NCBI GenBank assembly: GCA_020137815.1
Contig: CM035350.1
Span: 868,001-932,000, forward strand
Origin: Hormiphora californensis
Lineage: Eukaryota; Animalia; Ctenophora
Direction of reading: 5' to 3'
Length of the DNA stretch: 64,000 nucleotides
Shown in pieces: positions 1 to 64,000 of the stretch (position 1 is its first letter; every line of letters starts with the position of its first letter). The notes beneath the pieces were generated by a model. The model was given only the letters and a program-made list of their open reading frames with translations, was not told where the DNA came from and searched no databases. The position numbers were made by a program, and so were the translations under genes.

Positions 1-278
1 GGGGGGGTGGAGATTAGTAAAACAGTAAAAACACTGCCACCTTGTACAAAATGTTTATAAAGCCCAAAATATGAAAATAAAATGTGAAAACCCATATATC
101 ATGTCATTTTAAAATATATATCAAAATAATAAACTCAATAAATAATAAACCGCTGTTAGAAATAAAGATATGTAAAAGATTTATAAAGTTTTCTCGACAT
201 AGGTACAAAATAAACTAAAGATATTTTTCTAAACTATCATCTAACCAGCTCAGCTGGTGTTACAAAGCTACATATTAT

Positions 279-541
279 CTAGTACTCATCTAGTACTCAT
301 CTAGTACTGATCTAGTACTCATTTAGTACTCATCTAGTACTCATCTAGTACTCATTTAGTACTCATCTAGTACTCATCTAGTACTCATCTAGTACTCATC
401 TAGTACTCATCTAGTACTCATCTAGTACTCATCTAGTACTAATCTAGTACTCATCTAGTACTAATCTAGTACTCATCTAGTACTCATCTAGTACTCATCT
501 AGTACTCATCTAGTACTCATCTAGTACTCATCTAGTACTCA
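279..541. repeat. 11-bp minisatellite (CTAGTACTCAT)n, about 24 copies, overlapping the PLOD-like stop codon
   Basis: Direct reading. On the minus strand the unit is ATGAGTACTAG, the gene's last codons (DEY*). Confidence 0.95.
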
Positions 542-3500
542 TCGGGGTCGAATGAAGCTGATAGGTAGAGAAACATGCCAGTAGTGGGGTGGATAGGTTT
601 AGCGGTGTGGGTCACTCTACCAGGGAACAACAGGATATCTCCAACCTCAACATCTTCAACTGTACAGTTCTGCCGGTAGAACGAGAACCTCTCCTTCTCA
701 CTGGGAAAGGAGGAGGATGTTAGAACTCGATAAACAAGATACAAGGGCATTGATTGAATGGGGACTGGTAACTAGGATTACGGTGATTGGTAATTAGAAT
801 GGTAACTAGAATGGGATGACTAATAATTAGAACGATAACTATAGAACAGTGACATACTCTTCTTGGTAGGGGTTATTAAGAGGCATAATCAGCTGGTAGG
901 CAGCAGGATTTCCAGTTAACTGTCGTGATCCTTCACTTCCCTCAACCTGATGAGATAATAAATAGGACTAGAAGGGAAACAAAACAAAACAAAACAAAGG
1001 AGGAAGGAAAGGGGCCGTACCTCGTGTATCCTCAGATCGTATAGTTTGTGTTTGGGTGTGTATTGATGGAATAGGTCACTGATCACATGAGTAGAAAGCC
1101 TCATTAACACATCAACCAATGTCGTGTTATAGGGAGTCTGTCTGAGGGACACAGGGAGGGTGTTTAGAATGAATTAGAGCATACTAACATCCAAATCAAC
1201 TCACTCTAAATCATATCCGGGGCGTTGATATTTCTCTGGTTTCTCCTGATATCCTACAATCTTAGAACCGAGGGCAGCCACCAGATCCTTTCCAAAGTTT
1301 TCCTTCAAAACACCGCTAGCTTTGTGGATGTGAGCACTACAGCTCGTCTTGACAAAATCTTCTGTCTTAGGAACCTGGAGAAGAAGTTGGATCAGAGGAC
1401 AAGAAGTTGTCGAATCAAAACTGGACATGTGTCAGGTTGCATGTGTGATAGGAACTGCGTGTGTGTAGAGTTTACCAGCGCGCGCACTATCACGTGACAC
1501 CCCCTCTTGTGAAGGGTTCAGAGATCGCGCGCGGCTCACTAACTCAACCCAACTGTGACAATGGGGCACAACATGTCTCTACGGAAAACATGGAATATGC
1601 CACGCACACAATTTTACCTTGAGTATGTACTTAGTTTCCCAGTCCTGTGTGGCATTCCTATAGAACAGGAGGTCATTAAGAGTTGACGGCTCTTTCAGCC
1701 AACCCCAGGGTCTCTCATTACTGAGAAACATTGGTACAGAGTGCTCGTGTAGAGATTTACACAGTGATATCTCAGGGTCAAAGTGGCTGCTGTCATACAC
1801 CTCCCAATCCCGCATAGAGAGAGCCACAGAACGGGTCACCAGGTACATATTACGGGTACAAGATACGGGGAATACACCACGGACCTGAAATAGAAGGGAT
1901 GTTAGGGGTTAAAGCCAATAAAACACCTTTATTCAGCCTTGGTACCCTTGCTATTTCCCATCTCATTTCAAGGGTTTTACCCCAGACAAGCTCAAGGGGG
2001 AACCTGCACGTGCAAAAGGTACTCCAAGCCCCATGTAACCATAGCTACAGTGGCACACATTAAAGGGTAAGGGACCTTTTGTAGCCGCACGTGCATCATT
2101 TCTCTTTGTTTCTGCTGTTGTTTTGTCTTGTCTCTCTGATCTCTCATCCAAGATCCGACCATGCCACCATCACACAACTTCAAAATTACACAGAGGAACC
2201 ATTTCAAGGTAAGAAAAGGATCAATAACAGCACATTCTCAACCAATTTAAATCACGAGTTTCAAATCCCGCTTTGATTCAGCAATCAGCTCAATAGCTCT
2301 ATGATGTGTTATCCTACACTAATCTGATCTATAATCATCTCAGGAAAGGAGCATCAAGTGGAACATCAAGTGGAACATCAAGTGGAATACCAAGTGGAAC
2401 ATCAAGTGAGATCCCGATCAATAACTTCATCAAACCTCTGGAATTCATCAAACAGATATGTGAACATTTTTATTCAGATGGGGGGGTCCAATGTTTTTGT
2501 TTTTTTGGCGCGATTAAAATTAAGATGATGATTCAAAAAGTAAAAAAAACCCATGTACCAATCCCATTGGGACGCGACAATTACTTCTCAAGCCAGCAGA
2601 GTCAATTATTCATTCTGCTCGGGTTTACAACCCGGAAATCACTAATACAGTCTTGGTAAGTGTCTAGGAATCGGAGAATGTAACTTCACATCGTTGAACA
2701 ACTTTTATACACCTCAATCTGGCCCAACCAAAATTACTCGAATAATGCTCATAGAGGCATAGCCTAAATACTGTCGTACAGTGAAACATCCAGGCTTGTT
2801 TACTTAAACTTTGACCATTGACCTCCTTCGATTCTTTGAGAGTGAAATCAAAGGACGATCTTTTACAGGGCTCAGAAGCCGACATTTCCAACATACCTAC
2901 TTCTAAGTTTTGTTCCCCAGTAGGACTTAGAGTCCTAAAAACAAGTTAGAAAAGTTGGTACACCTTTCCTCTAAGGGTCTAAAAGAGCACTTAGAAGCCA
3001 ACATTTCTCCAACTTGTTTTTGGGTTTTCAAAGCCACAAACAAGTTGGAGAAGTTGAATAAAGCAATGATTTACTAGTTTTATTCTGCTTCTAAAACACT
3101 GTTTTACTTTTAAAGTAAGACATATAACAGGCCTGTCTAGTTTTTACCCGACCCTTCTTTGATTCTCTGAGAGTGAAATCAAAGGAGGGTCGGGTATAAA
3201 CTAACCTCGGCAGTCCTCACTTCTGACGGTCTTTTAGAGAGCTCAGAAGACGACATTTCCAACAAATTTCTGGGATTTGTTCCCCAGTAGGACTTCGAGT
3301 CCTAAAAAAAGTTGGAAAAGTTGGTACACCTTTCCTCTGAGGGTCTAAAAGAGCACTTAGAAGCAAACATTTCTCCAACTTGTTTTTCCCTGCCCGGGTG
3401 AATGCCCGTAGGGCATCCATCTGTAATCCGGATGATCTTTTTAGCAACAAGTCTGCTCCTTCATAAATCTTTCATCTCACGCTTCGTTGATGCAACAAAA

Positions 3501-6500
3501 GAAATTATTAACATACATTGTGGTACATTGTGGTATGTAATTACTCACTTATAGCACTTCCTACTTTCACCTGAAATCACCATGGGGGCCCTACAGACAT
3601 GCCATGAAGTGGTAGAACATCTTCAAGCATGAAACTACTATCACACAGTTGCAAGCGACTCTAGTTAAGATGAGGTTAAAGTTGAATCACTTGTTAACCA
3701 ACAAGGGTCTCCTAAGCAACTGCCTTGGTTACCATAGTAATTGTCTTGGTTACCATAGTAACTGTCTTAGTTACCATAACATCTGCATTGGTTACCATAG
3801 CAACTACCTTAGATACCATAGTAAATATAACATTGCATCAGCCAAAAAATGCTCTTTGATCAAAAAATTCATCGAAAAACCCAGTTTTGAAGCTTAATCA
3901 TCAATTTTATACCCATTTGTGGCAGGGAAACACCGCATTATGAATACATAATGCAATAATTCTTGTTGAGTTTTCAAAGCCTAAAAACAAATTGGAGAAG
4001 TTGAATAAAGCAATGATTTACTAGTTTTATTCTGCTTCTAAAACACTGTTTTACTTTTACAGTAAGACATCGAGGCCTGTCTAATTTTTACCCGACCCTT
4101 CTTTGATTCTCTGAGAGTGAAATCAAAGGAGGGTCGGGTATAAACTAACCTCGGCAGTCCTCACTTCTGACGGTCTTTTAGAGAGCTCAGAAGACGACAT
4201 TTCCAACAAATTTCTGGGATTTGTTCCCCAGTAGGACTTCGAGTCCTAAAAAAGTTGGAAAAGTTGGTACACCTTTCCTCTGAGGGTCTAAAAGAGCACT
4301 TAGAAGCAAACATTTCTCCGACTTGTTTTTCCCTGCCCGGGTGAATGCCCGTAGGGCATCCATCTGTAATCCGGATGATCTTTTTAGCAACAAGTCTGCT
4401 CCTTCATAAATCTTTCATCTCACGCTTCGTTGATGCAACAAAAGAAATTATTAACATACATTGTGGTACATTGTGGTATGTAATTACTCACTTATAGCAC
4501 TTCCTACTTTCACCTGAAATCACCATGGGGGCCCTACAGACATGCCATGAAGTGGTAGAACATCTTCAAGCATGAAACTACTATCACACAGTTGCAAGCG
4601 ACTCTAGTTAAGATGAGGTTAAAGTTGAATCACTTGTTAACCAACAAGGGTCTCCTAAGCAACTGCCTTGGTTACCATAGTAATTGTCTTGGTTACCATA
4701 GTAACTGTCTTAGTTACCATAACATCTGCATTGGTTACCATAGCAACTACCTTAGATACCATAGTAAATATAACATTGCATCAGCCAAAAAATGCTCTTT
4801 GATCAAAAAATTCATCGAAAAACCCAGTTTTGAAGCTTAATCATCAATTTTATACCCATTTGTGGCAGGGAAACACCGCATTATGAATACATAATGCAAT
4901 AATTCTTGTTGGGTTTTCAAAGCCTAAAAACAAATTGGAGAAGTTGAATAAAGCAATGATTTACTAGTTTTATTCTGCTTCTAAAACACTGTTTTACTTT
5001 TACAGTAAGACATCGAGGCCTGTCTAATTTTTACCCGACCCTTCTTTGATTCTCTGAGAGTGAAATCAAAGGAGGGTCGGGTATAAACTAACCTCGGCAG
5101 TCCTCACTTCTGACGGTCTTTTAGAGAGCTCAGAAGACGACATTTCCAACAAATTTCTGGGATTTGTTCCCCAGTAGGACTTCGAGTCCTAAAAAACTAA
5201 AAACAAGTTGGAAAAGTCGGTACACCTTTCCTCTGAGGGTCTAAAAGAGCACTTAGAAGCCAACATTTCTCCGACTTGTTTTTGGGTTTTCAAAGCCTAA
5301 AAACAAATTGGAGAAGTGGAATAAAGCAATGATTTACTAGTTTTATTCTGCTTTTAAAACACTGTTTTACTTTTACAGTAAGACATATAACAGGCCTGTC
5401 TAGTCATGGCGCTGGCAAGCGCCCAGGGCCCAATCCTCCCTCCCCCAACCAATATTCCCCTAAATTTATACCCGACCCTTCTTCGATTCTCTGAGAGTGA
5501 AATCAAAGGAGGGTCGGGTATAAACTAACCTCGGCAGTCCTCACTTCTGACGGTCTTTTAGAGAGCTCAGAAGCCGATATTTCCAACTAATATCTGGGTT
5601 TTGTTCCCCAGTAGGACTTCGAGTCCTAAAAAACTAAAAACAAGTTGGAAAAGTTGGTACACCTTTCCTCTGAGGGTCTAAAAGAGCACTTAGAAGCAAA
5701 CACTTCTCCGACTTGTTTTTGGGTTTTCAAAGCCACAAACAAGTTGGAGAAGTGGAATAAAGCAATGATTTACTAGTTTTATTCTGCTTCTAAAACACTG
5801 TTTTACTTTTACAGTAAGACATATAACAGACCTGTCTAGTTTTTACCCGACCCTTCTTCGATTCTCTGAGAGTGAAATCAAAGGAGGGTCGGGTATAAAC
5901 TAACCTCGGCAGTCCTCACTTCTGACGGTCTTTTAGAGAGCTCAGAAGCCGACATTTCCAACAAATTTCTGGGATTGGTTTCCCAAGTGGAAAAGCAGAA
6001 TAAAGCAATGATTTGCTAGTTTTATTCACACATATCAAGCTTTGTACGGGATTATTTCCCAAGGCCCACCATTGAACTAAAAGAGTATTGCTAAAATTTT
6101 AGATGTAATTTTGGAATGGAAACTACTACGTTGCCAAATATGTACTTGAATCACCGAGGCAAAGCGTTACCTTTCACAACTCCAAAAGACTCACAGAGGC
6201 AAAGCGTTACCTTTCATCTTCTTCTACGAGGACGCTGGCTAACTTGCGAAGCACTAGCCAGTAAGGGGTGGGTGCCATGAGGCTCCCGTTCCCCGTCCTG
6301 GGTGATGTGGCTGGTATGTTGCCAAGCTGCTTACGTTACCTTTCATCACTCTAGTTAGACTCGCAGAGGCAAAACATTACCTTTCATCACTCTAGTTCGC
6401 AGAGGAAAAGCGTTACCTTCCACAACTCCAAAAAGACTCACAGAGGCAAAGCGTTACCATTCATCACTCCAAAAAACTCGCAAAGGCAAAGCGTTACCTT

Positions 6501-9500
6501 TCATCACTCTATTTAGACTCGCAGAGGCAAAGCGTTACCTTCCACAACTCCAAAAAGACTCACAGAGGCAAAGCGTTACCATTCAATACTCTAGTTAGAC
6601 TCGCAGAGGCAAAGCGTTACCTTTCACCATTCAATTCTGGATTTTATGACAGGTTTGGCTTTTTGGTCCTTCTTTTCTATCATCTTGGCAGAAAGACTTG
6701 CAAAGGTAAAGCGTTACCTTTCATCACTCCAAAAAACTCGCAAAGGCAAAGCGTTACCTTTCATCACTCTAGTTAGATTCGCAGAGGCAAAGCGTTACCT
6801 TTCATCACTCTATTTAGACTCGCAGAGGCAAAGCGTTACCTTCCACAACTCCAAAAAGACTCACCGAGGCAAAGCGTTACCATTCATCACTCTAGTTAGA
6901 CTCGCAGAGGCAAAGCGTTACCTTTCACCATTCAATTCTGGATTTTATGACAGGTTTGGTTTTTTGGTCCTTCTTTTCTATAATCATCTTGGCAGAAAGA
7001 CTCGCAGAGGCAAAGCGTTACCTTTCATCACTCCAAAAAGACTCGCAGAGGCAAAGCGTTACCTTTCATCACTCTAGTTAGATTCGCAGAGGCAAAGCGT
7101 TACCTTTCATCACTCTATTTAGACTCACAGAGGCAAAGCGTTACCTTCCACAACTCCAAAAAGACTCACAGAGGCAAAGCGTTACCTTTCATCACTCTAA
7201 AATACTCGCAAAGGCAAAGCGTTACCTTTTATCACTCCAAAAAGACTCGCAGAGGCAAAGCGTTACCTTTCACAACTCCAAAAAGACTAGCAGAGGCAAA
7301 GCGTTACCTTTCATCAATCTAGTTAGATTCGCAGAGGCAAAGCGTTACCTTTCACAACTTCAAAAAGACTCGCAGAGGCAAAGCGTTACCTTTCATCACT
7401 CCAAAAAGACTCGCAGAGGCAAAGCGTTACCTTTCATCACTCTAGTTAGACTCGCAGAGGCAAAGCGTTACCTTTCACCATTCTATTCTGGATTTTATGA
7501 TAGGTTTGGTTTTTGGTCCTTTTTTTCTATCATCTTGACAGAAAGACTCGCAGAGGCAAAGCGTTACCTTTCATCACTCCAAAAAGACTCGCAGAGGCAA
7601 AAAGTTACCTTTCATCACTCTAGTTAGACTCGCAGAGGGAAAGCGTTACCTTTCATCACTCTAGGTAGACTCGCAGAGACAAAGCGTTACCTTTCACAAC
7701 TTCAAAAAGACTCGCAGAGGCAAAGCGTTACCTTTCATCACTCCAAAAAGACTCGCAGAGGCAAAGCGTTACCTTTGACCATTTTGAAAATACACGCAGA
7801 GGGAAAGCGTTACCTTTCATCACTCTAGGTAGACTCGCAGAGGCAAAACGTTACCTTTCATAACTCCAAAAAGACTCGCAGAGGCAAAATTTTACCTTTC
7901 ATTGCTCAATTGACAAACTTACACCTTGTCCACACAAAGATGAATATATGTATCATCATTTACACACCAGGATTTATAGATCAGAATACACAGTATGTGC
8001 ATCTATTTGGGGGGGGGGGGGGTGGCAAAATTATCGCGAAAAAATTGGATCAAAAACAGCCAGATTAAATAGGCCAAAAAAGCCATAAAAATTGTTCGAG
8101 TAAAACTCCGATCAAAAAGGCAAAAAGGCCAGATCATAAAACAGCCAGATCAAAAACAGCCAGATTATAAAATAGCCAGATCAAAAACAGCCAGATCAAA
8201 AACAGCCAGATCATAAAACAGCCAGATCAAAAACAGTCAGATCAAAAAACAGCCAGATCAAAAACAGCCAGATCAAAAACAGCCAGATCAAAAAATTCAG
8301 ATCAAAAAACAGCCAGATCAAAAACAGCCAGATCAAAAACAGCCAGATCAAAACAGCCAGATCCAAAACAGCCAGAACAAAAACAGCCAGATCAAAAAAC
8401 AGCCAGATCAAAAAATAGTCAGATCAAAAAAAAGCCAGATAAAAAGAGGCCGAAAAAGCCACAAAAAACTGATCGAGTAAAACTCCGATCAAAAAGGCAA
8501 AAAGGCCAGATCATAAAACAGCCAGATCAAAAACAGCCAGATCAACAAAAAAAAACAGCCAGATCTAAAAACAGCCAGATCAAAAACGGTCAAAAAGGAT
8601 AAATGCCAAAAAATATCGAAACCCCCCCCCCCCCCATATATCCACTTAGTATACAAAGTATCATGATTAGTGATTATGCCCTATGAACTTTTCGAAGGAT
8701 GAATTTGTTACGAGTTGGTGCTCGTCGGTTACGACACTAAGAGGAGCTTCTAAAATAATGTCATTTCACAATGTTGAAATATCAAGTTTTGTAAGGGATT
8801 CTATCCCAACTAAAGATCGGAGCAGTGATAACCAAGTTAGTGATAACCAAGTGCGTCCTAAAGTTCAGGAAAAGGTGGGTATGGTAAGTATGGTGAGTAT
8901 CTTGCTGATTGATTGTTATCTGATATTGATTGCTATTCCGATGATCTCTATACCAATCTTTGATTGTGATGAGTGAGGGCATCCACCAATGCAGTACACT
9001 CCGCTGGGGCTGGACAGATCTTGAGATAAACAGAGTTTAGGGATCTGGACCCCTAAACTTTGTTTATGTCATCCTCTGGCCAGCACCAGTTAGTATACTG
9101 CATCGGTGGGTGTAAACTACACCTCAGGGTCCCAATGACTGAGCACAATCACAACTCCATAACTAATCCAGCTATGATCTAACACTCACACTTTCAGAGA
9201 AGATATTGTCGTAGTCCCCTGAGCGGGTGTAACTCCAAGATAACAGATCGTATCCTCCCCAGAAATTACTCCAAGCTGTACCATCGTTCTTTTTCACTGT
9301 GTAGAGGAAAACTATTAGGAGAATTAAATACCAGAGACACAGCTGGAAACAAGTTGAAATGTTAGAAAGCTGTCAAAGTTCTGAAGATAACAAAAATATT
9401 GAAGCTAAAGCGGATCGGTTCTTCTGATTCTAAATTTTAATGATTTCTTTCTGCTAGTTTATTACACTGGCAAAACAAAACTTGAGTTCAATACTTTTGT

Positions 9501-11599
9501 CAGTAAAACTGTTGGTACAATGAAACTTGACCCCGATGATATGACACAAGCATACTACGAACTGCTTAATCTTTAGCACGTACCAAACAAACATACAGCC
9601 CTAACATTTAAAAACATTCGAAACATCCAAAATAAGATACAAAACAACATTCCAAAACTCACACATGGGACTGACAAGTGGTTTCTGGAGGTCCACTAGT
9701 TTAGTAATGGTATCACGTGTAATGTACACACTGGTATCTAGGTACAGGTACATGTCCGCTCCACTCTCTGCAAAGAGTCCCAGGAAACTGTGCCTCACAT
9801 CATGGTCTTCATCATCAAACTCCTGGAATAAGTGGGGGGGGGGTTGGAGGGAGATGGAATGAGGGGAGAGGGGGGGGGTTGGTAGAGTTAGAGGCAATTT
9901 GTGGGGAGAGGTTGTGGGTGATACTATTGAATGGGGTGTGGTGTATTATTTACAGTTAGAGGACCAGGGAGACAGGGTTGTTGTCAGTTGTAGAGAGTGG
10001 ATTGTCGAATGAAGGGGGAGTAGGATGGTTCATGGAGGACGTGGAGCAGAGATGGCCATGCTGTTGGTACTATATATTACAATCGAATCTGAATTATAAT
10101 GAAATGCACTAAATATCAACACTCCTATATAATTGTGTGTGGTTGGCTTACATACTGACTCCCCGCCAAATACTGCTCCTTACAGATCTTGAATACTTGA
10201 ATATGACAATGACCAAGTGCATGAATTACTAAGTGAGCTACAAGCAATGAGTGGTGAGTACTGAGTAATATGCAATGAGATGAGAGGGGCTGATTCAACA
10301 CCTTGTAAATTACAGTGAGAGTGGACACCGGTACCTTGTCCGTGTATGAGATGTCTTTAAAGTAGGGGTTGTAGAACTGCTTCATCAGGGGTTCCTCATA
10401 CGCTGAGTAGAATACCAACTCCACAATACTCCTATCATACTCCATCAACTCCAAACTCTCTAACAAGTTAGCCAAGAAAGACACCTGCTCAATCGCATGT
10501 ACCTGCAGGTTGGATGTGTTGGCATGGTGCCACGGTTACCATGGCAACTGAGATGTATAACAACTTACCACAATAAACAGAGATGGCTTGGTACGAGTAG
10601 TTACCCGTTCACATAGAGTACAGGTAGTGCGAGTTACTGCGTTACCCACATATCTTGATACCTGGAATATTGCAAAGTTCTTACACCGCAGTCCGCAATA
10701 CAATGGCGTTTAGTTTGGCAGTATTTCATGAACTTTAGGAACTGTCATTCTTTAAATTCCAACTCAGTACCTCAGAGAAGAGAGGAGCTGCAGCTGGGGA
10801 AGACAAGAGAACAATATGAGGTTTAGTTTTGTCCATCAGCAATGTGTTATTCTGCTCCTCAAACGTCATTTCAACTGTAACAGATTCACAAGTTAGAACT
10901 TTGTAAATCCCTAGACCTTGCTTTGTGAACTTCAGTACTACCTTTCTGTAGATTTTTCTCGTTCACAGGACCCACTATGTTCCCATTTCTATCAAGAACA
11001 ATGTTCTTGTCACTGGCTAGATATCGCTCTGTCAGGCTATCCTGGAGATTCCCCAGATCCAGTCCTGCTAGATCAGATCCCCGACCAATAACCACAGAGC
11101 TATCCAGATAGGGGTACTTCCTGATATAAAGAGAAGTTACTGGGGGGTTTGAGTTAAAGGAAGTTGGAAAGAGGGATCGGGATGAGAAATGCATACCCTA
11201 GTATCCCCTTGTAATCGTCACAGCTGGTTATGCAGCTAGCAGATCCTGATACCACCACATCACCAAACTTGGTTTCAAGCCCTGTTAGAGAGTTAAACAG
11301 TACTTTCTTTCCAGACGACACCAGCACAAACGTCTCTTCAGGCAGTTCTGAAAATAAATTACAGTTAATATGTGCAGTGGCCCGTGGTTATACTAAGGAG
11401 GAATGATTGTTCGAGATTTCTAACAAACATTAAACAGACCTGTGAAAGTTTTGCCGATGTTAGTTGACTCTAACAGATTTCCACCAAGAGAAGAAATAGT
11501 ATGCCTCACGACTGTATTTGTGTACAAATCGGGTTGTTGAAATAGCACAGACAAAGCTTGTACATCACCAACAATACAAAGCAGGAGCAGCACAAACAT
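532..11599 (-). CDS. Multi-exon procollagen lysyl hydroxylase/glycosyltransferase (PLOD/LH3)-like protein with degenerate catalytic motifs
   Basis: Signal peptide MFVLLLLCIVG. Exons resemble PLOD in order: KYPYLDSSVVIG (cf. KRFLNSGGFIG), SFLANLLESLELMEYD, YLYLDTSVYIT..PLVSPM, WSNFWGG..YTRSGDY (near 9200-9290), VRGVFPVSCTRNMYLV, and C-terminal FYRQNC..LFPGRVTH..SASFDP. One intron of about 7.3 kb (about 1886-9190) is repeat-filled. Confidence 0.8.
3383..3967 (+). mobile_element. Non-autonomous Helentron-type (HINE/DINE-like) element, copy 1
   Basis: T-run then subTIR CCCTGCC with a 5' hairpin; 3' subTIR GGCAGGG, stem-loop GCATTATG-AATA-CATAATGC, ends CTTGTT. Inserted in a T-run with no TSD. 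Confidence 0.7.
4325..4910 (+). mobile_element. HINE-like element, copy 2 (duplicated together with its host unit)
   Basis: Essentially identical to 3383-3967, at the same position in the next unit. Confidence 0.7.
6150..7900. repeat. ~41-bp minisatellite (AGACTCGCAGAGGCAAAGCGTTACCTTTCATCACTCCAAAA) with higher-order variants
   Basis: Conserved core with a few alternating tails. A longer insert (CCATTCAATTCTGG...) recurs three times. Confidence 0.9.
8008..8636. repeat. ~16-bp repeat (AAAACAGCCAGATCA) between poly-G and poly-C ends, probably a non-autonomous TIR element
   Basis: Repeat read directly. G-run at 8008 and C-run at about 8622-8635. Confidence 0.6.
8982..9110. repeat. Imperfect ~130-bp palindrome (MITE-like)
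   Basis: CCACCAATGCAGTACACT...AGTATACTGCATCGGTGG and an inner pair ATAAACAGAGTTTAGGG/CCCTAAACTTTGTTTAT. Confidence 0.55.
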
Positions 11600-11836
11600 T
11601 CTAAAAGTATTTGGGGATCTTAGATAAGTGTTCAAATTCAGACCCTCGCCTCGATTGTTGGCCTACACTGCAGTCGATTGTATCAAGCAGATTTTATGTC
11701 CAAGCCTACAAACGCGGTTTGGAACTTGTTGTGATTGGCATCACGGTTTGTGTCTCCTAGGCCCTGGCTCCTGGCGGCTGGCGGCTCTTGAATCTTTTTA
11801 CGTGTCGTTTTGAAGTCAGAGCAGATGAATGATGAT

Positions 11837-12086
11837 GGGCCAGCGTTAAAATCTGGGTGTTTCGTGAGTGCTGACAAACGGTTTTTTAGGGTTAGGGCTA
11901 AAGTAGGGTTAGGGTTAGGGTTGGGGTTTGGGTTGGGGTTAGGCCTTGACATTCCCTAACAGATAAACTTTGAATTAGCCAAAACGGTTGAGTGATTCGG
12001 CGGTTAGAGCCGTTTTAGTGAATCAACTTTTTTGGCAGCGCGCACCTGTAAACAGGCCACCAAACACCCAGATCGTAACGGCGCCC
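11837..12086. mobile_element. 250-bp MITE with internal (TTAGGG)n-like repeats
   Basis: Imperfect ~30-bp TIRs (GGGC..CGTTA..ATCTGGGTGTTT); 8-bp TSD ATGATGAT at 11829-11836 and 12087-12094. Confidence 0.8.
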
Positions 12087-12376
12087 ATGATGATGCGGAC
12101 AAAAGAATAGTTAAATGTTAATCATGGATGGTGTGGAAATGAGCAATTAACAAAACCTCAGCCCACATCGGTCCCCCGTCGAAAACAGAATTTTAAAATT
12201 TTAAAAAGTTTTAAAAAGTTTTGAAAATTTGAAAATTTTGAAATATCTGTACCAGCTCAGCCAAATACAGTTAAGGGTATTTTATGTAACGCGCTAAGTT
12301 TTTTAATTTTACGATGCTTGCCGTAGCGCGCGACCAGAAAGTAAGAACTGAAAAACTTTGAGACTTTTTAAAACCT

Positions 12377-12518
12377 TTTTAAAGTGAAAGCGAAACAACA
12401 ACGAACTGGCTGCGCGTCGCGCATTCGTTGCACATAACGATCTCACCGGAGAGATTCACATGCGCAACGTTGCGGGACGCGCAGCCAGTTCGTTGTTGTT
12501 TCGCTTACACTTTAAAAT
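12377..12518. repeat. ~140-bp hairpin/inverted repeat
   Basis: AAGCGAAACAACAACGAACTGGCTGCGCGTC ... GACGCGCAGCCAGTTCGTTGTTGTTTCGCTT. Confidence 0.75.
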
Positions 12519-12879
12519 TTGATGTTTTTACTTTTTTTCGAAAATAATGTCCATTTTTTTTCAACTGTTCACCCCCCAAAGTCGTGCGCGAAATTTTTTT
12601 GCGCGTTTATCACATGTTAACGTGTAGCGCGCGCAGCGTAATTTAAAATATCGCACGCGCACGAGTTGAGGGGTGAACAGTTGAATAAAAATGGACTTTA
12701 AAAGGTAGAAAGTTTGGCTGTGGTGCTCCTGATAAGTGATATGACTGTCTGCGGCCTTTCTGATATGTTAATACGATCAATATGTGTGTTAAGTTGATAT
12801 TTTGCTGGTTTAATCGATAATTTAATATGGTGTGGCGTGGCAAATTGGGTCCGATTTAAATTTTCATGGCTGTGATGAG

Positions 12880-13349
12880 TATGGCGGCGCATTGACGCAA
12901 AATCAAAAAAAAATAAAAACATGAAAAAAATAAAAAAACGTGTTTCAAAAAACATGTTTTTAAAAAAAAATGTTTTCGAAAATTTTGATTTTGCGTCAAT
13001 GCGCCACGTAAGCCGGCTCAATGACGCAAAATCATGTTTTCGAAAATTTTTATTTTGCGTCAATGCGCCACGTGGCCGGCGCATTGACGCAAAATCAAAA
13101 TTTTCGGAAAAAAAACATGTTTTCGAAAATGTTGATTTTGCGTCATTGAGCCGGCGACGTGGCGCATTAACACAAAATCAAAATGTTCGAAAACATGATT
13201 TTGCGTCATTGAGCCGGCTTACGTGGCGCATTGACGCAAAATCAAAATTTTCGAAAACATATTTTTTTTAAAACATGTTTTTTGAAACACGTTTTTAATT
13301 TTTTTTCACGTTTTTTACTTTTTTGATTTTGCGTCAATGCGCCGCCATA
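12880..13349. mobile_element. Foldback MITE with nested GCGCATTGACGCAAAATCA repeats
   Basis: Long TIRs starting TATGGCGGCGCATTGACGC; 6-bp direct repeat GATGAG at 12874-12879 and 13350-13355. Confidence 0.8.
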
Positions 13350-13654
13350 GATGAGGCAATATATTTGTCAATCGCGATAGATGGTTTTAAGGTGACCCTT
13401 CTAAGTAGATACAATTTACATTTCGTTGAGTGTCTGTATTGTCAAAACAATGGGTCACAAAATGAGGGCGCGATCACACCAAGATCTTCGAAAGAATTCT
13501 TTCGAAGCACCAAACCCAATCACACCAAAAAGCTTCGTTTGGTTCTTGCGTGCGTATGTCTATTGCTAGTTTTTTTTTGAAAAACCGGGTTGACCGGGCC
13601 CATTAATACGGAATATAACAATAAGTGTAATCAGTACATAAAGGTTAAAATAAA

Positions 13655-16600
13655 TTAATTCGTTGCATTGTTTTTAATCAAGTATAAAATATTAAAATCA
13701 TTCCTGTCTGTAAACCGTTTAGGACTGGAACCTCGGTGACCACGGAGGCTGACAACAAGGGTTTTCAAGAGACAAAATGATAAACGTTGCCGGATATACC
13801 TTATTGAGTCTGGGTATGATTGACCGGTTTTCTCAGAAAGACGATAAGCTATCTGTTTGTATAGTTTGTCAGCTTCATTACCAACGATACCGGATGTAGA
13901 GAAGACGACGGGAGTAAAATAGCTTTTTTCCACCTGGAGGATGCGCTCTCCGTAGGCCCGTTTCTTCTCAACCTCGTGTTTCTTCAAGACCTTATCAACT
14001 GATAGAGATTTGTTTGTTGGCGCCCTAGAGTTGAAGATGCGAACATCGAGGAACAGTTTTGACATGTCAGTTTTTGACCAAACGCCACGAGCTGAAACGT
14101 CGAGACGAGCTTCATCTGTTTTGATGGCAGTTTCATATTTGAGGGTCTCCCCGGTGAGAGGCAACAAGTGGGGTTCTACAACAACGTCTCTGCAACCGGC
14201 CTCAACTAGCAGATTTGCGGTCAGGTCTCGGATCTGATTGTGCCTGAGATTAACATAGCCCCCACGAGCACAAGATAGGCAGTGTTCGATGGAATTCACT
14301 TTGCCACAAGCACAGTGGTTAGGGAAATCATGGAGAGCCAGATCGTACCGCAAAGCTAGAGCATCCCAGAATTCTGATTTGTTGAGGTTGAAACCATGCT
14401 CCGCCAGGGGGAGACTAGTTAGCCAGGTGGACGAGCCACGTTTGCACAGTTCTTCATGAAGTCTCAGCTGGTCTGGACACAGTTTCTCAGCAACCGCCGC
14501 TAACTGTTTCTTGTTGGACATAGTTTTAGCATATGCAACCTCTTCCTTGGCCACCTTCAAGCTCTTGGCAACTGACACGAATCTCTCTTCAGTAATGGTT
14601 GTGTTCTGTTCGATTATTATCTTTGAGAGAGGTGTAGTTGCAACAAGGGATCGCTGGTGCTCAAGGTCAGCGGCTGCACAAGGGTTGTCGATGCCAAGTC
14701 CCCCATTCCTGCACGGTAGTGAAAAACGTTCCCGGTGGAGAGGGGTAAAATGGTTGTTCACTGCTGCTGGAAGAAACAAGGTCGTGATTGCTGACTCCAG
14801 GGGTGCAAAAAGTTCTGAGATGTTTGGTGTTGTCCTCATCAGAAAAAGCCAGCGTTTAGAGAGTCCCATGCAGAAACCTGTGTAGGCAGCCTGGGGCTCT
14901 GTGTTGGCAATGTTTGCGATGGCCTGCACGTCTTCAACCCAACGTTGAATTTCCGGCAGGTGCACAGTTGCTCGACAGCCTATTTCTGGCTGCTATTTCT
15001 GGCTGCTATTTCTGGCTGCTATTTCTGGCTGCAAGACCTATTTCTGGCTGCTAGACCTATTTCTGGCTGCAAGCAGCCAGAAATATATTTTAGCAGCCAG
15101 AAATAGGGTCTAGCAGCCAGAAATAGGTTTTCTCTCACGTGATCTCTCTATCTCTGTATGGGATACGAGAGACGAATCGGTGAAGTGATTTGGTATCTGT
15201 AACTGTAATTGGGTATGGGATACGGGAGACGAATCGGTGAAATAATTCGGTATCTGCAACTAATTTGGTATGGGATACGGGAAACGAATCGGTGAAGTGA
15301 TTCGGTATCTGCAACTAACTGGGTATGGGATACGAGAGGCACCTCTTTTGTTTTACCGGTCCCCTAGCTCCAAACTTGAAATTTACGCCATCGAATATGT
15401 GTTATCACACCCATTGCGTCAAATCACCGATAAATAGATCTCTTATCGTGTAACTTTTCATGCCTCTTGTCACAAACAAGGTGGATGGGACCCATTATGA
15501 CAATCCATTATAATAAAAGGCCAAATTTTTGACGTCAAGGCATCGCAATCAATTATGCCGCCACCGGACAGCTCCTATGCTATACCTTCTCTCCCACGAA
15601 ACGACAAAACCACGAACACTCCTTGATCGGGAACAACATCGAGGAGGAGCCTCGACATTTGCTCCCTCTGTATGGAGGGAAGACACCAGCTTCAGGCCTG
15701 CCCTCCGAACAGGCCCACATCTCCGCTCCGGATCCTGCGGCGTTTCAACCTGTGTGCCTGCCGGGAGGTATCGAGGACCGTAAACCTGAATCCGAATACC
15801 CACATGCACATCGAGAGGACCATAGTGGACCAGTTCCTATGCGACCACCATCTTCCTCGCCAACACGTCCAGCAGCAGCGCCTGACTGAGGACAACGCCA
15901 TACTCGATCTGCAACTAATTTGGCAGGTCCCGTATCCCATACCCAATTAGTTGCAAATATCGAATCATTTCACCGATTCGTCTCCCGTATCCATACCCAA
16001 TTAGTTGCAGATACCGAATTACTTCACCGATTCGTCTCTCGTATCCCATACAGAGATAGAGAGATCACGTGAGAGAAACCCTATTTCTGGCTGCTAAAAT
16101 ATATTTCTGGCTGCTTGCAGCCAGAAATAGGTCTAGCAGCCAGAAATAGCAGCCAGAAATAGGTCTTGCAGCCAGAAATAGCAGCCAGAAATAGCAGCCA
16201 GAAATAGCAGCCAGAAATAGACTGTCGAGCAACTGTGCACCTGCCGAATTTCCTTACATGCATAGTCCCGCTGGAATTCAAGAGACCCTATGGGGGCACC
16301 AAGGTAACGATGACCGTCAGATTTGATGATGACGTCAGTGTCTGCGAATATAGATGTAGCCTCCTCAAGGTGTTCTGGCTTAACAATGAGCACAGATTTG
16401 TCAGGGCGGGGGAAATACCCATAACCGGGACCGTTGGTTACCAATGAATCCCACCACTCTCTAACACCCATAAGAGTACCCGCAGCAGCACCATCGTCAG
16501 CATAAAATATTTGATTAGGGGGAGTGGCAGAAAGTTTTTCAATTAGCGGACGGAGACTGATGCAATAAAAGGGTGAAGCAATATTACACCCTTGGGTAGT

Positions 16601-19600
16601 CCCTTCTGAAGACAGAAGAATGGTACCATCCGAGAGAAAGAGGCGAACTGGAGACCGATATAGATTTATGGCAAAGATTGAGAGTGCTGGACATAAATAC
16701 CTCAAGTTGACCAGAGCAGTCTCTCTGTTTAGGACATTAAAGGCATTACGGGCGTCAGCAAGTAAAACAGCCTGACAGTTATCATCGTCAAAAAAGTGTC
16801 GCATTGAATGAACTGCAGCCTCGGCCCCACCTTGTTGTCCAGCAGCGAGTTGTAGCGGGCCAGCAGCATGGATGATCTCTGGTTTCAGATGCTGGGCAAC
16901 AGCTCGGCCAACTATTCGACGGAGGACCTCACCAACCCCAATGGGACGGACACCCGGATTCTTGTCGAGTGCAATCAGTTTGCAGGACAGAAGGGCCGAA
17001 AGGGAACTCGGGTCAACATACACGGTGCACAATCGCCTGGTCATAAGGGCAACTTCGTGTGCCAGAGTATCAGAGGACTTCCCAAAAGCCTTACTGCACA
17101 GGAGACGGGACCAAAGTTGATAAGACATACCGCTAGGGCCAGAGCCGCCTTTGGTGGCAGCAGCAGCTCGCCTTATGGAGTCTGAGTTAAGGTCATGGAA
17201 GATGGCAGGTTGGAAAACAGGTGGGGGTTTTTCCGAGACAACATGGTCAGGACTGAGGGGAGCTGCCTCTGGGTGTTTGTCTTTGAGACTCTGAATAATT
17301 TCAGGTGTTATCTCTGGTGTAAACTAGGGATCTCTGAGGGGGGATATGGGTGACCGGGGCACGCGTGACGGGGGGTGACTCACCGGGTAAATGGGTTCCG
17401 TGGCGAGCTCCGGGGCCTCCAGCGGCGTTGGGTGACACAGGTAGATACAAACAACCGGATATGGGAGTGCGGATGAATGAGGGGTTCCCGAGGGGATGGC
17501 GTGAGTCCTATCTGGGTGATATGGGAACTCGAGATGCCGCGGGAAAAAGTGTGTAGAAGAAGTGCCGATCTCGAGTTCTTCCGGGAGCACGACCATCCCA
17601 ACCGCCCAACTCGGACCGTCAAAACGGCCGAATTGCGCGGCTCAAATGCCCGGCGCCCAGAATGCATCGTAGTGTGGCAATCTCCGCGCGCTACGTAGAA
17701 ATGGAGAAAAAAGCGGGGGATTGCCACGCCACGATACACCATATGCCCAGACAGAAATATGAGGCGTGCAACTCCCACCTAATGTGGGTGTTGCCAGGCT
17801 CACACCATCCGATCACGAACCCCCTACCCAAAACTCGAAAGAAGTGAAATAATAAATACCATAAATATGTACAAAATGAGCCCAAAATATAAAAATAATG
17901 TCACCAAGCCACACTTGCTACTCCTACACTCTCACACTACAAACAAACGAACTGCGCACTACAAAACTCACTACACATACACTCACCATACACCATGTGC
18001 CCAGACAGAAATAAGATCTGGGACACAACCTAAAAAAATTAAAAACATTAAAAAATCACACACACAATTATAAAATAAATTAAAAAGGGGAACAGTCTTA
18101 TCTGCCCAAAGTGTCTAAAAAGCCAGGGGGAGGGATGAGACGGGGTGGAAGTGTCTCATGGCAGGTATCGGTCAGCTGTCCTATCCATCCTCTGCTCTCC
18201 CGGACCCTAAACCCAGGAACCTCCGGTCCACTCTCGCTAAGGGTTGCTAAGTGTTAGGGGGGAGAGGTGGAAGGTGAACTTCCTATAACAACTAGGGGAA
18301 GGTAAATCTTCCTAACTAAACTGGGTGGAAGGTATCTTCCTAATTAGATAGGGGTGGAAGGTGAACTTCCTAACTAGTGAGAAGGTTCCTTCTCTTACCT
18401 AATGTCGGCCGGGTGCAGGCCACCGGTGTCTCCTCCTCATAACAGCTGGGAGGGTAGCTGCTTGGCGTACCACTGCCTCGGCGGCTCCCAGGAGGATGTC
18501 GGTGGGGTGCTCCGATACGGCCTTTTCCAGTAGGGTGAGGAAGAGTTGGAGCCCAAAGAACAGCCCCTTAACCCGCTTGGGGTTGGATCTCTTCCTATCT
18601 CCCCATAGTCCCCTATACCGTCTGACCTCCTTCCACGCGGTCAGTACTTCCCGGCAGCCGTTGGACAAGGCCGCGGATCTAGAAGCCAGGGATTGGCCTC
18701 CGGTGTGGTTGATCCGGTTGAGGGCCCTGTCCAAGGCTTGTTGGTGGGGTGTCAGGGCATCGGGGGGAAATACCCCCTCTCGGTCAAAGCGGTCTAGCCT
18801 GTGGTCCCACCATCTCATCACCTGGTGGTGAGTCAGGTCCGGGCTGGTGAAGTTCAAGGCCAGGTCAGGGTCGGGAGGTGGGGCATGGTCCGGGTTGGGA
18901 GGTGGGGCTCCGTCCTCTCTGGGGCCCAGTCTCTCCCTGATATCCCTCCTCTCTGGTGCCTCTCCCTGTTGTTGAGGTGGCGGGGTGGCAGGTCGAGGAG
19001 CAACAGCGACGGCAGCAGCAGCGGCAGCAGGGGGAGTCCTGTGTCGAGGGGCAGCATCAGCGGCGGCAGCAGGGGGTGCCCTGTTTGGCCCGATCCGGTG
19101 CCTCAGATCGTTGGGGTCAGCGGGCATGACTGGGGGGCGGTCACGGGTGTCAGGTGAACTGATCGGGGACCTCTCTCTCCTGCTCTCTTGGGTTGGAGGG
19201 GTGATGGGGCGGTGAGCGGCACCAGCTGGTGACCCGTCCCTAGGCCGGCTCCTCTCCGTCCAATTCTCCTGGGGTGGAGGGGCGATGGGGCGGTTAACAG
19301 GGGGAGGGGGCGGCGGTGGTGGGGCGCTAAATATGACGCCGTGTTGCGGGGGAATGGTGGGGTAGTGAGGGGCTTGGGGTGAAACCCAAGTCCCCTGGGT
19401 CCATTCCTGAGGGTGGTGGGCCACTGGGGGGAGATGGGGTGGAACCCAAGTCCTCTGGTCGAACTCCTGATGGTGAGGTCTGTAGGAGTGTTGGACCACC
19501 GGAGGGGGTGTCCCCCATCCTTGTCCCCAATCCTCCTGCTGTGGCTGGTACCAGGGCTGGTGGTTCATGGGAGGGGGTGGTGTCACCCTGCTCCTCTGGT

Positions 19601-21963
19601 ACTCCTGGGGTGGAGCCATGAAGGGGCGGAACTCCACGGGATGGGGTGGTGTCACCCTGCTCCTCTGATACTCCTGGGGTGGAGCCATGAAGGGGCGGAA
19701 TTCCACGGGAGGGGGTGGTGGTCTGCTCCTCATCCTCATGTTCTCCTGGGGTTGGGGGGCGGGGGGTCGGATAATGACGGGAGGGGGAGGTGGCGGCCTC
19801 ACTGGTACCCTTCCCGCGGAGTGGAGGGGGGTGGAGGGGGAGTCACCCTTGTTGTAGGGGTGAAGTCGCCCCGGCCTCAAGGGCTTCAGGAGGTGCTGCA
19901 CTTCTTGGTGCTGTCGAGCTCGCTCCTCTTTCTCCCTCGCCTCGCACTTCAGGAGGGCTGCCAGCTTCTCCTCGTGCAATCTCCTCACCGTGTCATACTC
20001 TGCCCTCCTAATTTCGGTCTCCAGCTGCAGCTCCTCCACCCTGTTGTACTGCCTGGGGGCTAAGGGTGGTGGCTGCACGTAGAGGGGTGCAGGACCCGTC
20101 CTGGCCGGTGACTCGAAGTTTGGGACGGGAAGGTCCGTCCCAGAGGAGGTGTCCATGGGAGTGTCCTGGACCGGTACAGTACGGGCCTCTTCCTGTTCAC
20201 CTGTTCCGGGTGTAGGTGGGGCAGTCCTGGTGTCAGGAGCTGCCGTCCGGTCCGGAGCTGTGGCGGGGGTTGGTATGGCAGTCCTGGTGACAGGAGCAGT
20301 GGTGGGGGTATGAATGACAGTCCTGGTGACAGGAGCTGTGGTGGGGGTAGGTTGGGCAGTCCTGGTGACAGGATCTGTGGCGGGGGTAGGTACGGCAGTC
20401 CTGGTGACAGGATCTGTGGCGGTGGTAGGTACGGCAGTCCTGGTGACAGGAGCTGAGACGGGGTCAGAGGAGGAGGTGGGCAACGCGGGAGGAACCGCGC
20501 TGGGGTCAAGCAGGATTGCTGCCTCCTCTTCTTCCGTTACCTCCATCACGATAGGGGTGTCCTCCCATCCTCTGGTGTCCAGGGGGGTGAGGGTGGAGGG
20601 GGGAGCGGTCCGAAACTCCTCTATCTCCGCCTCAGAGGGTTGGTGTGTTACTGACTCCCCCTTACGGAGAGCCTTCCTCTGTTTCCCCCGGAAGGACGAC
20701 CCCGTAGTAGATTCCTCCTCTGGTGCTTCCTCCACGGCCTCTACTACTTTGGCCTGGTTGTCGATCTGGAGGGTCTGGCGGAGGTGGATGCCCCGAAGCC
20801 ACCAGTTGGTGTAAACTAGGGATCTCTGAGGGGGGATATGGGTGACCGGGGCACGCGTGACGGGGGGTGACTCACCGGGTAAATGGGTTCCGTGGCGAGC
20901 TCCGGGGCCTCCAGCGGCGTTGGGTGACACAGGTAGATACAAACAACCGGATATGGGAGTGCGGATGAATGAGGGGTTCCCGAGGGGATGGCGTGAGTCC
21001 TATCTGGGTGATATGGGAACTCGAGATGCCGCGGGAAAAAGTGTGTAGAAGAAGTGCCGATCTCGAGTTCTTCCGGGAGCACGACCATCCCAACCGCCCA
21101 ACTCGGACCGTCAAAACGGCCGAATTGCGCGGCTCAAATGCCCGGCGCCCAGAATGCATCGTAGTGTGGCAATCTCCGCGCGCTACGTAGAAATGGAGAA
21201 AAAAGCGGGGGATTGCCACGCCACGATACACCATCTCAAGGGCTGCAGACGGGGTGGCACTAAGCAGCCGCATTGCAGCTCCAACTCTCCCTGTGAACAT
21301 CATACGGGCAAAGCCCTTTCTGTTCTCCGATGCTGTAGTTTTGGGTAATCTGGACTGAATGACCGTGCACTCGGATAGTAAAGTGTCAAAATCACCGGCT
21401 TGCCAGAGAGGTAAACGTCTGAGTAGGGCAGCTGAATGTTCGGCTGGTTTAGACTTTTTACCAGGGTTTTGCAACAGGAGAGGACCCATGAGATGGATGG
21501 CGGTCAGAGCAACACTCTCAAGGCCAGAAGAAGAGTTCCATTCCTTGATGAGCCGGGTGCATTCAGTTATAAACTGCTTGCCGGAACTTCCGGAAGGAAG
21601 CTTGAAAAGGTTGGGACGGAAAGTGGAAATAGAGACGAGGAGGCGTGAGAAGGAATCAGAAAGAGCTAGGCCTGACAGCTTACCCCATGATGTCTTGAGG
21701 GGAGCTGCAGGTATAAAGTTAGGAAGCCTAATACAGCTGGGACAGTACCAGTCAGGTTTGGCAGTAACTTTGGCATAGTCTGAGTCCGGGATACCAACAC
21801 ACTTTAAATGGAACCAACCGTTACAATTGTCACAAGCTACACAGGGGATGTCATCTTCTTCGTACAAGTAGACATTACATGCTGGGCAGTTGTAGCGTGG
21901 ATCCGAGGACGAGGAAGGGGGAACGCTGGTCTTGTTCGTTCTCCTCTTCAAACCTTTCGTCAT
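13655..21963 (-). CDS. CRE ORF in three pieces (21963-21234, 17310-16246, 14946-13655): PHD finger, reverse transcriptase, CCHC knuckle, restriction-like endonuclease; about 1,028 aa
   Basis: PHD CPAC..CVACDNC..WFHLKC..WYCPSC; RT KNPGVRPIGVGEVLRR, DARNAFN, GTTQG, FYADD, YLG; CACG..EHCLSC; RLE RHNQIRD..RLDV..FLDV..HEVEKKRAY. Both junctions rejoin in frame (SAALE|ITPEIIQSLKDKHP and YACKEI|QRWVEDV). Confidence 0.9.
14955..16245. mobile_element. Foldback-type non-autonomous DNA transposon inserted just after the CRE RT core
   Basis: Long TIRs (about 350 bp) starting GGCAGGTGCACAGTTGCTCGACAG, with 13-bp TATTTCTGGCTGC subrepeats; 8-bp TSD GAATTTCC (14947-14954, 16246-16253). Confidence 0.9.
17315..21233 (-). 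mobile_element. Non-autonomous LTR element (427-bp LTRs at 17315-17741 and 20807-21233) inserted in the CRE ORF
   Basis: Apparently identical LTRs with TGGTGT...ACACCA ends; 4-bp TSD TCTC; PBS-like TGGTGGCTTCGGGG 2 nt inside the minus-strand 5' LTR. Confidence 0.9.
18399..20942 (-). CDS. Pro/Thr-rich orphan ORF of the LTR element (first in-frame ATG at 20546)
   Basis: 847-codon open frame with 11-aa APVTRTAVPTT-type repeats, a coiled coil, poly-Pro and a helical C-terminus. No protease, RT, integrase or CCHC motif seen. Confidence 0.65.
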   Translation of the reverse strand: MYLPVSPNAAGGPGARHGTHLPGESPPVTRAPVTHIPPQRSLVYTNWWLRGIHLRQTLQIDNQAKVVEAVEEAPEEESTTGSSFRGKQRKALRKGESVTHQPSEAEIEEFRTAPPSTLTPLDTRGWEDTPIVMEVTEEEEAAILLDPSAVPPALPTSSSDPVSAPVTRTAVPTTATDPVTRTAVPTPATDPVTRTAQPTPTTAPVTRTVIHTPTTAPVTRTAIPTPATAPDRTAAPDTRTAPPTPGTGEQEEARTVPVQDTPMDTSSGTDLPVPNFESPARTGPAPLYVQPPPLAPRQYNRVEELQLETEIRRAEYDTVRRLHEEKLAALLKCEAREKEERARQHQEVQHLLKPLRPGRLHPYNKGDSPSTPLHSAGRVPVRPPPPPPVIIRPPAPQPQENMRMRSRPPPPPVEFRPFMAPPQEYQRSRVTPPHPVEFRPFMAPPQEYQRSRVTPPPPMNHQPWYQPQQEDWGQGWGTPPPVVQHSYRPHHQEFDQRTWVPPHLPPVAHHPQEWTQGTWVSPQAPHYPTIPPQHGVIFSAPPPPPPPPVNRPIAPPPQENWTERSRPRDGSPAGAAHRPITPPTQESRRERSPISSPDTRDRPPVMPADPNDLRHRIGPNRAPPAAAADAAPRHRTPPAAAAAAVAVAPRPATPPPQQQGEAPERRDIRERLGPREDGAPPPNPDHAPPPDPDLALNFTSPDLTHHQVMRWWDHRLDRFDREGVFPPDALTPHQQALDRALNRINHTGGQSLASRSAALSNGCREVLTAWKEVRRYRGLWGDRKRSNPKRVKGLFFGLQLFLTLLEKAVSEHPTDILLGAAEAVVRQAATLPAVMRRRHRWPAPGRH

Positions 21964-22004
21964 CACTATACCTAACCGACCGCGAGGGCCGGGTTGGAAG
22001 AGAT

Positions 22005-22047
22005 CTCAAATTAATTTGTTTAAAGTAGTGTTGAAAAGTTTGAAACT
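22005..22047 (-). other. Genomic copy of the ctenophore spliced-leader exon fused to the CRE 5' UTR
   Basis: Minus strand reads AGTTTCAAACTTTTCAACACTACTTTAAACAAATTAATTTGAG, matching the ctenophore SL as recalled. It is followed by ATCTC, not by a GT donor. Confidence 0.85.
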
Positions 22048-22500
22048 ATTGCTAGTTTTGACTCTGACGACAGTGAAAAGTATACAACAGCCATCCGCGC
22101 GCAAGAACCAAACGAAGCTTTTTGGTGTGATTGGGTTTGGTGCTTCGAAAGAATTCTTTCGAAGATCTTGGTGTGATCGCGCCCTGAATTGGCTTTCAAG
22201 TTTCAACTTCAAAAAAAACAGTTTACATTTTACCAATCGCTAGGGGCGTGCGTGGTGTACCAGGAGTGGTGAATTATGCAGCCATTCTTTATTGTGTCTC
22301 TACCTCTTTTCTCCGTGTCCTATCGCAATATAGGTACCTATGGTACACCCGCACACTTGTTCCTTTTCATCTTTAGTTTACATTTTACTCATTAGCTTTC
22401 CCAGGCTTTCTTTACATTGTTGAGTAGTATTGTTAGATTTGGTTTTAACTCTTACACATTCTATCACCTAGGGATGAGTATGCCACGCTGAACAAGTCTT

Positions 22501-32911
<10,411 letters not shown>

Positions 32912-33589
32912 CACTTCATGGTTTGACTTTGAGTCCGGTTTGGCATTAATTAACTGTCATGGTTTGAGTTCTGTTTGGGATGTATGATATTGTGTGTGGG
33001 TGTACTAAAGTTGAATTTGTGTATAGTTTTTGTGTAGGCACTAGGCATGTGTAAATAATGTAGTAAGTTTAGTATGCATGTAATATATGGTAAACGTGTA
33101 TTATATTAGTCTTATTTATCTGTAGCATTGCATGTTTATAACTTAAACTGTATCATTTATTCAATTGCTTAAGGGTTACGGGTGTATCTAAACATTCAAT
33201 TTGTGTATTAAACTGTTTATGAACTCAAAGAAGCTTCTTTCTTATTTAGTAAGTTGCCAATGCATGGTGATCGGTATTGGTGAAGCTGGACCGCGCGAGA
33301 TCTTGAGGAGTGCTTTGCTGCTCCATGTGCGCGTGTGTCACAAGGCCAGGTGCGCGCCGCTAAAATTATGAATAAAAAATGAAATTCATTTCGTGTTTTT
33401 TCAAGTTCCAAAAGTTAAAAAGTCACTCAAAAATTCAAAACTTAAAGTCTGTACCTCCTGCTGGCTGCTGCTGGTAATTTTACAATCACCCATTAGGGGA
33501 CCACCGACCATGATTTGATTCTCTTGATAAGGGATACTGTGCTAGATATCTAAAGATTTAACTCCAAGTTAATTGTTTTTAGTTGTAGC

Positions 33590-34519
33590 ATGGCGTGTGC
33601 TGTTGATCCCCGAATGATGGACCTCGTCTGGACTGACCGGTATGAGTATGAGGCTGTCATGCACAAGCGACCTGCATGCTCTCAGGCCGAGCCCTCTGCT
33701 ACGGAAGGTGCTGCCACTACCACTACCTCATCTGCTGTTACCGGCAGCTGTAAGTTAAAGGGAATCTGATAAGGTTATCATTTCTAATTAAACTGATACT
33801 GATTGTTTTCGATTACTGCATTACTAACCGAACTATCCCTCAGCTGTTGTTGCTGAGCTGGAGGCAGCCCGAGGATTCATCAGGGCATCTCTTGGTGCTG
33901 AGAAGAAGCCCACTACCCAGGAGACCCTGTTGGAGCGTGCTACCTACCTGGAGTCCTCCAACAAGGCCCTAAAGAAGCTGGTAGAGGATCTCCAGAAGAG
34001 GATCACCTCTATGGAGGGTACTTGTTCAGGGTGGTGCCAAGGTGTCTGCTGCCCCCACCAAGGCTGCTGCTGCCCCTGCTGCCAAGAAGGTCGAGGAGAG
34101 CGATGATGATGATTTCAAATTCTCTGATGATGAGGATGAGAAACCCGCCGCCCCCAAGGAGACCGAGATGCAGAAAATGAAGCGCCTCGCGGCCGAGAAG
34201 AAAGCTGCAGCTGAGGCTGACAAGAAGGCCAAGGACAAGAAGAAGCCCGTCCTGAAGTCCAACGTTATCCTAGATGTGAAGCCCTGGGACGATGAGACCG
34301 ACATGAAGGAGCTGGAGAAGGCCGTGCGAGGTGTTGAAATGGAGGGACTTGTTTGGGGTAGCTCTAAACTCGTTGAGATCGGATTCGGAATCAAGAAGCT
34401 GCAGATCAGTACCTGTATTGTGGATGATTTGGTTGGTCCTCTATGATCTGGAGGACAACATCAGCGCCCTGGAAGACTTCGTCCAGTCTGTCGATATTGC
34501 ATCTCACAACAAGATCTAA
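33590..34519 (+). CDS. EEF1D: Elongation factor 1-delta (eEF1B family) with apparent single-base frameshifts
   Basis: N-terminal VWTDRYEYE, leucine zipper, acidic ESDDDDF, GEF domain [25 protein letters not shown]...[12 protein letters not shown]. Confidence 0.85.
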
Positions 34520-34767
34520 ATGCGTTTATTGTACAAAGTTTCCCTCTTTAATTTTATTTTGGTTTTGAATCCGCAAATATAATCTGCTTTGTGTTTCTAA
34601 TTTCTCTGGACCTCCACCTTCACATCTATCAGATTTGCTCAGTCCAATTCGTTCACCATTTCACAATTTTTCACAACTTTAAGTTTGGTTCAATTCTTTC
34701 CCTCATGCAGCTAACCATGTAGTATTGTCCTAACCCTTCCAAATTCCCGTGATTCTAGAGTAGCATC

Positions 34768-35375
34768 ATGCAGCTTTTTGGAGGACTCGAGGGACGGATT
34801 GAGAAACTGGAGGCTGAGAATGCCCACCTTTTCAACGTTACCAACATCCTGGCTAAGAGGCTGGCTGAGCTTGAGAAGTCTCTAGATGGCCAGGCCCCTG
34901 CTGCCCCCACCAAGGCTGCTGCTGCTGCCCCTGCTGCCAAGAAGGTCGAGGAGAGCGATGATGATGATTTCAAATTCTCTGATGACGAGGATGAGAAACC
35001 AGCCGCCCCCAAGGAGACCGAGATGCAGAAAATGAAGCGCCTCGCGGCCGAGAAGAAAGCTGCAGCTGAGGCTGACAAGAAGGCCAAGGACAAGAAGAAG
35101 CCCGTCCTGAAGTCCAACGTTATCCTAGGATGTGAAGCCCTGGGACGATGAGACCGACATGAAGGAGCTGGAGAAGGCCGTGCGAGGTGTTGAAATGGAG
35201 GGACTCGTTTGGGGTAGCTCTAAACTCGTTGAGATCGGATTTGGAATCAAGAAGCTGCAGATCAGTACCTGTATTGTGGATGATTTGGTTGGTCCTCTAC
35301 GATCTGGAGGACAACATCAGCGCCCTGGAAGACTTCGTCCAGTCTGTCGATATTGCATCTCACAACAAGATCTAA
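34768..35375 (+). CDS. Second EF1-delta-like unit: different leucine zipper joined to a near-identical acidic/GEF domain
   Basis: [21 protein letters not shown]..., then near-identical to about 34046-34519; two apparent frameshifts. Confidence 0.75.
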
Positions 35376-35625
35376 ATGTACAATGTCCTAGGCTGCTCTC
35401 TTTTTACTTGATCTTATTTATTTTGTGGTGTTCTTACTCAAACTAATGACCTGCCTTTTTAATCTGAATCCCCCATTACAGTTCCCCCTGAATCATGCGA
35501 TGATAAATCCATGTTATCTAACCCTCCTCCCCCTCCTCTAACCCTCCAATTACAATCCCCCTTGATAAAATACCTTGTAATCTAACCCTCCTCTAACTAA
35601 CCCTCCTCTCACCAGCCCCTAGCTC

Positions 35626-36420
35626 ATGTCCATATGGTTGCATCTCTCTCAGGGTTTACTACAATACACATCAAATGAGGATGAGATACGTCTAACACTG
35701 ATCAGAAACAATGGCCTGACCTCAGAGTGTATCCAAGGTGTAGAGGAGCTGGCTAGTGTTAACAAGGGCTTCAACCCCCGTTACTCCTTTACAAACACCT
35801 ACATCAGGAACTTACTAAACCTTGGCATGAAGCCAGATAATCTCTCTATAGCGGGTAGTACAATACACTTGACCACTACCCTACCCAACCTGAAATCTAG
35901 TGCCGTCTTTACCTGGGAGTTTGATATGAAGGAGTGTTATAATGTCATGGAGTCTGTATACAACCCCATTATTGCTACCTCTATGTTGCTGTTAGACCAG
36001 CGGGCTGTCATGGCAACACTTCTTAGGAAGAAGGACAAGGAGATAGAGGAATACAAATCTCTAGGACTAACTCTCTCCAAGAAATCAAAACTATCCGAAC
36101 CATTCGATCAGGATAAGGTACTGAGTGGGGTTAAACAGACAAAGCGGTCCCTGTCTGATATGCTGGGCAGTGAGGGCTTCATGGAGGCGTATGATACCGT
36201 TAGTACTAGTGGAGGGGTTGGAGGTGTTAAGGTAGAGAGAGTCAAGAAGGAGCAGGTTACCATGGGGATTGTGTTTGAGGATTCATTCTCCCAACCTGAC
36301 CCAACTTCTCTCACACCTGAACCTGTCCTGAAACCTGATCCAGTGTCACCTGATCCAGCACCTGTAGAACCTGTTAAAAAGGAGGAGGAGAGAAGGAGCA
36401 AGAAAACACGCCGGCTATGA
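35626..36420 (+). CDS. NHEJ1: XLF/Cernunnos non-homologous end-joining factor
   Basis: FTWEF..YNPIIATSMLL..MATLLRKKDKEIEEYKSLGLTL..SEPFD resembles XLF; basic C-terminus KKTRRL resembles a Ku-binding motif. Confidence 0.75.
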   Translation: MSIWLHLSQGLLQYTSNEDEIRLTLIRNNGLTSECIQGVEELASVNKGFNPRYSFTNTYIRNLLNLGMKPDNLSIAGSTIHLTTTLPNLKSSAVFTWEFDMKECYNVMESVYNPIIATSMLLLDQRAVMATLLRKKDKEIEEYKSLGLTLSKKSKLSEPFDQDKVLSGVKQTKRSLSDMLGSEGFMEAYDTVSTSGGVGGVKVERVKKEQVTMGIVFEDSFSQPDPTSLTPEPVLKPDPVSPDPAPVEPVKKEEERRSKKTRRL

Positions 36421-37147
36421 AATCACCCAGAACAGGTAACTGCACCACGAGTGATCCCTCTATTTATTGGCAAGACAACAGGTAGTGGGGCACATGAGAG
36501 TTCCCGTGCCCCACTGTAGATGTCGTGCTACACTAGACCCCAGGTTATAGCCAATGTGGGATGCTGGTACATGCTCCCACTGACCGAGATTTCCAACAAA
36601 CACTTCCTGATACTACTAAATATTGTGTGCTGCAGTAACCAGTAACATGATTCTAAACTATTATCCAATGTTTCAGAAGATTTCCAAGATGTTGATCAGA
36701 TTGTCCGCGAACACAGGATATATTCCAACCCACTAGCCCCCAGGTAAATCACAAGACTCACTACTATACTACACTACTACACAGCTGTGAAGATACCCAA
36801 CCTCTAACTGTGGATCTGTGTGTTGTGCAATATTGCACCACCAGTCACTGAGGATCTGAGCTGTTGATAACATGATGACAAACCAAGACACATCTAGAAA
36901 TGCACCAAATATAATTTGTGTTGCATTGTGAGAGTTAGTTTTCAAGCTGAATACCCTTCTAATATCTCTCTCTATGGTAACTATGGTAACACACGAGGTT
37001 ATCTTCTAGTTACCATGGTAACAACTCAGGGATATACAGTAAGAGATGAATATTCATATCCAAATGTAATATACCTCCACTAACTATGTTTCATCCTCTC
37101 CTAGGTCAGTGCCCTGGTTGTGGTCCTCAGCGCCTACTACATTCTAG
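36417..37147 (+). CDS. Possible small spliced gene of unknown function
   Basis: Candidate exons EDFQDVDQIVREHRIYSNPLAPR (AG...GTAAAT, about 36677-36743) and SVPWLWSSAPTTF* (about 37105-37147). The 5' part is unresolved. Confidence 0.3.
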
Positions 37148-37375
37148 AAATCTCCTACATGTTGAGTGCGGAGCTGCTTGTCAAGTTGTACAAACCATGG
37201 ACTGTTTTATTTTTCTATTTGTTCAGAGCAATTTGTAATATTTTGTGTACCATAGACACGTTTTAATATTCCTGTTATATCCCAAACTTGCTTGTTTCAT
37301 CTTCTTTTAACACTCTAAATCCTCCAATACTACCAGAGCTGTGTGACTAACCCCTGCTCCTGACCTCCATCCCAG

Positions 37376-40300
37376 ATGTCGTCCCTATTGGAGCCTGGTG
37401 AGGCATGTCCCCTGATACACATGACCAACCTGAGGGTGTTTACCCCCACCTCGGACAGGATGGGACGGAACACTGGTATCATCTGTACTATCGGACCCGT
37501 CACTAGAGAGGTGAGAGTGCTTTATCTGGTTATCAGGGATTACACTGTCAAATCATTGCTTGTTTCTTTATTACCTGGTCAGTTTTCACTGCCATCCCAC
37601 CAGGAAACGACCGAACCGGGTTTTTTTTCCACCGAACCGAACCGAACCGAATTTGAAAAACTTTTTTACCGAACCGAACCGAACCGAACCGAACCGAATT
37701 TCGGTAACCGAACCGAACCGAACCATACAAAACTTTTTCTGTATAAATGTTTCTCTAAAAAGTCATGGAGATCACCAATCAAGGTATTGAGAATCATTCT
37801 CTGAAATTTTGTTAAAAAATGTTTGAAAAAATTTCAAAGTCAATTTTGTGAAAAAATTTTCAAAGTCAATTTTATCGTAAATTTTCTATGTCAGTTTTTG
37901 CGTACGAATCGTGTTTCGAATCGGCAATGCTATACGGGAATGGTATTGCTAATTAGCAGGATTAAACGAACCATGAATCGTGTCTCTCTAAATTTCCTAA
38001 TTAGATTTGATGGGGGATCACGTATCAGCACAATCCATCTCGGACCCACTAATTACCAACATCACTCCCGTTTAGCATTGTCGATTAGAAACACGATTCG
38101 TATACCATAATTTACTTCAAATATTTTTTCCCTGCCCGGGTGAATGCCGAAGGCATTCACCCGGATGCCTTTTTACTTTGTAAAAAGGCATAGCAGGGTT
38201 AGAATTCGAAAACGACATTTTGGTATACTAACTAATCGGTAGAGGGACATTTTTTGGTCACACTTTCGTTGCGAGGGCAACGGTGTAGCAACTAGAGCCG
38301 CGCACACAGTGACGAGCTACTCCTTCATCAAACACCTCATTGGCACAGTTTGATGGACGTGTGTGCGCGCGCCACTCAACAAAACATGAAATGCTCTGCC
38401 GCGCGTTTCGCGTGTTACATACACATTTTCATCTTGCGAGTCGAGTATGAGATGTTAGATAAGGAATGTCAAAAGCTGGTTAGCAAGTGTCATGTGATTG
38501 GGAGTTAGCTAACTCTAAGCTATGTGAGAAGTATACTGACAATTAAAGAGAAACAACGATTTTGCAGTACTAATATTCAATTAAGAACAGGAGCTTTCGA
38601 CTGATCTATGTCAGACGTCTTCAGCTATAACAACAATGAAAATGAAAGTGTTTATGTAGTGGAGAAGAGGATATGGGATCCGGGGAGGGGAGGAGAGAGG
38701 AAGGGATGAGATCCGAGAAGGAAGATGCGATCCGAGAGGAGGGGATGGGGGAGGTGATCCACGGGAAGGGAGAAGAGGTGATCCGAGCTGAAGAGAATTA
38801 GGAAACAGGTTTGGGAGATCTAGGTTTGATGGAGATGCCAGCAGGTCGGGGTTTGAAGGAGTTAGCAATCCTGGGGAGAAGGTGAGTCCATTGGAGGTTG
38901 ACAGTAGGAACTTTATCTGTTCGGTTAATCGCCGGTTGAAGAGTGTGAATAGCAGCTTGTTCCAGTAGATTTAGACTGAGGCAGGAGGAAGAAGAGGAGA
39001 GGATAGATGTAGAATTCCAGTCCATGGTGTGTCCAAATTCCCGAGCGTGGATAGCAGGAGCAGATTTCATCTTCCCATCGGTGTTGTAGAGAGAGTTGTT
39101 GTAGAAGTTTGATTCGTGCTCCTTAATCCGAGTTTTAACTGGTCGCTTGGTCTGGCCAACGTAGAAAGATGAGCAGTCGCGGCAGGGAATGGAGTAGATG
39201 GAGTTGGGAGTACTATCAGAAGGAGGCGAAGATTTGGTCTGGGTGAGGATGTTCCGTAGGGTAGAAGAGGAAGAGAAGGTGACGTCTATGTTGTAGCGGG
39301 TGAGGGTCCGTTTGAGTCGAGAGGAGAGGTCCGGGTGATAGGGTAGGACTACACGATGGACGAAGGAAGAAGGAGGACGAGATTTTGATGGTTTGGGGTG
39401 TAGAAGGCGGTCCCGAACAGTAGACATCAGAGTGGAGATCTCGTAGGGAGGAAATCCATTGCAGAGACAGATGTTGTAGACTGTGTCGAGTTCCTCTTCG
39501 AGATGTTGGGGAGAACAGATGTTGTAGGCCCGACGGGTTAAGGATTGGATAACAGAGCGGCGTGTAGAGGCAGGAGTAGAGGAGTTGTACTTGAGATAGA
39601 GGTTGGTATGTGTAGGTTTCCGGTAGACAGAGGTAGAGAGGTCGGGATGGAGAAGGACGTCAAGATAGGGGAGAAGTCCATCCTTAGGGTGCTCGATGGT
39701 GTACTTGAGATCTGGAGCAAGGGAGTTGATGTAGGAGAAGAAAGACTCGGCGTGATCGTAATCCCTGGCAGCTCCTATGGCGTCGTCAACGAAGTGGTTC
39801 CAAGATCCCAGTGGGTCGGAGAAGGACTTGAGAGCGTGTTGTTCCTGTTCCGTAACACGAATCTCAGCCAGGATGACGGTGAGGGGAGAACCCATCGCTC
39901 CTCCGTATGCATCTCACATGCATCTCACATTACATTATGACCAAGCCTTGATCCTGTTGGCAGTGACAATGTCACTGACATGTGAAACGGTAGGGCAGGG
40001 AAACACAGCATTATGAATACATAATGCAATAATTCTTGTTCACAAAAAAAATTTCACAAAATTTCAGGTAATGATTCTCAATACCTTGATCGATGCTCTC
40101 CATGAATTTTTAGAGAAACATTTAATTTTGTGAAAAAACTTTGTAAAATATTTCAAAGTCAATTTCGGAAAAAAATTCTATGTCAATTTTGCCGTACGAA
40201 TCGTGTTGCGAATCGGTGATGCTATGCGGCAGTGCTCTCGCTAATTAGCAGGATTTATTGAAACATGAATCGTTTCCCCTAAACTTCCTAATTAGATTTG

Positions 40301-43300
40301 ATGGAGGATCACGTATCAGCATAATCCATCTCGGACCCACTAATTAGCAACATCACTCCCGCTTAGCAATACCGATTCGAAACACGATTCGTACGCAAAA
40401 ATTGACATAGAAAATTTTCCATAAAATTGACTCTGAAATATTTTCCAAACTTTTTTACAAAATTTCAGAGAATGATTCTTAACACCTTGATCGGTGCTCT
40501 CCATGAATTTTTTGAAAAATAAAGTTTCTGAATTTGTTGACCCTCTCATGAGGACACGATTCGACGGGAAGTCAGGTATCAAATCAATCCATATCGAACC
40601 CGCTAACTAGCGAAATCATTTCCACATAGCACCACCGATTCGAAATAGGGTTAATACGGCGAAATTTACATTGAAATCCATACAATTTTCGTGAAATAAT
40701 TGAAAAATTTTGCATGAAAAAGCCCGATTTCTGGGCATTTTGACCAAAAAATTCGGTGGTTCGGCCAAAATTTCCTACCGAACCGAACCGAACCGAACCG
40801 CCCAAAAACACCGAATTTCCGAACCGAAACCGAACCGAACCGAATATTCGGTCGCTTCCTGCATCCCATCCCAAACTTGCTTGTTTCATCTTCTTTTAAC
40901 ACTCTAAATCCTCCAATACTACCAGAGCTGTGTGACTAACCCCGCTCCTGACCTCCATCCCAGATGTCGTCCCTATTGGAGCCTGGTGAGGCATGTCCCC
41001 TGATACACATGACCAACCTGAGGGTGTTTACCCCGACCTCGGACAGAATGGGACGGAACACTGGTATCATCTGTACCATCGGACCCGTCACTAGAGAGGT
41101 GAGAGTGCTTTATCTGGTAATGTGATAGATTACACTGCCAATCATTGCTTGTTACATTACCTCGTCAGCTTTCACTGTCATTTCACACCTCCTAACATGC
41201 TGCCCCCTTCCCTCCAGGTACCAGCACTAGTTGACCTCATCAACACCGGTATGAACATTGCCCGAATGAACTTCTCTCATGGCAGCCATGACTACCACGC
41301 CCAGACAATGGCCAATGTGCGGGAAGCTGAGAAACAGGCCCGTCCCTTTGGGAACAAGAGACCTGTTGCAATTGCCCTTGATACTAAGGGCCCTGAGATT
41401 AGGACAGGGAACTTGAAGGGTGCGGGTGAGGGGTATAGTGAGGTGAAGTTGGAGGCAGGGAAACTAATCACTGTTAGCACCAACAAGGCTCACTATGCAG
41501 AGTGTTCTGCAGAGCTACTGTATGTGGATTACGCTAACATCGTCAACGTCATGGAGGTTAGTACTGATCACATAGTTTAGTAGCTTTCGCAGCTGGTAGG
41601 AAGATGTCCTAGCGATCTAGACACAGTTAAAAGCGCCCTACGAGCAGTCATGGAGAAGGGTTATTATAATGGGACACATTGCATGTTCAGAGTGTAGTTC
41701 TATTGACCACCACCACTACCCCAGGTAGGGCAGCTGATCTTTGTGGATGATGGTCTAATGTCACTCCGAGTCAAAGAGAAGAAGGACGGGGAGACCATGA
41801 TATGTGAGATAATGAACGGAGGTGCCCTGGGATCTCACAAGGGTGTGAATCTCCCTGATTCCAAAGTTGATCTACCTGCACTCAGTGAGAGGGATATTGG
41901 GGATCTAAAGTTTGGTCTGACTCAGAACATCGAGATGATCTTTGCTTCTTTCATCAGGTTAGCAACCTATATATCATTAATTGCAATGTTTAATGTTCAG
42001 GCTGCCTGATGACGTAATATTTTCAATTTTGTGATGACATGGCACAATAATATTTCTATAAATCCACTTTTCTCCCCAGGAAAGCAGCAGATATTGTAGC
42101 CATCAAGGAGGTGCTTGGAGAGGCTGCCTCCCGTATCAAGATTATCAGTAAAATAGAGAACAAGGAGGGTATTGTCAACATCGATGAGATCATCATGATA
42201 TCAGATGGTATCATGGTTGCTAGGGGTGATATGGGTATTGAGATACCTCCTGAGAAGGTGTTCCTCGCTCAGAAGATGATCATCTCCAAGTGCAACCTGG
42301 CTGGGAAACCTGTTATCTGTGCTACACAGATGTTAGAGAGCATGACTGTTAACCCTCGTCCAACCAGGGCAGAGGCCAGTGATGTCGCTAATGCAGTTCT
42401 TGATGGAGCTGATTGTGTGATGTTGTCTGGAGAAACTGCAAAGGGGAAATACCCACTAGAGTGAGTTACATTTCAATTGTCATACAGTGCAGGCTGCAGC
42501 CTCTTCGGCCCGGTTCGGAGGGGGTAGTCTTGTGAGACAACATAGCAAGTAAAAAGTAAACATTTCCAATGCTAAGAACGAGTCCTGTAACAACCCCATT
42601 TCCCCAGGGCTGTGAGTATCATGAACAGTATCTGTAGGGAGGCTGAGGTAGCGTGGTTTCACAGTCAATACTTCTATGATATCAGACGGTATGGCAACAC
42701 TGGTCTTGGTGCTCTAAACCCCTCAACTGGACCCAACAAGGTTAGCTCAACTCTCCAGTGCATTGTACAATCAGGTTTTAACTCCCTCCCCCAGACTTCG
42801 AAATATCAGTATTGCTAACCTCCCTCAGCCCTCTCTCCCCTTGCCTCAGTTGATCGCGGAGTCGACCTGTATTGCAGCGGTGGATGCCAGTTTCGCTATG
42901 AACTGTTCCTGTATTGTAGTCCTCTCAACTACAGGGGCAACTGCAGCCCTCATGTCCAGATACAGGCCCCTCGCCCCCATAATAGTGGTAACTAGGGATG
43001 AGAGGGTTGCTAGGCAGCTTCATCTCTTCAGGGGATGCTTCCCTCTCTACTACCCAGAACCAAAGAGCCCTGAGATCAGTTGGATGGAGGATGTAGATGC
43101 GAGGATCAACATGGCTGTCAAGGTAGGAGACATGTGTAATAGCTCTTATTATCCCATCCTACCCGTCATAAATTCTCCCTACATTATCATTGTTATTCCT
43201 TCTTAGCCACTACCCCTCCCTAACACCCACTATTTCTCTCCCACCAGGCGGCTGGTAATATGGGAGCACTGGTAAAGGACTCCAAGATTGTCACGGTGAC

Positions 43301-43394
43301 AGGGTGGAAGACTGGTGCTGGCTCTACCAACACTGTCCGAACCCTAACTGTGGATGAAAAGGGAGAGATCGTCACCAAATACTACCAGAAATAG
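37376..43394 (+). CDS. PK: Pyruvate kinase; exon 1 is present twice (ATG at 37376 and 40964)
   Basis: [82 protein letters not shown]. Confidence 0.97.
38300..39900 (-). mobile_element. 5'-truncated Penelope-like element (RT C-terminal half plus GIY-YIG; ORF 39895-38798); 3' boundary approximate
   Basis: [48 protein letters not shown]. Confidence 0.9.
38586..38629 (-). ncRNA. Minimal type I hammerhead ribozyme in the Penelope pseudo-LTR
   Basis: Minus strand ATAG-CTGAAGA-C-GTCTGA[CATAGA]TCAGTC-GAAA-GC-TC-CTGT: conserved core, stem II, palindromic AGCT in place of stem III, 4-bp stem I. Confidence 0.7.
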
Positions 43395-43692
43395 ACACCC
43401 CCTGTCTGAACCAGCCCGGACCCTTGTTTTGAAAGTAAAAACAGACTTGTAAACTGTTCATATTTTGATGCATTAGTATTTCCTACATACTGTAGAATGC
43501 ATGACCTTTTTCCTGTTTATTAAGGAAGTCTAATATATTTATTTTTCGGCGATTTAGATTCTTATGAAATCCTTTGATTTTTTTTGTTGTACCATGTACA
43601 TAATTTATTTGTTGTCCTGTGTTATAAAATGATATTGTTTCTTTCCTCTACCATCCCTCTAAATAACACCCCCACTCCCTCTCTCTAGCTCC

Positions 43693-44631
43693 ATGTCCAA
43701 CACTAGAGAAACAGAGTTCCTGAGACTACAAGAGGAGAGGTTAACAGCTCTAGAGAAGAAGAAGGCAGACAGAAAGGACGCCAACCACTCCTACGATCTG
43801 ATAGTAGCATTCCAGGAGAAGTTCAACACTCTAAAAGCAGCTATAGATGCAGATCTGGGCAGCTTGCCAGGACTTGGTAGTGATGTGGATAAGAGGGAGA
43901 GGTTGAGTGGGGTACAGGTCCAGGCTGGTGAGCTACAGACTCTACTAAATGAGTCGATGACCTTCCTTACTGCACACTGAGATAAGAAGGGGTCAGGATG
44001 GGGTCACATGCAGTACATGATGCTATAGCCAGGGCTCAACAAGAGTGTCTACCAAGAAGAAGTTTGCATTTGGAGGAGGCAAGAAGAAGAAGACCACTGC
44101 ACCACCTCCACCAGCCCCTGTAGTAGTGGCCGCTGTAGAGGGGGACAGGTTCGCTAAGTATAGTGGGGATGTAGTGGTAACTGATAGGACTAGTGAGACT
44201 CTACACATATCACGTGACCAGACTACTGGTAAGGATGTATTGCTGAGGAACCTATCATCTTGTACAGTCCATATACCTGGTGTATTAGGTACACTACACT
44301 GTACCTAACTGCACTGACTGTACCTTTATTATTGGTGTTATTAGTGGGTCCCTGTTTCTAGAGAGATGTTCCAATTCTACATTCACTGTCACATGTCAAC
44401 AGGCCCGTATCCATACTACACATGACGCTACCTTCCATATCCATGTCACCAGCAAGGCTATAATAGAGGACTGTAAGGGGTTGAGGTTTGGAGAGAGAAA
44501 GGAAGGGAGGGTATGAGGGGTATCTAGAGGACTTGAAGTCGTCAGGTCTGGGGGACAATAACAACTGGAGTGATGTTGATGATTTTAATTGGCTGAACAA
44601 GGAACAATCACCTAACTGGACTACAATTTGA
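43693..44631 (+). CDS. TBCC: Tubulin-specific chaperone C (several single-base insertions)
   Basis: KKKFAF, GKDVLLRNLSSCTVHIPGVLGTLH, GSLFLERC, CQQARIH, HVTSKAIIEDC, NNWSDVDDFNWL..SPNW. Confidence 0.9.
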
Positions 44632-44976
44632 TAGATCATGTGTTTTTGTATTTGTGTAACCGAGATTTGTACAGTGTGTCTTTGTATATCAACCCCCCTT
44701 TTTTCATTTATGCAGTGTAAGGAATTATATGCCAGCGTGTATGATTTTACTTAATCAGGGGTTCCTACGGGGCAATGTATGCTTGCCACCTAGATAACGG
44801 GACAATTCTGCAACATTACCTTCACGACTAGCAGAGAATGTGTTGCGCGCTGGTGCAAGAGCGCAATTTCAACACGCCCATGGACGTACTGCGTGTACCG
44901 GTGGAGGTCTGCGGGTCCTTCCAGAACCACCTGTCACTTCTTGCATGTTGGTTTGTAACTCCCTTCCCTTTTAGCA

Positions 44977-46735
44977 ATGTTAACAGTATGATATGGGTAT
45001 TGGATCATGTCCTATCTGTACGGAGCCCCTGAAGGATGGAGTAGTGGCAACTAAATGTGGCCATGTATTCCACGAACTATGTGTCGCTACCTGGCTAGCT
45101 AATAACAGACAGTGTCCAACATGCCGAGCTACTGCCTCTACCTAGGTCCCTTCTCAAGCTGTTCCTGGCCTCTAATGACGACTCAATGGTAGTGCACATC
45201 CCAGAGGATGATGGCAGAGGGTCTCAAGATAAAGGGGTCGAGTTAGAGAAATGCAGGAAGGTGATCACCAAACTGAAGAACAGGGAGGAAGATATGAAGG
45301 CCACTATATCAGTATTAAAGGGTGAGGCTGAGGAGAACAGCAAAGCAGCTGATGCTCTAACACAGAACTACTCCTTGGTACAACACAACTTAAAGAAGGC
45401 TAAGACTACCATCAGCAACCTCAATATGAAGATGAAGTACATGAGTGCAGATGTGGAGGAGAGAAAGAAGTTGGAGGAGAGGTGTGTGAGGTTAGAGAGA
45501 GAGGTGAAGGGGTTGAAGGGACTACAGGTTATACTGGAGGGGAGTGCTGAGGATGTAGAAGATCTGGTGAGGACTACAGGAGATGCAGAGTCACTAGCTC
45601 TATACGTTAATGGTACATTCATGTGTGTAGTTGTCATTGGCATACTAGGATCATTAGCATTGTGTAAATTGTGATACTCTTTGTGTGCCCTATAAACCAA
45701 ATAACCTTCTTCAAAACACACACACACTGTTAATGTAATGTTCATTTCGTGATCTTTCCCTCTTCTTCCCCGGACTACCCCTTTTAACGCCCTTCTATCA
45801 TCCCCAGGACTAAAGCGAGACTACGCCAAGTTGCAGAGAGCCAAGGCAGAGGAACAAGCCCAAACAGAGGCACTACAGAGAAAGTTGAGTTATTCCCGAC
45901 TGACTGTCACTAAGATTCAGCAGGAATTGTCGGAGTTGAAGAGAGAGAAAGCCATGGTGGAGGGAGATCTGTCCCTCGCAGAAAGGAGGAATGAGTCACT
46001 CTGCAAGAAAATAGGAGCTTACGAGGATAAATCTGTTTGTGAAAACTCTAACCTTCTCAATGGTAATTACTCAACCCCCCCCCCCTCCTTTCAGACTCTT
46101 CGTCCCCTCTAACCTTTGTCCTCTCTAGAATTTATTTATATAATTTGCCCCTTTTTCACATTTTCTAACCCTCTAGTGACGAAGCCAGGTTCGCGTAAGT
46201 CCTTTGAGACCCCTGTACATTTAAACAAGAGACAGAGGAAAGAACATTCCACACCAATGGATGCAGATGACAGCTTCTCTTCCATTACACGTTAGTTCCC
46301 CACCACTCATCATAGCCTTAGTTAACTGTTATTTTGTCACCAGTATAATTATACTTCTTTCTCTCCCTAGGTTCGCTAGAGAATGAGTTAATCAGGTTCA
46401 CTTACCTTTGTTCCCCCATGTAATAATTTCACTACTTATTAGGTTCGCTAGAGAATGAGTTATCTCGAGACGATGAGTTGGATCGGATAGCAGCAGAACT
46501 AGGGGTAGATATCGACCTAGCCAACTCACCCAAAACAACCCTGCCCTCATCATCTTCACAGCAACACAGACCCAAGGACAATTTGTTTTCCCGAGAGGGA
46601 TTTGATGGGTTTGGGGGCCGGGGTAAGGTACCAAAACCACCACCTGCCTCACGGTCAATGTTTGCTAAACAGACTAACAAACAGAGCACATTGGCAAAGA
46701 AGGTGACTCTCAATAATATGTTCAGAAAGTATTGA
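44977..46735 (+). CDS. TRAIP: RING-H2 E3 ligase, TRAIP-like
   Basis: CPIC..CGHVFHELC..W..CPTCR, long coiled coil, LALYVNGLKRDY, C-terminal GFDGFGGRGK. Confidence 0.85.
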
Positions 46736-46938
46736 CATTTCTATTTTAAGCCCTGTTTTTTATCCTTGTTATCATTTTGTTATCTGTGTATTATATTGCG
46801 ATTGAATTTTATCCCACGCGGCTAGTCTACAATATTTATCGTGTATTATTCCAATCCTTACATCCCAATACCCATCTGTAACTACATCCCAATACCCGAT
46901 TCCCCTCTTCTAACACCCCTCTCTCAATATAGCAAGTC

Positions 46939-47945
46939 ATGGGTATTGACATCAACCATAAACATGACAGGAAGGTCCACCGAACTGAACCAGTCTCCCA
47001 GAATGTCTACATCAGGCTGCTGGTGAAGCTTTACAGGTTCCTCGCTCGACGAACCAACGGCAAATTCAACCAGGTAACAATCCTCTACCAACATCCCCAT
47101 TACAGTGCAGTTAGACTGAGAACTATATTGATAACAAGACTTTACCCCTCGACATCACTTCAATTTCAACACTCTTTCCCCTCGGCATCACTGACATTCC
47201 CCCTCCCAGGTGATCCTGAAGAGGCTGTTTATGTCCCGACAGAACAGGCCTGCTGTCTCCCTGGCCCGTGTTGCTCGTCAGATGAAGGCCAAGAGCAGGG
47301 CTGGCAAGACTGTCGTGATTGTGGGTACTGTTACTGATGACAAGAGGATCTTTGAGGTCAGTGTTACAGTTAGTGGCGTCATAGCAACATAGCCTACTTG
47401 TTACCATAGCAACAGATTCTACTTGTTACCATAGCAACAACACTAAATGTCTCTCCCCAGGTTCCCAACCTGAAGGTGTGCGCTCTGAGGTTCACAGAGG
47501 GAGCCAGGACCAGGATCATGAAGGCTGGTGGTAGCTGCATTACCTTTGAGCAGCTCGCTGTTGAGGCCCCTCTCGGCCAGAACACGGTGGTCCTTCAGGT
47601 AGCGTATAGAGCACTGTGTGGTCCTCCTCCTGGATGATAGGAGACCCGGTGCGAGTCCTTCGGGGCGAACGAGATACAGCCTCTAGAGCTGCTTCACACA
47701 CACACACAATACACCTCTCTCTCTGCCTCACACTCTTCTTGCTTGATGTGTGCAATGACCCCTGCAGCCCTCATCACCAAACACCCCACTCTTGTTTACA
47801 GGGCAGCAGGACTTCTAGAGAGACCAACAGGCACTTTGGAGCACCCGGACTACCCAACTCCCACGCCAAGCCCTTCGTGCGAGAGAAGAGCAGGAACCAC
47901 GAGATGGCTCGAGGCCGAAGGAAGACTTGCGGATACAAGAAATAA
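46939..47945 (+). CDS. RPL18: 60S ribosomal protein eL18 (4 exons)
   Basis: [39 protein letters not shown] ... [14 protein letters not shown]. Confidence 0.98.
47599..47692 (+). promoter_or_regulatory. Structured RNA element at the start of RPL18 intron 3 (candidate autoregulatory rRNA mimic)
   Basis: Nested pairings GTAGC/GCTGC, TAGAG/CTCTA, CTGTGT/ATACAG, GGT(C)CTCCT/AGGAGACC, and a cUUCGg hairpin. Confidence 0.55.
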
Positions 47946-48117
47946 GTTATTGAACTTAAACGTCTTTTTACTTCAATGAGATATCGTGTTTTTAATAACT
48001 AATGAACAGCAGCCCTCCCCTACTTTCTCTCTCCACAATCTCTTGTTAACTGAGGGAAGCGCTGCTAGTGTTACACGGAAACGATGCGGTGGACGGAATG
48101 AAAAATGGGACGGAATC

Positions 48118-48765
48118 TGTCTTGTATGGTGTATTGTACACTGTCTTGTATGGTGTATTGTACACTGTCTTGTATGGTGTATTGTACACTGTCTTGTATC
48201 GTGTATTGTACACTGTCTTGTATGGTGTATTGTACACTGTCTTGTATCGTGTATTGTACACTGTCTTGTATCGTGTATTGTACACGGCCTTGTATCGTGT
48301 ATTGTACACTGTCTTGTATCGTGTATTGTACACTGTCTTGTATCGTGTATTGTACAATGTCTTGTATCGTGTATTGTACACTGTCTTGTATCGTGTATTG
48401 TACACTGTCATGTATCGTGTAGAATGTAGTGTACACTGTCTTGTATCGTGTATTGTACACGGCCTTGTATCGTGTATTGTACACTGTCTTGTATCGTGTA
48501 TTGTACACTGTCTTGTATCGTGTATTGTACACGGCCTTGTATCGTGTATTGTACACTGTCTTGTATGGTGTATTGTACACTGTCTTGTATCGTGTAGTGT
48601 ACACTGTCTTGTACGGTGTATTGTACACTGTCTTGTATCGTGTATTGTACACTGTCTTGTATGGTGTATTGTACACTGTCTTGTATCATGTATTGTACAC
48701 TGTCTTGTATCGTGTATTGTACACTGTCTTGTATCGTGTATTGTACACTGTCTTGTATCATGTAC
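48118..48765. repeat. 24-bp minisatellite (TGTCTTGTATCGTGTATTGTACAC)n, about 27 copies
   Basis: Direct reading. Confidence 0.95.
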
Positions 48766-48873
48766 TATAGTACAATTTGTACACTTCAAAGGCACACTTT
48801 GGATGGTTTGGAATAACATAAATATATCCTGTGCAACAGCCATATATCTTACAATCTTTGTCATAAAAACACA

Positions 48874-49782
48874 TATTAGGGTGATCCATAAAGATTTGCA
48901 CTTAAGGCCCTTCCTGGTCGCATGTGATGTTGGGGACCAAAAATTTTTACAGGATCTTTTAGATTGGACAATTTTGGATTCCTAAGACCATACATGAAGT
49001 TCAGAACGGGTTTCACTGGATGGGTGAGCGACCATGTCTAACCTCCAGTTGTGTTGCGATCTACGTGCCAAAAATCAGGTGGTGGTATTAGCCTTATGCA
49101 AGCCGTTAAATGATTCCGGTAGGCCCAAGACTCTTTGTGGGTGAATAATGACCCCTTCTAAAGACATTTGAGCAAAAATTATGTCTAATCGGTTTTCGCA
49201 CTCGATTTTGGGGGCTATTTTTAGAATTCGGTCAAAAACCCATTTTTTCACTTTGAAAGGCTGTCGCCATGGACCAGATGGGTAGTTTGTCATTATTTGA
49301 GGCTTAAATTGAGGTTTAGACTCTGCTGAACACGATCCTAAAGTTATCTGATGGTTTTGAACATCTTAGGTGACCTGAAATTCGAGTTTGAAAAAATCGC
49401 TCAAAAACGGGCGATTTTTCATGGATTTTTGTGTCATAATTGTTGCGATTTGTTGTCCTCCACTGAAATTCTGACACTTTTTCTGCCAAAAACCGGTTGT
49501 TTGAGATGTCAACTGATACAGTGGACTACTTCAGGACCAAAAAAATTCGTTTGCTTATCTTTGTGGTTGCTTTTCGACCACTTTTTGGGTAAGTGAGACG
49601 GCACCATGACCTATGACCATAAAATTCTTTACAGCGTTAGCACAAAATTTTTCCAGATCGCTAAAATGGTCGTTATGAGACCCAATTTCCATCAGGAACA
49701 AGGTCCTGTAAAAATTATATGGCTCCGATGAGCACAAAGCTTTAAAAAATGCTAGTGCAAATCATTATGGATCACCCTAATA
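48874..49782. mobile_element. ~900-bp non-autonomous TIR element
   Basis: TATTAGGGTGATCCATAAAGATTTGCAC ... GTGCAAATCATTATGGATCACCCTAATA. TSD ambiguous (TA or AT). Confidence 0.75.
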
Positions 49783-49824
49783 AATTAGAAAGTGCGTAAA
49801 TGTTTGAAAAGTGTTTGTATCTCG

Positions 49825-51496
49825 TTATAGGACCTCAGCGAGTGAAAGTGCTTCCTTCGCTTCATTCAGTAGCTCTGTGTATGAATTGTCAATCATTTCC
49901 CTAGAGAACTCGTCAACTTTCAAATCTGCTACCACCTTGATATCACCGTGCTTGTTTACCTGCACCTGTGAGGGAGGGAAGGGTTGTACAGATACTTGAC
50001 AATTGTAGTTGTACTTCCCCTTCCTCGATTCTGATCGAATGGGGGAGGGTAGGGCAAAAGCTACAAAATAAAGTATACTAAACTACACCGACATGCCGCG
50101 TAGTTCTCTTACTGGGAGTGAGTAGAAGACCCCCTTGGCTATTCCATAACTTCCATCACTAGGTACAGCCATGCTAACAAACTGTCCAACTGGGGTTCCC
50201 CGTGTCCAGTATTTGAGGTGGTCTGCAATGGCCTTCCCAGTCGACATGGTGGTCATCCCTCGTCTCTGCATGATCTCTGCATACCTTGTCCTGACACTCT
50301 AATTAGGGAGGAAAGTGTTAGATAATTTAGGACGAGTTTGAGCACGGTACATTGGAGGGAGGCAGTTCCCTCACCCTGTTAATCGACTACCCAACATCCC
50401 CTCCCCCATTTGGCCCCTAAAATTACCTTAATCATCGTATCCCGGGCCCATTCCTTTGAGACCAGATCAGCAGCAGGGCGGACCACCTCGTCAATTTTAT
50501 GGACAATAGCGTGAGAGATATCGGGGTACATAGTGGCAGAGTGGTTTCCCCAGACAACAACATTGGTCACCTCGTCAGTGGTCGCACCTATCTTTGGGGC
50601 CAACTGGGGAGAGAGAGAATGGGTTAATTCCTCGGCCACTTTGTTAGGTCACTAAAGGCCATTGGGAGAAATGATGTGATTGTTCCACACAGTGGGTGAC
50701 ACAGCATCTCACCTAGCAAGTCACAACTCGGGGAACAGAGAGCCAGGGGGCATTCTCGAAAAACAGGTGGCCATGGGTACCTGGGCAAGGGTGCGGTTGT
50801 GGTCCAACATGCTCAGACCAGTAAACTGTTTTCTAGGGATGGAGGGAGCATATTCCATACAAACAAGAGCATTTGTATTACTGGGGTTAGCCACTACCAG
50901 CACCTTAATACTCCTCTTCCCAAACTTCTCCAGAGTCTCCCCAGTCTCTTTGAAGATCCTAACATTGGCCTTCAGCAGGTCCTTTCTTTCCATACCAGGT
51001 AGGTGGGGAACTGAGGCAATCAGGACTGCTACATCAGCCCCAGATAGAGCCTCCTTCATTGAGGTAGTGACTACACACTTGTCTACCACGTGACTAGCCA
51101 TGTCCTCTATCTCCATAGCAACACCCTCCATCGCTTCCATGCTCTGTTCGATGTCGAGGAGGTGGAGAACTAGGAGTTGCTCGTGCCCAAACACATCCCC
51201 TTTCGCTAGGGACTGGATCAGGGAGTAGGCGATACGTCCTGCTGCCCCCGTGATGCATATCGTAATGGCTGCCAACTGAAAAGAGGGAAAGTTTTAGGCA
51301 TTTTTAAATCAAATGGGCGAGTTTTGTGAAACTGAAAGGGGCAGTAAAATACGCTAAAAAGTGGGTGGTTTTTGGAGGCCCTGCCGACTGCCGAGGTCGT
51401 ATGAGATTATATGAGTTGGTGTTTGTTTTTGACATTGACAACTTCCAATTAGATTACCTTGCGGCGTTTATCTTCGCAGTGGTGAGAATCACTCAT
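49825..51496 (-). CDS. Cytosolic malate dehydrogenase (MDH1)-family protein with an altered substrate loop
   Basis: [67 protein letters not shown]; five candidate exons. Confidence 0.9.
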
Positions 51497-51755
51497 TTGG
51501 GATCTAGGCCTGCTCAAGAATACCATAGCGAAAACAAATACTATTAATAATGCATGCAACTGAAATATAATGCTCGGGCTGCAACTGCGGTGTTATTTAG
51601 AGAGACAAAGGGGAGAGAGATGTTCTAAATAATTGTTCTAGAAGCTTGGAGAACACACGGGGAGAACAGCCGGGGGAGAGTATGTAGTAGAAGTAGTACA
51701 CAGAGGAACAGCTGGCAAGATGTAATGAGTGGCGGATGAGATTGGTAGGGAGAGA

Positions 51756-51828
<73 letters not shown>

Positions 51829-51840
51829 TGACTCTCGCTC

Positions 51841-51878
<38 letters not shown>

Positions 51879-51903
51879 TTCTCTCTCTCTAGTCTCTCTC
51901 TCT

Positions 51904-52017
<114 letters not shown>

Positions 52018-53885
52018 CTCTCTACGAGAGATACTCTATAGATCTTGTGCCCATTACCATTGTAAATAATTGTTTCCTAGCGAAATAGTAGTATTACCTA
52101 CATACATGTATAATAACGCATGTGTATTTGTTACTCAATGGAGCAAGCTTGCGACCTGGATAAGTCCATTTCCAATGTCGGGGTGTTGATATCCCTTTCT
52201 ATGGCGTTTCAGGGGTATTTTGTCAGGCACTGACTGTATAATTATATCGCACACAAACTACTTCTGGCCTAATATAAATGTCATCTTAGGTTATGTTGAG
52301 AATTGAGATGGACCGATGTGGATCAGGCAACGTTTTGCCTTTGTGAGGGTCTTGGTCACCAAGTTGGTGAGCTTTCAGATGGATTTGAATTTTGAGATTC
52401 TTGGTCACTGGGTTGATATGGCGTTGCATTGCAGAAACCTTTATATTGAGATTTCCTTACGGAATTAGGACAAGTTCATTGCTATACCTGCGGTGACCTG
52501 TCAGGCCAATGCTCTGACCACAGTTCTCGCGCGCTTATTTGAAAGAAATGAGAATAGGGTCAGGCCAATGCTCTGACAGGTGGTGACGGGAGATGTGAGT
52601 GAAAGGAGTTTAGTGTTAGCGTGGTGTATTTGGAGGGGGGGGGGGGGTGCCCGGTGTGTTGATACTTGGTAAGTAGCTTTTAAATAGGATCAGTGGTGAG
52701 ATTTATGGAGAAGGTGAAGCTAAAACTCGGATCACATAAAAGTTGACCTCTTTATATTAGGACTTTGTTTGGAGAAGGAGGGAAGTGGATAGTACACACT
52801 GACATGATACACATTACACAAGCTAAGAGGTGAGGGATGACTCCAATATTTCAAACCCCAGCAATTGGAGTCACCCCTCACGGTGGAAAATATTGAAAAG
52901 ACTTCATTTTGGAGAGTAGCAACGTGTTATTTCTGAAATTCGAACAGTGAAAATAACAACCAAATACACAAATTCACTACTATCTTGTATTAGGGAGAGA
53001 TAAGGCAGCGAGGGAGAATGACGATTAAATATGTGGCCACCGTTTAGATAAGATTTGAATATTTCTCGAATCATCGTGCAATAACGGAGATGAGAGAGCA
53101 GTGATTCAAACAAAATACTCATGGGAGAGAATCGTATATGAAGGGGTCAGGGGAGTCACTACTCAAGCTCCCGTTCCTTGCTATACGACAAGATCAGAGA
53201 GTGAGATGCCACATATGTAAATAGTATTATCTCCACTAGAAATGGTTGTAACAGGGGTATTAGTTGACACACGCCTTCTCTCCAGCCTGATCTCTCCCAC
53301 ACTGTGATTCACACAACCAAGGTGTATCTGTATTATAGATACACACTCACACAGAAAACTTAACTCGGTAGTACCAAACAAACAGATTAACTATAGCGAA
53401 ATTGATCCCGCTAGCACCTCTTCTCTCAAGACACGAACAGCCTAGTTAGATCTATACACCCCGCAGTGTCCCATATAGCATATATATATTCCGCATTAAT
53501 TTGGGGCCATTATTACTACAGACGCATATATATATACGGTGCTGTATATAATGTACTTCAATTACAGGCAGATTTAATCGTTTCTGGTTTAGTTGTTCTC
53601 TCTATATAATAATCTCTCTCTCTTCCTCTCTGTAGGTCTACCCAATAATTAGTGGATACCAGATTCTATCCACACAAATACATATATCCAATCTGCCACA
53701 TGAGACACACACACACATTTCCCCTACAAATACAGCTCTGATCACTCAACGTGGTACTCAGGGGATAAAAAGGCCAAAATAAAAAGAGCAGGGTGGTTGG
53801 TAAAAACGCAGGTAATAAATACAAACACACACTCACACTCACAGTTCACACACACAAAATGCGTCCATAGCGTGCGACTAGAACC

Positions 53886-56800
53886 CTAAAAAAGGTCGGT
53901 TGACGATATATCGAAAATGTCCAAGAGAGTCTCTTCCTGTCCCATAGAGAAGAAGTAATCGTGATCCATAGGTGTGGGGGAGATGGGGAACAGGGGCCGC
54001 AAATCTGAGGGGGGAACAAGATTAGAACAACTGAGTGATAGGTGGTGTTTGACAGGGTCTTTGTAGGACTTGATCTACCGATTACCGAACCCACACAATG
54101 TAGGACTTCCTAGCTACCGTTCCCGCCTTCTTACCTTCTTTCTTGCATTCCCCTGTGTACGGGTCTGAAAGGAAGGGATGGTTAGTATCAGGAACTAGGG
54201 GGCTATAGCCTCATGACTGAGTGGTAACGTTTGTCCGTGTGTCTTGCGTGTCCCAGTGTGGAGGTGCACTGCAAGTCGAGTCGGGAAAGTTTGAAAAATA
54301 CTTTCGCCCGACTGACACTGCATGGTTATGGCACAGGGACCAGGCTTCGCGCGTTACAGCAAGCACTGTTCGCGCGCCAGTTTCAAACACTGTGATTGGT
54401 CGGGGAGAAGGGAGAGCGGCAGGACCCGGGTTGCAGTTGTATTGAACAGGAGGGGGGGGGGGGTGTACCATCAATTTAACCTATCATCTTTCGGCAACAC
54501 ACGCACACACATAGGATATACACACAGACATTGGTACAGCATCGGTAGCCTTTTATACGCGCAATATCTTGGAGAGAGAGGGGGAGAGAGAAGAGAAATA
54601 GAGAGGGGAAAGGGAGCTCTACACCTACGTATGAGAAATAACATCACTATATCATGTATATAGGAAGGTATAGTTTACCTGGGAATGTTTTAGGTCGGTT
54701 TGTTGTTGAGTCTGTGAAAACATCCTTGGTGACATCCATGACAGTAGCTGCTCCACTTCGCTTCCTCTTTCTTCCATCCTGAGAGGGAGGAAGGGGTATT
54801 ATGACATACATGGTTTCTGGCAATACATCATTGTATTTTAACAATTCTACTGAAACAAAACAACAAGACCAGCTGTCAAAATACAATTTCATACAGTAAG
54901 TTCATCTGTCCGTATTGACTGTTCATTCATTGTGTACAAAATACTATGTCTATACAGTGACAACATCGACACACAGACATACAAAGATCGGAGACAAACA
55001 CACAGACAAACACTACATACTGACAAACATACAGACACACACACACACTACATACTGACAAACACACAGACAACAGAACATACAAATACACATGTACCTG
55101 TTCCTCGTTCCCACACATTTTATCAAAGGGTGCAGCTCCTTTAGTGATCCCCTCAGGGGGTGGTATCCATGGGGGACCCCGGGGTCCAGGCCTCTTCTCC
55201 GGACAGTGCTCATTATAAAACCTCCGAGGTGACAGGGAGGTCTTGTGGCCGTTAATTATATTAGGATCAATGTCTTGGAAGACAAAGCTGGTGTGAGATA
55301 CAGGGGAGGAAGGGATAACAGTTTTCTTATTTCGCCGCACAGTTCCTGGTGATGAGGTGGGAAGGGTGGTGGTGGTAGTGGGGCGTTCTTTGTTCTTTGT
55401 AGCGCTGCCAGCAGGGGCTGCTGGGGTAGACCGGGTTGAGCTGGTGGAGGGCTGGTAATTGATATTCCCATGTTTCATAGTAGCCCTGATGTTGTCTGTT
55501 ACAGGGACCTTCTCAGGGGGTCCTGCAGTGCTGCTGGTCGAGGGGTGGGCTGGTGCTGCAGTAGGGGGTCTGGTGTCGAGGGGCTTGGTATCCATAGATC
55601 GGGTAGAGAGTTGTTGTGGGATACCCGTTTGGTTTAACACCCACACTTGAATTGGTGACGAACTGAGGAGGAGGAGGGGTTAGGAAGTAGAAAACAAGAT
55701 GAAAACAAACTGGACAAACAACTCATGAAATGAAGGGGGCTATAGAGGAACTACAATTATTGTACAATCAAATAATGTTTACCTGTCCATGTGACAATGC
55801 CATGACACCATGTGATCCTTCTGAAACAGTGAGATTGTAGGGGTTAGTGAAGGATAACTTGTGTAATGCGTGTGTAAAAAAGAAGTTTTAATATTTGTTC
55901 TATTCACCTGCTGCATATAATTTTTCGTACCTACATATATCGCTACACTAATAATCTAGGAATCACTAAACATCCAATATACTATTGTTATCCCTGACAG
56001 TTTACTTGCTTGTTAATATTTTGTAGCACTGCGTGTTATATTCACCCCCTTCTTTCTCAAATCTCTCCTCACCTTTACACACATACTGTCCCTCCCTCCT
56101 ACACACATATATTCCCAACAGCTGGTGCCGGAATATATCTAGCCCGCAGCTTCCACTGTAACACATATTGAATCAGGGCCGAGCTATGATGATTTTAAAT
56201 CAGGGCCGAGCTATGATGATTTCAAATCGTGGTCTAGTTCACAAGTTTCAATTGAGGTCGAGCTATTCTGACAAATTATACATTCCACCCACAGCTATGG
56301 TAAAGGGGGTCAGGGTAGAGGTGTGTGAAACATGCCTCAATGATCCTCCAGTCACCATATAACTGTTCACTACACGCACTGTGTACAAGTGTGCCAGCAC
56401 ATCAGTTTTCTATCTTTTCTCCAGTTTCTATCCCTCTTCTCTCTTCCATTTTCTATCCCTTTTCTCTCTTCCATTTTCTATCCCTCTTCTCTCTTCCATT
56501 TTCTATCCCTCTTCTCTCTTCCATTTTCTATCCCTCTTCTCTCTTCCATTTTCTATCCCTTTTCTCTCTTCCATTTTCCTTCTTCTCTCTTCCATTTTCT
56601 ATCCCTCTTCTCTCTTCCATTTTCCTTCTTCTCTCTATCACTGTTCTCTCTTCCATTTTCTATCTCTCTATCACTGTTCTCTCTTCCATTTTCTATCCCT
56701 CTTCTCTCTTCCATTTTCTATCCCCCTTCTCTCTTCCATTTTCCTTCTTCTCTCTTCCGTTTTCTATCTCTCTATCACTGTTCTCTCTTCCATTTTCCTT

Positions 56801-57224
56801 CTTTCTCGGTGTGGTGGCGGGGCCAATTTCACCATGTAAATATGTTTTGCGGGCAGCGTACACACAAGTTGTTCACATGTGTACTTCCGGGTTAACTATA
56901 AAACATTACTCTCTCTCTATCTACCCAGTTTCTCTCTCTTTCTCTCCCACTCTCTCTCCATCTACCCTGCTTCTCTCTCACTTCCTTTCATTGTTTCTTC
57001 CCACCCCGCTTACACGCTCCTCCCCTATACGATAGAAGGCACGCACTCACTCTAATCCCTCTCCCGCTCTCCCTCTCTAACCCTCTCTCCCTCCCTCACT
57101 AAACTGAACTAGACACGCCACACGGAAATCAAGTTGCCCCTGAATTGCACCTCTTAGGGTTAGAAGGGGGAAGAAGGGAGGGAGTAAGGAAGAGAGAGGG
57201 AAGAGAGATAGAGAGAGGGGAAAA

Positions 57225-57261
<37 letters not shown>

Positions 57262-57268
57262 TAGAGAT

Positions 57269-57349
<81 letters not shown>

Positions 57350-57790
57350 TAGAGGGGGGGGGTGAGGCTGTCAACTGGTGACTGGTTAACCAAGTAGAGA
57401 GTTACACAAATTTAGGAATGTGACACTATGCAACACTTTGTAAAACTTCGTATAAATAGTACCCAGCAGTGTAATATACGCCATTCTCTCTCTTATTCAG
57501 CTTTATCCATGATGGCCCTCATGTCCTTTCCAGTTCTCTCTCTTTCCCTCTTTTTCCCTCTTTCTCTCTCTATCTCTCTCTCCTTACACACATGCAACAC
57601 AAGTGTGTGGATATAACGCACAGACCAACAGACTGCCACATGAGTATAACACCGCGAGCTTCTCACTCTCTCTCGGTAGACTCTCAGCACCAACCAGGAA
57701 GCCAAAACACTCCTCTCTCCCTCACACACACACACGCTTGATACACACATGCACTCGCTCTCTCTGTATCTCCTCGCGTTCCTCTCTCTT

Positions 57791-57828
<38 letters not shown>

Positions 57829-59477
57829 ACTCTCTCCCACCTCACTCTCTCTCTCTCTCTCTCTGTTTGTACAAAATGAGCTGTCAGAAACCGGCCGGAT
57901 ATTGTAAGGAGCAAGGGAGCAACAGCTCGCTACCACCTCAATTACTATCTCTCTCTGTTATAACAGCGATAAGAATGTATGTTCTCACGGTACTTACAAC
58001 CCCTCTTGCCCTCTCTCCCAACCCCTCTAATCTGTTCCACAGAACTGTGCAACCACCCAAAACACGACATGAATTTTTCGTGCCAAGTATTTTATCAATA
58101 GAGAAACATTCAGAGGACCTCAAACATATCTCAATATTTGACTCCATGAAACCTTTGTTCTTTCTCGTAGTATCAGATTCATTGATACTACACGTGAGAT
58201 ACCTTGTTATGTTCTAACCCTCCTTTACAATATGTGCCGTCGCGGGGAGGCGCTGCTAAAGGTTCAAGCAAGACAAGTCACAAGATATAAGTAACCACTC
58301 TGTTAAATACCGTAATATAGATGGAACTGTAACACTCACCCAGGTGACATCTTTAGTGATATTAGTATCAAGGGGGTGTTGTACGGCCAGTATTTTATTG
58401 TTATCAGCAACACCCGTCTGTCCAATGTCCCCATAACTAACATACAAGTGGTCCCTGTTTGTCAGGATACCATCCCTACTCTGCTCCAACACCTCTAACA
58501 AATCATCCAGCTGCTCCTCTTCCCTCCTCAACTCGTGCATGTCCGACCTGAGTTCTGATGATCTGGAGTCTGCCTCTGAGTTGGTTAGTTTCGAACCGCC
58601 ACCACTAGAGAGAGATGGAGGGGGTTAGGAGGGGAAGTATTAAATAGAAGTTAAAGAGCAGCTAGTACTAAACTGATATATAGTATCTAGAGAGTAGGGA
58701 GGGTGGTAATTTGGCCTATTTTGTATATCTCTTACCACCACTGAATCGAGTTTTTGCTTTTCTTCTGTATGAGCCCTATACCCTCCAGTACATTCGTAAT
58801 GTCGTAAATTCTTCTCTTCTGTCGAACCATCAATTTGATTGCCGCCTGACAGACATACATATTGTTAGAGAAAGAAGGAGAGATAGAAAGAGAGATAAAG
58901 TATAGCACTGCAGTGTATAATTATAAAGATAAAACTGTACCAAGTTGAGATCAAGTATTCCCTCTGGGCTGTTCTTCAGTATCTCTACAAACTTTGAGGT
59001 CAATAACCCGAGACTCCGATCTGACCGTGACAGGGGCCTGAGAGTGTAGAGAGAGGGTGTGGTAGTGAGCCTATAAAATACTTCCTGGTACGAGATTGTG
59101 TACATGTGTCGCAAGAATCAGGCCGGTACCTACTACTACAGAATCACATTATTTAAGTGGGGAGAAAGCTGGTAAAATAACATCTGTCAAACCGTGGCAC
59201 ATACATGGCCAGGATACATGGTGTGTAACAAATGGGAGTGACAAATGTTAGCACGGGAACGACAAAAAAGCCGGTACCTATGTACTACTACTACTACAGG
59301 TTCACTCTATAAATGGGGAGAAGGCAAGTAGTACCTGTCGCCCTGGTGAGCCATTTTAACACCTCCACAAGCGTATGTCCTGGCACGGAGGGGTGGTGTT
59401 CGGGGACTATTGCTCTCCTCAGAGCTGGCTGCAGCAGCGGCCAGTATCGACAGGTCTGATATGTGTAACTGGGAACT
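53886..59477 (-). CDS. E2F transcription factor (5' end probably further upstream, near or beyond 62.5 kb)
   Basis: [50 protein letters not shown], and a C-terminal pocket-protein-binding motif [19 protein letters not shown]. Confidence 0.92.
56420..56805. repeat. Pyrimidine-rich ~26-bp minisatellite (TTCTATCCCTCTTCTCTCTTCCATTT)
   Basis: Direct reading. Confidence 0.85.
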
Positions 59478-59563
59478 AGGGGGAGGGGTGTTAGTACTGG
59501 GAACTAGGGTGGGGGGGTGTTAGTACTGGGAACTAGGGTGGGGGGGGTGTTAGTACTGGGAAC

Positions 59564-61935
59564 TACTTACTTACTTTGGTTACTTTGAGAGTTTTAGTAG
59601 ATCCTCTAGATCCACTAGGCCATCCTTTGCATAGAACCACCCGTACGCCACCAATCAAGTAAGGAATTATTGTTTGCTGCAGTATAACCATCGATAGGTG
59701 GACGATCAGGAATTGTATCGAGGTGTCTTTGGAGTGCAGTCTTGAACGATGTTAGAGGATACGCTAATGTAACACGTGCAGGTAGAGTGTTCCATAGCTT
59801 AGGAGCCTTCACCGAGAAGCTGTTTTCGTAAAGCGTACGAGAGCGTTTAGTAGAAGTGTTACGATCAGGAGGAGGGGGATACACCGCACGGATGCCTCTT
59901 GGAGAGGTTGGATTGAACTTTATGGAGCCAGGAGCTAGGCCGTGAAGAATCTTCCAGCAATGGATAATTGAGTAACGCTCGCGGCGTCTCTGCAAGGACA
60001 TTATACCAAGGTTCGAGAGCCGATCCCAGTAGTCGGTGCCAGCTGATTCAATTTTGGAAACGAAGGAGCGCTGAACACTTTCAAGAGTCCTAATGTCTGC
60101 AAGTGTGTAAGGATCCCAGAGAGGACACACATATTCTAAGTGGCTTCTGACGAGGGTTTTGTAGAGGGTAAGCATGGTTGTCTTATCCCCGGTGTCCCAG
60201 GAGTTTATTTTGGCCGGGAATGGCCGTTTTCATGTGGCCGATTTGGCCGATTTTTTCGTTTTTGATTTTTGACCAATTAGGTTCAATTATGGCCAATTAG
60301 GGTACTTTCTTGACCCCTGAGCACTTTAATAAGTAGCTCACGTGATTCAGCGTGCAAAAATAGGTGGGTTTAGTGCCCAAGCTTGATTTTTTGATGAAAT
60401 TTCAATTTTCGGTCTTTTTGACCGAAATATTCCTGTTATTCCCCCCCTATTCCCCCTTTTTACAGGTAGATTTTGGCCGAAAAGCCGAAATATTCCTCCT
60501 CTGAGAGGAAGACTGAAAAAAGTGGGAAACAATTTGATAATAAACTTAAAATGACATAAACCGACATATTTCGATACGCTGAATCACGTGAGCTACTTAT
60601 CAAAGTGCTCAGAGGTCAAGAAAGTGTCCTAATTGGCCATAATTGAACATAATTGGTCAAAAATTGAAATTTCATGAAAAATATCAAACAATCAAGCTTG
60701 ACCACAAACCCCACTAATTTAGGTACGCTGAATCACGTGAGCTACTTTTTAAAATCCTCTTATGCCAATTAAGGGTGCTAATTGGCATAATAGGATGTTA
60801 ATTGGTGATTCTGAAGGATGTATGTCATTACCCACTATCCCCACTAATTTTGGTACGCTGAATCACGTGAGCTACTTTTTGAAGTCCTCAGATGTGAAAA
60901 AAGGGCCGAAAATCGGCCATAAGACAATTTGGCCGACGGGAATGGTATTCCCGTATTCCTCTATTTGGGACACCGGGGTCTTATCCCTGGCCCGGAAAAC
61001 ACTAAGAGCCCAGCTTGCCATCTTCTTGCCCTGGCTAGCCAGATTGGATATATGCTGAGAACCTGAAAGGCCGGAGTGAACAGTGAAACCCAGATCCTTG
61101 ACAAATTCCTTCTCCTCTAACTGGCCATCATCAGGGAGGACGTACTTCCTGAAATTTTCGATGAAAGGCAGATGACGAAGGAGTGACCGATGTTCATTGA
61201 AGGGCTCTGAGATAAGTAGATCGAATTTATTCGGGTGAAGTTTCATGTTGTTGAAAGAGGACCATGTTAAAGTAGCATCGAGGTCTTCCTGAAGATCCAG
61301 GACATCCTGCTGGCAAATGATCCTCTTGCTAAGTCGGGTATCGTCAGCAAAGCGACCAACCTTTGAATGAGATACTGCCAAATCCAGGTCGTTCACAAAA
61401 AGGATGAAAAGAATAGGAGCCAGAACGGTCCCTTGGGGAACACCGCTGATGATAGTAATAGGTCTGGAACTAGCTCCTTGGACAGTAACAGTTTGTGTTC
61501 GACCGGAAAGAAATGATGATACCCAGTCAACAATTAATGGTGGGAATCCATAAGCATGGAGCTTCTTCAGTAGAAGGTTATGGTCTATGGAATCAAAAGC
61601 TTTTTGATAGTCCAAGTAAATGGTGTCTGTAGCTACACCTTCTATAAGACCATCTATAACATCACCTAGATGGTCCAGCAGTTGTGTCAGACAACTTTTC
61701 CCACTACGGAAACCGTGCTGGTTAGGGGAAAGCAGGTTGTTATTCTCGACATAGTCAACAAAATGCTTCCTGACGACCCTTTCAAAGCATTTGACAACAT
61801 GTGACGTCAAGGAAATAGGCCGATAGTTTCCAGGGTCAGATGTGGGACCCTTCTTGTGGAGCGGTAATATAGTTGCCCGTTTGTAGAACATAGGGACTAT
61901 TCTTTCTTCAAGTGAACTTTTCCAAATCAATGATA
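59564..61935 (-). mobile_element. 5'-truncated CR1/L2-group LINE (RT and C-terminal domain)
   Basis: NYRPISLTS, QHGFR, YLDYQKAFD, GVPQGTVL, FADD, LYKTLVRSHLEY, LQRRRER; (GTAA)n tail at about 59564-59575. The frame is restored (FRARDKT|TMLTLY) when the MITE is removed. Confidence 0.92.
60188..60977. mobile_element. hAT-like MITE inserted in the LINE
   Basis: TIR CCCGGTGTCCCA/TGGGACACCGGG; 8-bp TSD GTCTTATC; internal CGCTGAATCACGTGAGCTACTT repeats. Confidence 0.85.
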
Positions 61936-64000
61936 GGGTGGGGGGGGGGGGTGTTAGTACTGGGAACTAGGGGAAGGGGTGTTAGTACTGGGAACTAGGG
62001 GAAGGGGTGTTAGTACTGGGAACTAGGGGGGGGGGGGTGTTAGTACTGGGAATTAGGGGGGAGAGAGAGGGGGTGTTAGTACTGGGAACTAGGGGGGGGG
62101 GTGTTAGTACTGGGAACTAGGGGGGGGGGTGTTAGTACTGGGAACTAGGGGGGGGGGGTGTTAGTACTGGGAACTAGGGGGAGAGGTGTTAGTACTGGGA
62201 ACTAGGGGGGAAGGGGTGTTAGTACTGGGGGGGAGAGAGAGGGGGGAGAGAGAGGGGGTGTTAGTACTGGGAACTAGGGGGGGGAAGGGGTGTTAGTACT
62301 GGGAACTAGGGGGGGGGGGGGGGGAAGGGGTGTTAGTACTGGGAACTAGGGGGGGAGGGGGTGTTAGTACATGGGAACTAGCACCTTTACTCTATCTCTC
62401 TATCTCTTTCACTATGCGGTCCATCACTCCTCCCCACCTCTCCCTACAATCACCCATCTCTAGCTCTCCCACCTCACCTCTCCCCACAATCACGTCTCTC
62501 ATCTCACCTCTCTCACATCTCACCTGTTTGATGGGGAGGAGCAGCGACTAAAGGAGGATGAAAAGGAATCTTCACTTCCGGCTGCCACTGAAATTAAGTG
62601 TTTTCAATGTTAGTGTGTACGTGCGTGTGTGAAACTGTGTGGCCAAACGAAGAGAAATCAACAATGGAATCTGAGGGGAACCGCTGAATAAATAAAATGG
62701 AGAGAATGATAGAGACAATATATATGAATACACGAGAAAGATAATAGAGTTGAGAATTGAGAGAGCGATAGATATAGAGATAGAGAGAGAGATAGAGAGA
62801 GATAGAGCAGGGAGAGGGGAACGTACTTGTTTAAGCGAACTTCCTGCTCGCGTCACATCGATCAGTGTGGAAACATTTTGCTAAAACAGGGGACATGTTA
62901 TAACCACAGAGAGTTGGAGCATCCTAAATGGCTAACAAAGATTGGGCAACGGAAGGTTGAAATCAACTTCTTTAAACAGGATAAATTGTATTTCAACCAA
63001 CAATTGGTTACCATTTATTAAATCTGTTTACAATAATTTGACACAAGTTACCAACCATGTATGTACACAGGGGCGGCTCTGCCATGCGGACGATGCGGAC
63101 GCGTCCGCATTTTTAATTTGGATCACGGAGAGAAAAAAAAATTCAAGGAAAAGGGTACAGTGTTTGTTTGTTTGTACTTGCTGCGTCTGGCGAGTGACCT
63201 GCCCGAAAGTAGCGGCGGCCGCACCGAGCACGCTTATTAGGCGCCCCAGCACGTCCACCACTCCGCCGTAGCAAGGCCACCCACCAATCAGTTTATGCAG
63301 AGCATGTTACTTCAGACGCTCCAGGAAGACCGTACAGTGTATACATTTAAAAACAAAAGCGAAAGAAACATAAGAGACATCCATATAATAAATTCCAAAA
63401 TGTTAGTCCGATAATTGTTTTCTCCCTACTCCTCCTACAGTTTTTGAGCTAGACCCCTGAAAATTTGTACACTGGTACTTTGGACCAAGGCGGGTGTAAG
63501 TACGGGCTCAGATTTTTGATCCGATCTTTACAACAGTGACGTCACGGGGTGACGTCATTGCGACAAAAAGACTTACATTTTTCAAACGCTTCTAAGACCC
63601 TGAAAACGGCTCTAAATCAAAAAACTAACGCAATAGTGGGGAAAGAGAATCGTTTGAACTTCATTTTACTTGATAGCGATTTCCCGTAACTCAATGTTTA
63701 AGGGTCGTAAATCGCGTCGGGAAAGTTAAAAATGCCAAAAATACGATATTTTTCACCATAGCCACCCAAAATCTTCTCCAATCGATATGAAACTTGGTCG
63801 GTATGTGAATTTTAATGTCCTTTGGCCAGGGGTTCCCGGAAAACGGATTGGCAAGATGAGAACTGACCGGAGTTCTTATAATTCACGAATTTGGAATTTT
63901 TCGTCGACTTTTTTTTGGCGACATAAAACGCGAACGAGAGGAAATTTTCAATGAATTTTAAAATTTTACACTGCGCGCGTAATTTTAGGTTCCGCGCGCG

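Follow-up and report, generated by a model that had tools for sequence, protein, structure and literature searches.

The stretch of Hormiphora californensis DNA analysed here (64,000 nt; hereafter the window) carries on its minus strand, between 13560 and 22059, a retrotransposon copy that a preliminary description had called a CRE element. That description had given it as a leader, a 41-nt UTR, an ATG, a PHD-RT-CCHC-RLE frame and a poly(A) within 14-bp TSDs, and our coordinates agree with it, including the start codon at 21963 (Table 1). The frame is interrupted by two insertions, the first of which is bounded by direct repeats (21232-20808 and 17740-17316) identical at 425 of 425 positions. 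As had been proposed, the ORF is otherwise intact: its three open pieces, compared one by one, line up in order along the unbroken 1027-aa frame of another copy. The element represents a LINE with a single ORF (PHD, RT, CCHC, RLE), autonomous in kind but now dead, the two insertions having broken it later. Its target had been taken for a MITE; the flanks are MITE-like inverted repeats of 96-98% identity.

Table 1. Parts of the element and of its target (positions in the window; strand is that of the element)
Feature	Position	Strand	Remarks
5' TSD copy, 14 bp	22046..22059	-	AAAACTAGCAATAG on the minus strand; terminal AG could equally open the SL
SL-A leader exon copy	22005..22047	-	41 nt unambiguous plus AG common to the TSD; ends in TTTGAG, then ATCTC
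5' UTR, 41 nt	21964..22004	-	hairpin predicted (CCGGCC/GGUCGG); 39 of 41 positions kept across lineages saturated at synonymous sites
ORF piece 1, aa 1-245	21232..21963 (open piece 21966-21232)	-	Pygo/TAF3-like PHD finger, aa 27-78
Insertion 1, LTR element, 3.9 kb	17316..21232	-	flanking 425-bp direct repeats; proline-rich ORF of 802-847 aa, family unknown
ORF piece 2, aa 244-599	16247..17314	-	reverse-transcriptase core (YADD)
Insertion 2, MITE, 1293 bp	14954..16246	-	25-bp TIRs and GAAATT duplication
ORF piece 3, aa 598-1027 and stop	13655..14953	-	C-terminal part with CCHC motif and restriction-like endonuclease motifs
3' UTR, short	13574..13654	-	ends in A-run: 8 A at 13578-13571, last three common to the TSD
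3' TSD copy, 14 bp	13560..13573	-	
Left arm, palindromic MITE-like target	22085..22185	.	GCGCGC 54-56 nt upstream of the element
Right arm, MITE-like target	13465..13565	.	96-98% inverted repeat of 22085-22185

Alignment of the leader with the published spliced leader (SL) of the species identified it as positions 2-44 of that sequence (PMC8527503), so that the 43-mer is the species' SL, as had been supposed. Positions 22045-22005 match the SL at 41 of 41 letters, while the AG at 22047-22046 can be assigned to the SL or to the TSD alike. The window contains one SL copy, and none is expected in shuffled sequence. Since it lies inside the 14-bp TSDs, the leader belongs to the reverse-transcribed unit, in line with the preliminary description. 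The predicted fold of SL and UTR together is no better than that of shuffled sequences (z=-1.2).

Pfam searches with the element's ORF detected a PHD finger (E=6e-9) and a weak RVT_1 match (E=1e-5). A family profile matched R2 proteins in the PDB across the RT core (E=7e-8) and, weakly, residues 937-988 of R2Bm (E=0.011). The RT active site reads YADD, with A515-D516-D517 invariant, and is followed by the invariant CCHC residues C811, C813, H821 and C825 and then by R834/H835/N836, E857, D882 and D898/R900. A LINE-type RT with YADD, behind which come first a CCHC motif and then an endonuclease of PD-(D/E)XK type, is the layout of RLE-type elements of the R2 supergroup. TSDs of 6-14 bp in five copies, a 3' A-run in each and the truncation of one copy inside the SL are those of target-primed reverse transcription. 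The CRE clade carries an N-terminal C2H2-type zinc finger; a Pfam search of the N-terminus revealed no C2H2 match here, but the PHD finger of Pygo/TAF3 type instead. Nor is there site-specific insertion into SL RNA genes, the five copies occupying unrelated sites outside such genes, and in the 13 SL-A genes and one SL-B gene that we read the SL runs directly into its GTAAG donor, uninterrupted.

A search for the 5' region elsewhere in the genome revealed only four copies, each at a locus unrelated to the others, besides an old 5' fragment (L036) that has no SL and is uninformative. Three of the four are intact; the intact ORFs in the family measure 1027 aa in three cases and 1012 aa in a fourth. 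All four share the junction SL/ATCTC (the slash marks the boundary), three with the full SL-A and one with its SL cut to 7-12 nt. The check suggested in the preliminary description, whether full-length copies at different loci all begin with a single SL, gave a positive answer: every copy of the window family has exactly one leader, which is SL-A in all five, and none has a longer 5' UTR, while the flanks differ from copy to copy. Two lineages with pS=0.72 and dN/dS=0.06 retain 41 of 41 SL letters in common, and SL and UTR are unchanged in a relative at 48% aa identity as well as in relatives at 74% nt identity. We take the leader for a regular component of how the family propagates, not for an accident. 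A homologue (P0001) is 80% identical.

Across the genome we found 507 loci with the 41-mer of SL-A, and at 13 of these we found both the donor GTAAG and an Sm-like site. In genuine SL genes the leader runs into GTAAGCTGA (SL/GTAAGCTGA), and CCUUUUGG or GUCUUUUGG comes after it. There is also a second leader, SL-B, with 179 loci and one RNA gene found; the locus L077 may hold a third leader. Among 62 sampled SL loci, 5 are SL RNA genes and 57 are heads of retro-copies, which fall into about 29 sequence groups with unrelated upstream flanks; in these 57, as in the window, the leader is encoded in DNA and heads a retroposed unit. The 5'-end G or AG of the SL RNA is kept in 45 of 70 SL heads, and many heads are truncated at differing positions within the SL, which is what the end of an RNA template would give. 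For 20 further SL-headed groups, Pfam searches covering the initial 1.4 kb mostly gave no match, as is typical of ORF1-like proteins, and we therefore leave their clades unnamed.

How the leader came to be, and stays, at the head of these copies is best seen where two leaders occur at one junction. In a 1.2-kb SL-headed family of 36 copies, 26 begin with SL-A and 10 with SL-B at one junction, and none is leaderless; the ratio is close to the genome-wide 507:179. Pairs that differ in leader are up to 99.8% identical. Leader type is scattered on the family tree (8 changes; mean after shuffling, 7.4-7.5), a tree that is poorly resolved because the family is young. The same alternation of SL-A and SL-B at one junction was found in at least 4 other groups and in a PHD-RLE relative, whose junction GAG/GTGGTCC follows SL-A three times and SL-B once. 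Where junctions vary, the variants start exactly past an internal AG: SL/CAG/GAAG in 32 copies versus SL/GAAG in 3, SL-A/TTTCAG/CAAATG versus SL-B/CAAATG, and SL-B/..CCCTAG/GTTTATGG versus SL-A/GTTTATGG. The use of one junction with either leader, the lack of leaderless copies and the variants past internal AGs together argue for renewal of the leader by trans-splicing onto transcripts of SL-headed copies. Against this, the assembly may simply lack an SL-less master copy. The genomic copies of the relatives show this renewal; for the window family it is probable by extension from them. Its own copies fall short of showing it, since under random sampling of the two leaders five SL-A out of five would occur with a chance of about 22%.

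We regard it as probable, at roughly 0.7, that the element in the window is a dead LINE which entered its site by way of an SL-A-capped mRNA, and whose leader is regularly renewed by host trans-splicing at the AG of the resident leader. An element mRNA with the host SL-A at its capped 5' end would have been copied into the MITE by target-primed reverse transcription. The genomic copy would then be transcribed from a point upstream of, or at, the resident leader; the start may lie at an internal promoter or at one of the host, in the latter case through divergent or read-through transcription. The closing AG of the resident leader, which in SL-A and SL-B alike is that of TTGAG, would serve host trans-splicing as the 3' splice site, a fresh capped leader would be placed on the same junction, and the re-spliced RNA would be translated and copied back into DNA. 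We infer that the window family is re-spliced in each cycle, with the resident leader's own AG as acceptor. The earlier proposal, in which trans-splicing at the resident SL's AG remakes the 5' end, gains strong indirect support from other families and from the PHD-RLE relative; the window family's own copies all carry SL-A.

A leader captured once and afterwards inherited as DNA, with an internal promoter (in the SL copy, the 41-nt UTR or the start of the ORF) initiating transcription at or near the first SL letter, would account for SL-A in all five copies; we consider it unlikely, though it deserves most weight among the alternatives. In some insect LINEs the promoter lies inside the first 40 nt, and in Ascaris the SL sequence is a promoter element of its own gene. 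Conservation of the UTR at 39 of 41 positions at saturated synonymous divergence indicates strong selection somewhere in the first 85 nt; this strongly conserved UTR leaves room for an internal promoter, and as it is held by ordinary selection, selection alone could also preserve the SL. The acceptor CAG or TTTCAG that directly follows the SL in some other families is, moreover, kept by most of their copies, which means either that the weaker GAG is preferred or that many cycles pass without re-splicing. Pure inheritance cannot, however, yield nearly identical copies of which some have SL-A and others SL-B at a shared junction, and 41 of 41 SL letters in about 29 otherwise unalignable groups would demand the same selection in each of them.

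It is far less probable that the copy in the window is a one-off processed product, derived from an element with a long 5' UTR of its own that was trans-spliced once by chance and then retro-copied. Distant PHD-RLE families of the same genome (about 33% aa identity) do have structured 5' UTRs of 150-250 nt without SL, but in the window family the SL stands at an unchanged junction in all other copies that extend to the 5' end, and none has a longer UTR, and the relatives at 74% nt and 48% aa identity begin with the same SL and UTR. That the 43-mer is an SL RNA gene or pseudogene which a retrotransposon merely adjoins, as with CRE, SLACS and NeSL, can be practically dismissed, although the genome paper counted 718 matches as leader loci (PMC8527503), because the leader lies inside TSDs, has flanks that differ per copy and is followed by ATCTC and an ORF, with no GT donor and no Sm-binding site between hairpins, whereas true genes have GTAAGCTGA and an Sm-like site; the preliminary description had likewise held that the locus is no SL RNA gene.

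Renewal at the resident leader may reach further than one family. Tentatively, we suggest a guild of ctenophore retroelements that gave up their own 5'-end machinery and rely, in an operon-like manner, on SL trans-splicing; the sample behind this suggestion is the roughly 29 sequence groups among 62 loci, out of about 690 SL-A or SL-B loci genome-wide. As parts of the same suggestion, any transcript entering a copy could conceivably be resolved at the AG of the resident leader, which would restore an exact capped 5' end in each generation, and the PHD finger might help through promoter-proximal targeting: being of Pygo type, it could perhaps read promoter chromatin beside GCGCGC motifs and so secure transcription. 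Were this somewhat speculative picture true, nearly all of the '718 leader loci' would be heads of retroelements and not leader genes.

The CRE-group elements of trypanosomatids (SLACS, CZAR, CRE1 and CRE2) and the nematode NeSL-1 insert site-specifically into SL RNA genes and use the promoter of the target gene. Like them, the element described here is a single-ORF LINE in which CCHC and RLE follow the RT, and its life cycle is tied to the host SL system. Unlike them, it is dispersed, lies outside SL genes, opens within its TSDs with the complete SL exon as the first 43 nt of the element itself, and carries an N-terminal PHD finger with no C2H2 match in Pfam. R2, with its HDV-like 5' ribozyme, has a homologous RT (profile E=7e-8) and, if the read-through model holds, would share with our element the lack of a promoter, co-transcription with the host and an exact 5' end set by RNA processing. 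In contrast to R2, it would be the trans-spliceosome of the host that carries out the processing and also provides the cap; there is no rDNA specificity and no ribozyme match in Rfam. The Rfam search for HDV-like and hammerhead ribozymes gave no match in the long 5' UTRs of the distant relatives, in SL-headed hammerhead-like elements or at the locus of an intact copy (L032), where it covered flank, SL and UTR.

SL retrocopies of dinoflagellates are trans-spliced again, and their relic leaders are stacked and truncated. Such stacks did not appear in the family studied here, which has one leader per copy. Dinoflagellate retrogenes arise by reverse transcription of SL-bearing mRNAs and are recognised by their DNA-encoded DinoSL relics (PMC6050394, PMC5585692, PMC12014239). 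The leader becomes DNA in the same way in both systems; in contrast to those host-gene retrocopies, the ctenophore copies are autonomous and non-autonomous retrotransposons with exactly one full leader, with two leaders exchanged, and with apparent regeneration at the terminal AG. In Hydra, about 30% of TE Iso-Seq reads are reported to begin with SL, which suggests that TE RNAs can be substrates of trans-splicing in an early-branching animal; the passages concerned describe the RNA level and mention neither genomic leader-headed copies nor leader exchange nor a self-regenerating acceptor (PMC12220107).

The rebuilding of a LINE's 5' end in the absence of an upstream promoter is an old problem, for which internal promoters and 5' ribozymes are the known answers. 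Our evidence points to a third, host SL trans-splicing, with the last AG of the leader as the acceptor of the next round. As two host leaders tag the copies, each insertion records the leader that its RNA received, and this can be measured from genome sequence alone. For the Hormiphora genome, the published reading of 718 leader matches as leader loci (PMC8527503) needs correction, the sampled matches being mostly heads of retro-copies, and the second leader and the true SL RNA genes are additions to it. If reads with an SL are assigned to the 'nearest leader locus', transcripts will be wrongly joined to transposons.

The conserved UTR had no match in a scan of metagenomes. Reads from a seawater metagenome, a metatranscriptome and a small old run, aligned to 3605 letters of sequence, covered the SL heavily as well as unrelated element bodies, and joined the SL to two other retro-families; in the same metagenome, metatranscriptome and old contig runs no read crossed the 5' junction of the window family. 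One locus (L006) looked like an SL inside a 5' UTR and was rejected as such, as an SL-headed element is nested there just past the ATG of another PHD-RLE element. At another (L074), a partial triplication lies inside a leader, the sole oddity of this kind that we saw.

The 43 nt that head the minus-strand element had been proposed, in the preliminary description, to be the spliced leader (SL) of the host. The H. californensis genome paper reports a trans-spliced leader of 44 nt (PMC8527503), and 22047-22005 (minus) equals positions 2-44 of it, confirming the identification. The 41 letters 22045-22005 are unambiguously SL, whereas the AG at 22047-22046 is common to the SL and the target site duplication (TSD). 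Since true SL RNA genes read ...CAGC/AGTTTC... (slashes mark junctions), the actual leader probably comprises the 43-mer alone; the first G of the published form may stem from the cap or the library chemistry. In the 110.7-Mb, 45-contig assembly (G000, contigs C1 onwards; the window spans C1:868001-932000), to which all genome-wide counts refer, the 41-mer of this leader (SL-A) had 507 matches at ≤3 mismatches and its reversed control 0. SL was followed by GT at 89 loci, only 13 of which were found with GTAAGCTGA, hairpins and the Sm-like site CCUUUUGG. Partners in the three head-to-head SL-A gene pairs lie 540-616 bp apart.

A second leader (SL-B) was recognised as a different 42-mer at the SL position of L078, a relative with PHD finger and restriction-like endonuclease (PHD-RLE) and an intact 1109-aa frame. 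SL-B was found at 179 loci genome-wide, and its gene shows the upstream ATCAGC/AG and GTAAGCTGA donor of the SL-A genes, hairpins and the Sm-like site GUCUUUUGG. SL-B measures 42-44 nt and is, by eye, about 70% like SL-A; the accessible text of the genome paper, which kept only >90% matches to SL-A, does not mention it (PMC8527503). The intact 1140-aa PHD-RLE element L077 (G000:C3:9017607, minus) starts with leader-like sequence ending AATTTGAG, possibly a third leader or else a natural outron; its body start is identical to SL-A copies (76/76 nt), with a different leader. At locus L074 (~222-280) part of the SL is triplicated, with three tandem copies of the 13-mer TTTTCAACACTAC.

Coordinates of the window copy, its relatives and the SL RNA genes
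Feature	Position	Strand	Remark
5' TSD	22059-22046	minus	14 bp
SL	22047/45-22005	minus	positions 2-44 of published leader
5' UTR	41 nt, then ATG at 21963	minus	
ORF piece 1	start codon to 21232	minus	aa 1-245 of 1027-aa ORF
Insertion 1	21232-17316	minus	3.9-kb element, two 425-bp direct repeats
ORF piece 2	17314-16247	minus	aa 244-599
Insertion 2	16246-14954		MITE, 25-bp TIRs
ORF piece 3 to stop	14953-13655	minus	aa 598-1027
3' UTR and A-run	after ORF piece 3	minus	short 3' UTR
3' TSD	13573-13560	minus	
Copies with full SL	C9:3229455, C5:1614851, C11:6076855		
Copy with SL cut to 7-12 nt	C9:2248546		microhomology
Old fragment without SL	fifth other match to 605-nt query		200 nt
SL-A gene pair	G000:C5:6431355/6431971		head-to-head
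SL-A gene pair	G000:C9:4528299/4528838		head-to-head
SL-A gene pair	G000:C11:221871/222487		head-to-head
SL-A gene cluster	G000:C13:3181666-3195338		seven copies, some with small indels near Sm site
SL-B gene	C13:2741217 (L109:142-185 = G000:C13:2741191-2741234)		
CGCG or GCGCGC within 100 nt upstream	window 22046-22145; loci L032, L033, L034, L035, L074, L076, L086, L087		

The ORF of the window copy is, as had been claimed, open apart from two insertions: each of its three pieces, compared one by one, is uninterrupted and aligns colinearly to the 1027-aa ORF that another copy holds intact. The protein carries a PHD finger, nearest to those of Pygopus and TAF3, an RT core linked to R2 proteins by family profile (E=7e-8), a CCHC motif and the invariant acidic and basic residues of the restriction-like endonuclease, a region with a weak profile match to the C-terminus of R2Bm. 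Public data hold many homologues at 40-46% identity, often with PHD_Pygo and RVT_1. The flanks of the element are 96-98% inverted repeats of each other, which fits the suggested MITE-like target. The direct repeats of insertion 1 are identical (425/425), so this insertion is very recent; its 802-847-aa proline-rich ORF matched neither Pfam nor Atlas. Insertion 2, a 1293-bp MITE in the ORF of the LINE, has short tandem repeats inside it and a duplicated GAAATT. The window copy itself is chimeric, its first ~810 nt (21233-22045) being 92% identical to the C9/C5 copies and the remainder (13571-17287) only 72-74%. This sequence pattern, seen likewise in the pair L077/L087, suggests exchange of 5' modules between subfamilies.

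Used as a query against the genome, the 605 nt that directly follow the SL matched the window copy and five further sites. The junction SL/ATCTC is common to the copies that reach the 5' end, their flanks are unrelated and their TSDs measure 6-14 bp. Because the TSD of the C5 copy cannot take up the AG, its leader is unambiguously the 43-mer. The four 5'-reaching copies outside the window have intact ORFs (1012-1027 aa). Between the C11 and C9 lineages 72% of synonymous sites differ (dN/dS 0.06), and the SL letters are identical (41/41) and the UTR letters nearly so (39/41); even L086, a relative whose N-terminal third is only 48% identical in aa, has the identical SL and junction and a recognisable UTR. 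The window copy is hence not a one-off processed product, as four other 5'-reaching copies share SL/ATCTC in unrelated flanks, and a longer 5' UTR was looked for in the other copies and seen in none. With the 43-mer being the SL of the species and no copy having a longer UTR, the main tests foreseen as able to refute the preliminary interpretation did not do so.

Leader-headed copies extend far beyond this family. Among 62 distinct SL loci that we read, 5 were true SL RNA genes and 57 heads of retro-copies; the latter sort by sequence into 29 groups, and there the SL comes first after unrelated flank. Of 70 SL heads, 45 retain the 5'-terminal G or AG of SL RNA, and many are cut at differing points within the SL; an SL that formed the 5' end of the RNA template would be expected to leave both features. 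Most groups run straight into an ORF of ~330 aa, ORF1-like as far as its sequence tells, for which Pfam gave no match. A 1.2-kb unit (L010 and 35 other loci, e.g. G000:C1:3080894), made up of the SL, a single 333-aa ORF and a tail of (TTA)n, resembles a non-autonomous retroelement that has ORF1 only. Among the SL-headed loci, some may have arisen by retrocopying of host genes and not be transposons. At L054:1555-3021 and L066 an SL-headed ORF encodes a 2OG-Fe(II) oxygenase (AlkB-like) domain and, after it, a GDSL lipase domain. In L003, L012, L009, L021, L002 and L019 the SL leads directly, near position 1541, into hammerhead-like cores (CUGAUGA or CUGAAGA, stem, then GAAAC). Some of these are head-to-head palindromes of two SLs, recalling Penelope-like elements; Rfam reported no hammerhead in these loci, only hairpin-type microRNA look-alikes below threshold. 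An apparent SL within a 5' UTR (L006:1400-1560) turned out to be an SL-headed element that sits, nested, immediately behind the ATG of a PHD-RLE element of the L081 type.

In many groups, trans-splicing of the element RNA preceded its copying into DNA, and leaders were exchanged between otherwise almost identical copies. SL-A and SL-B head many of the same groups at one junction. In the 1.2-kb family, the start of the body has 36 matches in the genome, and a leader precedes every one (SL-A 26, SL-B 10), in a ratio close to the genome-wide 507:179. Leader type changes 8 times on a 24-copy tree of this family, compared with 7.4-7.5 under shuffled labels; given the star-like shape and weak support of this tree, the near-identity of A-B pairs, up to 99.8% over 470 nt, is the firmer fact. 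Junctions vary in pairs: SL/CAG/GAAG (32 copies) against SL/GAAG (3) and SL/AG/GAAG (1), SL-A/TTTCAG/CAAATG against SL-B/CAAATG, and SL-B/...CCCTAG/GTTTATGG against SL-A/GTTTATGG. Each shorter form begins directly after an AG of the longer one, and the variants, read as sequence, obey splice-site logic. The PHD-RLE junction GAG/GTGGTCC is preceded by SL-A three times, SL-B once and the leader-like sequence of L077 once.

Because the best-sampled family lacks any leaderless copy, we infer that source copies are SL-headed, in which case the AG ending the resident leader would be the acceptor that restores the same junction. SL-A and SL-B both end in TTGAG, and 13-15 nt before this AG lies TAAAC/AAAAC, which could be a putative branch site. 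All five copies of the window family carry SL-A (chance expectation ~22%); by analogy, renewal is likely here too. In the searchable literature we found neither genomic retrotransposon copies described as starting with the complete leader of the host, nor copies exchanging leaders, nor a terminal leader AG described as self-renewing acceptor.

Elements of the CRE group and NeSL are RLE LINEs bound to SL genes through their insertion site; the present element is bound to the SL by RNA processing instead, and two features of the CRE group, SL-gene insertion and an N-terminal C2H2, were not found in it. Its nearest functional analogue would be the ribozyme-processed co-transcript of R2. SL-bearing mRNAs are written back into genomes as SL-relic retrogenes in dinoflagellates (PMC6050394, PMC5585692, PMC12014239), and in Hydra ~30% of TE long reads are reported to carry the SL (PMC12220107).

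The RNA-side sample comprised a seawater metagenome, a metatranscriptome and a small old species-labelled run, all contigs and thus silent on transcript starts. Mapped to a 3605-letter reference (2.1 kb of an intact copy together with its SL and flank), they give very deep coverage of the SL and thin coverage of the window-family body, none spanning its 5' junction; contigs join the SL to two other retro-groups (CAGGAAGATGAATCC... and GCGTGAGCC...). More distant PHD-RLE families (L073, L080, L081, L082, L084, L085; ~33% aa identity) lack the SL; their 5' UTRs measure 150-250 nt and contain perfect hairpins (e.g. CTCTCTGGCC..GGCCAGAGAG), in which Rfam found no ribozyme match. Given these long leaderless UTRs, the design of SL plus short UTR is a derived alternative in the lineage. 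The high conservation of the 41-nt UTR could reflect a role as internal promoter, splicing enhancer or binding site for a protein.

A CGCG or GCGCGC motif lies 21-86 nt upstream of all five window-family copies. It precedes 9/13 SL-headed PHD-RLE insertions compared with 8/53 other SL-headed loci (Fisher p=2.7e-4), and in the 3' flanks, inspected by eye, it occurs within ~100 nt in only 1/5 window-family copies. A GC-rich, two-CpG motif is reported to mark ctenophore promoters and loop anchors (PMC12221973); that ours may be the same motif is a lead. Promoter-proximal targeting by the PHD finger, with transcription from host promoters, fits these facts, and sequence-directed targeting fits them equally well. 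A plus-strand ORF has its ATG at 22501; if this is a host start codon, the element head lies ~440 bp away in divergent orientation. Further along the window, 27955-29199 (+) encodes a 414-aa rhodopsin-family GPCR ORF.
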